From: Candidatus Aenigmatarchaeota archaeon | Lineage (GTDB): Archaea; Aenigmatarchaeota; Aenigmatarchaeia; CG10238-14; SpSt-28 | DNA length: 53,712 nt | NCBI GenBank assembly: GCA_038997305.1 | Contig: JAWAZZ010000004.1 | Coordinates: 1-53,712 of the forward strand | Direction of reading: 5' to 3' | Shown: one piece after another, positions 1 to 53,712 of the stretch | Position numbering within the stretch: position 1 is the stretch's first letter | Layout: each line of letters opens with the position of its first letter | Position numbers and translations under genes: made by a program | Notes under the pieces: model-generated | Databases searched by the model: none | Seen by the model: only the letters and a program-made list of their open reading frames with translations | Told to the model about the DNA's origin: nothing

Positions 1-1885
1 GAAGAGCGAAACTTAACTCTCTAGTCGTATTAGTTATGAAATTAAACGAATATTCAATTTTAGAAATAAAAGGAAATGAAATTGTATTATAATGGATTAA
101 TTGTTTAGCCATTTCTTCATTTCCTAATGTAACTGTTGGTTCTGGAGAAGTGTATTCGCGAATAATGAGATAATCTATCCATCCTCTGTCCGCTCCCGCT
201 GTACCAATAACATCTTTATAATATCTCCACCTAAAAGTATGAGTTCCAGGGCCTCCAGTATAAGTTCTTAAAGTCCAACCAACTTCACCCGAAATCTTAT
301 GTTTTTCAACTCCATCAATTAAAAACTGAAGGAAATCATAGTTTGCTTCAGACGATACGGAGTCATAGAAAGATATAGCAAAACCAGTATTAAAAGTTAG
401 TGTTTTTTCCATCCAAGAATCTTGGTTATCATCAATATTGGGGTCGCTCCCTGCTGAATAAATTCCTTCATAAACTCTATCCGAAGCAATTACCCAGGGT
501 AATGTTCCCCCACAATTATAAAGAGTGCCACATCCCAAATTTCCTCTGTTAAAATCGTCAAACCATTTCATTGTTGCTGTCGCATTACTTAAACTATTTG
601 CACTAGGATTACCATAATAAACATAAATTGTTTTATATGAATTTGCTTGAATAAATGGAACTTTTACCCAAATTCTTGAATAATTTATATAGAATTTTTT
701 CCTAATAAAAAGATCATCTGGTGCTGTAGTTAAAGCATTTGTACATCCCCAAGAAGAGGAAGGCGCAAATGGAGCATTACCTACGTTCCAACTAGAATCG
801 TTAAAAGTAGTTTTATTCCAACCCAATGGTTCGCAAGGATGTGAACAATAGTAATACTTAAATGTTGGATTTGCAAAACAATTAGAATCCTTAGTAGAAG
901 TGCTAGAATCGTCATCCGACTGAGGAATTATATCTTGTCCATTAACTACAAGCCTCAAATCTAACCCACCAACACCAGTACCAGAATTTTCTCCTCCATT
1001 TGCAACCCAGCAAGCAAGTAAATTTTCCCCATATTTTAAAGCATACGAAACATCAACTATTTTATTCCACCAACCCACACCATGCACCTCACTCAACGCA
1101 TCAACAACAAGTTGGTCATTTATGTAACATCTAATTCCGTCGTCATAACCTAGATATAGAATGCCTGACAGTGGTTCAATCCAATAGTTTAATAAAGTAG
1201 TTCCATCACTATCTGTAAATCTTATATCCCCAAAATCTGAGCGCATTTTTCCTTGAGATATTAGGTCTGCTACATTTAAAGTTACTAAAACTTGGTAATC
1301 AATTAGGTTGTTTGAATTTAATGTATTATTTATAGTTATTGGAATTCTGTATTGCCAACCAGAAAGCCAGTTTATACTAATATTATTAATAGAATAGTTC
1401 AAAAAACTTTTTTCTCCTGTTAATTTAGAAGTTATTTCTATAGGAATCGAAATAGAAGTTGAAGTATTATAAATTTTTTTAGAAATGTTAACAAGAAGAA
1501 AATCATTTTCTAAATAAACACTATTATCATCTTCATAAACTTTTGTCTCTCCATAAGTTAGCTTAACTTTATCGAAAGTTTGATATAAGCTTTTAGAAAT
1601 TATATCAGAATAAACTTTATAAGTATAAACTAAAGAGTTTGAAGCATTATCTACATAAAGCGTTCCATCTTTAATGTTTAAAGTAATTTTCCTATAAGAG
1701 CCAACCGCTTCTTTCGAAACTTCTTCAATAGCTCTAGCTAAATAATTCATTTCGTTTATAGCATTTTCTAAATTTGAAGATTGAATAATTTTTTCTATCG
1801 CAGGTAATAAAGAATTATAAATTAGGAAAATTGCAATAACAGAAATAAGAAAGAGTATAGAATACTCTACATATATATTTGCCAT
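1..1885 (-). CDS. Pilin-like N-terminus, DUF2341-containing modular surface protein/adhesin (runs off window start)
   Basis: Not in ORF track. Manual translation from ATG 1885 is open to position 2: MANIYVEYSILFLISVIAIFLIY (TM), WLSGWQYRIPITI..DYQVLV..DFGDIRFTDSDGTTLLNYWIE...RIWVKVP..TIYVYYGNPSA (DUF2341-type), then VSSEANYDFLQFLIDG..ISGEVGW..GTHTFRWRYYKD..GWIDY jelly-roll module. Confidence 0.8.
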   Translation of the reverse strand, partial: MANIYVEYSILFLISVIAIFLIYNSLLPAIEKIIQSSNLENAINEMNYLARAIEEVSKEAVGSYRKITLNIKDGTLYVDNASNSLVYTYKVYSDIISKSLYQTFDKVKLTYGETKVYEDDNSVYLENDFLLVNISKKIYNTSTSISIPIEITSKLTGEKSFLNYSINNISINWLSGWQYRIPITINNTLNSNNLIDYQVLVTLNVADLISQGKMRSDFGDIRFTDSDGTTLLNYWIEPLSGILYLGYDDGIRCYINDQLVVDALSEVHGVGWWNKIVDVSYALKYGENLLACWVANGGENSGTGVGGLDLRLVVNGQDIIPQSDDDSSTSTKDSNCFANPTFKYYYCSHPCEPLGWNKTTFNDSSWNVGNAPFAPSSSWGCTNALTTAPDDLFIRKKFYINYSRIWVKVPFIQANSYKTIYVYYGNPSANSLSNATATMKWFDDFNRGNLGCGTLYNCGGTLPWVIASDRVYEGIYSAGSDPNIDDNQDSWMEKTLTFNTGFAISFYDSVSSEANYDFLQFLIDGVEKHKISGEVGWTLRTYTGGPGTHTFRWRYYKDVIGTAGADRGWIDYLIIREYTSPEPTVTLGNEEMAKQLIHYNTISFPFISKIEYSFNFITNTTRELSFAL

Positions 1886-1896
1886 AAAATATTATA

Positions 1897-2064
1897 TTAA
1901 ACTTCCTCTATAATTTCAACCTTTTCTAATTTTGCTTTTCCTCCAGTAGGTATTGCAATAATTTGACCACAATTTAAGCATTTTACTATAGTGCTTGCTT
2001 TATCAAAAATCACTTGCTCATTTCTGCATTTCAAACATCTAACTCTAATAAATTTTCCGGCCAT
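1897..2064 (-). CDS. rps27e: 30S ribosomal protein S27e
   Basis: Not in ORF track. 55 aa [46 protein letters not shown] with CxxC..CxxC and PTGGKA. Its ATG overlaps the rpl44e stop (TAATG), the canonical gene order. Confidence 0.96.
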   Translation of the reverse strand: MAGKFIRVRCLKCRNEQVIFDKASTIVKCLNCGQIIAIPTGGKAKLEKVEIIEEV

Positions 2065-2348
2065 TATTTACTAACAAGCTCTAATTTTTTAACTCTAAAT
2101 CCCTTGCCATGAGAATGTCTCTTATTACATTCTTTGCACTTAAACTTTAAATCAACTTTTTTAACAGCTTTCTCTCTTCCTTTAGGATTTTCTTTAGGAA
2201 AGCTTCCATATCCTTTCATTTTTCTAAGAAATCTTCTTTGTCCATGAGATAAGGTTCTTCTAGGTCTTTTTTTGCTAATTTCTACAGTATGTAAAGTATG
2301 CTTATTGCAGTATGGGCAATATATTCTTACTTCTTTTGGAAACTTCAT
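2064..2348 (-). CDS. rpl44e: 50S ribosomal protein L44e (eL42)
   Basis: [39 protein letters not shown]. Confidence 0.96.
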
Positions 2349-2385
2349 TAAATTAATAATTTCGATAAAAATTTAAATTCTTTAT

Positions 2386-2694
2386 ATGCCAAGGAATGAA
2401 TATAATATTTTAAGACATGAATTAATAGGTCTAAAAGTTAGAATTTATAACGCAAAAAACAAGAGCTTAAAAAAAATTAAAGGAATTGTAATAGACGAAA
2501 CATATAATACATTAATAATAGAAAAAGAAAACAAAAGAAGAAAAATAGTACCAAAAAAAGGTACAATATTCATTTTTACATTAGATAATGGCAAAAAAGT
2601 TAAAGTTTTAGGAGATTTATTAATTGGCAGACCAGAAGATAGGTTAAAGAAAAAGTTTCCAAAATGGAAGCTTACAGAAAAGAATTTAAAATGA
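2386..2694 (+). CDS. rnp1: Ribonuclease P protein subunit Rpp29/Pop4
   Basis: HELIGLKV..GIVIDETYNTL..VPKKG..FIF..G..L.GRPEDRLK. Confidence 0.93.
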   Translation: MPRNEYNILRHELIGLKVRIYNAKNKSLKKIKGIVIDETYNTLIIEKENKRRKIVPKKGTIFIFTLDNGKKVKVLGDLLIGRPEDRLKKKFPKWKLTEKNLK

Positions 2695-2713
2695 AAAACA
2701 AAAGCTTAATATT

Positions 2714-5700
2714 ATGTTAATATATGAAAATGCTTGCCCAAATTGTAACGGGAGAATTTCTTATGAAAGATTAGTAAATTCATTGCCTTGCGAAAAATGT
2801 TTGCCAGATAATCTTTTGGAAGAAATAAAAAACATAAAGCCAGGAACAAAAAAGTTTTATAACAAAGTCAGAAGTTTATTAATAAAAAACTATACACTAA
2901 AAAACTACAATAAATTCATTAAACTTTTAAAACTTTCTCAAAAGTTCTTAAACTTCTTTAAAAAAGCGGTTGGTTCAAAAGCATGGAGCGCACAAAGAAT
3001 GTGGACAATAAGAATTTTAAAAAATCAATCCTTTGCAATATTAGCACCAACAGGCACAGGAAAAACAACTTTTTTGATAGTAGCATCTTTATTTCTAGCA
3101 AAAAACTTTAAGAAAAAAATTTATTTTATTCTACCAACGAGCTTATTAGCATCTCATGTAAAACAAAAATTTGATAACATTTTATCTAAGCTTAATTTAA
3201 ATGTTAATGTAATTGCATACCATTCTTTACTAAAGCAAAAAGAGAAAGAAGAAGCAATGCAAAAAATATTGAACAAAGAATATCAAATATTAATAACTAC
3301 TAACATGTTTTTATCAAAAAAGTTTGATTTAATAAAGGATGAAAAATTCGATGTAATTTTTGTTGATGATGTTGATTCTTTTCTAAAAGCTTCTAAAAAC
3401 ATAGATAAAGTTTTAAAGCTTTTAGGGTTTAGCGATGAAGTTATTCAAAAAGCATTAGAAAATGTTGAATTAAGAAGAAGCCTAGTTTTTGCTAACGAAG
3501 AAAAAAGAAAAGAAATAGAGAAAAAGATTGAAGAAAACGAAAAATTCATTAAAGCACATTCTTCAATAAACAAAATTTTAATAGTTAGTGGAGCTTCTGC
3601 TAGAGCTAGAGTTAAGAGAGTAATGCTTTTCAAAGAATTATTAAACTTTCAAATAGGCACAAGAATAGAAGGAATAAGGAATGTTGTTGATACATATGAA
3701 TTTGTAAAAGAAAATCTAGAAGAAAAGGTTTATGAATATGTAACAAAATTAGGTAAAGGTGGATTAATTTTTGTTCCTATGGATAAAGGAATTGAATATG
3801 CAAAATATTTAGAAGAATATTTAACATCTAAAGGTATTAAAGCAAAAGCACTAGAAAAAACAAAGTTATCGATAATTAACGATTTTATCTTAGGTAACTT
3901 AGATGTTTTGATTGGAGTCGCATCATATAGAAGTCCTTTAGCTAGAGGAATTGATTTGCCAGAAGTTATTAGGTATGCAATATTCGCTGGTGTACCAAAA
4001 TTCAAAATAAAAATTGATTTATCAGAATTTAAAGCTGGAAGATTGATAATGCTTCTATTACATTTAAGGGAATATTTAGACAAAAAAGAAGATAAAGATA
4101 AATTAGATGTTTTAGTCAATAAACTAAGAAAGATTACAGGTTTAACAGAAGAAAATCTAAACATTGTTATAAATGCTATAAAAGAAGACAAACAATTAGA
4201 AGGATTCTTAGAATATTGTAGGCAAACATTAAAAGATGCTTATGAATTTCTCAAAAACTTATTGAATAATAAAGAGTTTGTTGAAAAATTAAAACAAAGT
4301 AAAAAATTGACCTTTGGAGAGGAAGATAAGTTTTATTTTGTTATTGCAGATGTTCAAGCATATATTCAGGCAAGTGGAAGAACAAGTAGATTATACGCAG
4401 GAGGAATTTCTAAAGGTTTAAGTTTGGTTTTGATAGATGAAGAAAAAGCTTTTAATAGCTTAAGAGAAAAAATTAAGTGGTTTGATGAAAGAGCAGAATT
4501 TAAAGAAATAAAAGAAATAAAATTAGAAAAAGTTCTACAAGAAATAAACAGGGATAGAGAAAAAATTAAAGCAATAAAAGAAGGAAAAATAGAAGCAAAA
4601 AGAATGAAAGATTTAGTAAAAATAGGATTAATGATTGTTGAAAGTCCAACAAAAGCAAAAACTATTGCAAGATTTTTTGGAATTCCTGCAATAAGAGATA
4701 TAAACGATGTTAGAGTTTATGAAGTTTCTAGCGGAGATTACATTTTATTAATAACAGCAAGTATCGGACATGTATATGATTTAGTAACTCAAGAAGGATT
4801 TCATGGAATATTAGTAAAAGATAATTCTTTTATTCCAATCTATGGAACAATAAAAGTTTGTCCAAAATGCAATACTCAATACACAGATTTAATAGATAAA
4901 TGCCCAAAAGATAATGAAAAGCTCCTCGATAAAATAAATATTCTTAATGTTTTGAGAGAATTAGCAATAGAGGCTGATGAAATTCTTATAGCAACTGACC
5001 CAGATGCAGAAGGAGAAAAAATTGGATTTGATATAGCAATGTTTATCAAACCATATAATCAAAAAATTAAAAGATTAGAATTTCATGAAATAACTTATAG
5101 AGCAATAAGAAATGCGTTGGATAATCCAAGAGAAATAAACTTAAATTTAGTTAAAGCTCAAATAGTTAGAAGAATTGAAGATAGATGGTTTGGTTTTGAA
5201 TTAAGTCAAAAAGTTCAATTGAAATTCAATAAAAAAACGTTATCTGCTGGAAGAGTTCAAACTCCTGTGCTTGGATGGATAATTCAAAGAACTTTAGAGA
5301 GTAAAAATAGTGTAAGAAGTTATATAAGAATTAAATTCGATAGCACTCCAATGACTTTTGACCTGGGTAAAAAACTTAACAAAGAAGAAAAAGAAGAATT
5401 ATTGAACAAGCTAGTAGAAAATCCAAAAGTTATTGTAAAAATTGTCGAGAAAAAAGAAGAAGTACTAAATCCTTTGCCGCCTTACACAACAGATACTCTT
5501 TTAAAAGATGCTTCAAATATATTAAAATTTGATAGTGCAAAAACTATGAGATTGGCTCAAGATTTATTCGAAGCTGGTTTATGCACATATCATAGAACTG
5601 ATTCAACTACAGTTTCATCCTTTGGAATTAATCTAGCAAAACAATACATCTCAGAGAATTTTGGAGAAGAATTTTTCGTTGCAAGAAGTTGGCAAAAAGA

Positions 5701-6370
5701 AGGTGCTCACGAATGTATTAGACCTACCAGACCAATAGATGCAGAAAGATTAGTAGAATTAATAAGATTAAAACTGCTTCAAATCCCAATAAGATTAACT
5801 AGAGATCATATCATGCTTTACGATTTAATATTTAGAAGATTTATAGCAAGCCAAATGAAAGCTGCAAAAGTTGAAAAGACAACATTTAAGTTTATTTTAT
5901 TAAATTTTGAGAGAGTAGATGAATATATTACAAAGATTATAGAAGAAGGATTTATAAAGATTTCAAAAATAAAGGTTAGTGAAATTAAAGAAGGAGAATA
6001 CTCAATTACATTTTTCGATCCTGAAAAAAGTATTTTTACAAAACCTTCAATTTCTCTTTATACTCAAGGAGATGTAATATCTCTAATGAAAGAAAGAGGA
6101 ATAGGAAGACCTTCAACTTATGCAACAATAATTTCAAAAATATTAGATAGAAGATATGCTTTAAGCAAAAATAATAAAATATTTGCAACAAAAAGAGGAA
6201 TGCAAGTTTATGAATTTCTAAAAACTTACTTCGAAAAATACATAAGCGAAGAAGTTACAAGAGATTTAGAAAAGAAAATGGATTTAATAGAAGAAAATAA
6301 AGCAGATTATTTAGAGATATTAAGAGAAATTTATAAAGAAACTATAGAAATAAAGAACTCTCAGATATAA
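2714..6370 (+). CDS. rgy: Reverse gyrase
   Basis: N-terminal CPNC..CEKC Zn finger, APTGTGKT, DDVD, QASGRTSR helicase part fused to topo IA (VESPTKA, ATDPDAEGE, SAGRVQTP, TYHRTDS, GIGRPSTY). Confidence 0.98.
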   Translation: MLIYENACPNCNGRISYERLVNSLPCEKCLPDNLLEEIKNIKPGTKKFYNKVRSLLIKNYTLKNYNKFIKLLKLSQKFLNFFKKAVGSKAWSAQRMWTIRILKNQSFAILAPTGTGKTTFLIVASLFLAKNFKKKIYFILPTSLLASHVKQKFDNILSKLNLNVNVIAYHSLLKQKEKEEAMQKILNKEYQILITTNMFLSKKFDLIKDEKFDVIFVDDVDSFLKASKNIDKVLKLLGFSDEVIQKALENVELRRSLVFANEEKRKEIEKKIEENEKFIKAHSSINKILIVSGASARARVKRVMLFKELLNFQIGTRIEGIRNVVDTYEFVKENLEEKVYEYVTKLGKGGLIFVPMDKGIEYAKYLEEYLTSKGIKAKALEKTKLSIINDFILGNLDVLIGVASYRSPLARGIDLPEVIRYAIFAGVPKFKIKIDLSEFKAGRLIMLLLHLREYLDKKEDKDKLDVLVNKLRKITGLTEENLNIVINAIKEDKQLEGFLEYCRQTLKDAYEFLKNLLNNKEFVEKLKQSKKLTFGEEDKFYFVIADVQAYIQASGRTSRLYAGGISKGLSLVLIDEEKAFNSLREKIKWFDERAEFKEIKEIKLEKVLQEINRDREKIKAIKEGKIEAKRMKDLVKIGLMIVESPTKAKTIARFFGIPAIRDINDVRVYEVSSGDYILLITASIGHVYDLVTQEGFHGILVKDNSFIPIYGTIKVCPKCNTQYTDLIDKCPKDNEKLLDKINILNVLRELAIEADEILIATDPDAEGEKIGFDIAMFIKPYNQKIKRLEFHEITYRAIRNALDNPREINLNLVKAQIVRRIEDRWFGFELSQKVQLKFNKKTLSAGRVQTPVLGWIIQRTLESKNSVRSYIRIKFDSTPMTFDLGKKLNKEEKEELLNKLVENPKVIVKIVEKKEEVLNPLPPYTTDTLLKDASNILKFDSAKTMRLAQDLFEAGLCTYHRTDSTTVSSFGINLAKQYISENFGEEFFVARSWQKEGAHECIRPTRPIDAERLVELIRLKLLQIPIRLTRDHIMLYDLIFRRFIASQMKAAKVEKTTFKFILLNFERVDEYITKIIEEGFIKISKIKVSEIKEGEYSITFFDPEKSIFTKPSISLYTQGDVISLMKERGIGRPSTYATIISKILDRRYALSKNNKIFATKRGMQVYEFLKTYFEKYISEEVTRDLEKKMDLIEENKADYLEILREIYKETIEIKNSQI

Positions 6371-9300
6371 TTATTTCTTTAGTTTTTTCTCTATTTCATA
6401 AACTAATTTTTTCGTTTTCACTACAACATCTGGATTTACTGATATACTATCTATTCCTGCTTTTACTAAAAATTCTGTAAATTCTGGATATATGCTTGGT
6501 GCTTGACCGCAAATACTAACAGTAACTTTATTCTTATGAGCAACATCTATTAAATATTCTATTGCCCTTAAAACCGCTTCGTTCCTTTCATCGAAATATC
6601 CCATATTAGCCAAAATCGCAGAATCTCTATCAACTCCTAATATTAATTGAGTTAAATCGTTAGAACCAATAGAAAATCCATCTACATATTTAGAAAACTT
6701 ATCCGCTAAAAATATGTTGCTAGGAACTTCTGCCATCATCCAAACTTTAAAATCTTTACTTCTTACTAAACCTTCTTCTTCCATTATTTTTAATACTTTT
6801 TCTAATTCGTTAACAGTTCTTACAAATGGTATCATTACCCAAACATTATTTAATCTATATTCTTCTCTTACTTTCTTTATTGCTCTACATTCTAATCTAA
6901 ATGCTTGTTCAAATTCTTTGCTTATATATCTAGATGCACCTCTCCACCCTAACATAGGGTTGTTTTCTTTTGGCTCGTATTTTTCTCCACCAATTAGTTT
7001 TGCGTATTCATTTGTTTTAAAATCACTAAACCTAACTACTACGAATCTTGGATAAATCTCTTTAGCAACTAGAGCAATTCCTTCTGCAAGTTTATTGATA
7101 TATTCATCTTCTTTTCCTTGTTCTATCAAGTAGTTTGGATGATATTTAATGTAACTCCCTATTATAAATTCTATTCTCATTAATCCAATTCCTTCGAAAG
7201 GTAAATGTTTATAATTCTTTATAGCTTCTGGCACACCTAAATTCATTAGTATTTTTGTTTTAGTTTTTAATTTTCTGGCTTCTTCTATTTCAATATCTTC
7301 TTTTCTAGCATATTTCAATAATTCTTCAATTCTTCCTTCATAAACATTTCCATTGTATGCATCTACAGTAACTATTTGATTTTCTCTTAATATTTTTGTT
7401 GCTTCTTTTGTTCCAACTATGCATGGAATTCCCATCTCTCTACTTACTATTGCTGCATGTGAATTAGAAACTAAAATTGGTAATAGATTTTCAGTAAGTA
7501 TTACATAGTTCTTTTCTGCTTCATTACTTCCATAAACTTCAAAATTATAAACATATTCTAACTTTTCTTTGTTCAAAAAGTCTATTCTAACTTTTAGTGC
7601 TTTTGATTTTTTAAGATTGTTCTTTCTAACTATTAACTTTCCATTAATTACTTCTGGAACTATTCCTAACTTTATTAAAGCCAATGCTACTGCTCTTTTA
7701 CATTCTTCATCAACTATTTCAATCTCGTTTCCAAAAGAAAGTAAACCTCTAATAAACTCCCTTACAGAACTCTTATCTAAATTCAAAATGAAAATTTGTA
7801 AATTATTTAAAATTTTGAATAATAGCGAATTATCGTACTCAAAATCTGAAAGTTTTGATTTTATTAATGAAAGAATTCTATTGTTTTCATCCACAACATT
7901 TTCTGAAATTTCTAATAATCTTTTTCTAGCTATTAAACTTCCTATCACATATGCTAATTTTTTAGTTTTTATCGAAATTGGCTTCTCTGGAATATTTATA
8001 GGAGAAAATAGCGGAATTTCTCTTCTATACATTATGCTTATAGGTATTTTTTTGATTAGACCATCTTCAAATACTATTGCTTTATGATCTTTAGTTAAAT
8101 ACAAGTGATCGAAGAAATTCCTAACATATATTTTATAAATATAGTCTTTTCTTCTTCCAGCAGCTATTATTCTTTTCCAAACTAATTTTTTATCTAAATT
8201 CATAGATAACAAATATACTGGCTTATCTTCAGCAACTAAGTTATAAACTTTTTCAGCTTCTAAAATTCCATAGTTTGTTATTAACTTTGTATTAGGTGCT
8301 AAACATGTCATACCGCCTTCATCAGTTATTATTGCAGCGGCTTTTTTCATTGCTGGAACCATATCTGGTTCGGTCATAGTAGTTACTAAAATATCTCCTT
8401 CCTCTACTTTATGAATTTCAGAAATATTTTTAACTATTTTTACTTTTCCAAAAGCAATACCTCCACTAGCAGGCAATCCTCTTAATATTGGTTTAACTTT
8501 AATATCTATTTCAGTTATTTTCTTTTCGAAAAATGCTGTTACAGGCCTAGATTGAACTATGTATATCTTACCATTTTCAACAACATATTCAACATCTTGT
8601 GGAAAGTTGTAATGTTTTTCAATCCTAACTAAAATTTTCCAAAGCTCTTTCAATGTCTTTTCATCTAAAGAAGGTTTTTCTGACAATTCTTTTGGAACTT
8701 CTACTTCTTCGATTCCATATTCTCCGCTTGCTATTTTCATTTTAACTTTTTTAGCAATGTGTTTTTCTAAAATTTTTCCAGTTCTTTTATCTAGAACAAA
8801 TGTATCTGGAGTAACAGCTCCACTAACAACAGCTTCTCCTTGACCATAGTGAGCTTCTATAACAATCTTATTCTTATCTCCACTAGCAGGATGAATAGTA
8901 AAAGCTACACCTGCAACATATTTACCTTTAAGATAATCTTCTTTCGAAATTTTTCCTAATTGTTTTTGAACAACAACAGCAATATTAACTTTAAGATGAT
9001 CGAATCCTTTTTTTGTTCTATAAAAAGTAGCTCTAGCAGTAAACAAAGATGCCCAACATCTTTTTACTGCTTCTATGACCTTCTCCTTTCCTCTAACATT
9101 CAAAATTGTTTCTTGTTGTCCAGCAAAAGATGCCTCTTTTATATCTTCTGCAGTTGCACTACTTCTAGCAACAACATATATCTCTTTTTGACCTTCTAAT
9201 TTGCTTAACTTTTCATAAGCTTCTATTATTTCTTTTTCAACATCTTTTGGTATTGGAGCAGATCTTATTAACTCTCTGATTTTTTGAGTGTTTTCTTCCA

Positions 9301-9520
9301 ATTGCTTTGTGTTATCTACATCTGTTTGATCAAGAATTTCTTTAATTTTCTTATCTAAGCCATTTTCTTCAATATGTTTTCTATATGCGTTAGCCAATAC
9401 TACAAAACCATTAGGTACTGGAATTCCAGCATTAATTAACTCGCCAAGATTTGCGCCCTTTCCGCCAGCTATTTCAACATCATTTTTGTTTATCTCTTTT
9501 AAAAATTTTATGTATTTCAT
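6371..9520 (-). CDS. ppsA: Phosphoenolpyruvate synthase (pyruvate, water dikinase) with intein
   Basis: GGKGANLGEL, RSSATAED..SFAGQQET, QSRPVT, GGMT/(intein)/SHAAIVSRE, NPMLGWRGASRY, SIGSNDLTQ, CGQAPS. Confidence 0.96.
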   Translation of the reverse strand: MKYIKFLKEINKNDVEIAGGKGANLGELINAGIPVPNGFVVLANAYRKHIEENGLDKKIKEILDQTDVDNTKQLEENTQKIRELIRSAPIPKDVEKEIIEAYEKLSKLEGQKEIYVVARSSATAEDIKEASFAGQQETILNVRGKEKVIEAVKRCWASLFTARATFYRTKKGFDHLKVNIAVVVQKQLGKISKEDYLKGKYVAGVAFTIHPASGDKNKIVIEAHYGQGEAVVSGAVTPDTFVLDKRTGKILEKHIAKKVKMKIASGEYGIEEVEVPKELSEKPSLDEKTLKELWKILVRIEKHYNFPQDVEYVVENGKIYIVQSRPVTAFFEKKITEIDIKVKPILRGLPASGGIAFGKVKIVKNISEIHKVEEGDILVTTMTEPDMVPAMKKAAAIITDEGGMTCLAPNTKLITNYGILEAEKVYNLVAEDKPVYLLSMNLDKKLVWKRIIAAGRRKDYIYKIYVRNFFDHLYLTKDHKAIVFEDGLIKKIPISIMYRREIPLFSPINIPEKPISIKTKKLAYVIGSLIARKRLLEISENVVDENNRILSLIKSKLSDFEYDNSLLFKILNNLQIFILNLDKSSVREFIRGLLSFGNEIEIVDEECKRAVALALIKLGIVPEVINGKLIVRKNNLKKSKALKVRIDFLNKEKLEYVYNFEVYGSNEAEKNYVILTENLLPILVSNSHAAIVSREMGIPCIVGTKEATKILRENQIVTVDAYNGNVYEGRIEELLKYARKEDIEIEEARKLKTKTKILMNLGVPEAIKNYKHLPFEGIGLMRIEFIIGSYIKYHPNYLIEQGKEDEYINKLAEGIALVAKEIYPRFVVVRFSDFKTNEYAKLIGGEKYEPKENNPMLGWRGASRYISKEFEQAFRLECRAIKKVREEYRLNNVWVMIPFVRTVNELEKVLKIMEEEGLVRSKDFKVWMMAEVPSNIFLADKFSKYVDGFSIGSNDLTQLILGVDRDSAILANMGYFDERNEAVLRAIEYLIDVAHKNKVTVSICGQAPSIYPEFTEFLVKAGIDSISVNPDVVVKTKKLVYEIEKKLKK
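7463..8305 (-). mobile_element. Intein (281 aa) in PpsA with degenerate LAGLIDADG remnants
   Basis: Interrupts GGMT|SHAAI. Block A CLAPNT, block B LTKDH, block F VYNFEV, ends ILVSN with Ser at +1. Remnants LAYVIGSLIA, FIRGLLSFG, LIKLGI. Confidence 0.9.
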
Positions 9521-9622
9521 AAATATTCTATTAGCATTAAGGATTTATATTATTTTATCTCTTTAATGTTAAACAAAAAGGTATACAAAGCTTAAATTAA
9601 AAGTTAAAAAAGAATAAGCTTT

Positions 9623-11371
9623 ATGAAAAAGAGAATTGCAGTAATTGACAGAGAGCTTTGCAGATTTGATAAATGCGGAATGCCTTGCATAGTTAAATGT
9701 CCTGTTATGATAAATAACAGAAAAGCTGTTTACTTCGATGAAGAAAAAAAGTTAATAATAATTGATGAAAATGATTGTATTGGTTGCGGAATTTGTATAA
9801 AAGTTTGTCCATTTGATGCAATAAGAATAATAAACTTTCCTAAACCTTTAGATCAAAACCCAATTCATAGATTTGGAATAAATGGTTTCGAACTCTATAA
9901 TTTACCTTTTCCTATAGAAAATAAAATTGTAGGAATAATTGGCCCGAATGGAATTGGAAAGACTTCCGCTATAAGAATTTTAATTGGTGAAATAAAACCT
10001 AATTTTGGCGAAGTAGGAAAAGAGCATGACATATCAGAATTAATAAAAATATTCAGAGGTAAAGAAATTCAAACTTATTTAGAAAAACTAAGAGAAAATA
10101 AAATTAAACTTTCTTATAAACCTCAAAGAGTAGATTTGATACCAAAAATAATAAAAGGAAAAGTTAAAGAAGTAATTGAAAAAATGGAAGAAAAAGATAA
10201 AATAACTTCAATTCTAAAAGAATTTAATATAGATTTATTAGAAAAGAATGTAGAAAATCTTAGTGGTGGAGAATTACAACTTCTAGCTATTGCAATTGCC
10301 CTATCAAAAAATTTTGATTTTTGCTATTTAGATGAGCCAACAACATTTTTAGATGTTTCTCAAAGATTTAAGCTTATAGATTTTTTAAGAAAATACCTAG
10401 AAGGAAAATCTACAATAATTGTTGATCATGATATTGCATTCTTAGATGCTTTATGTGATTATATTCACATTTTCTATGGAATACCTTCAATTTATGGAAT
10501 TGTCAGCAACTTAATGAGTTCGAGAGTTGGAATAAATAGTTTTTTTGATGGTTATATAAAAGAAGAAAACATAAGATTTAGAGATTATTCTATAAGCTTC
10601 GAAAAATCTCAACAGATTCAACCAAAAAAGGAAATCTTACTAAAGATTGAAAACTTCCAAATAAAATTAAATTCTTTTGAACTAAAAGTTGAAAATTTTG
10701 AAATAAGAAAAAAGGAGATTGTTGGAGTAATAGGCGCTAATGCCTTAGGTAAAACAACTTTTGCAAAAGTTCTCAGCAAAGAAATAAATAGTAACTTAGA
10801 TTTAAAGATTTCAGTATCTTATAAACCGCAATTCATTAACATAGAATTCGATGGAACTGTTGAAGAATATCTAAATTCTATTAAAAAAATTAGCGAGGAT
10901 GAAAAAAGAGATTTGATAAATGCGCTAAATCTTCAAAGGCTTTTATTAAAAAATATAAAAAATCTTAGTGGTGGAGAATTGCAAAGAGTTGCGATAGCTG
11001 CTTGCTTACTCAAAGATGCAGATTTATATATATTAGATGAACCATCAGCATTTCTAGATGTAGAAGAAAGAGCATCCCTAATAAAAAATCTAAAGAACTT
11101 CATAGAAAACAAAGAAAAGAGTTTCTTAATAATCGATCACGACATTACTTTTATTTCTTACATTTCGCATAGAATTCTTTTGTTCAAAGGTGTTTCCGGA
11201 AAATATGGTGTTGCTAGAATGTATGAACTAAAAGAAGGGATTAATGAATTTCTTAAAGATTTTAACATAACTTTTAGAAAAGATAAAGAATCTAATAGGC
11301 CAAGAATTAATAAATTAAATTCAAAAATCGATAGAGAACAAAAAGAAAAAGGAGTTTATTTCGATATTTAA
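9623..11371 (+). CDS. rli: ABCE1/RLI ribosome recycling ATPase
   Basis: N-terminal FeS cysteines (C..C..C..CP, CIGCGICIKVCP), two NBDs with LSGGELQ, C-terminal RPRINK..DREQK. Confidence 0.96.
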   Translation: MKKRIAVIDRELCRFDKCGMPCIVKCPVMINNRKAVYFDEEKKLIIIDENDCIGCGICIKVCPFDAIRIINFPKPLDQNPIHRFGINGFELYNLPFPIENKIVGIIGPNGIGKTSAIRILIGEIKPNFGEVGKEHDISELIKIFRGKEIQTYLEKLRENKIKLSYKPQRVDLIPKIIKGKVKEVIEKMEEKDKITSILKEFNIDLLEKNVENLSGGELQLLAIAIALSKNFDFCYLDEPTTFLDVSQRFKLIDFLRKYLEGKSTIIVDHDIAFLDALCDYIHIFYGIPSIYGIVSNLMSSRVGINSFFDGYIKEENIRFRDYSISFEKSQQIQPKKEILLKIENFQIKLNSFELKVENFEIRKKEIVGVIGANALGKTTFAKVLSKEINSNLDLKISVSYKPQFINIEFDGTVEEYLNSIKKISEDEKRDLINALNLQRLLLKNIKNLSGGELQRVAIAACLLKDADLYILDEPSAFLDVEERASLIKNLKNFIENKEKSFLIIDHDITFISYISHRILLFKGVSGKYGVARMYELKEGINEFLKDFNITFRKDKESNRPRINKLNSKIDREQKEKGVYFDI

Positions 11372-11392
11372 CTTTTTTAAACAACTAAAATT

Positions 11393-12025
11393 ATGGTTAA
11401 GATATCGAGTTTAAAAGAGAGTAGAGATTTGAAAAGATTTTTGACAACAATAATTCTAACAGTAGCTCTAAGTTTAATTTATTTTAATTTGTTTAAACTT
11501 TTGGAAACTCCAAAAATAAATGAAATTAATAAGTTTGAAATATCTCAAGCATTTATTTGGATTGATAATGCTCAAAGAGTAAGAAACAGTAGCTATTTCT
11601 ATATTGAAAGAACTATTGAATATTCTATTTCTTATCCTTACATAGTTAGAAAGCCTTATTATTGCTACGAATTACCAAAAGAGTATAAATACTTTTCCAA
11701 AAGTTATGAAGAATTGCAAGTTTCTTATATAGACAATAAAGTTTGCTTACCTTCTCAAATTGACGAATTTATTGCAAAAAGCTATGAAATAAAAAAAGAA
11801 TTAGATTTTGTAAGAATAATGAAAGTTGAAAATGAATATAAAATCTATATTAAAAACTTTTATAATTTTCCGATGAATTTAGATTTAAGAATAGATGTTG
11901 AAAAATTAGTTGGACATAAGGCTAATATATATAGAGAAAATATTCTAATTTCTGAAAATGTTTCAATATTCTTCGATTCTAAAGTTATAGCTCCATATTC
12001 TAGTTTAGAATATGAAATTAGATAA
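11393..12025 (+). CDS. Hypothetical membrane-anchored protein
   Basis: 210-aa ORF with a single N-terminal hydrophobic segment, fills the gap between rli and tmcA. No motif recognised. Confidence 0.65.
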   Translation: MVKISSLKESRDLKRFLTTIILTVALSLIYFNLFKLLETPKINEINKFEISQAFIWIDNAQRVRNSSYFYIERTIEYSISYPYIVRKPYYCYELPKEYKYFSKSYEELQVSYIDNKVCLPSQIDEFIAKSYEIKKELDFVRIMKVENEYKIYIKNFYNFPMNLDLRIDVEKLVGHKANIYRENILISENVSIFFDSKVIAPYSSLEYEIR

Positions 12026-14243
12026 TGTAATAGAAATTATCAAAGAGCTAAAAAAAGAAGCAAAAGAACAATTTGAAAGGAGAATTGTTGCAATATTTAC
12101 AGATAAAAAGTTAGAAGAGTTAAAACCTATATTTAAGATTTTAGAGGGTAAAAATTCTATTTTCGTTAGCTATGAAAAATTAGATTTAGAATTTTACTAT
12201 TTAGAATTTAAAGATTCTAAAAAAGTTCTTGGTCAAACATTTGATAACGCAATAATAGACATGAGAGAAAATATACATCCAGATGATATTGGAAGAATTG
12301 TTGATAGTGTTAGAGGTGGAGGAATAATAATTTTTATTTTTAGAAAATTTGACGAATTTTTAAACTATCTTCATAACTTTAAGAAAAATCTTATTTACGG
12401 AATAAATTTGGAGCCAAGAAATTTGTTTGAAGAAAGAATTTTAAAAAAATTGGAAGAAGGAAAACCAATAAGTATTATAAGAATCGAGAATGATGATGTA
12501 AAAATTCTGAAGTTGGGAAGTATAAAAAAGGATAAGTTTTCTAAGAAATCCTTGTTTATCCCAAAATCTAAAGCTCCAAAAAAGTTACTTCGCTTATGTA
12601 AAACTCAAGATCAAATAAATGTCATAAATAATTTAATAGATTTTCTTGAAAGCAACAAAAAGGTTTTCATACTAAAAGCAAATAGAGGTAGAGGAAAATC
12701 CGCAAGTTTGGGGCTATTTGTTTCATATTTATTCTACAAATTCGAAAAAGAAAAAAGAAGAATTAAAATAAGCATATGTGCATTAGAAAAAGAAAATGTT
12801 AAAGTTTTATATGAATTTCTAGTTTTAGGATTAAAAACTCTAAATATAAAGTTCAAAAAAGAAGATATGAAAATAAAATCTAATTTTTGCTATGTAGAAT
12901 ATAACGAACCAATAAAAGTTTTAGATGGAAAATTCGATATAGTAATTACTGATGAAGCTGCTGCAATATCTACAAATCTGTTAATTAGAATTGCAAAAAA
13001 TTTCGATAAATGCATATTTTCTTCTACTATCCATGGCTACGAAGGTTCTGGAAGAAGTTTTGGAATAAAGTTTAGAGAATTTTTACAAGAGGAAAAAATA
13101 GAAAGCGAAGAATATGAAATGAAAGAACCCATAAGATATTCAGAAGACGACGAAGTTGAAAAATGGATTTTTGATTTATTGCTATTAAATAGCGAACCTG
13201 CAGACTTAGAAAAAGAAGATTTGATGAAAATTTGGAAAAACGAATATGAATATTTAAAAGTTGATGTAGAAAAAGTTTTTAAAGATGAGGAATTATTAAG
13301 AAACTTTTTCGGAATTTATGTTATTGCACATTACAGAAATAGACCTAGAGATTTGGGAATTTTAGCAGATGCGCCACATCATTTTGTAAGATTAACAGTT
13401 ATAAAAGATACTAAAAAAGTTTTGAATGCATTGCATTTATGCTACGAAGGAGATTTAAGTGATGAACTAATAAACTTAATATTGGAAAAAGGAGCAAAAG
13501 AAGTTTATGGAAACATAATTCCAGGAATTCTTTTAAGGCACTATAGAGAAAAAGAAATTGCAAAACTTAAGGGAATAAGAATTGTAAGAATTGCTACCCA
13601 TCCACAAATTTTTGGTTTGGGAATTGGAAGCTATGCGTTAAAGATGCTTGAAGAGGAATTTAAAGACAAAGTTGATTATATTGGAACTGTTTTTGGAATT
13701 TCTCCAAAACTAGCAAAGTTTTGGATTAAAAATGGATTTATTCCTTTACATATCTCAGCACAAAGAAATCAAACTAGTGGCGAATATAGCACAATATGGG
13801 TTAAACCTCTAAACGAAAAGGCCAAAGAAATAATAAACAAAATATATTTTGAATTTAAACTAAGAGTTATTAACGCACTAAGCGATGCCTACTACGATAT
13901 TGAATTAGATAGTGCTTACTATCTTCTAAGCTTTCCTATAAGTTCTACATACTTTCCTATTTTAACTCACAATCAAATAAAAAGAATAGACGCTTTTTAT
14001 AAAGACTTATTACCATATGAAACTGTCTCAGATGTTGTAAAAGAAATTGCTAAATTTTTCTTTTTAACCGAATTTCAAAAAGAATTGAATGAGTTCGAGC
14101 AAAAACTTTTGATTGGAAAATTATTTTTAGGTAAAGGATGGAAAAAGCTAAGCATGGATTTGAAAAAACAATCCATAACACAAGATTTCAGAAATTTAAT
14201 TAAAAAAATGTGGGAAAAATTAAAACCTTTATTTGAAATATAA
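12012..14243 (+). CDS. tmcA: TmcA/Nat10 RNA cytidine acetyltransferase
   Basis: ANRGRGKSA, DEAAAI, STIHGYEGSGR, EPIRY, AHYRNRPRDL..DAPHH, RIVRIATHP GNAT domain. Confidence 0.95.
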   Translation: MKLDNVIEIIKELKKEAKEQFERRIVAIFTDKKLEELKPIFKILEGKNSIFVSYEKLDLEFYYLEFKDSKKVLGQTFDNAIIDMRENIHPDDIGRIVDSVRGGGIIIFIFRKFDEFLNYLHNFKKNLIYGINLEPRNLFEERILKKLEEGKPISIIRIENDDVKILKLGSIKKDKFSKKSLFIPKSKAPKKLLRLCKTQDQINVINNLIDFLESNKKVFILKANRGRGKSASLGLFVSYLFYKFEKEKRRIKISICALEKENVKVLYEFLVLGLKTLNIKFKKEDMKIKSNFCYVEYNEPIKVLDGKFDIVITDEAAAISTNLLIRIAKNFDKCIFSSTIHGYEGSGRSFGIKFREFLQEEKIESEEYEMKEPIRYSEDDEVEKWIFDLLLLNSEPADLEKEDLMKIWKNEYEYLKVDVEKVFKDEELLRNFFGIYVIAHYRNRPRDLGILADAPHHFVRLTVIKDTKKVLNALHLCYEGDLSDELINLILEKGAKEVYGNIIPGILLRHYREKEIAKLKGIRIVRIATHPQIFGLGIGSYALKMLEEEFKDKVDYIGTVFGISPKLAKFWIKNGFIPLHISAQRNQTSGEYSTIWVKPLNEKAKEIINKIYFEFKLRVINALSDAYYDIELDSAYYLLSFPISSTYFPILTHNQIKRIDAFYKDLLPYETVSDVVKEIAKFFFLTEFQKELNEFEQKLLIGKLFLGKGWKKLSMDLKKQSITQDFRNLIKKMWEKLKPLFEI

Positions 14244-14271
14244 ACTATTTAAATTTAAAAAATGTATTATT

Positions 14272-14688
14272 ATGCCAGTTTGGAAAATTGTTGTAAGCGA
14301 TCCAGAAAGTAGAAAAGCATATCAAATAGAAATAGACCAATCTTTAGCACCTCAACTAATAGGTAAAAGAATTGGAGATGTAATAGATGGTAATATTATA
14401 GGTTTGCCAGGATATCAACTCCAAATAACTGGAGGAACTGACAAAGATGGTTTTCCAATGCATCCAAATATTGAAGGTAGTGTAAAGAAAAAAGTTCTTT
14501 TAAGTTCTCCCCCATGCTTTCATCCGAGAAAAAAAGGAGAGAGAAAGAAAAAAACTGTAAGAGGTAATACAATAAGTGCTGATATAGTTCAAATAAACAT
14601 GAAAATAGTCAAAAAAGGAGATAAACCATTAGAAGAATTTGAAGTAATAAAAGCATTCTTGCAAAAGAAAGCACAATCTCAACAATGA
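14272..14688 (+). CDS. rps6e: 30S ribosomal protein S6e
   Basis: KIVVSDP..LIGKRIGD..ITGGTDKDGFPM..GERKKKTVRGN. Start moved to ATG 14272 from the TTG in the track. Confidence 0.96.
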   Translation: MPVWKIVVSDPESRKAYQIEIDQSLAPQLIGKRIGDVIDGNIIGLPGYQLQITGGTDKDGFPMHPNIEGSVKKKVLLSSPPCFHPRKKGERKKKTVRGNTISADIVQINMKIVKKGDKPLEEFEVIKAFLQKKAQSQQ

Positions 14689-15899
14689 AAGAATTGCCTG
14701 AAATAAATATTGGCTTAGTTGGTCATGTAGCTCATGGAAAAACAATTTTAACAAAAGCATTAACAGGAAAGTTAACTCTTCAACATAGCGAAGAGCTAAA
14801 AAGGGGAATAACATTAAAATTGGGATATGCTGATGCAAAATTCTATAAATGTAATAACTGCAACTTTTACTTTTCAGATATATTAAATACAAAAACTTGT
14901 CCAAAATGTTTTTCTAAAGATGTAACATTTCTAAGAGCTGTAAGCTTTATCGATGCACCTGGTCACGAAACATTAATGAGTTTAGTTTTAACAGCTAGTA
15001 GTCTGATGGATGGTGCAATATTAGTTATTGCAGCAAACGAAAAATGTCCACAACCTCAAACAGAAGAACATCTCAAAGCACTAGAAATTGCAAACATAAC
15101 TAATGTTGTTATAGCACAAACAAAAATAGATTTAGTAAGAGATAAACAAAAAATATTAGAAAATTATCAACAAATTAAAAAGTTTATTGAAAACACAAAA
15201 ATAAAAAATGCTCCAATAATTCCTGTTTCAGCGCAGCTAAACATAAACATTGAATATTTAATTGAAGCAATTGAAAAATACATTCCAACTCCAGAGAGAA
15301 ACGAAAAGGATAACCCAATAATGTATGCTATAAGAAGTTTTGACGTTAATTTGCCTGGAACAAAAATAAAAGATTTAAAGGGTGCAATATTTGGTGGCAG
15401 CGTAGTGAAAGGAAAATTTAGAGAAAATGACGAAATAGAAATTAAACCTGCTGCATATCATAATGGAAAATTTATAGAACTTACTGCAAAAATTGTCGAA
15501 ATAAGAAAAAGCGGAATAAAAATAGAGGAAGCAACACCTGGAGGATTAATAGGTATTCAAACTGATTTAGATCCTAGTATTGCAAAAAATGATTCCCTAT
15601 CTGGAAGAATTATTGGATTGTTAAACGAACTACCAAAAGAAGTAAATAAGGCATCTTTCGAAATAAATTATTTGGAAAGAATAGGTTTACAAGAAAGGGA
15701 TATAAAAATAAAAGTTAATGACGTTCTTTTAATTAATGTCGGTCCACAAAGAAGTGTTGGAATTGTAAAAAATATAAAGGAAAACTTTATAGATTTAGAA
15801 TTGAGATATCCTATAGTAATTCAAAAAAATGACAGAATATTAGTTTCAAAACAAATTTCTGGAAATTGGAGATTAATAGGCTACGGAATATTTAAATAA
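14685..15899 (+). CDS. eif2g: Translation initiation factor aIF2 gamma subunit
   Basis: NIGLVGHVAHGKT, HSEELKRGITLKLGYAD, Zn knuckle, DAPGHE, PQPQTEEH, RSFDVNLPG, WRLIGYG. Confidence 0.96.
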   Translation: MKELPEINIGLVGHVAHGKTILTKALTGKLTLQHSEELKRGITLKLGYADAKFYKCNNCNFYFSDILNTKTCPKCFSKDVTFLRAVSFIDAPGHETLMSLVLTASSLMDGAILVIAANEKCPQPQTEEHLKALEIANITNVVIAQTKIDLVRDKQKILENYQQIKKFIENTKIKNAPIIPVSAQLNINIEYLIEAIEKYIPTPERNEKDNPIMYAIRSFDVNLPGTKIKDLKGAIFGGSVVKGKFRENDEIEIKPAAYHNGKFIELTAKIVEIRKSGIKIEEATPGGLIGIQTDLDPSIAKNDSLSGRIIGLLNELPKEVNKASFEINYLERIGLQERDIKIKVNDVLLINVGPQRSVGIVKNIKENFIDLELRYPIVIQKNDRILVSKQISGNWRLIGYGIFK

Positions 15900-15921
15900 A
15901 TTTATATAACATATTTTTAAT

Positions 15922-16599
15922 ATGCCCGAGATGTTACCAGAATATTTGGGATATGATAGAACAATAGCAGTTTTTAGTCCAGATGGCAGATTATTCCAAG
16001 TAGAATACGCAAAAGAAGCAGGTAAAAGAGGGCCAACCGCAATAGCATTTAGATATGATAAAGGGGTGTTAATAGCTGCCGCAAAAATTGTAGACGAACT
16101 ACAAATTCCAGAAAGCATTGAAAAAATATTTAAAATTGATGATCACATTGCTATGGTCTCTAGCGGATTAATTGCTGATGCTAGATTTTTAGCAAAAATT
16201 GCAAGATATAGAGCACAATCTTATGCCATAACGTATGACGAAAAAATTGATGTAGGAGAATTAGCAAAATATATTGGAGATGAAATGCAACAATTTACAA
16301 TGTTTGGTGGTTTAAGACCTTTTGGTACTTGGTTAATAGTTGCTGGAATAGATGTAAAAGGAAAACATGTTTTTGAAATAGAACCAAGCGGAACAATATT
16401 CGAATGGAAAGCCATTGCAATAGGTAGACAATCTGAAGCTGCAATGAAAATCTTAAGACAAAAATGGAAAGAAGATATGAATAGAGAAGATGCCATAGAT
16501 TTTGCAAAAGACGTATTGAAAAAATTAGAAAAAGACGCAATAATAGAAATTGTTTATATAGAAAAAGATGTTCCATTTACTAAATTAACAAAAGAATGA
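15922..16599 (+). CDS. psmA: Proteasome alpha subunit
   Basis: GYDRTIAVFSPDGRLFQVEYA, SGLIADAR, RPFG. Confidence 0.97.
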   Translation: MPEMLPEYLGYDRTIAVFSPDGRLFQVEYAKEAGKRGPTAIAFRYDKGVLIAAAKIVDELQIPESIEKIFKIDDHIAMVSSGLIADARFLAKIARYRAQSYAITYDEKIDVGELAKYIGDEMQQFTMFGGLRPFGTWLIVAGIDVKGKHVFEIEPSGTIFEWKAIAIGRQSEAAMKILRQKWKEDMNREDAIDFAKDVLKKLEKDAIIEIVYIEKDVPFTKLTKE

Positions 16600-16602
16600 A
16601 AC

Positions 16603-17310
16603 ATGTCTATATCTTTGGAAAAGGCTGTAGTCGCGAGATTAGAAAGAAAAGGTAATAAATTTGAAATATTAGTAGATCCTTTCAAGGCTTTTGAATTTAA
16701 ACAAGGTAAACCTTATAAAATTGAAGAAATTTTGGCAGTAAATGATATATTTAAAGATGCAAGAAAAGCTGAAAGAGTTTCTGCAAATGAATTAAAACAA
16801 TATTTTGGGACAACAGACATATACAAGATAGCAGAAGAAATCTTGAAAAATGGGGAAATTCAAATACCCACTGAATTAAAAAGAAAACTAATAGAGGAAA
16901 AAAAGAATCAGATAATAAATCTTATATCAAAAAGATTTGTTAACCCCCAAAATGGTTTGCCTCATCCACCACAAAGAATTGCATTAGCTCTAGAACAAGC
17001 AAAAGTTAATATAGATCCGTTTATAGATGCAGAAGTTCAGCTAGAAAATATAGTAAAAGAGTTAAAAAAAATTATTCCTCTAAGAATAGAATTTAGCATT
17101 CTAGAAGTAAGAATTCCTTTAAATGTTGGAAGTAAAATAATAAATGAGCTAAAAAGAATGAAAATTAATATTTTAGAAGAGAGATGGACAGAAAACTATT
17201 TATTTATTAAAATGAAAATTATTAGTGCAACAAAAGACGAAATATTTTCGCTAATGTATAAATATAGCAAAGATATAGAGATAAAAGAAGTTGGAAAAGA
17301 ACATGGCTGA
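16603..17310 (+). CDS. SBDS/Sdo1 ribosome maturation factor
   Basis: FEILVDP, IFKDARK, FGTTD, GEIQIP, NPQNGLPHPPQRI. Canonical position after psmA. Confidence 0.95.
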   Translation: MSISLEKAVVARLERKGNKFEILVDPFKAFEFKQGKPYKIEEILAVNDIFKDARKAERVSANELKQYFGTTDIYKIAEEILKNGEIQIPTELKRKLIEEKKNQIINLISKRFVNPQNGLPHPPQRIALALEQAKVNIDPFIDAEVQLENIVKELKKIIPLRIEFSILEVRIPLNVGSKIINELKRMKINILEERWTENYLFIKMKIISATKDEIFSLMYKYSKDIEIKEVGKEHG

Positions 17311-17962
17311 ACTATATGGAAAATTAGTATTACCAGGAGAAGAGGTGGAGAAAAATCAGTTTAGCTATTCTTATCAAGATAAACATATATCAAAAAAATT
17401 GTCCTTGATTTCGAAAGAAGAAAACAAAATAAAGGCCATACCACTTTCTCAAACATATTATCCAAATGTTGGAGATGAAGTTATTGGAATTATAAAAGAA
17501 GTTGAAGCTTCTGGATGGTTTGTAGATATAAATTCAATAAACTATGCATTTTTACCAATAGCAGAAGCTGTTAAAGAATTTATAGATGTTTATAGAACAG
17601 ATTTAAGCAAGATTTTAAATACTGGCGATATAATATATGCAAAAGTAATTAACGTTATAAAATATAAAATTATTCAACTCTCCATTAAGGAAAATGATTT
17701 CAAGAAATTAGATGGCGGGGGAATAATAAGCGTAAACCCTGCAAAAATCGCAAGAATTGTTGGGAAAAACAAAAGCATGATAAAATTAATTGCTGAAAAA
17801 ACTAATTGCAAAATAATTGCAGGAAAAAACGGATATATTTGGATTAAATCTAACAAAGCAGAAAATTTAATAAAAGCTATAAACGCAATAAAATTTGTTG
17901 AAAAAAATTCACACTTTAAAGGTTTGACCGAAATGGTATCTAAATACTTAGAAGAAATATGA
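17303..17962 (+). CDS. rrp4: Exosome RNA-binding subunit Rrp4
   Basis: LVLPGE, YYPNVGDEVIG..W.VDINS (S1), PAKIARIVGK..M..GKNGYIWI (KH). ATG 17303 preferred. Confidence 0.93.
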   Translation: MAELYGKLVLPGEEVEKNQFSYSYQDKHISKKLSLISKEENKIKAIPLSQTYYPNVGDEVIGIIKEVEASGWFVDINSINYAFLPIAEAVKEFIDVYRTDLSKILNTGDIIYAKVINVIKYKIIQLSIKENDFKKLDGGGIISVNPAKIARIVGKNKSMIKLIAEKTNCKIIAGKNGYIWIKSNKAENLIKAINAIKFVEKNSHFKGLTEMVSKYLEEI

Positions 17963-18675
17963 AAGCGAAAGACGTACAACTCATAAAAGATGGAAAAAGA
18001 AGTGATGGAAGAAATTTAGATGAAATAAGAGAAATAAAAATAGAAGTAGGAGTAATTCCCATTGCTAATGGAAGTGCTAAAGTATCTTTTGGAAATACAA
18101 TAGCAATAGCAGCTGTTTATGGAGCAAGAAGCTTAATGCCAAAATTTTTACAAGAAGATGATAAAGCATTAGTAAGAGTTAGATATAATATGGCTGCTTT
18201 TAGTACAGATACGAGAAAAAATCCTGGAATGGATAGGAGAAGTATTGAAATCTCCAAAGTTCTAAAAGATGCCATCGAAAATTCAATTTTTGTTAATGAA
18301 TATCCTAGAGCAGTAATAGATTGTTATGCAGAAGTTATATCTAGCGACGGATCTACAAGAGTAACATCACTAAATGCAATAAGCGTTGCACTAGCAATGG
18401 CTGGAATTTCAATGAAAGATTTGATAGTTGCTCTAACAGCAGGAAAGGCTGATGGAAATTTAGTTATAGATTTAAACCAGCTAGAAGATAACTATGGAGA
18501 GGCTGATATTTCTTTTGCTTATCTATTTGCAACCGATGAAATAGTTCTATTGCAAATGGACGGAAATCTAACTAAAGAGGAATTTTTAAAGGCATTGAAC
18601 ATGTTAAAGGAAAAAGCAAAAATAGTTTATGAAAAACAAAAAGAAGCATTAAAATCTTATATTGAAAAAACATGA
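17959..18675 (+). CDS. rrp41: Exosome catalytic subunit Rrp41
   Basis: RSDGR..EIR, GSA..GNT, RYNMAAFST, RRSIEIS, DGSTR, EDNYGEAD, LLQMDG. Confidence 0.95.
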   Translation: MKAKDVQLIKDGKRSDGRNLDEIREIKIEVGVIPIANGSAKVSFGNTIAIAAVYGARSLMPKFLQEDDKALVRVRYNMAAFSTDTRKNPGMDRRSIEISKVLKDAIENSIFVNEYPRAVIDCYAEVISSDGSTRVTSLNAISVALAMAGISMKDLIVALTAGKADGNLVIDLNQLEDNYGEADISFAYLFATDEIVLLQMDGNLTKEEFLKALNMLKEKAKIVYEKQKEALKSYIEKT

Positions 18676-19427
18676 TAAGTGAAGAAATAATTGAAAAAAT
18701 ATTGAAAGAAGGGAAAAGATTAGATGGAAGAGGATTGTTAGAATATAGAAAAATACAAATAGATAAAAATGTAATTCCAAAAGCCGAAGGAAGCGCAAGA
18801 GTTAAAATTGGTAATACAGAAGTTATTGCAGGTGTCAAAATAGAATTGGCTCAACCATTTCCAGACAATCCAAATGAGGGTATATTAGTTGTTAATGCAG
18901 AATTTCCTCCAATAGCTCATCCAACTTTTGAACCTGGACCACCAAACGAAAATGCTATAGAATTGGCTAGATTGGTTGATAGATTAGTTAGAGAGTCAAA
19001 AATGATAGACTTAGAAAAATTATTCATAGAAGAAGGAAAAGTTTATGGGGTTTTTGTAGACATACATGTTATCTCTCATGACGGTAATTTATTAGAAGCG
19101 TCTGCTTTAGCAAGTGTGGCTGCTCTACATTCTACAAAAGTTCCAAAATATGAAAACGAAAAGTTAATAAGAAACGAATTTGTCTTCGATTTACCAGTAA
19201 AATATAAGCCTGTGTACGTAACAATAGGGAAAATTGATGATAAATATATTTTAGATTTAACATATGATGAAGAAAATGTAGTAAACAATCTAATAGCTTT
19301 TGGAATAAGAGATGATGATGTTATAGTTTCTATTCAAAAATTGAAAGGAGCCTTTAAGTTTAGTGAAATGGAAAAATTAGTCGATCTAGCATTAGAAAAG
19401 TCAAAAGAAATAAGAAAATTCATATAA
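18672..19427 (+). CDS. rrp42: Exosome subunit Rrp42
   Basis: RLDGR..EYR, AEGSARVKIG.T, PFPDNPNEG, FEPGPPNENAIELARLVDR, DGNL. Confidence 0.95.
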   Translation: MISEEIIEKILKEGKRLDGRGLLEYRKIQIDKNVIPKAEGSARVKIGNTEVIAGVKIELAQPFPDNPNEGILVVNAEFPPIAHPTFEPGPPNENAIELARLVDRLVRESKMIDLEKLFIEEGKVYGVFVDIHVISHDGNLLEASALASVAALHSTKVPKYENEKLIRNEFVFDLPVKYKPVYVTIGKIDDKYILDLTYDEENVVNNLIAFGIRDDDVIVSIQKLKGAFKFSEMEKLVDLALEKSKEIRKFI

Positions 19428-19489
19428 TTAGTAATAAAATAAAGAAATAAATTTAAATCTAACTTTTACACTATTTTTATAATTTTATT

Positions 19490-20860
19490 ATGCCCGAAAT
19501 AAGAGAAATTATAGATACTTCTGAATTAAAAGAATTTGAAAGAATAGCTGCACATAGTCATATAAAGGGTTTAGGATTAAAGGGTTTAAAAGCAGAATTT
19601 ATTGCTGATGGATTTGTAGGACAACAAGAAGCTAGAGAAGCTGCAGGCATAATTGTAAGATTAATAAAAGAAGGTAAATTTGCTGGTAAAGGAATATTAA
19701 TAGCAGGACCTCCAGGTACTGGAAAAACTGCACTAGCTATAGCAATCGCAAGAGAATTAGGAAAAGATGTTCCATTTGTTCATTTGGCAGCAAGTGAAAT
19801 ATATAGTGCTGAAATTAAAAAAACAGAATTTTTAACCCAAACATTAAGAAAAGCAATTGGAGTAAGAATTAGAGAAATGAGAAAAATATATGAAGGAGAG
19901 GTTGTTGAACTAGATATAAAGCATAAGCCTCATCCATACAATCCATATTATCAAATTCCATATGCAGCAACAATAAAATTAGAAACTAGCGAAGAATCTA
20001 AAAAACTTAGTGTGGATCAAACTTTTGCTATTCAATTAGTTCAGCAAGGTGTTGAAGTTGGGGATGTTATAGCAATAGATGTTGATGGTGGAAGAATTGT
20101 AAAATATGGAAAAAGCGAAAGAGCAATTAAAAAAAGTGAAGAAGAATTAACTGCAGAAAAACCAGTACCTATACCAAAAGGAAAAGTATTTAAAGAAAAG
20201 GAGTTTGTTTATGTTGTTACTCTACATCAATTAGATATGGCAAGAGCAAGAAGTTCTATAGATTTAGCAAGCATATTTTTTGGAACTGAAAGAAAAGAAA
20301 TAGATAGTGAAATCAGAAAAGAAGTTGATGAAATCGTAAAAGAATTAATAAAAGAAGGTAAAGCAGAATTGGTACCAGGAGTTGTTTTTATTGATGAATG
20401 TAGCTTATTAGATATAGAAACTTATGCATTTTTGAATAGAGCAATGGAACAAGAATTAAGCCCAATATTTATTTTCGCAACTAATAGAGGAATTGCACAA
20501 ATAAGAGGCACCGATTATAAATCTCCACATGCAATGCCAATAGATTTGTTAGACAGATTATTAATAATCAATACAAGACCTTATAACGAAAAAGAGATAA
20601 GAGAAATTTTAAGAATTAAAGCAAAACATGATAAATTAGATTTAGATGAAGAAGCTTTAGAATATTTAACACAATTAGGAGTTAAAAATAGTTTAAGATA
20701 TGCAATGCAATTATTACATCCAGCATATGTTGTTGCAAAAGAAGAAAATTCAAATAAAATATTGAAGAGGCATGTTGAATATGTAGAAAAATTATTTGCA
20801 GATGTAAAGAAAAGTGTTGAATATGTAAAACAATTCGAAAAGCAATTCCTAGAATTCTAA
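19490..20860 (+). CDS. TIP49/RuvBL (Rvb1/2-like) AAA+ ATPase
   Basis: RIAAHSHIKGLGL, VGQ..AREAAG, GPPGTGKTALA, SEIYSAEIKKTE, GVVFIDE, ATNRG, DLLDRLLII, SLRYA. Confidence 0.94.
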   Translation: MPEIREIIDTSELKEFERIAAHSHIKGLGLKGLKAEFIADGFVGQQEAREAAGIIVRLIKEGKFAGKGILIAGPPGTGKTALAIAIARELGKDVPFVHLAASEIYSAEIKKTEFLTQTLRKAIGVRIREMRKIYEGEVVELDIKHKPHPYNPYYQIPYAATIKLETSEESKKLSVDQTFAIQLVQQGVEVGDVIAIDVDGGRIVKYGKSERAIKKSEEELTAEKPVPIPKGKVFKEKEFVYVVTLHQLDMARARSSIDLASIFFGTERKEIDSEIRKEVDEIVKELIKEGKAELVPGVVFIDECSLLDIETYAFLNRAMEQELSPIFIFATNRGIAQIRGTDYKSPHAMPIDLLDRLLIINTRPYNEKEIREILRIKAKHDKLDLDEEALEYLTQLGVKNSLRYAMQLLHPAYVVAKEENSNKILKRHVEYVEKLFADVKKSVEYVKQFEKQFLEF

Positions 20861-21004
20861 GATTTTATATCTATTAGCGTCATTAATCAAAACCTTATCT
20901 TACCTACTTTATTTTAATCGTTCTTTTTTGTTTAAATAGCAATAATTCTCATAGAATTTTTAACATAAACTATTTTATGGAAAATTCAGGATAATGTGAT
21001 AATT

Positions 21005-21078
21005 GCCCCCGTAGCTTAGCTGGAAAGAGCACCGGGCTTCGGACCCGGAGGTCGTGGGTTCAAATCCCACCGGGGGCG
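21005..21078 (+). tRNA. tRNA-Arg(TCG)
   Basis: GCCCCCG/CGGGGGC acceptor stem, anticodon arm CCGGG-CT TCG GA-CCCGG, T arm GTGGG-TTCAAAT-CCCAC. No intron, CCA not encoded. Confidence 0.95.
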
Positions 21079-21114
21079 AAGCATTTACTTCCAGTATAAA
21101 AGCTGTATGCTTAT

Positions 21115-21708
21115 TTATATTCTAGTTTTATTTCTGCTATATTGAACATTCCACCTCTTTTCATACTCCTTTATAATTTCCAAATTTCTACGCATAAATT
21201 CCTCTGGATTTATAACAATTTTTTCTATAACAACTTTAAATTTTTTACAAAATCTCTTTAAAGAATAGCTTTCATTATCATTAAAAATATTATGACCGCC
21301 TATTGCGTATACTATTAAACAATCGGCTGCCCTCTGAGAGTAAATAGCATGCAAGAATATATTTTCATAAGCTCTTGGTATATGTTTTAAAATTTCTTCT
21401 TCTAATATAGCATGACCTAACTCGTGAAAAAGAACCTCTGCTATCTGTATCGGATCTCTAGAAAATAATACATTAGAAGAAATATATACTGCTTTCTCAC
21501 CCGGAACATAAGCACCTACATCAGAGGAAAAATAGGGTGGCATTGTACCAAGTACTATTTCTTCTAAATTTTCTTCCAATATCTTTTTACCTTCAGGAGA
21601 TAAACTAATATATAAATTTTCTAAGAGTTTTGTGATGAATTCCTTTACTTCTGTATTAAATCCTCTAGCCTTGTCTATTTTTATTTTTTCTAAAATTGAA
21701 TCCTCCAT
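21115..21708 (-). CDS. Putative zinc metallopeptidase-like protein (HExxH)
   Basis: VGAY..IYIS..VLFHELGHA zincin-type motif. Confidence 0.6.
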   Translation of the reverse strand: MEDSILEKIKIDKARGFNTEVKEFITKLLENLYISLSPEGKKILEENLEEIVLGTMPPYFSSDVGAYVPGEKAVYISSNVLFSRDPIQIAEVLFHELGHAILEEEILKHIPRAYENIFLHAIYSQRAADCLIVYAIGGHNIFNDNESYSLKRFCKKFKVVIEKIVINPEEFMRRNLEIIKEYEKRWNVQYSRNKTRI

Positions 21709-21793
21709 GAAATGGTTTCATCTAACCAAAATAAATATTTTTAATAAATGTATTTGATGACTAACAAAAACAAATCAAAAAGATTGAAACCTA

Positions 21794-23506
21794 TTATATT
21801 GGAAAACCAAAAGCAGATGCTATTGTTCTGTCTATATCTAATTTAGTATTAACAACATAATCAAAAAAATATTCATCAACAATACTCTTTTCATACAAAA
21901 GATATCTATTTTTAATAAATGTGTTTTCAAAGGCTTCGTTATATTTTTTTATTATTTCATATCTTTTTGATTTTTCTTTTAAAAATTCTTCTTCTAAGAC
22001 TTCATCCAAAAAATTTATATCTAACAAAACCTTAACCTTTCTTTTCTGATTTCCAACATCAATCTCAACAGTCTTTTCTAAACTTTCTCCGAAAAACGAA
22101 TTTATTTGATTTTCAATATATTTATCTAAAGCTTTTGTTTGGAGATACATTAACATTGCTAAATTTTGAGAAATTAAATATGGTTTTATTTCAAACCAAA
22201 AATCCTCTATTTCTATTCCAGTATAACTTCTAAGTAAAGTTCTATCCAAAGAAATTTCAACAAAAACATAATATGGACTTAATTTCCATCTCTCTTTTGA
22301 TGGATATGGTTGTAATGATTTTTTTACAATACTATCTCTAATTTCAATAATATCGTTTATTGTAAAGTTTGTACCAAAATTTTCATTTATTACCTCTATC
22401 CCAGCTAAAACAACTCTATCTATAGACGGCTCAGTCGGCAAAACATATTCTTCTATTTTTGAGATATTTTCTTTATCTATTAACTTTTTCAATTCATCAA
22501 TCAATATGCCTGCTCTTTCTAGAGTTATTTTTTTAGGAACAATTCTTTCTTCTTCCTTCATAAAAGGTGGAATTGATTTTATTAACCAGAATTTTGTAGA
22601 ATCTATTAACATAGGATAAGTTGCAGATTTTATAAATGCAACGCTAGAAGAAGTGAAAAATACTGGCTCCTCCTTAATAGCTAAATATCTAGCTATTAAA
22701 GGTCTTAACATTTCTTTATAATTTTCAATAGAATTTTTTCTCATTATGAGCAATTTTCTTAACTCAGCTTCTCTCTCAAAAACAACTTTTCTAAATTCTT
22801 CTAACCAATATAAGAATAGCGAGTTCTTTTTTGCTAATTGAATTGCTTCTGCCATAGTTATATTTGGCAACTTCTTCAAAACATCTTCTGGAGTTTTTTC
22901 GTCTTCTAAAGATAAAAAATCTGCAATAAAAGTTGTCCATCTCGTTCTAGCCATGTTAACTATAGATAAATCTCCGGTATGAATATCTACTTGATCTATG
23001 TAAATATTCCTAAGAGTTATTTCTAATTCTCTCTTTCTCTTTTGTAGCTCATTTCTCTTATTTTCATCCTTTTCTTCTTTCAATTTTTTATTTATTTCAT
23101 CTAACTCTCTAAAAATATTCACAAAATGTTTATATTTTCTATAGTCATGAGAAATTAATTGAGTATCGGTAATTGCATTTGCAATTTGAGCTAACTGAGC
23201 TTTAATGTTGTTTTCTATCTCTTCTTTCTGTCTTCTTATATTATTATAATGTGGTTGATAATTAGTACTAACATATAAACTCTCGCCAACTTTAAAAACA
23301 TCAAAGGATTTTTTTCCATATCCAAAGACTATAGAATAGATTATTTCTGTATTCTTTCCAGCAAGGTTTGTAAAATCTAATATATAAGGATTCATAGGTG
23401 ATATTATAAATTCTCTACTATCCAATTTTACTTTTTTTCCAGAAACGGAGGATAAGAACTCTTTTATCTTATCTATTAATTTATCAGGCAGTAAAAGCTC
23501 TACCAT
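21794..23506 (-). CDS. Hypothetical protein with coiled-coil segments
   Basis: 570-aa ORF with host-like codon usage. Motif-like stretch YIDQVDIHTG..RWTTFIADF. Family not nameable. Confidence 0.8.
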   Translation of the reverse strand: MVELLLPDKLIDKIKEFLSSVSGKKVKLDSREFIISPMNPYILDFTNLAGKNTEIIYSIVFGYGKKSFDVFKVGESLYVSTNYQPHYNNIRRQKEEIENNIKAQLAQIANAITDTQLISHDYRKYKHFVNIFRELDEINKKLKEEKDENKRNELQKRKRELEITLRNIYIDQVDIHTGDLSIVNMARTRWTTFIADFLSLEDEKTPEDVLKKLPNITMAEAIQLAKKNSLFLYWLEEFRKVVFEREAELRKLLIMRKNSIENYKEMLRPLIARYLAIKEEPVFFTSSSVAFIKSATYPMLIDSTKFWLIKSIPPFMKEEERIVPKKITLERAGILIDELKKLIDKENISKIEEYVLPTEPSIDRVVLAGIEVINENFGTNFTINDIIEIRDSIVKKSLQPYPSKERWKLSPYYVFVEISLDRTLLRSYTGIEIEDFWFEIKPYLISQNLAMLMYLQTKALDKYIENQINSFFGESLEKTVEIDVGNQKRKVKVLLDINFLDEVLEEEFLKEKSKRYEIIKKYNEAFENTFIKNRYLLYEKSIVDEYFFDYVVNTKLDIDRTIASAFGFPI

Positions 23507-23673
23507 AAAATTAGTATTACGCCAATAATTATTAACAAAAGAGAAATTAACTTAAAAACTTTTTCTATTTCGTGGATGTTAAATCTTAAAGATGAAAAAA
23601 TAGATTCTCTGTTCTTTAAATAAAAGTAAATTCCAAAAATTATTAAAAATATTCCTACAATTTTTAGGATCAT
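23500..23673 (-). CDS. Small two-TM membrane protein (57 aa)
   Basis: Not in ORF track: MILKIVGIFLIIFGIYFYLKNRESIFSSLRFNIHEIEKVFKLISLLLIIIGVILILW. ATGA overlap with the ligase stop, and its TAG overlaps the next start (ATGGTAG), filling the gap exactly. Confidence 0.75.
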   Translation of the reverse strand: MILKIVGIFLIIFGIYFYLKNRESIFSSLRFNIHEIEKVFKLISLLLIIIGVILILW

Positions 23674-25361
23674 CCCGATTTTCCCTGAGATTTATATAGT
23701 TCTTCTAATCTTTTTAAAGTATCTATCTCATTAACACTTTTATCTTCTCTTATTCTTTCAATTCTTGGAAATCTCAAAGCATATCCGCTAGTATAAGTAG
23801 GACTTTTCTGAATTTCTTGATAACTAACTTCAACAACTATTTTTGGTTTAACCCAAACAAAATTACCTTCTCTTTTAATTATCAAAGGAGTAAGAAGCTG
23901 AGTCATTAATTCGAATTGCTCTTCAGTTAATCCTGTGCCACCCATACCACATGTTAATAACTCGCCTGTATCTTCATCTCTAACTGCGAACAAATAGCTA
24001 GAAAGCCATTTACTTCTTGCTCCTTCACCATATTCGGCTCCGACAATTACAACGTCTAAAGTTTCCATTGTAGGTTTTATTTTATACCAACCACCAACAT
24101 GCCTACCAAAAACATAAAAGCTTTCTGGATTTTTTAACATAATTCCCTCTTGCTTTAATTGTAATGCTCTATTGTAAAATTCTTCTATTTCTTTAACATT
24201 ATCGGTAAAAATGCTTTCTGCCAATTGAATTTTTAACTCCTCTTCTTTTATTATACTTTTTAGAATTTCTCTTCTTTTAATCAAAGGTGTTTCGAAAAGA
24301 GTTTGTCCGTTTAAATATACTATATCGAAAACATTTAACTGAACTGGAATTTCCTGCATCATTTTTTCTATATCATATTTTCTATGAATTCTTTGACTAA
24401 GTTTTTGAAATGGCATAGGTAATTTTGTTTTTGGATCTATTGGCCAAGCTTCTCCTTCAATTATACATTCATCAGCTAAAACATTTTTCTTTATAGTTTC
24501 AACAACATCTGGAAATTGTTTTGTAACATCTTCTAATCTTCTAGTAAATATCCAAACTTTATCTTTTTGTTTATGAATTTGCATCCTTAAACCATCATAT
24601 TTAAACTCTGCAATAACTTTTCCATGTCTTCTAACAACTTCCTCAATACTTTCTGCCTTTACTCCAAGCATAACTTGCATAGGTCTGCCTAAAACAGGTT
24701 TAACTCTTCTTAATCCTTCTATACCTTCTTCTTTTGCAATTTTTGCAACTTCTCCAAAATTTCCTAAAATATTCCATGCAAAGTCGACATAATATAAAGC
24801 TTTTTCTCTTTCGCTTGGTTTAAAAAATGCCAAAACTATAGCATCTCTTATTATTCCTTCTGCTACTCCTATTCGTAGTTCATCCAAAACAATTCTAACT
24901 AAATATCTGGCTTCTAAAGGTTCTGAAAAATTTAATAATCCAGCTAAAGTAGATATTTTTCTTTCTTGCGAACCTTCACCTTCATAAAATCCAATTTCTC
25001 TTAATTTATCATAAACTTCACTAACTGATAATTCTTTTTTGAAAAAAACTTTTTGCTTTCTGTTCTTTATACAATATTCGGCAACTTTTCCTAAATCTCC
25101 AAATTTAACATATAATTCCTCTATTTGTTTTAGATCAAAACCGCTAGCTTTTGATATACTTCTCATAGCCATCTTACTAGCTATTCCTAATTCTCTATTT
25201 TCGTATGGTAAATAAATTTGGCCTGTAGATAATAAAACCAGTTTAACTAATTCTTCTCCTTCAGCTTTTTTAAACAAGTTAGCTAATATTTCAGTCTTTC
25301 CTATTTTAGATGAAATTTTTTCTAATTTTTCATATATTTGACAAACTTCTAAGAATCTCAT
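23670..25361 (-). CDS. lig: ATP-dependent DNA ligase
   Basis: EFKYDGLRMQIH, FTRRLE, IIEGE, NVFDI, EGIMLK, WYKIK, LRFPR..R.DK. Confidence 0.97.
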   Translation of the reverse strand: MRFLEVCQIYEKLEKISSKIGKTEILANLFKKAEGEELVKLVLLSTGQIYLPYENRELGIASKMAMRSISKASGFDLKQIEELYVKFGDLGKVAEYCIKNRKQKVFFKKELSVSEVYDKLREIGFYEGEGSQERKISTLAGLLNFSEPLEARYLVRIVLDELRIGVAEGIIRDAIVLAFFKPSEREKALYYVDFAWNILGNFGEVAKIAKEEGIEGLRRVKPVLGRPMQVMLGVKAESIEEVVRRHGKVIAEFKYDGLRMQIHKQKDKVWIFTRRLEDVTKQFPDVVETIKKNVLADECIIEGEAWPIDPKTKLPMPFQKLSQRIHRKYDIEKMMQEIPVQLNVFDIVYLNGQTLFETPLIKRREILKSIIKEEELKIQLAESIFTDNVKEIEEFYNRALQLKQEGIMLKNPESFYVFGRHVGGWYKIKPTMETLDVVIVGAEYGEGARSKWLSSYLFAVRDEDTGELLTCGMGGTGLTEEQFELMTQLLTPLIIKREGNFVWVKPKIVVEVSYQEIQKSPTYTSGYALRFPRIERIREDKSVNEIDTLKRLEELYKSQGKSG

Positions 25362-25383
25362 AATAAATTATATTGTTTTTCAA

Positions 25384-26835
25384 TCAAATTAATAACAAAA
25401 TAAATTCTCTTAAAGGCTTAGGTAAGTTCAGTAATTTAATAAATTTTCTAGCATCATCACCAAAAATCTTTAGAATTTTCACTAGGAATATACAAAATAC
25501 TATGTAAGTGATTATGACGACTATGTTTAACCTAATATCATTAAATCTGTTGAAAAAGTTTATTGAAAAAAGGAAAACTAAAATAATAAATATCATCAAT
25601 TTTAAATTTTGAATAGGACTAATTAAAGCAGCCAAATTTCTTATAGCTATAAAATATAATAAAAATCTTACAAAAGATAAAGTCAAATACAAAAACAAAA
25701 ATGAATAAATATCACGCAAAGAAAAAATAATAAAACTAAATAGAGATAAGATAGCCAAAAGTATTGAAAAAGTTTCTATTATATATATTTCTTTTGTTCT
25801 ATTGGTCGAAAACAAAAATGAACTCAAAAAATTAGACAAGATTAAAAATAAAGAAGCTATTGAGATAGTAAGTATGAATGAAAAGGAGAAGTTTTTAAAT
25901 TCTTGATTAGATTGTATTAAATCGAAAAATAAATTTATATTGTATGAGATAAGAAAGACTAAACTTATTACAAAAACCACACTAAAATTAAATATCTGTT
26001 GAATTAAAAAAGATATCTTCTTTTTATTTTTCAACTCTTTTATTGCATATTTACTTAAAATTGGTAAAGCTGCACTTACTATTATAGATGGAAAGAATTG
26101 AATTACAGCAGATATTTGTTGAGAAAAAAATATTATAGCAGAAATTGCGGGAAAGAAAAATATGTACCCAAAAATTACAAGAAAGTTAGAAAAAAGGGAA
26201 TTAAATATTAGAGAAATAAAAGAAGATAATGAATATTCAAAAAATTTTTTAATTTCATTAATTTTAAAAGAAACGTGCTCAAAAAACACAAGTAATAAAT
26301 CTTTCAAAAAAATCAACTTTAGTATTATTGCTACAATTGTACTCAATATTAGTATATAAACGATATAGAGAAAATTAACACCAAATAAATATGTTATAAA
26401 AAACAGAAAAATCAATTTTAAAAAAGATGACGCAAAATTTGAAATAAAAATCTCCTTCATTCTTTGATATCCATACAAAATAGATTCAAAAAACTGAGAC
26501 AAAAACAAAGAAACCGCTAGAATAGCTATGTATATGTTTTTCAATAAAAAAATCGCTATAAAAAATAAAGATAAGAAGACTGATGAAGAAAAAATTATTA
26601 AAAAAAGAAATACTTCTCTTATTCTATTTAAGCTACTATATTTCCATAAACCAGAAAAAATTCCAAAAGAAAGTATATTAGTCAATAATATAGAAAATGA
26701 TAAAATATAAGAAATGTGTCCATATTCTTCAGTAGTAATTATCCTAGTTAATATGCTCCAAAATATTATTCCAATTAACGAAATGCTTAAGGAATTCAAA
26801 AATAAGTAAAATATATTCTTTGATAGCTCCCTCAT
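25384..26835 (-). CDS. MOP-superfamily oligosaccharide flippase (Wzx/AglR-like)
   Basis: 483 aa with many TM helices. N-terminus KN.FYLF..TRIIT.EEYG.. and internal ALPILSK are typical of polysaccharide flippases. Confidence 0.75.
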   Translation of the reverse strand: MRELSKNIFYLFLNSLSISLIGIIFWSILTRIITTEEYGHISYILSFSILLTNILSFGIFSGLWKYSSLNRIREVFLFLIIFSSSVFLSLFFIAIFLLKNIYIAILAVSLFLSQFFESILYGYQRMKEIFISNFASSFLKLIFLFFITYLFGVNFLYIVYILILSTIVAIILKLIFLKDLLLVFFEHVSFKINEIKKFFEYSLSSFISLIFNSLFSNFLVIFGYIFFFPAISAIIFFSQQISAVIQFFPSIIVSAALPILSKYAIKELKNKKKISFLIQQIFNFSVVFVISLVFLISYNINLFFDLIQSNQEFKNFSFSFILTISIASLFLILSNFLSSFLFSTNRTKEIYIIETFSILLAILSLFSFIIFSLRDIYSFLFLYLTLSFVRFLLYFIAIRNLAALISPIQNLKLMIFIILVFLFSINFFNRFNDIRLNIVVIITYIVFCIFLVKILKIFGDDARKFIKLLNLPKPLREFILLLI

Positions 26836-26877
26836 TATAATGATTTAAATATTTAAAGGTAAAATAAAGAATATAGT

Positions 26878-27489
26878 ATGGAAGAGTACCAAACAAAAAA
26901 AGGTACAACAACATTAGGAATAATTGCAAAAGATGGAATCGTAATTGCTGCCGAGAAAAAATCTACTATGGGGTTTTTAGTTGCTAGCAAGGAAAGTGAA
27001 AAAATAATTAAATTAAACGATAGAATTGTAATGACAACCGCAGGAAGTGTTGGAGATAACCTAACATTAGCAAGATGGTTAAAAGCAGAGATTAAGTTAT
27101 TTGAAATTCAAAACGAAAGAAAAATTAGTGTAAGAGCTGTTGCAAATCTATTATCTAATATATTAAGTGCATACAGATTTTTCCCATTTTTGGTCCAGAT
27201 AATAATAGCTGGTTATGATGAGTATGAAGGTTTTAAAATGTATTCTTTTGATGCAATAGGCGGAATGGAAGAAGAAAAGAAGTTTTTTGCCACTGGCAGT
27301 GGAAGTCCTATGGCATTGGGTGTGTTAGAAGCTTTATACAATGAAAATTTGGATGTAAAAACTGCAAAAGAAATTGCAATAAAGGCAATTAAGGCTGCTG
27401 TAGAAAGAGATATAGGTTCTGGAGGCAGAGGAATAGATCTAGCAATAATAACTAAGGATGGAATAAAATTCGAGTTTGTAGAGTTATAA
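26878..27489 (+). CDS. psmB: Proteasome beta subunit
   Basis: Short propeptide then KG|TTTLG, AGSVGD, TGSGS, RDIGSG. Confidence 0.97.
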   Translation: MEEYQTKKGTTTLGIIAKDGIVIAAEKKSTMGFLVASKESEKIIKLNDRIVMTTAGSVGDNLTLARWLKAEIKLFEIQNERKISVRAVANLLSNILSAYRFFPFLVQIIIAGYDEYEGFKMYSFDAIGGMEEEKKFFATGSGSPMALGVLEALYNENLDVKTAKEIAIKAIKAAVERDIGSGGRGIDLAIITKDGIKFEFVEL

Positions 27490-27509
27490 TTTTAACCTAA
27501 CCGAACATT

Positions 27510-29372
27510 ATGGAAAACATAATAGAAAAAATAAAGAGTAGATTACCAAAGGAATATATAAAGGAAATAGCATTTGAAGGTGCAGAAATAATTATTTATA
27601 CAACTAACGAAGATTTTTTTAAGAATTCTTTCGAGTATATAAAAGATTTAATATCTGAACTAAAAAGAAGAATTGAAGTCAGAATGCATCCATCTTTATG
27701 TAAAGATAAAAACTATACAATAGAATTTATAAAAAACACTATACCTCAAGAAAGCAATTTAAAAGATATTGTATTTGAAGAAAAGAGAAGTTTAGTTTTT
27801 ATAGAAGTTGAAAATAGTTCGGTTGCAATAGGAAAAGATGGTGAAAATGTCAAAAAGATAAAAAATGAAACTTTCTGGACTCCAATAATAGAAAGAGTAC
27901 CTTCAATACCCTCTGCAATAGTTCCAAATGTTAGAAAATTTATCCATGAAGAAGAGAATTTTAGAAAAGGTTTTCTTCAAAAAATAGGTGAAAAAATATT
28001 AGAAGTTAAAGAAAGTAAAAAGCATTGGATAAGGTTAACATTTTTAGGTGGGGCAAGAGAAGTTGGAAGAAGTTGTCTGTTAGTAGAAACTCCTCAATCA
28101 AATCTATTAATAGATTGTGGAATAAAAGCAGGAATTTATAACGAAAATGGATTTCCAATATTAAAAATTAGAGAGTTTGATTTATCTTCTATTGACGCTA
28201 TAATAGTTTCTCATTCACATTTAGATCATGTTGGATTTATTCCCTATCTATATGAGCTCGGTCTGGATGCACCAATTTATATGACCGAGCCAACATTAGA
28301 TGTTTACACCCTTTTAATAACTGATTTTATAGAAGTTATGCAAAAAAATGCAGTAAATCCTCTTTTTACTTCTAAAGGATTAAAAGAGAGTTTAAAAAGA
28401 GTAATAACATTGGAATATGATGAAGTCACAGACATTACTAGCGATGTTAAACTTACTTTTCAAAATGCTGGTCATATTATTGGTTCGGCACTAGTTCACT
28501 TACATATTGGAGATGGCTTACATAACATAGTATATGCATTAGATCAAAAATTCGATAGGACAACCTTATTAGACCCTGCATTTACAGATTTCAAAAGGAT
28601 TGAAACATTAATAATAGAATCTACATACGGAAGTAAAGAAGACATAATGCCAAAAAGAAAAGAAACAGAAAAAGAGTTAGTAGAGTATATAAATTCTGTA
28701 ATGCAAAGAGGTGGAATAGCACTAATACCAAGCTTTGCAGTAGAAAGAGCTCAAGATATCATGGCAATATTGGCTAGAGAAAATTTTGAATATCCCGTTT
28801 TTGTGGATGGAATGATTTGGGATGCAACAAGTATTTATACAGTTTATCCAGAATATCTGGGAAAACATGGAAGAAAATTAATAAAAGAGAAGATTTTTAA
28901 CAAAGATATTTTCAAAAGAGTTTCTACGAAAAGCGAAAGAGAAAAGGTTTTAGAAAATGCACCATGCGTAATAATTTCAACCAGTGGAATGCTTACTGGT
29001 GGGCCAGCAATAGAATATTTCAAAAGAATTAGCGAAAATGAGAAAAACGCATTAATATTTGTCGGATTTCAAGCTCAAGGAACACTTGGAAGAAGAATTT
29101 TGGATGGAGAAAAAGAAATTCAATTAGAAGAAGATGGAAAACTAAAAACTTTTAAGGTTAATCTAGAAGTAAAATATTTGAAAGGATTAAGTGGTCATTC
29201 AGATAGAAGACAATTACTAGCTTATGTAAACAATCTCACCTCAAAACCAAAGAGAATTTTTGTTGTTCATGGCGAAGAATCAAAGGCAGTTAGCCTCTCA
29301 AACACCTATCAAAAACTTTTTGGCATAGAGAGTTATGCACCAAGAAATTTAGAAACTCTCAGAGTTCTTTAA
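27510..29372 (+). CDS. fttA: aCPSF1/FttA KH-beta-CASP ribonuclease (transcription termination factor)
   Basis: N-terminal KH domains, LGGAREVGRS, HSHLDH, AGHIIGS, ESTYG, SGML.GG, SGHSD, VHGE, APRNLET. Follows psmB as usual. Confidence 0.95.
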   Translation: MENIIEKIKSRLPKEYIKEIAFEGAEIIIYTTNEDFFKNSFEYIKDLISELKRRIEVRMHPSLCKDKNYTIEFIKNTIPQESNLKDIVFEEKRSLVFIEVENSSVAIGKDGENVKKIKNETFWTPIIERVPSIPSAIVPNVRKFIHEEENFRKGFLQKIGEKILEVKESKKHWIRLTFLGGAREVGRSCLLVETPQSNLLIDCGIKAGIYNENGFPILKIREFDLSSIDAIIVSHSHLDHVGFIPYLYELGLDAPIYMTEPTLDVYTLLITDFIEVMQKNAVNPLFTSKGLKESLKRVITLEYDEVTDITSDVKLTFQNAGHIIGSALVHLHIGDGLHNIVYALDQKFDRTTLLDPAFTDFKRIETLIIESTYGSKEDIMPKRKETEKELVEYINSVMQRGGIALIPSFAVERAQDIMAILARENFEYPVFVDGMIWDATSIYTVYPEYLGKHGRKLIKEKIFNKDIFKRVSTKSEREKVLENAPCVIISTSGMLTGGPAIEYFKRISENEKNALIFVGFQAQGTLGRRILDGEKEIQLEEDGKLKTFKVNLEVKYLKGLSGHSDRRQLLAYVNNLTSKPKRIFVVHGEESKAVSLSNTYQKLFGIESYAPRNLETLRVL

Positions 29373-30379
29373 GCAATTCCAAAATAGATAATAAATGGCT
29401 CTAAAAAGTTAGAGTAATGAAAAGATATATAAGGAACTATCTTATCTTTAAATTTTTCGTCTATAACAGGTTCTTTGATAGATGCTATAGATAAAATTAA
29501 AGAAAGCAAAATTTTTTCTTCATTAGAATCTAAAGAATTATCTCTATAAAAGTTTGTAGCCCAACCAATTATGTTATTCTTATAGTAAGTTAATGTTGCT
29601 GCAGCTATATCAGAATTAGCCTGTCTTAACAAATAATTGTTAGGATCCTTTGGCATTACAACTATTGAATTTGTTAAAAGATTGAAAGATTGTCCACCAG
29701 AATAACCAAATTGGTACTTTAGTATTTTAAAGGCCTTATATGTTGCAAAAGTGCCACTATTCGGTTTTGTTAAAGTCGCTGCAGAATTTCCATTATTATT
29801 TCCAATAGTTAAGCTAAAAACGTTTTCTAAAGAGTTTTTGTTAGAGTTATAAAAAGTTATATTAATATCGCATAAGAATAGAATCCCGTTAACTTCTCTA
29901 TATCTTAACAAATCTGCATAATAATTATCTAAATTCTCACATCCTATTATCAATAATCCATGTCTTTCAAAATCTGTCTTAGTTAATGGAAATGTTGTTG
30001 GAAAAAATCTAATACTTATGGGTCTTCCGTTAATATAAACATTTAAAAATCTGTTGTTCAAGTCTCTCAAAACTTCTTCGTTGCAAATACAAGAAATGTT
30101 AATTAAATTAGGAAATAAACCATAGTCGCTTATATAAAATTCCGGTATTCTTTTAACTTTATCTATTAATATATAATAAATTTGATCTCTTAGGTTTAAA
30201 TAATTTGCATTTATGCCATATAATTTGTCAAGAGAAAATAGAATATCATAAGATAAAAATTTTATATATTTTTCTTCAAAACCATAAGGTTTTGGAATAG
30301 AATAATACAAAACCAAATAAAAAATAATGAGAATTGAAGATGCCAAAAGAGCATCATAAACGGAGAATTGTAATTTCAT
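29369..30379 (-). CDS. Pilin-like/adhesin protein
   Basis: MKL-QFSVYDALLASSILIIF class III-like N-terminus, last gene of the pilus operon. Confidence 0.6.
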   Translation of the reverse strand: MKLQFSVYDALLASSILIIFYLVLYYSIPKPYGFEEKYIKFLSYDILFSLDKLYGINANYLNLRDQIYYILIDKVKRIPEFYISDYGLFPNLINISCICNEEVLRDLNNRFLNVYINGRPISIRFFPTTFPLTKTDFERHGLLIIGCENLDNYYADLLRYREVNGILFLCDINITFYNSNKNSLENVFSLTIGNNNGNSAATLTKPNSGTFATYKAFKILKYQFGYSGGQSFNLLTNSIVVMPKDPNNYLLRQANSDIAAATLTYYKNNIIGWATNFYRDNSLDSNEEKILLSLILSIASIKEPVIDEKFKDKIVPYISFHYSNFLEPFIIYFGIA

Positions 30380-30813
30380 ATCATTATACCTATTTCAAAA
30401 ATTTCTATATTATTATTGAAGGTAACAACTCTTTTAACAGCTCTAACATTCGAAGTAAAACAACTATAAAAAGTATTTCCACTACTCAAACTTATCTTAA
30501 AATCTCTTGCAACCAAAATTTCCTTAAGCTTATCTTTATTGTTATTACACTGAGAAAAAAAAGAAACAACCTTATTATTGTCTAATTCGTTAAATTTTCC
30601 TTTATTTAAACCTATATCATTATTTATTTCGTAAGACGAGTTAGAATATATTATTTGATTAGAAAGTGCTAAAGCTCTTATATTTTGAACATAAGTTCTA
30701 TAAGAGTCTAGAATATCCAAATACAAAGATGTAGAAAGAAATATTACTATAAAAACTGTGGCCACAAATATTGAAATAGAAATTGTTTGATCTAATATGT
30801 TTTGAAGCCTCAT
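30376..30813 (-). CDS. Pilin-like protein
   Basis: MRL-QNILDQTISISIFVATVFIVIF, in the pilus operon. Confidence 0.6.
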   Translation of the reverse strand: MRLQNILDQTISISIFVATVFIVIFLSTSLYLDILDSYRTYVQNIRALALSNQIIYSNSSYEINNDIGLNKGKFNELDNNKVVSFFSQCNNNKDKLKEILVARDFKISLSSGNTFYSCFTSNVRAVKRVVTFNNNIEIFEIGIMI

Positions 30814-31712
30814 AAAAATCCTATTCTTCCTAAAATAAGAAATATTAAAAAAGTTACCGTAAAAAGAATTATAGAATGCATTATTCCTTTTGCTATACTC
30901 TTTTCTGCACCATATCCTATTATTAATCCAGAAAATGCTGCCTGCAAAAGTGCCAAATTCAATAAAACAGCCAACATATAAGCTTCTGTGGAATTTTTAA
31001 CTTCTTTCTTAAATAATTGTGATTCAGCCAAATAGAAATTACATATAATTTCTTCCAAGCTAAATGTACCGTAAGTCAAGCAAATTGGTTGAGCCTGCTG
31101 ATTGGTTTCTAAAAATTGAGTATATATTGGGACTAAAACCTTAATTAAAACTATGATTATCGCAACAATTACTAATGAAATAGCATAAAAAAGAATCGTA
31201 AATTGAGATATTACAACCTTTCTTTCTCTTTCTACCTCAGATAATTTTAGAATAAAATCATATAAGGAATCTATCGCATCCTTTAGTCCAAATCCGCTTT
31301 TTAGTTCATATTTTAAAATTCTCAAAGAATTAAATATTTTTCTGTTAGGTTTAAAAGTATTTTCTAAATATTCAAATGCCTTTTCTAAAGAAATAGAGGC
31401 TTCTAATTTTCTTTTAAAAATTCTAAAATGCTTTGTTATTTCTCCATATCTTTCTTTCGAAATCTCTATTAAAGCTCTTATGGGTGCTATTCCAACTTCT
31501 ATACTTCTGGATAAGTTCTTAAGAAATACTGGAAAGTATTTATCTGCTAAGGATACTTCTATTTCTCTTTTTAAAATTTCATAACCGGTAAATGCCAAAA
31601 TAGTTATAACGAAAAATATAAAAACATTTATCAGGGATATTGGTTCAAAAAAATAAACTAATATTCCAATTACTATAAAAATCGGAATTATAATCTTCAA
31701 ATATCTATTCAT
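30810..31712 (-). CDS. Type II/IV secretion membrane platform protein (TadC/ArlJ-like)
   Basis: FPVFLKNL...GI....AL.....YG, ERER, QAAFSGLIIG..GI.H. Confidence 0.88.
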   Translation of the reverse strand: MNRYLKIIIPIFIVIGILVYFFEPISLINVFIFFVITILAFTGYEILKREIEVSLADKYFPVFLKNLSRSIEVGIAPIRALIEISKERYGEITKHFRIFKRKLEASISLEKAFEYLENTFKPNRKIFNSLRILKYELKSGFGLKDAIDSLYDFILKLSEVERERKVVISQFTILFYAISLVIVAIIIVLIKVLVPIYTQFLETNQQAQPICLTYGTFSLEEIICNFYLAESQLFKKEVKNSTEAYMLAVLLNLALLQAAFSGLIIGYGAEKSIAKGIMHSIILFTVTFLIFLILGRIGFL

Positions 31713-32569
31713 GGTATCATAATTCTAATCAATTTTGCAATCATAAAAGATGCAATAGGTATTATAAGAAAAGATAGTAAAAATTGCGTCTCAACAATTC
31801 CTGGCATTGGTTGCAAAAGAGAGAAGATAGAGATTAAAATATTTAGAAACATGGCACCAACCAATATTACTATCATATGAATTTGCAAAACCATAGCAAC
31901 TTTTCTACCTGATTCTCTTATCTTATTTCTATATTCTTCTATTTCATCTCTCGCAAAAGAAGAAACATAAGCCTTTAAACTTCCTCCAGCTTTTATTGTT
32001 GTAGATAAACCAAACAAAAATCTCTCTAACTTTTTCGATGGAACCAACTCAATTTTTTTATCTATAGCAGATAAAATATCTAAACCTCCAAATTCCATTA
32101 ATTTTAGAATGTCATTTAATTCCTTAGAAAGCTTAAATTGAGGATTACTGGCTACGAAATTTTTTATAGAAATTCCAAGAGGTGTCTTATCATTAACAAA
32201 AACGCTAAAAGTGTAAAGAGATTCGTGCAATTCACTCTCTATTGAAGATGCTAAACTTCTTATTCTCATGCTAGGAAGTTTAATATATATGAAAAAGATT
32301 AGAAAAGATATGAATATTGAGAGAAGTATTGAAGAAGTTAAGGAAAAAATTATATTTTGAGTTAAGACCATTAATAATATTGATGAAAAGACCATAGAAA
32401 AAACAAAACCTAAAAATCCAAATAATATTGCTTTAGAAATATAAATTTCAACATTTTCTTTGTACTTTAATACTTTTAACTCTCTAGGCAAGTCTTCAAA
32501 AAAATTTTTAAAAAAATTTATAACTTCAGGAAATGCTTCTTTAAACAATAAAGAAGCCTGAGTTATCAT
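31709..32569 (-). CDS. Type II/IV secretion membrane platform protein (TadB/C-like)
   Basis: IESEL..LSKEL..M.FGG.DI..A..PS..L.RFL.GL.TTI..GGSL. Lies directly downstream of the ATPase. Confidence 0.88.
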   Translation of the reverse strand: MITQASLLFKEAFPEVINFFKNFFEDLPRELKVLKYKENVEIYISKAILFGFLGFVFSMVFSSILLMVLTQNIIFSLTSSILLSIFISFLIFFIYIKLPSMRIRSLASSIESELHESLYTFSVFVNDKTPLGISIKNFVASNPQFKLSKELNDILKLMEFGGLDILSAIDKKIELVPSKKLERFLFGLSTTIKAGGSLKAYVSSFARDEIEEYRNKIRESGRKVAMVLQIHMIVILVGAMFLNILISIFSLLQPMPGIVETQFLLSFLIIPIASFMIAKLIRIMIP

Positions 32570-34257
32570 GCCAATAATTCGTCTATATAACCTATTAAAC
32601 CCTCTTTATTTATATGATACAAAGTTATTATTTGATGGAAAGTTTCTAAATCACGTATGTCATATCTATACATAAATTCTAAGACTTTAGCTCTATTTAG
32701 AATTTCCTCTTTGATTTCATTCTCATCTAACCCAAAACTCTTTGAAATTTTATATAAAGTATAACTCTTTGAAACTATTTCAAACTTGTCGTTAAACGGA
32801 TTCCATATAATTACGTCTCTATACTTTACATCCTTTTCGTCAGCAGCTAAAATTTCGACAATATTTGAAACTCTTCTTGTAATTCTATCTTTATAGTATA
32901 ATCTCTTTACAAAAACAACCAAGTCTAAAATTTCTATTAAAGATGGGCTTAACTCTATTGGTTTTGTTTTTAATCTATCTATAAGTTTTGTCATATCTTC
33001 GGCATGAATTGTAGCTAATCCAGTATGACCAGTCGCCATTCCTTGAAATAGAACATTTGCCTCTATACCTCTAACTTCTCCTACTATAATATAGTCTGGC
33101 CTTTGTCTAAGAGCTGCTCTTATTAATTCGAACAAATCGACTTCGCCTTCTTTTCCAGTAGAAACAGGAACTCTAGCAACATGTTGTATCCAATGAGTAT
33201 GTGGTAATTTAATTTCTGGAGTATCTTCAATAGAAACTATCTTTTTTTCATACCTTATAAATGAAGAAATTACATTTAACAGAGTTGTTTTACCAGTACC
33301 TGTACCACCAGATATTAAAACATTTCTTCCATAATCTATACAAAACCACAAATAAGCCAAAGACAAAACATCTATAGTCCTTGATTTGATTAGATCTATT
33401 GGTGTCAATACTTTTTTTGGGAACTTTCTTATGGTAAAGTTAGAGCCTCTAATAGCAATATCCGTTTCTAATGTTGCTTGTAATCTTGAACCATCTGGTA
33501 AAATTCCATCTACTAGTGGTTGAGCTAAGTTTATTGCCTTTCCACATTTTTGTGCCAATCTTATTACTAAAGAATCCAATTCTTCTCTATTATTAATAAT
33601 TATATTTGTTTGAATAGAACCTAACAAAGGATTTTTATGAACTACAAATATAGGAATTGATAAACCGTCGCAACTAATGTCTTCTATGTTAGGATCTCTC
33701 ATTAATGCGTCTATAATTCCATATCCAATTAAATCTCTTTCAACGTAATACCAAAGTTTTTCTTTTTGTTCTTGTGATAATTTATAATTTTCTATTAATC
33801 TGTTGAAAATGTTCGCAACCTCTTCTTCGTAGGGTAATTCAAATCTTTCTCCCAATAGTACAAATATTTTTTCTTTAATTTCTTTTAGAATATTTCTTTC
33901 CTCCTCAGATAAAGGTGGTTCTATAACGTTATATATGTACCTACCATTTTCAAACGTAATTCTCGCATAAGCAAAAACTTTTCCTTCTTTTACGTTTAAA
34001 GGATATTCCTCTATTATCCCTTCTTTTCTTTCTGTTTCTTCTAAAAACTCGAAAGGATAGTAGGGTATTTCTATTCCTGGGAATTCTTCCCAAGGTTTTT
34101 TAGTTTTTGGTTTTCTTAAACCAAGTTTTGCCTCCAACTTTTTAATTTTTGCCCTCATCTTAGCTTCTATTTCAGCTTGCATTCTAGTTAAAATAATTGG
34201 AGTTTGGGTTTCCCAGAATTTTTTTGCTCCCTCAAGTATTTTTCTACCTATTACCAT
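32566..34257 (-). CDS. Type IV pilus/archaellum-type assembly ATPase (VirB11/ArlI family)
   Basis: Y.VIEP.L, RDLIGYG.ID.LM.DPNIEDISCDG, LPDGSR, FTIRKF, GGTGTGKTT, IEDTPE, RQRPDYIIVGEVRG, TGH..TIHA. Confidence 0.95.
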   Translation of the reverse strand: MVIGRKILEGAKKFWETQTPIILTRMQAEIEAKMRAKIKKLEAKLGLRKPKTKKPWEEFPGIEIPYYPFEFLEETERKEGIIEEYPLNVKEGKVFAYARITFENGRYIYNVIEPPLSEEERNILKEIKEKIFVLLGERFELPYEEEVANIFNRLIENYKLSQEQKEKLWYYVERDLIGYGIIDALMRDPNIEDISCDGLSIPIFVVHKNPLLGSIQTNIIINNREELDSLVIRLAQKCGKAINLAQPLVDGILPDGSRLQATLETDIAIRGSNFTIRKFPKKVLTPIDLIKSRTIDVLSLAYLWFCIDYGRNVLISGGTGTGKTTLLNVISSFIRYEKKIVSIEDTPEIKLPHTHWIQHVARVPVSTGKEGEVDLFELIRAALRQRPDYIIVGEVRGIEANVLFQGMATGHTGLATIHAEDMTKLIDRLKTKPIELSPSLIEILDLVVFVKRLYYKDRITRRVSNIVEILAADEKDVKYRDVIIWNPFNDKFEIVSKSYTLYKISKSFGLDENEIKEEILNRAKVLEFMYRYDIRDLETFHQIITLYHINKEGLIGYIDELLA

Positions 34258-34286
34258 AAAATTATTATTTATGCTAAACTTTAATA

Positions 34287-34730
34287 TTAATTTTTATTTT
34301 TTACTTCTATCTTATTCTGAAATTTGTTTATTTCTATAACAATATTCTTATCCGAAGAGGCTAAAATATCAAAGAAGTATGTAACGTTTTTGTTAAAAAT
34401 GTTTGAATAGATAATAGAAGATGAATACATTTCCTCATATTTAACTCTTACATTTCCTTCATTAGATACATAAAAAAGATAATTTCTAGGAATAGAATAG
34501 TTTATGTTTAAATTATAACTTACCTTACAATATTTACATACTGAATCAAAAATTAGTATTGGCGATTCGATTAAATTTAGAATGGAATAAACGTTAAAAG
34601 TATTTACATCTTTAGCAACTCTGTCTCTTAAAAATGTAAAATACATCAAAAGAAAAGAGATCACAGAAAAAATTATAAAAGAAAATACTACATAACTTAG
34701 TATTTCAGTTTGTAATAAATTCTTGTTCAT
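34287..34730 (-). CDS. Pilin-like protein
   Basis: MNKNLL-QTEILSYVVFSFII aligns with VSEILSF of the neighbouring pilin. Confidence 0.6.
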   Translation of the reverse strand: MNKNLLQTEILSYVVFSFIIFSVISFLLMYFTFLRDRVAKDVNTFNVYSILNLIESPILIFDSVCKYCKVSYNLNINYSIPRNYLFYVSNEGNVRVKYEEMYSSSIIYSNIFNKNVTYFFDILASSDKNIVIEINKFQNKIEVKNKN

Positions 34731-35300
34731 TTAACTAACTTTAAAGCTTATTACTTTATTTTGATAATCTATTCTATCAAAACTTATAAATATATACTTA
34801 GAGTTTGAATAAAATGGTTGGGAAAAAAATAGAGTATAAGTATCTCCCTCAACAGATATCCTCTTTAATCTTAATCTGTAACTTACTCTATATACATCTT
34901 GTACCTTCTCAGAATAAACTTCGACAACATAAAATGGTTCTTTTGGAAATTCACAAACATCTTTTAAACATCCGTATATCGCTACCCAATTTCCAGGACT
35001 TACAGGGGAAACCTTGGAAGAAAAAGAAAATGTTATGGTGTTTTGAGTTACATTCCAAGAACCATCATATCCACCAACTCTTTCACTTCCACTCTTTGCA
35101 ATTAGTATTCTTCTCAATGCAGCTTGCACAGATGATTCAGATAAATCATTGAAGAGTGTTTGATAAATAATATTTACTTTCATTTCGTCTTGTCTTTTTT
35201 GCAAATAAGGAATTCCCCACGAGAGAATTAAAGAAATTAAACTAACAACTAAGAGAGCTATTAAAATAAATGATAAAATTTCTGAAACCCCTCTTTTCAT
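34731..35300 (-). CDS. Type IV pilin with canonical class III signal peptide
   Basis: MKRG|VSEILSFILIALLVVSLISLIL. Confidence 0.8.
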   Translation of the reverse strand: MKRGVSEILSFILIALLVVSLISLILSWGIPYLQKRQDEMKVNIIYQTLFNDLSESSVQAALRRILIAKSGSERVGGYDGSWNVTQNTITFSFSSKVSPVSPGNWVAIYGCLKDVCEFPKEPFYVVEVYSEKVQDVYRVSYRLRLKRISVEGDTYTLFFSQPFYSNSKYIFISFDRIDYQNKVISFKVS

Positions 35301-35307
35301 AAAAATA

Positions 35308-35829
35308 TTATTTTTCTAGAGGTATTAATCCTTCTTTTTTGATTGGAATCTTTAGTTGTTGAAGTTGTAATTGTATAGGAGCTTGAGGTTTTTCTTCTGT
35401 AGATGTTCTAGCCACTAATTTCTTTTCCAACTTATTTTCAAAGTTTCTTATTTCTTCTACTAATTGCTTATTCAATTCTGCTAATGTCTTTATTCCTTCG
35501 CTTACCTCACTCATTTTCTTTACTAGAGGTTTAAAAGCCTCTGGACTTATTACTTCTTGCACTACAGAAGTTTTAATAAAGTTTAAAAGCTCGTTCATTT
35601 GCATCACTAAAGAATCTAATTTGGGATATAGCTTTGAAATTTCTAATTTCAAAGCTTCATTAGATTTAACAACTTCATCGACTATTAACTGGTTTATTTT
35701 TATTATCTGTAAAATTTCTCTAAAAAATTCTTCTCCACTTTTTTTATTTATTTCTTGTTCTAATTTTTCTAATCTCCGCTCTAATCTTCTTAAAGGAGTA
35801 GAAGGAATTAACTCAAATTCATCATCCAT
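35308..35829 (-). CDS. Hypothetical coiled-coil protein heading the pilus operon
   Basis: MDDEFELIPSTPLRRLERRLEKLE, heptad-rich. 7-bp gap to the pilin gene. Confidence 0.75.
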   Translation of the reverse strand: MDDEFELIPSTPLRRLERRLEKLEQEINKKSGEEFFREILQIIKINQLIVDEVVKSNEALKLEISKLYPKLDSLVMQMNELLNFIKTSVVQEVISPEAFKPLVKKMSEVSEGIKTLAELNKQLVEEIRNFENKLEKKLVARTSTEEKPQAPIQLQLQQLKIPIKKEGLIPLEK

Positions 35830-35884
35830 AATTTTATAATAATTGATTAAACTTATATTTATACCTTTTGGTTAATCTATATTG

Positions 35885-36913
35885 TTAAGATTTCTTAAAC
35901 CAAGCAGCTAACGATGTTTGCTTTGTTTTTCTGCTGGCTTCTTCCAATTTGCTTAAAGCGTTTAAAACTCTTTCTTCGCTAAAATTTCTTTCATCAACCA
36001 TAAACTTCAAAATTTTTTCCTTATCTATTTCACCAAATTTTATTTCTACATTTTCTTCTACTGGAGGATTTAAAAAGAAGTTAAATATTTCATCTATTTC
36101 ATCTGGCAATTTTAAATATCTTTTTATTCTGTCGAAAGTTTTTAATTCTCTAACTAATTCTAACGCTTTTTTTGGTCCGTAACCTTTAACGCCTTCAAAA
36201 TAATCACAACCAACAATTATTCCTATCGCAATTAGTTGCTCTCTACTTATTCTTAATTTTTGAAGTAATTCATTAAGTTCTATTATTTCTGGTTTTATTT
36301 CGACATAAATTTCTTTTTTTGGTAATTTTCTTTTTCCACTAATACTTAAATTCCTTACTAATCTTGAAGAACCAAAAAGCAAAGAATCATAATCTTGAGA
36401 TGCAGACGCATATACTAAACCTTTAGCAGCTAAATATGCAGCTTGTGCTTCGCCCTCGCTTTTTGCTTGAACTACTGGTAATCCCATATATTTCAACAAT
36501 TCTTTTGCTTCCTCAACCATTTCTTTTGTTAGAATACTTGCTGCTTGTGCATAAGTTATTGCCTCTTCTCCACTTTCTAAAGCTTCTTGCCATTTTTTAA
36601 ATGCTTCTTCTTTCGCTCTTAATCTTTCTTGTATCTCTTTTAGCTTAAATTTTGGTGGTTCGCCATCGAAAACATACACAGGCTTAATTCCGTTTTCAAG
36701 CAAATTAATTGTTCTATAAAACAAGCCAGAAATATGAGAAGTAATTCTTCCCTTGGAATCTCTTAATGGTTCGCCAGTATCTTTATCTCTTATAATAGAC
36801 AAAAATTGATAAAGGGAGTTGAAAGCATCTATTGCTATTGTTTTGTTAGCTAGCTCACTTAATTCTACCTCTTTTTTTACATCCTCTACTATATCTCTTA
36901 GATTAACTCCCAT
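35885..36913 (-). CDS. fen: Flap endonuclease 1
   Basis: MGV, IDAFN.LYQFL, TSH.SG.FYRT, VFDG, EGEAQA, SQDYD, G.GPKKA, C-terminal PIP box QTSLAAWF. Confidence 0.97.
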
Positions 36914-37191
36914 TACTTCTTCTTTTTTCTTTCTTTTTTAGCTTCTTCTGTTTTCTCGCTTTCTTTTTGTAATTCTCTTTGTAATTCTTTTTCTATTTTC
37001 CATTCATCATAGTATAACCATGCTATAAATAATCCTAGAAACACTAACATTACTGGAATTCCTCCGTTTAATACTGTTATTACATCTGATAAAGCTGGTT
37101 TTAAGCTTAGAAAGGGTACTCCTTTAAATATATAGTATATTGCTGCTACTGCTATTACTATTCCTAGGAAAGCTTTCACTAAAGGATGCAT
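36913..37191 (-). CDS. Small membrane protein (2 TM, charged tail)
   Basis: 92-aa ORF whose stop overlaps the fen start. Confidence 0.75.
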
Positions 37192-37216
37192 AATATTATA
37201 AGAAGAAAAGATATTT

Positions 37217-39802
37217 ATGTTCGAATTATTAAGAAAAGAAATTCAAGAATTAATAAAGGATAGATTTGAAAAACCCACCGAAATACAAAAAATAGCTATA
37301 CCACTAATTCTTTCTGGTAAAAATGTTTTGATCAGTGCACCCACTGGCTATGGAAAAACAGAAGCAGCTTTTTTACCAGCTTTAAGTAAAATTCTAGAAA
37401 ATCCAATACCAATTTCAATAATTTATATTACCCCCTTAAGAGCATTAAACAGAGATTTACTCGAAAGGTTAAATTATTATAGTAAAAATTTAAACCTAGA
37501 AATAGCTGTTAGGCATAGCGATACTTCGAAGTATGAAAGAACTAAACAATCTCAATTCCCTCCTCATATATTAATAACTACTCCTGAAACCTTTCACATA
37601 ATTTTCCATACAAAAAATTTGAGGAATCATTTAAAAAATGTAAAATTTGTTATAATAGATGAAATTCATGAAATCTGTGATAATAAAAGAGGTTTGCACC
37701 TATCTATTAGTTTAGAAAGATTAAGAGAAATTGCAAATTTTCAAACGATAATGATATCTGCAACCATTAGCAATTTTTCAATAGGAAAACTATTCTGCAA
37801 GGATTTTGAAATTGCCAGCTTGGAAAAAATAAAAGAATACGAATTTCATATAATTTTAGAAAAGGAATTTGAAAAAAGAATTAAAAAGATTGTTGAAATT
37901 TTAGAAAAATATAATCAAGTTCTAATTTTTACAAATACAAGAGAAGAAGCAGAATTTTTAGCCTATAATTTAAAAAAGTATTTAAACGTAGAAGTCCATC
38001 ATTCTAGCTTGAGTAGAGAGGTAAGAATGCAAATAGAAAAAGATTTTAAACAAGGAAAGATAAAAGCAATAGTTGCAACTTCAAGCTTGCAGCTAGGTAT
38101 CGACATAGGAAATGTAGATGCTGTAATACAATACAATAGTGCTAGAGAAGTTATTCAATTAGTGCAAAGAGTCGGAAGAAGTGGGCATAGAGAAAATAAG
38201 AAGCCAATTGGAATTATAATTTGTAGCGATGAATTAGAATATGAAGAATCCAAAAATTTAGTAAAATTTGCAAAGGAAGGAAAATTAGAAAAATTGGAAT
38301 TTCCTAAAAATTCTTTGGATGTTATTGCTAATCATATTTTATCTCTTTGCAAAGAAAAAAGATATACTTTTGAGGAAATAAAAAAAATAATTAAAAAATC
38401 TGTTGCCTTTGAAAATATTAAAGATGAAGAAATAAAAGAAGTTTTAAACTTTCTTAAAGTTCATAAACTATTGTTTGAAGATAACCTAACATATAAAACC
38501 AGTAAAAAAGGTTTTAAATGTTTATTAGAAAATCTTAGCTTAATACCTTCTATAAAGCAATACGAAGTTATAGATATCACTTCCAATAGAGTAATAGCAA
38601 AATTAGATGAAAACTTTGTAGTTACAGAATTAGAAATTGGAAACTCTTATCTAATTAAAGGTAGCTCTTGGAAGGTTGTTGATATAGATGAAGAAAAAGT
38701 ATATGTAGAACCTAGCGAAGAAGAAGCAATAGTGCCAAGTTGGGAAGGGGAATTAATTCCTGTAAGCTATGAAGTGGCAAAAGAAATTGAAAATTCAGAA
38801 ATTTTTGAAGGAAAAAAAGTTGAAATTGTATTTGATGGTAAACATTTTTACTATATTTTTCATTTACCATATGGAAACAGAGTTAACGAAACTTTAATGC
38901 ATGCTATTTTATTTTTCGTTTCTAAAGTTTTTAAAGAGATGTTTAGCAAATCTCTTCAGTACGGAATTATTTTTAGAACAAAACAAAGAAATGATGAAAT
39001 ATTTAAACTTGCTTTAGAAAATTTAGATAAGAATTTAGAAGCATTTGTCATAGATTCTGTAAAAAATTCTAAATTATTTTATTATAAATTTTTTCAAATT
39101 GCTAAAAGATTTGGAATAATCTCTCAAGAATCTAAATTATCATTCTCAAAAATTAAGAAACTTGCAGAATTTTATAGAAATAGCGTAATAGAAAAAGAAG
39201 TTCTTAATGAAATAATATTTGAAAAGTTGGACTTCGAAAATGCTAAAAGAATTCTAAACGATTTAAAAAATTTAAAACTCGAATTTAGAGAAAAGTTTTC
39301 TAAATTTTCTGAACTACTATTAAAAAGAGTGTTCTCTTTTTCAGAAATTCCTATGTTAGAAGCAAACATTTTAGAGAAAATAAAAAATAGATTGCTCAAT
39401 ACTGAACTAATTTTTCTCTGTTTAAACTGTAAAAATATTTGGAAGAGAAAAGTTAAAGAAATTGATTTCGAAAAATGTATAAAATGTAACTCTCCTTTTG
39501 TTAGCATTTTAAAGAAAGAAAAAGATTTAGAATCAGCATTAAAGATTTTGAAAAAAGTAGAAAAAGGTTTAAAACTAGAAGAAAAAGAAAAGGAATTTTA
39601 CCAAAAGTTGTATGATAGTGCAACATTATTCAATAGTTTTGGAAAAAAAGCTGCACTAGTTTTAGCTGGCAAAGGTATAGGAATAGAAACAGCCAAAAAA
39701 ATCCTAAATATAAAAAAAGTTTACGACAACGAAAATAAATTAATAGAAGAAATTTTTGAAAAAGAAAAAGAATTCATAAGAATAAGACATTTTTTAGAGT
39801 AA
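37217..39802 (+). CDS. lhr: Lhr-family SF2 helicase with C-terminal Cys-rich motif
   Basis: APTGYGKTE, TPLRALNRD, TTPE, DEIH, SAT, HHSSL, LGIDIG, QRVGRSGH, PSWEGE, CLNC..CIKC. Confidence 0.92.
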   Translation: MFELLRKEIQELIKDRFEKPTEIQKIAIPLILSGKNVLISAPTGYGKTEAAFLPALSKILENPIPISIIYITPLRALNRDLLERLNYYSKNLNLEIAVRHSDTSKYERTKQSQFPPHILITTPETFHIIFHTKNLRNHLKNVKFVIIDEIHEICDNKRGLHLSISLERLREIANFQTIMISATISNFSIGKLFCKDFEIASLEKIKEYEFHIILEKEFEKRIKKIVEILEKYNQVLIFTNTREEAEFLAYNLKKYLNVEVHHSSLSREVRMQIEKDFKQGKIKAIVATSSLQLGIDIGNVDAVIQYNSAREVIQLVQRVGRSGHRENKKPIGIIICSDELEYEESKNLVKFAKEGKLEKLEFPKNSLDVIANHILSLCKEKRYTFEEIKKIIKKSVAFENIKDEEIKEVLNFLKVHKLLFEDNLTYKTSKKGFKCLLENLSLIPSIKQYEVIDITSNRVIAKLDENFVVTELEIGNSYLIKGSSWKVVDIDEEKVYVEPSEEEAIVPSWEGELIPVSYEVAKEIENSEIFEGKKVEIVFDGKHFYYIFHLPYGNRVNETLMHAILFFVSKVFKEMFSKSLQYGIIFRTKQRNDEIFKLALENLDKNLEAFVIDSVKNSKLFYYKFFQIAKRFGIISQESKLSFSKIKKLAEFYRNSVIEKEVLNEIIFEKLDFENAKRILNDLKNLKLEFREKFSKFSELLLKRVFSFSEIPMLEANILEKIKNRLLNTELIFLCLNCKNIWKRKVKEIDFEKCIKCNSPFVSILKKEKDLESALKILKKVEKGLKLEEKEKEFYQKLYDSATLFNSFGKKAALVLAGKGIGIETAKKILNIKKVYDNENKLIEEIFEKEKEFIRIRHFLE

Positions 39803-39808
39803 TTAAAC

Positions 39809-39881
39809 TGCCCCGGCCGGGATTCGAACCCGGGTCACGGGCTCGAGAGGCCCGTATCCTTGGCCACTAGACGACCGGGGC
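39809..39881 (-). tRNA. tRNA-Glu(CTC)
   Basis: Minus strand GCCCCGG..CGGGC-CT CTC GA-GCCCG..CCGGG-TTCGAAT-CCCGG-CCGGGGC-A. Confidence 0.95.
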
Positions 39882-39889
39882 ATATAAGA

Positions 39890-39930
39890 AAAAATTTAAA
39901 ATAAAAATAAAAAAGAAAAAGAATAAAAAC
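39890..39930 (-). terminator. Oligo(T)-rich tract after the basic peptide gene (also holds the tRNA-Glu TATA-like element)
   Basis: Minus strand gtttttattctttttcttttttattttattttaaatttttt resembles archaeal U-tract terminators. Confidence 0.4.
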
Positions 39931-39957
39931 TTAACTTCTTAATATCTTATAAAGAAA

Positions 39958-40041
39958 TCATCTCTTCTTTTTTCTTGTGGCTCTTTTCTTTTTAGCAGTT
40001 TTTTTGGCAGCTTTCTTTTTTGCTGCCTTTCTCTTTGCCAT
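39958..40041 (-). CDS. 27-aa Lys/Ala/Arg-rich histone H1-like basic peptide
   Basis: Not in ORF track: MAKRKAAKKKAAKKTAKKKRATRKKKR*. Mixed synonymous codons, TATA-like element 23-30 nt upstream and T-tract downstream. Confidence 0.7.
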   Translation of the reverse strand: MAKRKAAKKKAAKKTAKKKRATRKKKR

Positions 40042-40054
40042 AATTATTTTTAGC

Positions 40055-40071
40055 TTTTTATTAATTTAAAA
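40055..40071. promoter_or_regulatory. Divergent TATA-like elements for the basic peptide gene (-) and gatD (+)
   Basis: TTTTAAAT (minus, 40064-40071) and TTTTTATTA (plus, 40055-40063) each lie about 20-30 nt before the respective ATG. The AT-rich background weakens this. Confidence 0.4.
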
Positions 40072-40082
40072 GTTATTTTTTA

Positions 40083-41363
40083 ATGATTGAAGTTGGAAAG
40101 AAAGTGAAAATAATTAAAGATGAGTTCGAAATCGAAGGTTATGTAATTCCTAAGCCACAATTATATGAAGATAATTTCATACTCCTCAAACTAAGTAATG
40201 GATACAATATTGGAATAAAGATAGATGAAAAAACCAAAATAGTTGAATTAAGTGAAAAAATAAAAGTTGGTGAGTTTCCATTAGCAAAAATAGAAAAAAA
40301 TCCAAATTTAAAAAACATAGCAATAATTCATACCGGTGGTACAATTGCCTCTAAAATAGATTATATAACACAAGCAGTTAGTCCTGCTATAAAACCAGAA
40401 GAGTTACTCTACATTTTTCCAGAAATAAAAAATATCGCAAATATAGAAAGAATTAATTTATTGTTTAATATAGCTAGCGAAGATATGTTGCCTAAAAATT
40501 GGATCGAAATAGCAAAAATAGCTTATAAAGAGATTAATGATGAAAATATTTTTGGATTAATAATTACACATGGAACAGATACTATGCATTTTACTTCTGC
40601 TGCACTCAGTTTTTTTATTCAAAACTTAAACAAACCAATAATTCTAACTGGTGCGCAAAGAAGTAGTGATAGAGCAAGCAGCGATGCAAAAATGAATTTT
40701 ATATGCTCTTTATTTGCTTCATTATCTGAAATTGCTGAAGTTGGAATTGTTATGCACGCAACAAGTAATGATAATTTTTGTTATTTTCATAGGGGGACAA
40801 AAGTTAGAAAGTTTCACACAACAAGAAGAGATGCATTCAAAAGTGTTAACGATAAACCATTAGCAAAAATTTTTCCTGATGGAAAAATAGAAATAATAAA
40901 CGAAAATTATAAAAAAAGAAGCGAGACAAAACCAAAATTGAATGCTGTATTTGATGAAAGAGTAGTAATACTAAAGGCATATCCAAACTCTTATCCGGAA
41001 TTAATAGACATCTTAGTCAATAATTTCGATATTAGAGGAATTGTAATAGAATCTACAGGCTTAGGACATGTGCCAACTAACAATGAAAGAAATTGGATAA
41101 ACCACATAAAGAAAAATGATAATACACTATTTGCAATAACTTCTCAATGCATTTATGGAAGAGTTCATCCGTATGTTTATACCAATACAAGAATTCTTAG
41201 TAGCTTACCAAATGTTGTTTTTTGTGAAGACATGCTAACAGAAGTTGCATATGTAAAGCTTGGATGGCTACTAGCTCAAGAAAAGAATATGGAAAAGTTA
41301 AAAGAGTTAATGCTAACTAACTTTTCAAATGAAATAAATTATAGAAGCTACTATGAAGATTAA
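40083..41363 (+). CDS. gatD: Glutamyl-tRNA(Gln) amidotransferase subunit D
   Basis: LKLSNGYNIG, TGGTIASKIDY, HGTDTM, GAQRSSDR, RKFHTTRRDAF.S. Confidence 0.96.
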   Translation: MIEVGKKVKIIKDEFEIEGYVIPKPQLYEDNFILLKLSNGYNIGIKIDEKTKIVELSEKIKVGEFPLAKIEKNPNLKNIAIIHTGGTIASKIDYITQAVSPAIKPEELLYIFPEIKNIANIERINLLFNIASEDMLPKNWIEIAKIAYKEINDENIFGLIITHGTDTMHFTSAALSFFIQNLNKPIILTGAQRSSDRASSDAKMNFICSLFASLSEIAEVGIVMHATSNDNFCYFHRGTKVRKFHTTRRDAFKSVNDKPLAKIFPDGKIEIINENYKKRSETKPKLNAVFDERVVILKAYPNSYPELIDILVNNFDIRGIVIESTGLGHVPTNNERNWINHIKKNDNTLFAITSQCIYGRVHPYVYTNTRILSSLPNVVFCEDMLTEVAYVKLGWLLAQEKNMEKLKELMLTNFSNEINYRSYYED

Positions 41364-43152
41364 AGCTGGACTGGAAGTTCATATACAGTTAGATACTGAA
41401 GAAAAGTTATTCTGTAAATGCAAAACCACAATGAAAGAAGAAACTCCCAAAAAAATTGTTGTAAGAAAATTACATCCTGTTGCAGGTGAACTTGGACTAA
41501 TAGATGTTGCCGCACAATACGAATATTTAAGAAATAGAGAATATTACTACGAATATTTTGAAAATGAAAGTTGCTTAATAGAATTAGATGAAGAGCCGCC
41601 AAGAGAAATTAATAAGGAAGCTTTAGAATTAGCATTAAAAATCGCAATGCTATTAAATTGCAAAATCCCAGATAAAATACAAGTAATGAGAAAAACTGTT
41701 ATTGATGGCTCAAATACTAGTGGTTTTCAAAGAACTGCATTAATAGGCTTCGATGGTTATATAATAGTTAACGATAAAAAAATTGGAATTAAAACTGTTT
41801 GTTTGGAAGAAGATGCTTGCTCAATAGATAAAGAAGAAGATGGAAAAGTTTATTACAAATTAAATAGGTTAGGAATTCCTCTAGTCGAAATTACTACAAG
41901 CATTTTTGAAGTTGAAAATCCAAAAGAAATAGAAGAAGTTGCATTCAATATTGGATGGCTTGCAAGAACAATAAAAAAGGTTAAAAGGGGTATAGGAACA
42001 ATAAGACAAGATGTAAATATATCTATAGACTCAGAAAGAATAGAGTTAAAAGGTGTTCAAAAATTAGAAGACATTCCAAAAGTTGTAGAATATGAAATAA
42101 AAAGATTAACAGATCTGAAAAGTTTATCGAAAGAATTGAAAAAAAGAGATGCAAAAATAAGCGAAATTTTTGATCTTACAGAATATTTTAAAACTTCAAA
42201 ATCAAATCTAATTCAAAAGTTTATAAATAGCGGAAACAAAATCTTTGGACTAATCTTCTATAATTTTAAAGGATTTATGAGTTATAAGATTGCCGATAGA
42301 ACATTTGGAAAGGAAATTTCAGATTATTTAAAAGCATTTAACAGCGGAATTATTCATAGTGAAGAGAACTTAGAAAAATATAACTTAAAAGAAGATTTCG
42401 AAAGTTTATCTAAAAAATTAAATTTGAGTGAAAATGATGTTCTTGCAATATTTGCTTCAAAGAACGAAAAACCAATACACTTTATAAAAGAAAAAATTGA
42501 AAAAATAATAGAGGGAAAATTAGATCACGAGACTAGAAAGGCTAATCAAGATTTATCTACAAGCTTTTTAAGACCTTTGCCAGGAAGTGCGAGAATGTAT
42601 CCAGAAACTGATTTACCTCTAATAGATGTAACAAAAGAATATTTAGAAAAGATAAAAGTAAGAGAAGAACCGTTAAATGTAAAAATTTATAGAATTTCTA
42701 GAGAATTTTCTATAGATATCAACATAGTTAAAGAAATCGCAAGAAAAGATTTCATAGAAATTTTTGAAAATCTTCTAAAAGATTATAAAGAAATTGGTGC
42801 TAATTTCATAGCAAACACATTAATAAATTTAGATAATTTTGGTATAGATTTTTGGAAAAAGCAAGATGAAATAAAAAAGATTTTTGAAATGATAAAGAAT
42901 AAAAAATTATCGAAATCTGCTGTAAATTTAATATTACAAGAACTGAAAGATAAAAATCTTGAAGAAATAATAGAATCAAAAGATTTAGTTGCCTTTAATA
43001 AAGAAGAGTTAAAAAATATTGTCAAAAGTCTTTTAAACAATAATATGACTTTAGAAGAAATAAAAAAATATATCTTTAGAAACGAAAAAATAAAATATAA
43101 AGTAATACCAGAGATTTTGGAAGAAATTTTAAAGAATGAGTTACTTAAATGA
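41353..43152 (+). CDS. gatE: Glutamyl-tRNA(Gln) amidotransferase subunit E
   Basis: GLEVHIQL..KLFC.C, DEEPP, MRK.VIDGSNTSGFQRT, LEEDA, RGIGTIRQDVN, LRPLPGSARMYPETD. Confidence 0.96.
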   Translation: MKIKAGLEVHIQLDTEEKLFCKCKTTMKEETPKKIVVRKLHPVAGELGLIDVAAQYEYLRNREYYYEYFENESCLIELDEEPPREINKEALELALKIAMLLNCKIPDKIQVMRKTVIDGSNTSGFQRTALIGFDGYIIVNDKKIGIKTVCLEEDACSIDKEEDGKVYYKLNRLGIPLVEITTSIFEVENPKEIEEVAFNIGWLARTIKKVKRGIGTIRQDVNISIDSERIELKGVQKLEDIPKVVEYEIKRLTDLKSLSKELKKRDAKISEIFDLTEYFKTSKSNLIQKFINSGNKIFGLIFYNFKGFMSYKIADRTFGKEISDYLKAFNSGIIHSEENLEKYNLKEDFESLSKKLNLSENDVLAIFASKNEKPIHFIKEKIEKIIEGKLDHETRKANQDLSTSFLRPLPGSARMYPETDLPLIDVTKEYLEKIKVREEPLNVKIYRISREFSIDINIVKEIARKDFIEIFENLLKDYKEIGANFIANTLINLDNFGIDFWKKQDEIKKIFEMIKNKKLSKSAVNLILQELKDKNLEEIIESKDLVAFNKEELKNIVKSLLNNNMTLEEIKKYIFRNEKIKYKVIPEILEEILKNELLK

Positions 43153-43720
43153 AGAAGCCTTTATAAATTATTGTTATAAAAACATACTTCCATCTATTAA
43201 ATTCTGTGAAAACTTTTTAGAAGAATCTAAAAGACTTTTAGACGAAGTTAATGGTGTTAGCATAAAACACAAAATAGATCAAATATGTGTCGGAAGTTAC
43301 TTGGTTGGCGAAATATCAAAATATAAAAATTCTCAAACAACAATAAAGTTTGAAGCTCCTACAAGAATAGATAATGGCTCGTCAGAGATTGTTTGGTCTA
43401 GTGATATTTTTATTTGTTATAAAAAAGAAAAAACTGAATGTTTAGCAATAGAAGTTCTAAGAAGCGGTGTATATCAAATCAATAAAAAAATTAATATATT
43501 AGAGCAACTTTTAAAAGGAGGAATTAAAGTAGGTATGTTTGTAGAAAATGGAAAATACATAAGGTATAATTCAAATTCACATAAAACTTATTCATCAGAC
43601 AAGATGGACATCCTTTCCATTTTCGGATTTTACAAATATAAAAGCGATTCAGAATCGAAAGAAATTCCAGAAATATGTAGAGACTTAGAAATCCATTTAA
43701 TAAAAAACGAACTATTTTGA
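43136..43720 (+). CDS. Putative Uma2-like PD-(D/E)xK-fold protein
   Basis: Spaced motifs SIKH..KFEAP..SSDIFI..LAIEVLRS..KK..GIKV resemble Uma2/DUF820. Confidence 0.45.
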   Translation: MSYLNEEAFINYCYKNILPSIKFCENFLEESKRLLDEVNGVSIKHKIDQICVGSYLVGEISKYKNSQTTIKFEAPTRIDNGSSEIVWSSDIFICYKKEKTECLAIEVLRSGVYQINKKINILEQLLKGGIKVGMFVENGKYIRYNSNSHKTYSSDKMDILSIFGFYKYKSDSESKEIPEICRDLEIHLIKNELF

Positions 43721-44149
43721 TTTCAATGTTATGTATTCGATAAATAATTTATACATTTTTAGATAAACCTCTCTACTAAACTCTTCAGAAAGTTTTTTAA
43801 AGTCACTAAAGTCATTAGAAAAAGCAACTTTTTTTATTATAGATTTTACACTGTTTTGGACTTCGCTCGCTAACTCTACATTTATAGATAAATATCTATT
43901 ACTTAGCGCAAGAATTCTGTCTAACAAATCTAAGACTAATGTTTTTATTCCTATAAAATGTTTTTGACTTTCGATATTAGTTAATAATTCTCTTTTGACT
44001 TTTCTTACAACTTCATCAACCTCTTTTAACTGATACTTCATAGTTATATTATCACAAAACCCTTTCAAAAATCTATCAGAATCCAAAATTTCTTTTACAA
44101 CGATACAATATGCTATAGGTTCTATATCACTTAAATTTATTGTTATCAT
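43712..44149 (-). CDS. Hypothetical alpha-helical protein
   Basis: 145-aa ORF with no recognised motif. Confidence 0.65.
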   Translation of the reverse strand: MITINLSDIEPIAYCIVVKEILDSDRFLKGFCDNITMKYQLKEVDEVVRKVKRELLTNIESQKHFIGIKTLVLDLLDRILALSNRYLSINVELASEVQNSVKSIIKKVAFSNDFSDFKKLSEEFSREVYLKMYKLFIEYITLKSK

Positions 44150-44196
44150 AAAAAATATTAAAAAATAAAAAATAAGGAAGTTAAGAACAATTAATA

Positions 44197-46152
44197 TTAC
44201 TCGGTAACTATTATTGTACCCTTAAATCTTGGTGCTAAATGATCGTGATAAGTCCATGTACCCACTTCATTAAAAACAAAGCTCCAAGATTCTCCAGGCT
44301 TTAATCCTCTGCAAGCATCAAATATATTTTTTTCTTCAGGAGTTCCACACTTCTCTATTCCTGAGCCAGGATATAATCTATGTGTTGGATGATAATCGCT
44401 AGCTGGCCAAACTTCTCTAGATGCTTGATTTATAAAAATTACTCTCGTTCCTTTTTTAACAACGAGTTTTTCTGGCTGAAATCCAGAATCTGTTATTACA
44501 ATTTCTGCTGTTAATGAAGTTTCTTTTGCCCTCTCTGCAACAGTTTCAAAAGGTTTTATGGAAGATTCTTCAACTTTTTTCCATCCCCTTTCTTCTAATA
44601 TGCTTGCTACGCAAGCATTAGGAACTGCTACAACAAACTTACTATCATATGGACATTCATATCTACTAATAACCATAGCACAAGCAACTCCTTCTGCAAG
44701 TTGTTCCTTATATTTTTTCCATGCGTCAGATAAATCTTCTGCGCATTTCGCTGCATACCTGCTAATAATTATTCTTTCAACCAATTCTCTTCCACCAATC
44801 TTTTCTATTTCTTTCTTAATTATTTCTCTTTTTGACAAGCTTTCCTTTTCGAAAACTTCCTCTTTTAAGGTTTCTATTTCTCTTCTACATTCCCAAATTG
44901 CATTTCTTATCTTTGTCTTAATATACTCTAATCTGTCCCACAAATCTCTAATTCTTTGTCTTAATGTTTCATCGGGCAATTGATATAAAGAAGAGTTTAT
45001 TTCACTTATGTATGAACTTATTTCAGTAATATTTAGCTTTTCCCTTAAACAATCAGTTAGATTTGCCCTCAGTAATCCATATAATTGTTTTACATCTTCT
45101 GCCTCTTTCTTCATGTTTTCCCTTTTAATTTTTTTAGCTATTATATTTTCTAGTTTATCTCTTAGTTTTTCTCTAATTTCTGCTGATTTATTTATCATTT
45201 CTTTTAATTTTTCTCTAGTAACTTTATCAGCACCCCCGCTAACAGTTTCTACTTTAAATCCTAACTGAGTTAAATAGTTATATACTTCTTCTGCACATGT
45301 TGGATATCCTAATACCTTAATTCTTGTGAAATTCTTCTCTCTTATAAAGCTTACATTAACATCACTAACGTTTGATACAAACATTACATGTCCAGATTCC
45401 CAAACAATTCCTAATGTATCGTTGAAATTTCTTTTACAGATTATTAATAATGGAATTTTTTCGTTTAATTCTTTTGCCTTCCTTTCTATTTCTTCGTTAA
45501 CCTCTTTATCTTCATCTCTCTTAGCTATATGTTTTATTATTTTTATTCCTAATTCGTTCAATCTTTTAGTAACATTTTCCGAGAAATTACCAACTAATAT
45601 TACTTGTTTTATTCCATAATTAATCAAATAATTTTCTGTTGTTGCACTTAATTCATCTGGAGGATTTATTAATAAAGGTAATCCATATTTTGCTGAAAGT
45701 TTAGATGCCAATGTCACTAATTTTATTTTTCCTTTTTCTGGGGGATAATCTCCGTAATCACTAACTATTATAGATGTGTTAGCATCTGCAAAGAAATATT
45801 TAGCTACTTCTATCGATGTACCATATTTTGTCATTCCAAATATTCTTTTGACTTCAAAATATTGTGATAGTTGTTTTTCTACTTGAGTTGAAATTACTGC
45901 AGGTCCTCCAATTATATAAATTTTCTTTATTCCTTGTGATGTCAAATTCTTAATTTCATCTTCAGATAGCAATTTAAATCCATCTATAACTATCACTGGA
46001 ATTCCATATTTCTGAGCTATTACATCAGCTACTGCAGCATCTGGATAATTCTGCATCGTTACTAAAATTGCTTCCTGAACATTTTGTGCATATGCTAAAC
46101 TTAGTGCTATCATCATTACTATTCCAAGAAGTATTGCTATTTTACTCTTCAT
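44197..46152 (-). CDS. Secreted protein: cell-wall-binding repeat 2-like region, coiled coil, C-terminal cupredoxin-like domain
   Basis: Signal peptide (..SLAYA|Q), YPDA..IYIIGGPAVIS..VKRIFG.TKY.TS..VA (CWB2-like), and GFQPEKLVVKKGTRV.F.N..WSFVF..GTWTYHDHL..KGTIIV (cupredoxin fold). Confidence 0.8.
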   Translation of the reverse strand: MKSKIAILLGIVMMIALSLAYAQNVQEAILVTMQNYPDAAVADVIAQKYGIPVIVIDGFKLLSEDEIKNLTSQGIKKIYIIGGPAVISTQVEKQLSQYFEVKRIFGMTKYGTSIEVAKYFFADANTSIIVSDYGDYPPEKGKIKLVTLASKLSAKYGLPLLINPPDELSATTENYLINYGIKQVILVGNFSENVTKRLNELGIKIIKHIAKRDEDKEVNEEIERKAKELNEKIPLLIICKRNFNDTLGIVWESGHVMFVSNVSDVNVSFIREKNFTRIKVLGYPTCAEEVYNYLTQLGFKVETVSGGADKVTREKLKEMINKSAEIREKLRDKLENIIAKKIKRENMKKEAEDVKQLYGLLRANLTDCLREKLNITEISSYISEINSSLYQLPDETLRQRIRDLWDRLEYIKTKIRNAIWECRREIETLKEEVFEKESLSKREIIKKEIEKIGGRELVERIIISRYAAKCAEDLSDAWKKYKEQLAEGVACAMVISRYECPYDSKFVVAVPNACVASILEERGWKKVEESSIKPFETVAERAKETSLTAEIVITDSGFQPEKLVVKKGTRVIFINQASREVWPASDYHPTHRLYPGSGIEKCGTPEEKNIFDACRGLKPGESWSFVFNEVGTWTYHDHLAPRFKGTIIVTE

Positions 46153-46185
46153 ATCTAATATTAAATCTCAAAATATAAAAAGCTT

Positions 46186-46920
46186 ATGAAGATAGATGAA
46201 AAAATTGAGATTATCGATGGATATCCAGCAATATATATAAAAAAGTTAGACTTATTAGTAATAAGTGATTTGCAAATAGGTTTCGAAGTTCATTTAGCCC
46301 AAAAAGGTATTTCAATTCCTCAAATTCAATTTAATGAAATTCTAAAAGATATAAAAGATATAAAATTATTGTCTAATGCAAAAAGATTGCTAATAAATGG
46401 GGATGTTAAGCACGAATTTAAAGAAGCTACAAAACAAGAGTGGAGAGAAACTATAGATTTTCTAAATTTTTGCAAACAAAACTTTAAAGAAATAATAATT
46501 GTTAGAGGAAATCATGACAACTATCTATTAAATATACTGAAAGACTTGGAGATTGTCTTTTACGATCCTTATTATGTCGAGGAAGAATTTTGCTTTTTAC
46601 ATGGTCATAAAAAAGTTGAACTACCAAAATGCGAATATATAATAATAGGTCATGACCAGCCTGCTATAGTTTTAAGAGATGAATTTGAAAAAGTAAAATT
46701 AAAGGCTTTTCTGTTTGGAAAGTATAAAGACAAAAAAATTTTAGTTTTGCCTTCTTTCTCTCCTATATCTTTCGGAACCGAAATCAACAATTATACATCT
46801 AAAGACTTTATGAGTCCATATTTACAAGAAATTGATGTAGAAGAGTTAGAAGTTTTTGCAATAGATAAAAGTGTTGGTACATTAAAATTGGGAAAGTTAA
46901 AGAATCTTAGATATATTTAG
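46186..46920 (+). CDS. Calcineurin-like metallophosphoesterase (Lhr/ligase-associated MPE/PdeM-like family)
   Basis: ISDLQIG.E, NGDVKH, RGNHD, LHGH, GHDQP, LPSFS..G. Confidence 0.85.
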   Translation: MKIDEKIEIIDGYPAIYIKKLDLLVISDLQIGFEVHLAQKGISIPQIQFNEILKDIKDIKLLSNAKRLLINGDVKHEFKEATKQEWRETIDFLNFCKQNFKEIIIVRGNHDNYLLNILKDLEIVFYDPYYVEEEFCFLHGHKKVELPKCEYIIIGHDQPAIVLRDEFEKVKLKAFLFGKYKDKKILVLPSFSPISFGTEINNYTSKDFMSPYLQEIDVEELEVFAIDKSVGTLKLGKLKNLRYI

Positions 46921-47123
46921 ATAAGTTTCTTCAAAAATTCTTTAAATTTTTCATCGCTTAATTGCTCTTTTATTTTTCCTTGAAGATAGAGAGTTATCAG
47001 AATTTTTTCAACATTCTCTGCAAATTCTGGTCTAGCTAATTTTATTCTTGCTAATCTTTCTCTTGCCTCTGAACTTAATATTTTTCTTAGGATTTCCCTT
47101 TTTTGTTCTTCAGTTATCTTCAT
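46917..47123 (-). CDS. PDCD5/TFAR19-family dsDNA-binding protein (short form)
   Basis: ILRKILSSEARERLARIKLARPE.AE.VE..LI.L..QG.I...LSDE. Confidence 0.88.
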   Translation of the reverse strand: MKITEEQKREILRKILSSEARERLARIKLARPEFAENVEKILITLYLQGKIKEQLSDEKFKEFLKKLI

Positions 47124-47293
47124 AAAAATAGTTCTAAATAAATTAAGGTTTAAGTTTTAATTTCTTTTCGACTATTATAAATATCGTCGATAGATAATTT
47201 GAAATTTATTTAACTTAACTTTAATAAAGTTTAATATTTATTTAATCTAAGCTAAACAAAAATTAATATTTACTTACATCAAGTTAAATTATT

Positions 47294-48769
47294 ATGGTAG
47301 AAATTAAAAAGATAGTTGAACAAAATAAATGGTGGGTTTTAGGAAAGGATTTCGAGTATTTTGACGAAGATATGAAGAAATTCAAGGAAAAGATCGTAAT
47401 AGTTGAAAGGAAAGATTTAGAGATAAGAACAGGTAATGTATACACTATAGAGGGGCCTCGCCAAATTGGAAAAACCACATGGATAAAACAAAAAATAAAA
47501 AAGCTTATAGAATCTGGTTTCGATCCAAACAAAATTTGTTATTTTTCTCTGGATAGAGTTTACTCAAGGAAAGAATTGTCTAAAATTCTCGACTATTTTA
47601 TTTCTACTAAAGGCGAAAATATTTTCATTTTTTTAGATGAAATAGGATATGTAAAGGATTGGGAAATAGAAATTAAATCATTCCTAGATAGAAATTTATC
47701 AAAGGTTTGCATAGTAATTACTGGCTCGCCATTTAGAATGAGAGAAAAGATAAGTGAATTAATAGGGAGAGGCATAGAGGGTAATAGATACTTTATAAAA
47801 CCTCTATCATTCAGGGACTTTTTATTGAATTTTAGCAGTGGAGGCTATCTTTTAGATTATTTATTCAAAACCGTTAAAAAAATAAATGAAGAAACTTTTT
47901 TAAAGACTAAAAAATTAGTTGAAACGCTTAAGAAAAACAAGATTGTTTTTAATGACTTGAACGAAATTGAAGAAAAAGTAAAAAGCTTATTAGATTTCGT
48001 TGAAATTTTAGACTTTTGGTTTTACAATTATTACTTAATTACTGGAGGTTTTCCAGAAATAATCGATGAATTTATTAAAAGAGATGCTATTCCTCCAGAA
48101 AAATATGAAAAATTTGCTAATGCCTTATTTACTGGAATGGAGTTTGAAACTAAGATAGACATTAGAAAGTTGATTGAAAAACTTCCATATTTTATTGCCT
48201 ATCGAGTAAACTTAGTTAATTTAACAAATGAATTTGAAGAGGGAACATCTTTCCAAACTCTACAGAAATATTTAAGAATACTTGAAGATAAATTCATAAT
48301 AAGAGTTCTTAATTCTGTAAACAAAAAATTGAAAGAAAGGTCAAGAGGTTTGAAAAAAATTTACTTTACTGATGTTGTAATGTTATACACTTCTATTCTT
48401 CTTAGTGAAGGAAAGTTCGGCAATGCTTTTGAATATATAAAAAACGAAATTCTGACAAACGAAAATTATTTGGGAAAAATTATTGAAAATCTTGTTGCAA
48501 TTTCTTTAGTAGACTTTATCGAAGAACCTTTTATTGATTACAAAAAATTTCTCTTTTTCTTATATGACGGAAACAAAGAAATAGATTTTATACTTAAAAA
48601 AGATAATAAAGTTTTTGCAATAGAGTGTATGAGTGAGGATATTCCAAAAATAAATGCTGAAAGTATTCTAATCTTAACTAAGGATAATTTTGAGATAAAA
48701 AATAATATTATTAAAGTTCCTGTTTCTGTTTTTTTGAGTCTTATAGAAAAATCGAAAGTTAATATATAA
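47294..48769 (+). CDS. AAA_14 ATPase with DUF4143/PD-(D/E)xK-like C-terminus
   Basis: QNKWW, GPRQIGKTT, FLDEI, ITGS, PLSFRDF, TGGFP, KKIYFTD, IENLV, EIDFI..AIE. Confidence 0.88.
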   Translation: MVEIKKIVEQNKWWVLGKDFEYFDEDMKKFKEKIVIVERKDLEIRTGNVYTIEGPRQIGKTTWIKQKIKKLIESGFDPNKICYFSLDRVYSRKELSKILDYFISTKGENIFIFLDEIGYVKDWEIEIKSFLDRNLSKVCIVITGSPFRMREKISELIGRGIEGNRYFIKPLSFRDFLLNFSSGGYLLDYLFKTVKKINEETFLKTKKLVETLKKNKIVFNDLNEIEEKVKSLLDFVEILDFWFYNYYLITGGFPEIIDEFIKRDAIPPEKYEKFANALFTGMEFETKIDIRKLIEKLPYFIAYRVNLVNLTNEFEEGTSFQTLQKYLRILEDKFIIRVLNSVNKKLKERSRGLKKIYFTDVVMLYTSILLSEGKFGNAFEYIKNEILTNENYLGKIIENLVAISLVDFIEEPFIDYKKFLFFLYDGNKEIDFILKKDNKVFAIECMSEDIPKINAESILILTKDNFEIKNNIIKVPVSVFLSLIEKSKVNI

Positions 48770-48795
48770 TTTGAAATTTTGCTAAACTAATTTAT

Positions 48796-48868
48796 GCCCC
48801 GGTAGCTCAGCAGGTAGAGCGCTGCTCTGGTAAAGCAGAGGTCCCGGGTTCAAATCCCGGCCGGGGCT
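48796..48868 (+). tRNA. tRNA-Thr(GGT)
   Basis: GCCCCGG..CTGCT-CT GGT AA-AGCAG..CCGGG-TTCAAAT-CCCGG-CCGGGGC-T. Confidence 0.95.
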
Positions 48869-48931
48869 ATCAGAATTTATTTTTCACTTATAAGTAATTT
48901 ACTTATATATCCATACTCAGGATATAAGATT

Positions 48932-49540
48932 ATGATGAAAAATAGCACCAAAAACTTTAGGAGAAAAACTCAAGACCTGAAGAGTTATATGCATCTCCCG
49001 AGGAGTATTTTGAAGATTTAAAATTAACTTCAGGTTATATAAGAGCACAAACTAAGCTAACTCTTGAATTATTAGATTTGATGAAAATGGGACCAGGAGC
49101 TAAAGTTTTGGATCTTGGTTGTGGTTTTGGAATAACATCAGAAATATTAAAAGAACTTGGATATAAAGTTGTTGGAATAGATATAAGTAAGAGGATGGTT
49201 GAACATTGTAGAGAGAGGTATTGAAGTTGTTTTGGGTGACTTTAGAGAATTAGAAAAATATTTTGAAAAGGATGAATTTGATTATGGTATTTCCGTTTCT
49301 TCTCTCCAATGGATTTCAAAAGACAAAAACTCGTTAATTAAATTCGCTAAAGGTTGTAATTATGTAATCAAAAGAAGTCTTGGAATTCAATTCTATCCTT
49401 ATTCCTTTAAAGAGTTAGAAGAGGTAGTGAGAATTTTGAGAAAATTCTTTGGTCTAACTGAATATTATATATTTGGTAAAGGGACTAAAAAAGAGAGAAT
49501 TTATGTCATCTCAAAAAAGATAAGTCAAAAGAGTTTTTAA
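48932..49540 (+). pseudogene. Frameshifted Bud23/WBSCR22-like class I SAM methyltransferase
   Basis: Frame 48961-49224 reads SRPEELYASPEEYF..AQTKLTLELL..VLDLGCGFG..GIDISKRM. A second frame (49199-49540) continues FDYGISVSSLQW..QFYP. Breaks at A5 (48964-68) and (AG)4 (49210-17). Confidence 0.8.
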
Positions 49541-49686
49541 AATGTTTAAAATAAAATTTGTTTTTTAACAGAAAAATATAAAAATTAAATACAAAGTTTC
49601 TTTTCGGTACATCATCTAAAATAATAATAAAATAATTAATATAACAACATAATAAAAAAGATAGATTATCAAAATCAAAAATCTAT

Positions 49687-49759
49687 TGGGGCGGGAGGGA
49701 TTCGAACCCTCGACCTTCCGGTCTTCAGCCGGACGCTCTCCCAGCTGAGCTACCGCCCC
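49687..49759 (-). tRNA. tRNA-Phe(GAA)
   Basis: Minus strand GGGGCGG..TCCGG-CT GAA GA-CCGGA..GAGGG-TTCGAAT-CCCTC-CCGCCCC-A. Confidence 0.96.
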
Positions 49760-49801
49760 TTATAAAAAATATTTAAAATATTCACTATTTAATTTTTAAT
49801 A

Positions 49802-49999
49802 ATGGGAAGAGTAAGAACAAGGGATATAAAAAATTTAGCATTAAAAATTTTAGAACAACATAGAGATAAGTTTACAACAGATTTTGAAAAAAATAAGCAA
49901 ATAATAAATCAGCTCTATTATTTTTATTCCAAAAAGATAAGAAATAAAATTGTTGGATACATTACAAAACTGGTTAAAAAATCCTCTAAAGCTTCTTAG
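49802..49999 (+). CDS. rps17e: 30S ribosomal protein S17e
   Basis: MGRVRT..IK..A..F..DFE.NK..SKKIRNKIVGYIT. Confidence 0.96.
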   Translation: MGRVRTRDIKNLALKILEQHRDKFTTDFEKNKQIINQLYYFYSKKIRNKIVGYITKLVKKSSKAS

Positions 50000-50607
50000 A
50001 TCTCAAACCTAAGTAAAGCAGCTATTTTCATCTTATCACAAAATTCTTTATCATCTATTAAAGCTATTTTTGAGTTTTGTTTTAATGCTTTAATTATTTT
50101 ATCAAACGAATCAATAAACATATGTTTACATATATAAAGCTTTTCAACTATTCCATATTCTAAATATTCATCAATCTTGTCTTTATCCGTAACAAATCTT
50201 TTTGAATTTTGAAAAATATGAATTTTTATTTCCTCTGCTTTTCCAAACTCAAAATTCCTTAATTTTTCTAAAATTAACTTAGATTTTTCATCTACCTTAT
50301 TTTTGTTTATTATTAATTCTTTTCCTATTTCTATGTTTTCGCCGTGGTGACCTTTATCTAACCTTTCGCTAGAAACTTCTTCAATCTTTCCAACAATTCT
50401 ACCCTTTTCAAAATTAACTTTTTCAATTCTTATTTTAGCGAAAGCTTCGATTCTATCTAAAAACTTCCCATCTTTTTTAGAATATACATTCCTTATTATT
50501 TTCATCTCAACCACATCAAACCTATTTATTAAAAACAAAGTTAAAAATTTTTCTATTTCATTCTCAACTTTAACATATATTTTATCTGAATTTAATAATT
50601 TAATCAT
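49996..50607 (-). CDS. pelA: Short Pelota/Dom34 homologue (N and C domains only)
   Basis: N-domain pattern V.VEN..DVV....R..I.IEKV.F..RI.GKI....GHH..I..GKEL.I.K, and C-domain G.VEKLYI..IAALLRFEI. Confidence 0.7.
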   Translation of the reverse strand: MIKLLNSDKIYVKVENEIEKFLTLFLINRFDVVEMKIIRNVYSKKDGKFLDRIEAFAKIRIEKVNFEKGRIVGKIEEVSSERLDKGHHGENIEIGKELIINKNKVDEKSKLILEKLRNFEFGKAEEIKIHIFQNSKRFVTDKDKIDEYLEYGIVEKLYICKHMFIDSFDKIIKALKQNSKIALIDDKEFCDKMKIAALLRFEI

Positions 50608-50616
50608 AAATATTTT

Positions 50617-51525
50617 ATGTCAGAAAAAGTTCCTATACTCTCCATAGACGAATTCTCAATAATACTAATAGGAGCTTTAATATTTTTTGTTGGAATTGCT
50701 GCAATAAACTATTATGTTTTTACTTCTCAGCAACCAAATATATCTATTCAAAAAAACCAAACAATATTACTCTCAAACTATTTCTTACTTGATGGCTTAT
50801 TAAAGCAAAATGTAATTTTTAGTGAGGAAGATAAAATATACAGAAATTTATTTGAAGAAAAAACTTTTGTCGCAAAACTTCAATTTTCTAAGGAAGAAAT
50901 AAATAATATAGATAGCTTAAAGATAGAGTTTAAGAGTGAGAGAGGTATTTCTAAACTATATCTATTAGAAGGAAAAAACCTTATAAAGGCGAAAGAAACA
51001 TATACTCAAAGTGAAATAAAACAACAAATGATTTTCATAGCAAAAATAGAAGAATACGACACAACAATACATTATATAATCTTAGCCATACTGTTAGGTT
51101 CTATTGCTGTTTTAGCGATGCTATATAGAGAGCTAATCTATCAAAGAGAAAAAATCAAAATAATAGCAGCGGCTATAATAATAGCACTATCAATAGTTTT
51201 TATATCTTTGGCATTAATAAAAGTCTATGACAATATATCTTTAACAGTATATTCTATAAAAGAAAGAGCTGAAAAAGAATTTACAATACCTTATGTATCA
51301 AACATAACAAAAATGGAAATTTCATTTGATATAGGAGCGAATAGTTTAAGAACAGAAAATCTCAAAATATATTTGAATGATGAATTGATATACGATGCAA
51401 AACCTACTACTTATTCTGTAAGAGTTATTAAATATAATCCTCAACTAAAAAATGTTAATACGTTAAGATTTGAAACCTATAATGCAAAATATGAAATAAA
51501 AAACCTATATATTCTATTTACTTAA
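50617..51525 (+). CDS. Hypothetical membrane protein (about 3 TM)
   Basis: 302-aa ORF with an N-terminal TM, an internal TM pair and beta-rich soluble parts. Confidence 0.7.
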   Translation: MSEKVPILSIDEFSIILIGALIFFVGIAAINYYVFTSQQPNISIQKNQTILLSNYFLLDGLLKQNVIFSEEDKIYRNLFEEKTFVAKLQFSKEEINNIDSLKIEFKSERGISKLYLLEGKNLIKAKETYTQSEIKQQMIFIAKIEEYDTTIHYIILAILLGSIAVLAMLYRELIYQREKIKIIAAAIIIALSIVFISLALIKVYDNISLTVYSIKERAEKEFTIPYVSNITKMEISFDIGANSLRTENLKIYLNDELIYDAKPTTYSVRVIKYNPQLKNVNTLRFETYNAKYEIKNLYILFT

Positions 51526-51531
51526 TTTATT

Positions 51532-52848
51532 ATGACTTCAATAGTTTTTGCTTTCGAAGTTCATCAACCATTTAGATTAAGAGAATTCGTAAATGAGAAC
51601 TCTTCGAATTTATTAGAAAGATATTTTGATATAGAGTTAAACAAGTTCTATTTAAATAGAATTTCTGAAAAATGTTACCTAAAGGCTAATGAGATTATTT
51701 TAGATTTGATAGATCAATTTAAGAAAGAAAAGAAAAAATTTAAAGTTGCATTTTCTATTAGCGGAATATTCTTAGAAGCTTTAGAAAAATATAGAAAAGA
51801 TGTTTTGGAAAGTTTCAGAGAATTGGCAAAGAAGAAAGAAGTAGAAATATTATGTGAAACTTATTATCATTCTATTGTTTCTCTGCATGCTGATTATGAA
51901 GAATTTATTAAGCAAATAGAAATGCAAAGAGAAACTCTAAATTCTTTATTAAATGTTAATCCTAAGGTTTTTGTTAATACTGAAATGATTTTTAACAATA
52001 AAATTGCCAAAGTTGTTGAAGATTTAGGATTTAAAGCAATTTACACTGAAGGTGTCGAAAGAATTTTAAAATGGAAAAGCCCAAACTATGTATATGTTAG
52101 AAAGTATGCATTTCCTAACGATCCGATACCTAAAAAAAGGATTAAAATACTATTAAGAAATTATAGATTGAGTGATGATATAGCATTTAGATTCTCAGCA
52201 AGAAATTGGGATCAATGGCCATTAACAGCTGATAAATATGCTTCTTGGTTAGCGGCAACGCCTGGAGATGTAATAAACATTTTCATAGATTATGAAACTT
52301 TTGGAGAACATCATTGGGAGGAAAGTGGAATATTTTGGTTTTTAAAAGCGTTGCCTCATTATGTTTTGAAATATGAACATTTAGAATTCGATTTGCCAAG
52401 CGAAGTAATAAAAAAGTATAATATCGTAGGTGAGTATGATGTTTTTGAATTATCTTCTATTTCTTGGGCAGATAGTGATAAAGATGTTAGTGCTTGGTTA
52501 GGAAATGAAATGCAATTAAGAAGTTTCGAAGAAGTTATGAAATTAAGAAACAAAGTTTTAGAAACAAACGATGAAGAACTGTACAAAATATGGCAACTCT
52601 TTACTCAAAGTGATATTTATTATTATATGTGTAAAAAATCTCAAGCAGATCAAGATGTGCACCAATATTTTAATCATTATAAAAGTGCTGAAAAAGCTTT
52701 TGTAAGTTTTATGAATATTTTAGCGGATTTTAAAGCTCAGTTAGAAATAAGAAGAATAAGAAAATCTTTGAAAGAAATATTAGCAAGCAAAAACATAATA
52801 GAAAATTTAGAAAAAGAATTAGATATCAAAGTTTATGAAAAAGTTTGA
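51532..52848 (+). CDS. GH57 alpha-amylase-like glycoside hydrolase
   Basis: FEVHQP, ETYYHS, NTE (nucleophile), LSDDIAFRFS, DYETFGEHH, SWAD..AWLGN.MQ, SD..YYM. Confidence 0.93.
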   Translation: MTSIVFAFEVHQPFRLREFVNENSSNLLERYFDIELNKFYLNRISEKCYLKANEIILDLIDQFKKEKKKFKVAFSISGIFLEALEKYRKDVLESFRELAKKKEVEILCETYYHSIVSLHADYEEFIKQIEMQRETLNSLLNVNPKVFVNTEMIFNNKIAKVVEDLGFKAIYTEGVERILKWKSPNYVYVRKYAFPNDPIPKKRIKILLRNYRLSDDIAFRFSARNWDQWPLTADKYASWLAATPGDVINIFIDYETFGEHHWEESGIFWFLKALPHYVLKYEHLEFDLPSEVIKKYNIVGEYDVFELSSISWADSDKDVSAWLGNEMQLRSFEEVMKLRNKVLETNDEELYKIWQLFTQSDIYYYMCKKSQADQDVHQYFNHYKSAEKAFVSFMNILADFKAQLEIRRIRKSLKEILASKNIIENLEKELDIKVYEKV

Positions 52849-53263
52849 AATACTTGAATATCCTACAGCTGATACTGGATTTATAGCATATGGAAAAGAC
52901 TTAAATGAATTATTCGAAAATGCTGCGATAGCAACATATAGCATAATGGTAAATTTAGATAAAGTTGAACCAAAAATAAAAAAGGAAATAAATATTGAGG
53001 CTATAGATTTATATCAACTCATGTTTAAATGGATTAATGAATTGCTTTATTTTTTAGATACAGAGATTTTAGTTTTTAGCAAGTTTAAAGTAAGAATTGA
53101 AGAAAAAGATGGAAAATATTTTTTACACGCAGAAGTTTTTGGAGAAAAGGTAGATAAAAATAAGCATGAATTAGGTACATTGGTTAAGGCATGTAGCTAT
53201 CATAACATGGAAATTAAAAAAGAAGATGACATGTGGAAAGCAAAGGTTATAGTAGATATTTAA
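52835..53263 (+). CDS. Archease (RtcB tRNA-ligase activator)
   Basis: TAD.GF.AYG..L.ELFENAA, W.NELL, VKA.SYH, terminal DI. Confidence 0.92.
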   Translation: MKKFEILEYPTADTGFIAYGKDLNELFENAAIATYSIMVNLDKVEPKIKKEINIEAIDLYQLMFKWINELLYFLDTEILVFSKFKVRIEEKDGKYFLHAEVFGEKVDKNKHELGTLVKACSYHNMEIKKEDDMWKAKVIVDI

Positions 53264-53264
53264 G

Positions 53265-53712
53265 CTAAACATAAAAAGCTGGCACGAAAAATATTTCTGT
53301 GTTTTTATATTTTCTTCTTTCAAATTTATCTAATGTGATTACAATTGCATTTTCTGGATTGTAAGATTCCAAAAACGAATAAAAACCTCTAGAAATATTT
53401 CCACTAAGTTTAACCTCTATAGGAACTATCCTTTCGTTTTTTGATAAAATAAAATCGATTTCAGCTTTTCCCGTAGTTCTCCAATAGTTTATCTTATAAT
53501 CATTGTAATTAGCTATTAATTCCCTATAAATGAAATTTTCCAGCAAAAATCCTTTTTCGCTGTCGCTTCTATTTTCAAAGTTTAAAAAATTGTTTAAAAC
53601 ACTATTCCTTAATCCTAAATCTAAAAAGTATATTTTAAAAGCTTTTTTAATCTCTGTAACTAAGTTTTTGTAAAAAGGTTTTAATATACCTATAATATAG
53701 CTATTTTTTAAT
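53265..53712 (-). CDS. AAA_14/DUF4143 ATPase, C-terminal part (runs off window end)
   Basis: Frame open to the edge: LKPFYKNLVTEIKKAFKIYFLDLGLRN..GFLLENF..YWRT..AEIDF..PIEVK. Confidence 0.88.
   Translation of the reverse strand, partial: LKNSYIIGILKPFYKNLVTEIKKAFKIYFLDLGLRNSVLNNFLNFENRSDSEKGFLLENFIYRELIANYNDYKINYWRTTGKAEIDFILSKNERIVPIEVKLSGNISRGFYSFLESYNPENAIVITLDKFERRKYKNTEIFFVPAFYV

Follow-up and report, generated by a model that had tools for sequence, protein, structure and literature searches.

Bud23-type methyltransferases and their described distribution

Bud23 is a textbook example of a eukaryotic ribosome-biogenesis factor and acts together with Trm112. Bud23 of Saccharomyces cerevisiae and BUD23-WBSCR22 of human methylate N7 of 18S rRNA guanine 1575 and 1639 with Trm112 and TRMT112, respectively (PDB 4QTT, 4QTU, 6G4W, 7WTN). 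The passages on archaea in two specialist reviews, from 2017 and 2018, describe them as being without a Bud23 homologue (PMC5372719, PMC6144793), which agrees with the earlier note's remark that Bud23 is treated as a eukaryotic factor, and one of them states that m7G at the corresponding position is not reported for any archaeal 16S rRNA analysed so far (PMC5372719). In its relevant passages, the study of Ebersberger 2013 (PMC3919561) assigned automatic BUD23 'orthologs' to all taxa, bacteria included, without one Pfam domain; these are too unspecific to serve as a prior description. A literature search found no paper pairing Bud23 with DPANN, Asgard or Lokiarchaeota. WBSCR22 appears in the reference lists only in the matching passages of papers pairing it with Asgard, and Bud23 goes unnamed in the relevant main-text passages of papers tracing ribosome-biogenesis factors into archaea. 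Automated Bud23 labels already exist, some relatives of the gene described here carrying the JGI name '18S rRNA (guanine1575-N7)-methyltransferase'.

Two kinds of archaeal enzyme are close enough to be compared with the present locus. Haloferax volcanii Hvo_0019 (PDB 6F5Z) and other Trm112-dependent enzymes are archaeal, class I and Trm112-binding, and have a Rossmann-like core in common with the family, but the likeness of Hvo_0019 is limited to this core and the RPEE lid is absent. The short Bud23-type proteins of Asgard archaea (Promethearchaeota Loki_b31 and Hermodarchaeota; loci L014 and L016) are of the same family and have the same short architecture, scoring 206-214 bits on a profile built from archaeal members. 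They are intact, common and nearer to eukaryotic Bud23, whereas the copy studied here belongs to a separate DPANN-type clade and is broken.

Locus and reading frames

The window, a 53,712-nt stretch of DNA analysed as a whole, belongs to a metagenome-assembled draft genome (G000; 26 contigs, 660 kb) of an uncultured hot-spring Aenigmatarchaeota (DPANN) archaeon. One gene of about 200 codons, distributed over two frames, occupies 48932-49540 on the + strand, and it is likely to be a recently inactivated gene (pseudogene) of a short archaeal-type Bud23/WBSCR22 methyltransferase. Its features and neighbours are as follows.

48796-48868, + strand: tRNA-Thr (GGT), immediately 5' of the methyltransferase gene and on the same strand (ARAGORN); also in the sister population G002 (L118:1099-1171)
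48903-48910, + strand: TATA-box-like TTATATAT, centred about 26 nt 5' of the ATG at 48932 (read from the sequence)
48932-48971, + strand: ancestral 5' end beginning ATG ATG (MMKNSTKNFRRKT), from the frame-2 translation
48971-48972, + strand: first frameshift, a 1-nt gap relative to G002 (pairwise alignments)
48973-49209, + strand: frame-1 segment of 79 codons, from the lid (RPEEL..Y..Q) through motif I (VLDLGCGFG) to GIDIS..HC
49210-49224, + strand: second frameshift, where 2 nt present in G002 are missing immediately ahead of or inside the (AG)4 tract at 49210-49217
49211-49540, + strand: frame-2 segment, which translates into the C-terminal half of the methyltransferase domain, with TAA at 49538-49540
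49687-49759, - strand: tRNA-Phe (GAA), the 3' limit of the variable segment (ARAGORN); kept beside rps17e in G001-G005
49802-49999, + strand: rps17e (ribosomal protein eS17; PF00833, E 4.7e-18), unlinked to the methyltransferase in relatives

The earlier note had proposed a methyltransferase hidden across reading frames at 48961-49540, between two tRNAs near rps17e, and every string that it quoted is present in the translations. Frame 1 (48931+3k) is open from 48961 to 49221 and reads EKNSRPEELYASPEEYF..AQTKLTLELLDL..VLDLGCGFG..GIDIS..HCRERY; past the second frameshift it meets TGA at 49222-49224. Frame 2 (48932+3k) supplies ERGIEVV, LGDF, FDYGISVSSLQW, GIQFYP and KKERIYVI over 49211-49537. 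The split frame had been recognized correctly. Of its two changes, one went unmentioned in the earlier note: the single ATG start, at 48932 in frame 2, does not share its frame with the SRPEEL segment. Frame 2 read from this ATG stops at 49019-49021, after 29 codons. The 5' segment MMKNSTKNFRRKT is similar in length and basic character to the N-termini of intact relatives in the alignment (P0049: MDVPKFTRKGERPEE..). At the first frameshift, which shifts the gene body into frame 1, G002 reads ACT CTT AGA CCA where the window reads ACT C-A AGA CCT, a placement that is uncertain within a few bases. Both tRNAs and rps17e were also found as proposed; the adjacency to rps17e holds here but is not conserved, the corresponding G002 locus having no gene.

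Each of the longest open pieces, of 48 aa and 113 aa, lacks half of the catalytic domain, so that ordinary translation would yield no active enzyme. TTATATAT is a putative promoter element of the archaeal kind, and its position would give a leaderless or near-leaderless mRNA. The G002 counterpart, TTATAAAT, stands at a similar spacing to the first G002 ATG.

Membership in the Bud23 family

The strings of yeast Bud23 on which the proposed kinship was based agree with the HMMER output for 4qtt_B, and the match goes beyond the SAM site, far above chance. Searched against the PDB, the N-terminal 87-aa piece found yeast Bud23 best (E 3e-9), and the N-terminal half aligned to residues 2-83 of 4qtt_B, i.e. 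from Bud23 residue 2. The read-through of the whole gene, with X at the break, reached 222.6 bits with the archaeal family profile. With a profile made from eukaryotic Bud23 alone (28 rows) it scored 80.3 bits (E 1e-24, positions 8-199), compared with 23.6-45.3 bits, all partial, for 10 generic methyltransferases. The frame-2 C-terminal half matched positions 93-200 of the archaeal family profile (E 5e-33). Taken alone, this piece matched no Pfam family and, in the PDB, found chance-level matches only (designed proteins, eL31) and a weak 9xab_1 (E 1.3), which among the matches of the intact relative comes right after yeast Bud23. All 15 near-invariant family residues are retained in the broken gene according to the alignment.

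The intact same-genus relative G001 leads to the same family. The best 5 of its 41 PDB matches were all Bud23-type chains, the alignment to Bud23 running end to end at 2.8e-18 and the next match, a generic methyltransferase core, following at 5.4e-10. A 12-sequence profile of intact archaeal relatives gave 143.8 bits (4.3e-41) for Bud23 versus 76.7 bits (1.5e-20) for the next methyltransferase family. Against these Bud23 values, chain 6f5z_A of Hvo_0019 reached 1.7e-5 with the G001 query and 9.1e-10 with the profile. The structure was modelled on the intact G001 protein rather than on the broken window protein, and the AlphaFold2 model had a pLDDT of 97.5. With this model the best 8 Foldseek matches were all Bud23 chains, superposing with TM 0.73-0.91 and rmsd 1.6-2.1 Å, followed by a match with TM 0.62-0.69 and rmsd 3.9 Å; 6f5z_A had TM 0.61 and rmsd 5.6 Å.

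It is very improbable that the gene encodes a generic class I SAM methyltransferase (UbiE or Methyltransf_11/25 type) resembling Bud23 by chance. The core with VLDLGCGFG in frame 1 matches Methyltransf_25 (1.2e-9) and Methyltransf_11 (1.9e-8), Pfam and NCBIfam assigned the N-terminal half to generic methyltransferase families only and gave no useful match with the C-terminal half, and relatives are named 'class I SAM-dependent methyltransferase' or 'UbiE' in NCBI and in some JGI records. Nevertheless, the Bud23 catalytic domain has no model in Pfam or NCBIfam, and these collections cannot decide Bud23 membership for that reason. Chance resemblance is further opposed by the profile margins (67 bits with the archaeal profile and at least 35 bits with the eukaryote-only profile), by end-to-end alignments that take in both the N-terminal lid and the C-terminal strand, by the 8 Bud23 chains leading the structure search, and by the JGI label cited above, which several relatives bear. 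By two-way profiles and structure, the gene is a member of the Bud23 family and not a generic class I methyltransferase, the grouping that the earlier note had named as the outcome contrary to its proposal.

Like Bud23, the archaeal family has a class I SAM core with motif I xLDxGCGxG, an N-terminal lid beginning RPEE with conserved Y and Q, SISAxQW and QFYP motifs, and a C-terminal strand with basic residues followed by YL/YV, and G000 has a Trm112 gene. Unlike Bud23, it comes from an archaeal host, is about 200 aa long instead of about 275-290, and lacks the C-terminal basic extension PF12589 (WBS_methylT), which is present in 10/10 long eukaryotic representatives tested and had no match in the window pieces; the copy in the window is in addition a pseudogene, and the N-terminal lid of its subclade is interrupted by a 5-residue gap. 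The window's reading frame stops 6 residues past the core, and short archaeal forms extend 0-9 residues beyond the profile. The PF12589 extension is a mark of the eukaryotic form, not of the catalytic family. Of the earlier description as 'eukaryote-like', the family assignment stands, but 'archaeal branch member' is the better term for a protein outside the eukaryotic clade.

Predicted function and the possible Trm112 partner

By homology to yeast and human Bud23, the intact relatives would be class I SAM-dependent enzymes of about 200 aa, in which the lid (RPEEL..Y..Q) and the SISALQW/QFYP pocket would methylate N7 of a conserved small-subunit P-site guanine, the equivalent of yeast G1575 and presumably of E. 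coli G1338. This homology predicts a 16S m7G activity and a part in the maturation of the small subunit, together with a partnership of the archaeal protein with Trm112, the small zinc protein encoded in the same genome, with which it could form a heterodimer.

The Trm112 gene, which the earlier note had proposed to look for, was found in G000 and encodes a 66-aa zinc knuckle (PF03966, 43.7 bits). Trm112 occurs in 7/7 genomes of the genus, the 4 that lack the methyltransferase among them, and was found in 0/9 genomes searched in genus g2, including the methyltransferase-bearing G017 (82% complete), indicating that Trm112 does not track the methyltransferase gene. Complex prediction with G001 methyltransferase and Trm112 alignments gave 0.73, 0.00 and 0.00 in three runs made without controls, and no conclusion is drawn from these values.

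The substrate of the window's subclade may differ from that of Bud23, because the subclade is divergent, has the lid gap and scores low on the eukaryotic profile. We consider it possible, on a tentative basis, that the family is real but that the intact DPANN enzyme has a different target (a tRNA, some other rRNA base or a protein), in which case the lost mark would not be 16S m7G. The subclade is the most divergent, with its N-terminal lid shortened and the C-terminal motif YIFGKGTKKERIYVI replacing IIDNPxxPKKRKIYL; the two diverged paralogues of Asgard genomes suggest that substrates probably diversified within the family, and the gene and Trm112 do not co-vary. On the other hand, the residues of the SAM and purine pocket shared with Bud23 (RPEE, Y, Q, SxSxLQW, QFYP) are kept, and past purifying selection was strong, both of which count against a different target.

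Probable recent inactivation of the gene

The frame is split by two small deletions, of which one removes 1 nt near 48971 and the other 2 nt at the AG tract near 49210, and a ribosome starting at the sole ATG would make a peptide of 29 residues. The G002 copy (78% nt identity) reads in frame through both shift sites, and G001, P0049 and other relatives have single open frames. The dN/dS relative to G002 was 0.118 over 182 codons, 0.118 again in the first 40 codons, which lie 5' of any internal Met, and 0.133 and 0.106 in the frame-1 and frame-2 segments, values of about 0.12 that point to recent breaks. A search of the 660-kb assembly for a second copy gave the two gene halves as its only matches with E <= 1e-25. 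Apart from the breaks the sequence is undamaged, and it is the same in samples dated 2022, 2023 and 2025, which would also fit a gene still in use. The sister copy in G002 has no in-frame start.

Indels at short repeats are a common type of error and G000 is a draft assembled from a metagenome, and the frameshifts could on these grounds be taken for sequencing or assembly errors in a gene that is truly intact. This is highly unlikely. Contigs from 3 of 4 runs, each from another study, span both frameshift sites with 0 differences and 0 gaps, namely a contig of 877 nt at depth 15 (X1), one of 876 nt at depth 1178 (X3) and one of 645 nt at depth 4.5 (X5), with no insertion or deletion reported anywhere in the stretch; the fourth run (X7) has no coverage of the sites. 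One of the three matching runs may be the source sample of the genome, which leaves at least two that are independent. Since rare variants drop out of contigs, this comparison is compatible with a minority intact allele.

A full-length enzyme could also be imagined to arise by recoding, with two slippage events decoding the broken copy. If tRNA-Lys slipped by -1 on the A5 run (48964-48968), or if transcription added an extra A, ribosomes would be carried from the ATG frame into the SRPEEL frame; at the (AG)4/TAT TGA site a second event, either +1 or -2, would lead into the C-terminal frame. Both shifts lie at or beside simple repeats, tRNA-Lys could pair again without mismatch after moving back by one base along the A5 run as judged from the sequence, a 9-bp hairpin begins 5 nt 3' of the A run, every conserved residue is kept in the rest of the gene, and the identical sequence persists in contigs from three studies. 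We nevertheless hold recoding to be a slim prospect. Neither shift is conserved, and the sister G002 copy being in frame at both sites indicates that the shifts are not programmed; moreover, the best alignment puts the first gap past the A run, within a Leu codon. The hairpin after the first site is not significant (z -1.64; 15/200 shuffles fold as well) and is present in G002 too, where no shift is required, and there is no structure 3' of the second site (z +1.84). No X XXY YYZ heptamer could be read in the zero frame, and two distinct recoding events in one gene of 200 codons would be without precedent. For slippage to be efficient, both the A5 run and the (AG)4 tract are on the short side. 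As a conserved element in its own right, the hairpin (48974-49036) was rejected: it is common to the window and G002, with one compensatory pair, and absent from G001 and G017, and two sequences are too few.

A recently broken pseudogene is accordingly the reading that we retain. The earlier proposal that this lineage 'has or had' the enzyme is borne out for 'had' in this organism but not for 'has'. On this reading the broken copy shows that a reduced genome can do without the gene, and the loss is caught in progress, with two fresh indels here, the lack of an in-frame start in the sister copy and clean empty sites. As a natural knock-out beside gene-keeping relatives, it would allow the predicted rRNA mark to be tested without genetics.

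Phylogeny, distribution and mobility

Eukaryotic sequences form one clade (SH-aLRT 99 for a clade of 15 rows, SH-like 99 for one of 40 rows), and the window's copy falls outside it, within a 15-row clade of short forms (support 95) whose named members are Aenigmatarchaeota and Nanoarchaeota. The subclade of the window, G002 and P0049 is the most divergent archaeal branch, with a long stem of 0.64, and scores 77-84 bits on the eukaryotic profile versus 149-156 bits for Asgard type-1 copies. The tree labels (dpann_like, asgard1_like, asgard2_like, other_short) were assigned once the first tree had been seen, on the basis of the few members with names, and organism names were obtained for 3 of 20 proteins queried (Nanoarchaeota, Promethearchaeota and 'archaeon'). 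Rooting with an outgroup failed, as generic methyltransferases fell inside the ingroup on long branches (4/10 in the 157-row tree, 1/5 in the 67-row tree), and for this reason we claim neither a branch order of eukaryotic, Asgard and DPANN sequences nor a donor lineage. The closest characterised relatives are eukaryotic and the occurrence in the phylum is patchy, as might be expected from a recent transfer from a eukaryote into this archaeon. Such a transfer is nonetheless extremely improbable, given the position of the window's copy outside the supported eukaryotic clade (99) and inside the clade of short forms (95), and the missing C-terminal extension.

The family is present in 3/7 genomes of the genus, the broken copy included, and missing from 4/7. 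Its site differs in each of four relatives and lies beside a tRNA gene in two genomes. The G002 copy is situated 3' of tRNA-Val, and G000 has the exact empty counterpart of this site at C9:458/459, with the tRNA abutting the neighbour's stop codon. Conversely, the tRNA-Thr / tRNA-Phe / rps17e locus of G002 has an unrelated 335-nt spacer instead of the gene; BLASTN with word size 7 found no gene remnant in this spacer, giving short AT-rich chance matches only. Contig joints (48869 to 49686 and similar) were set aside, their matching sides of 20-30 letters being too short; they probably come from a G002-type population or from tRNAs of other organisms.

Within this genus the gene shows the behaviour of dispensable and movable DNA. 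It is conceivable, though rather doubtful as yet, that the gene travels with its promoter as a self-contained cassette of about 0.7 kb, which settles on the 3' side of tRNA genes (tRNA-Thr in G000, tRNA-Val in G002), with exact empty sites left behind and parallel loss now under way in co-existing populations. If this were so, these populations would be natural knock-outs, and a comparison of their 16S rRNA with that of gene-keeping neighbours would test the archaeal P-site m7G.

Taken with its intact relatives, the search for which had been suggested earlier and which were found within the genus (e.g. G001) as well as in the Asgard phylum, the locus shows that a short archaeal branch of the Bud23 family exists. 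This branch has a rare and patchy occurrence among DPANN archaea but is common in the sampled Asgard phylum, which bears on the question of which eukaryotic ribosome-maturation parts predate eukaryotes. Members were found in 18/371 genomes of the window's phylum and in 151/400 genomes of the Asgard phylum sampled, most of these 151 carrying two paralogues each, intact.

A Bud23-type gene spread over two reading frames

Translation of the interval between the tRNA-Thr and tRNA-Phe genes shows a single methyltransferase gene spread over two frames, with the following features:

48796-48868 (+), tRNA-Thr(GGT), upstream of the methyltransferase gene
48961 to TGA at 49222-49224 (+), open segment in frame 1 (48931+3k), EKNSRPEELYASPEEYF..AQTKLTLELLDL..VLDLGCGFG..GIDISKRMVEHCRERY
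up to TAA at 49538-49540 (+), segment in frame 2 (48932+3k), ERGIEVVLGDF..FDYGISVSSLQW..GIQFYP..KKERIYVISKKISQKSF
49687-49759 (-), tRNA-Phe(GAA), downstream of the methyltransferase gene
49802-49999, rps17e (PF00833, E 4.7e-18)

The earlier note had described a Bud23-like gene hidden across reading frames, and this is borne out: all peptide strings that it quoted could be found in the window, and the yeast Bud23 strings that it gave agree with the HMMER alignment for PDB chain 4qtt_B. The frame changes number two, not one, because the sole ATG of the gene (ATGATG at 48932) lies in frame 2, which closes after 29 codons, and the frame-1 body lacks an early start, its first start codon being an internal TTG at 49078. 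Downstream of rps17e, a 203-aa ORF (49996-50607, minus strand) gave a weak match to PF03463 (eRF1 domain 1; E 0.0044, below cut-off); it also adjoins rps17e in four other genomes of the genus (G001, G002, G004 and G005; DNA identity 70-84%) and is matched in scattered parts only in a fifth, G003.

Membership of the Bud23 family

Searches of Pfam and NCBIfam assigned the N-terminal half to generic class I methyltransferase families only and gave no match for the C-terminal half. The Pfam model for Bud23 covers only the eukaryotic C-terminal extension (PF12589) and leaves the catalytic core unmodelled, so that Pfam is unable to decide membership. Against PDB, the 87-aa N-terminal piece alone had yeast Bud23 as its top match (E 3e-9, alignment starting at Bud23 residue 2), and for the intact relative in G001 (206 aa) the best five of 41 matches were Bud23-type chains, residues 16-202 aligning end to end with Bud23 3-199 at 2.8e-18, with the next match (5.4e-10) covering the core only. 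A profile made from 12 intact sequences of archaea gave E 4.3e-41 (143.8 bits) for Bud23, against 1.5e-20 (76.7 bits) for the family ranked next. In the reverse direction, a profile was built from 28 eukaryotic representatives only, using their catalytic domains; these proteins were chosen by a C-terminal extension matching that of ten proteins, all ten of which carry PF12589. This profile scored the window read-through (X at the break) at 80.3 bits (E 1e-24, profile positions 8-199), the copy in the sister genome G002 at 83.7, G001 at 111.0 and two Asgard sequences at 149-156 bits, and all ten generic methyltransferases, from relatives and other prokaryotes, at 23.6-45.3 bits with partial coverage.

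An AlphaFold2 model from a 75-row alignment with the G001 protein as its first row reached pLDDT 97.5, and its first eight Foldseek matches were Bud23 chains (TM 0.73-0.91, rmsd 1.6-2.1 Å), followed by an unrelated archaeal methyltransferase (TM 0.62-0.69, rmsd 3.9 Å). Profiles in both directions, the predicted G001 structure and the end-to-end PDB match thus favor the Bud23 family, as proposed in the earlier note, rather than a generic class I methyltransferase; judged by sequence the window gene is a family member, as is its intact relative when judged by predicted structure. Eukaryotic Bud23 carries a C-terminal extension, whereas the window copy and the archaeal forms are without it, the archaeal short forms stopping within 0-9 residues of the core.

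Eukaryotic sequences formed one clade both in a 157-row FastTree (SH-like 99) and in a 67-row IQ-TREE mixture model (SH-aLRT 99). The window copy fell outside this clade and clustered with the G002 copy and with P0049, a protein from metagenomes (support 100); the three belong to a clade of 15 rows, made up of short forms (support 95), in which the few members with names come from Aenigmatarchaeota and Nanoarchaeota. Since the tree backbone lacks resolution and the outgroups misbehave, no archaeal branch is named as nearest to eukaryotes. Among the archaeal branches the window subclade diverges most: its stem is long, its lid shows a 5-residue gap and its C-terminal motif is changed. A changed substrate for it is possible, though less likely than not.

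Predicted function and Trm112

By analogy with its family, the intact archaeal enzyme would bind SAM and methylate N7 of the conserved P-site guanine in 16S rRNA (equivalent of yeast G1575), possibly acting with Trm112; 16S m7G activity is a reasonable prediction from homology. A search of the window's own genome for this possible partner recovered a 66-aa zinc-knuckle Trm112 gene on contig 6. Trm112 is present in all seven genomes of the genus regardless of the methyltransferase, a lack of co-variation that would be expected if Trm112 serves several enzymes. In genus g2, Trm112 (PF03966) was found in none of nine genomes, including G017 (82% complete), which contains the methyltransferase.

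Two real frameshifts and a recent pseudogene

Aligned to G002 (78% nucleotide identity), the window lacks 1 nt after 48971 (window ACT C-A AGA CCT, G002 ACT CTT AGA CCA) and 2 nt after 49209, at an (AG)4 tract (49210-49217). Logan contigs from four hot-spring metagenome runs of four studies were mapped over 48700-49800, and contigs spanning both sites without differences or gaps were found in X1 (877 nt, depth 15), X3 (876 nt, depth 1178) and X5 (645 nt, depth 4.5), those of X7 leaving both sites uncovered. No insertions or deletions relative to the window were listed across this interval. One of the three spanning runs may itself be the source of the assembly, and contigs mask rare alleles; even so, a misassembly confined to this genome is excluded.

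Programmed frameshifting would offer another way to read the two frames as one protein. No canonical slippery heptamer was present in the zero frame, and the RNA that follows each site is no more stably folded than its shuffled versions (z -1.64 and +1.84); furthermore, the G002 gene needs no shift at either site, and G001, P0049 and other relatives are single open frames, which together indicate that the shifts are not programmed. The locus is unable to yield active enzyme by ordinary translation, and no second copy was found in the 660-kb assembly (92% complete) at E <= 1e-25. A 9-bp hairpin (GACCUGAAG / CUUCAGGUU) lies inside the coding region at 48974-49036, not significant against shuffles (z -1.64); it is kept in G002 via two synonymous changes forming one compensatory pair (U-A to A-U) and is missing in G001 and G017.

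Relative to G002, dN/dS was 0.118 over 182 codons (dS 1.16, near saturation) and the first 40 codons, which precede every internal start, gave the same value, indicating that purifying selection acted on the whole frame, including the N-terminal lid, during most of the period after the two species diverged. Each of the 15 near-invariant residues of the family is retained. The indels are recent. The window copy is a newly formed pseudogene, and tRNA genes flank the variable region that holds it.

In G002 the gene may also be failing (L002:1768-1800, minus strand). It has no in-frame start, and an in-frame TGA stands four codons before SRRKTLRPEEL. A TATA-like box precedes the nearest ATG; that ATG is offset from the gene's frame by one base, and its own frame ends after six codons. 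The explanation is either a second 5′ break, independent of the first, or an uncommon non-AUG start (ATA in frame), or an error in the assembly. A contig with G002-type differences was found in all four runs (26 differences over 49244-49417; each of the 17 listed is identical to the G002 base), indicating that window-type and G002-type populations coexist. X3 and X5 contigs join the tRNA-Thr end (48869) to tRNA-Phe (49686), skipping 816 nt; these joints probably represent a G002-type population with its own spacer, the 29-30 letters on the shorter side being too weak for a deletion allele.

Evidence for movement between genomic sites

Four related genomes with the gene hold it in four different positions:

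Window (G000): 3′ of tRNA-Thr
G002: 3′ of tRNA-Val, convergent with a PF04013 RNA methyltransferase gene
G001: between a radical-SAM gene and an M16 peptidase gene
G017 (L003:1501-1989): divergent from the uL22-uS3-uL29 ribosomal protein genes

The window's genome has the exact empty site for the G002 position (contig 9, C9:458/459; L126:384-460), where the tRNA-Val 3′ end abuts the stop codon of the PF04013 gene; there G002 carries a 671-nt segment with promoter and Bud23-type gene (L002:1191-1861). Reciprocally, the G002 tRNA-Thr/tRNA-Phe/rps17e locus holds an unrelated 335-nt spacer in the gene's place. The layout given in the earlier note, between two tRNAs next to rps17e, is correct, but rps17e is an incidental neighbour, and the gene belongs to the flexible gene content of these small genomes. 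Upstream of tRNA-Thr, the window encodes an AAA_14/DUF4143 ATPase (47294-48769) and G002 an Fpg/Nei-type DNA glycosylase (L118:323-1153); the whole stretch around these tRNAs is variable between the sister genomes.

An archaeal Bud23-type family

At a family-profile cut-off of E <= 1e-25, the gene occurs in 18 of the 371 genomes from the window's phylum (8 of the 98 that are of high quality) and, within the genus, in G000 (broken), G001 and G002; none was found at this cut-off in G003-G006 (82-94% complete). Intact relatives include the single frames of G001 and P0049 and, at the same cut-off in Promethearchaeota (Asgard, the phylum of Loki_b31), genes in 151 of 400 genomes (G371, G372, G374 and 148 further genomes; loci L014-L019, L022 and L023), mostly as two diverged paralogues. 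The first, of RPEEL/QFYP type, is closest to eukaryotic Bud23, and the second has KNxxPxFP..SKWMERNQ..EFYP motifs.

Published statements of the group that solved the Bud23–Trm112 structure hold that archaea have no protein significantly similar to Bud23, and note that the archaeal 16S rRNAs analysed so far lack the matching m7G, in agreement with this (PMC5372719, PMC6144793). The archaeal Bud23-type family contradicts these specialist reviews. An older automatic survey lists BUD23 "orthologs" in all taxa including bacteria, minus one Pfam domain (PMC3919561). Literature searches pairing Bud23 with DPANN, Asgard or Lokiarchaeota found no paper, and the main texts of two papers tracing ribosome-biogenesis factors into archaea leave Bud23 unnamed, although their supplementary tables may list it. 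The window adds gene loss in progress and evidence of gene movement between sites, and its broken copy amounts to a natural knock-out against which the predicted rRNA mark could be tested.

JGI automatic annotation already calls several relatives "18S rRNA (guanine1575-N7)-methyltransferase", and NCBI calls them class I SAM-dependent methyltransferases. Among 1.84 billion representative proteins, 139 clusters matched the profile at E <= 1e-30, and the best 150 hits comprised about 100 short forms, the remainder being mostly eukaryotic Bud23. Two short-family representatives, P0020 (412 aa) and P0032 (382 aa), are of double length with two matched stretches, as tandem or fused methyltransferase forms.
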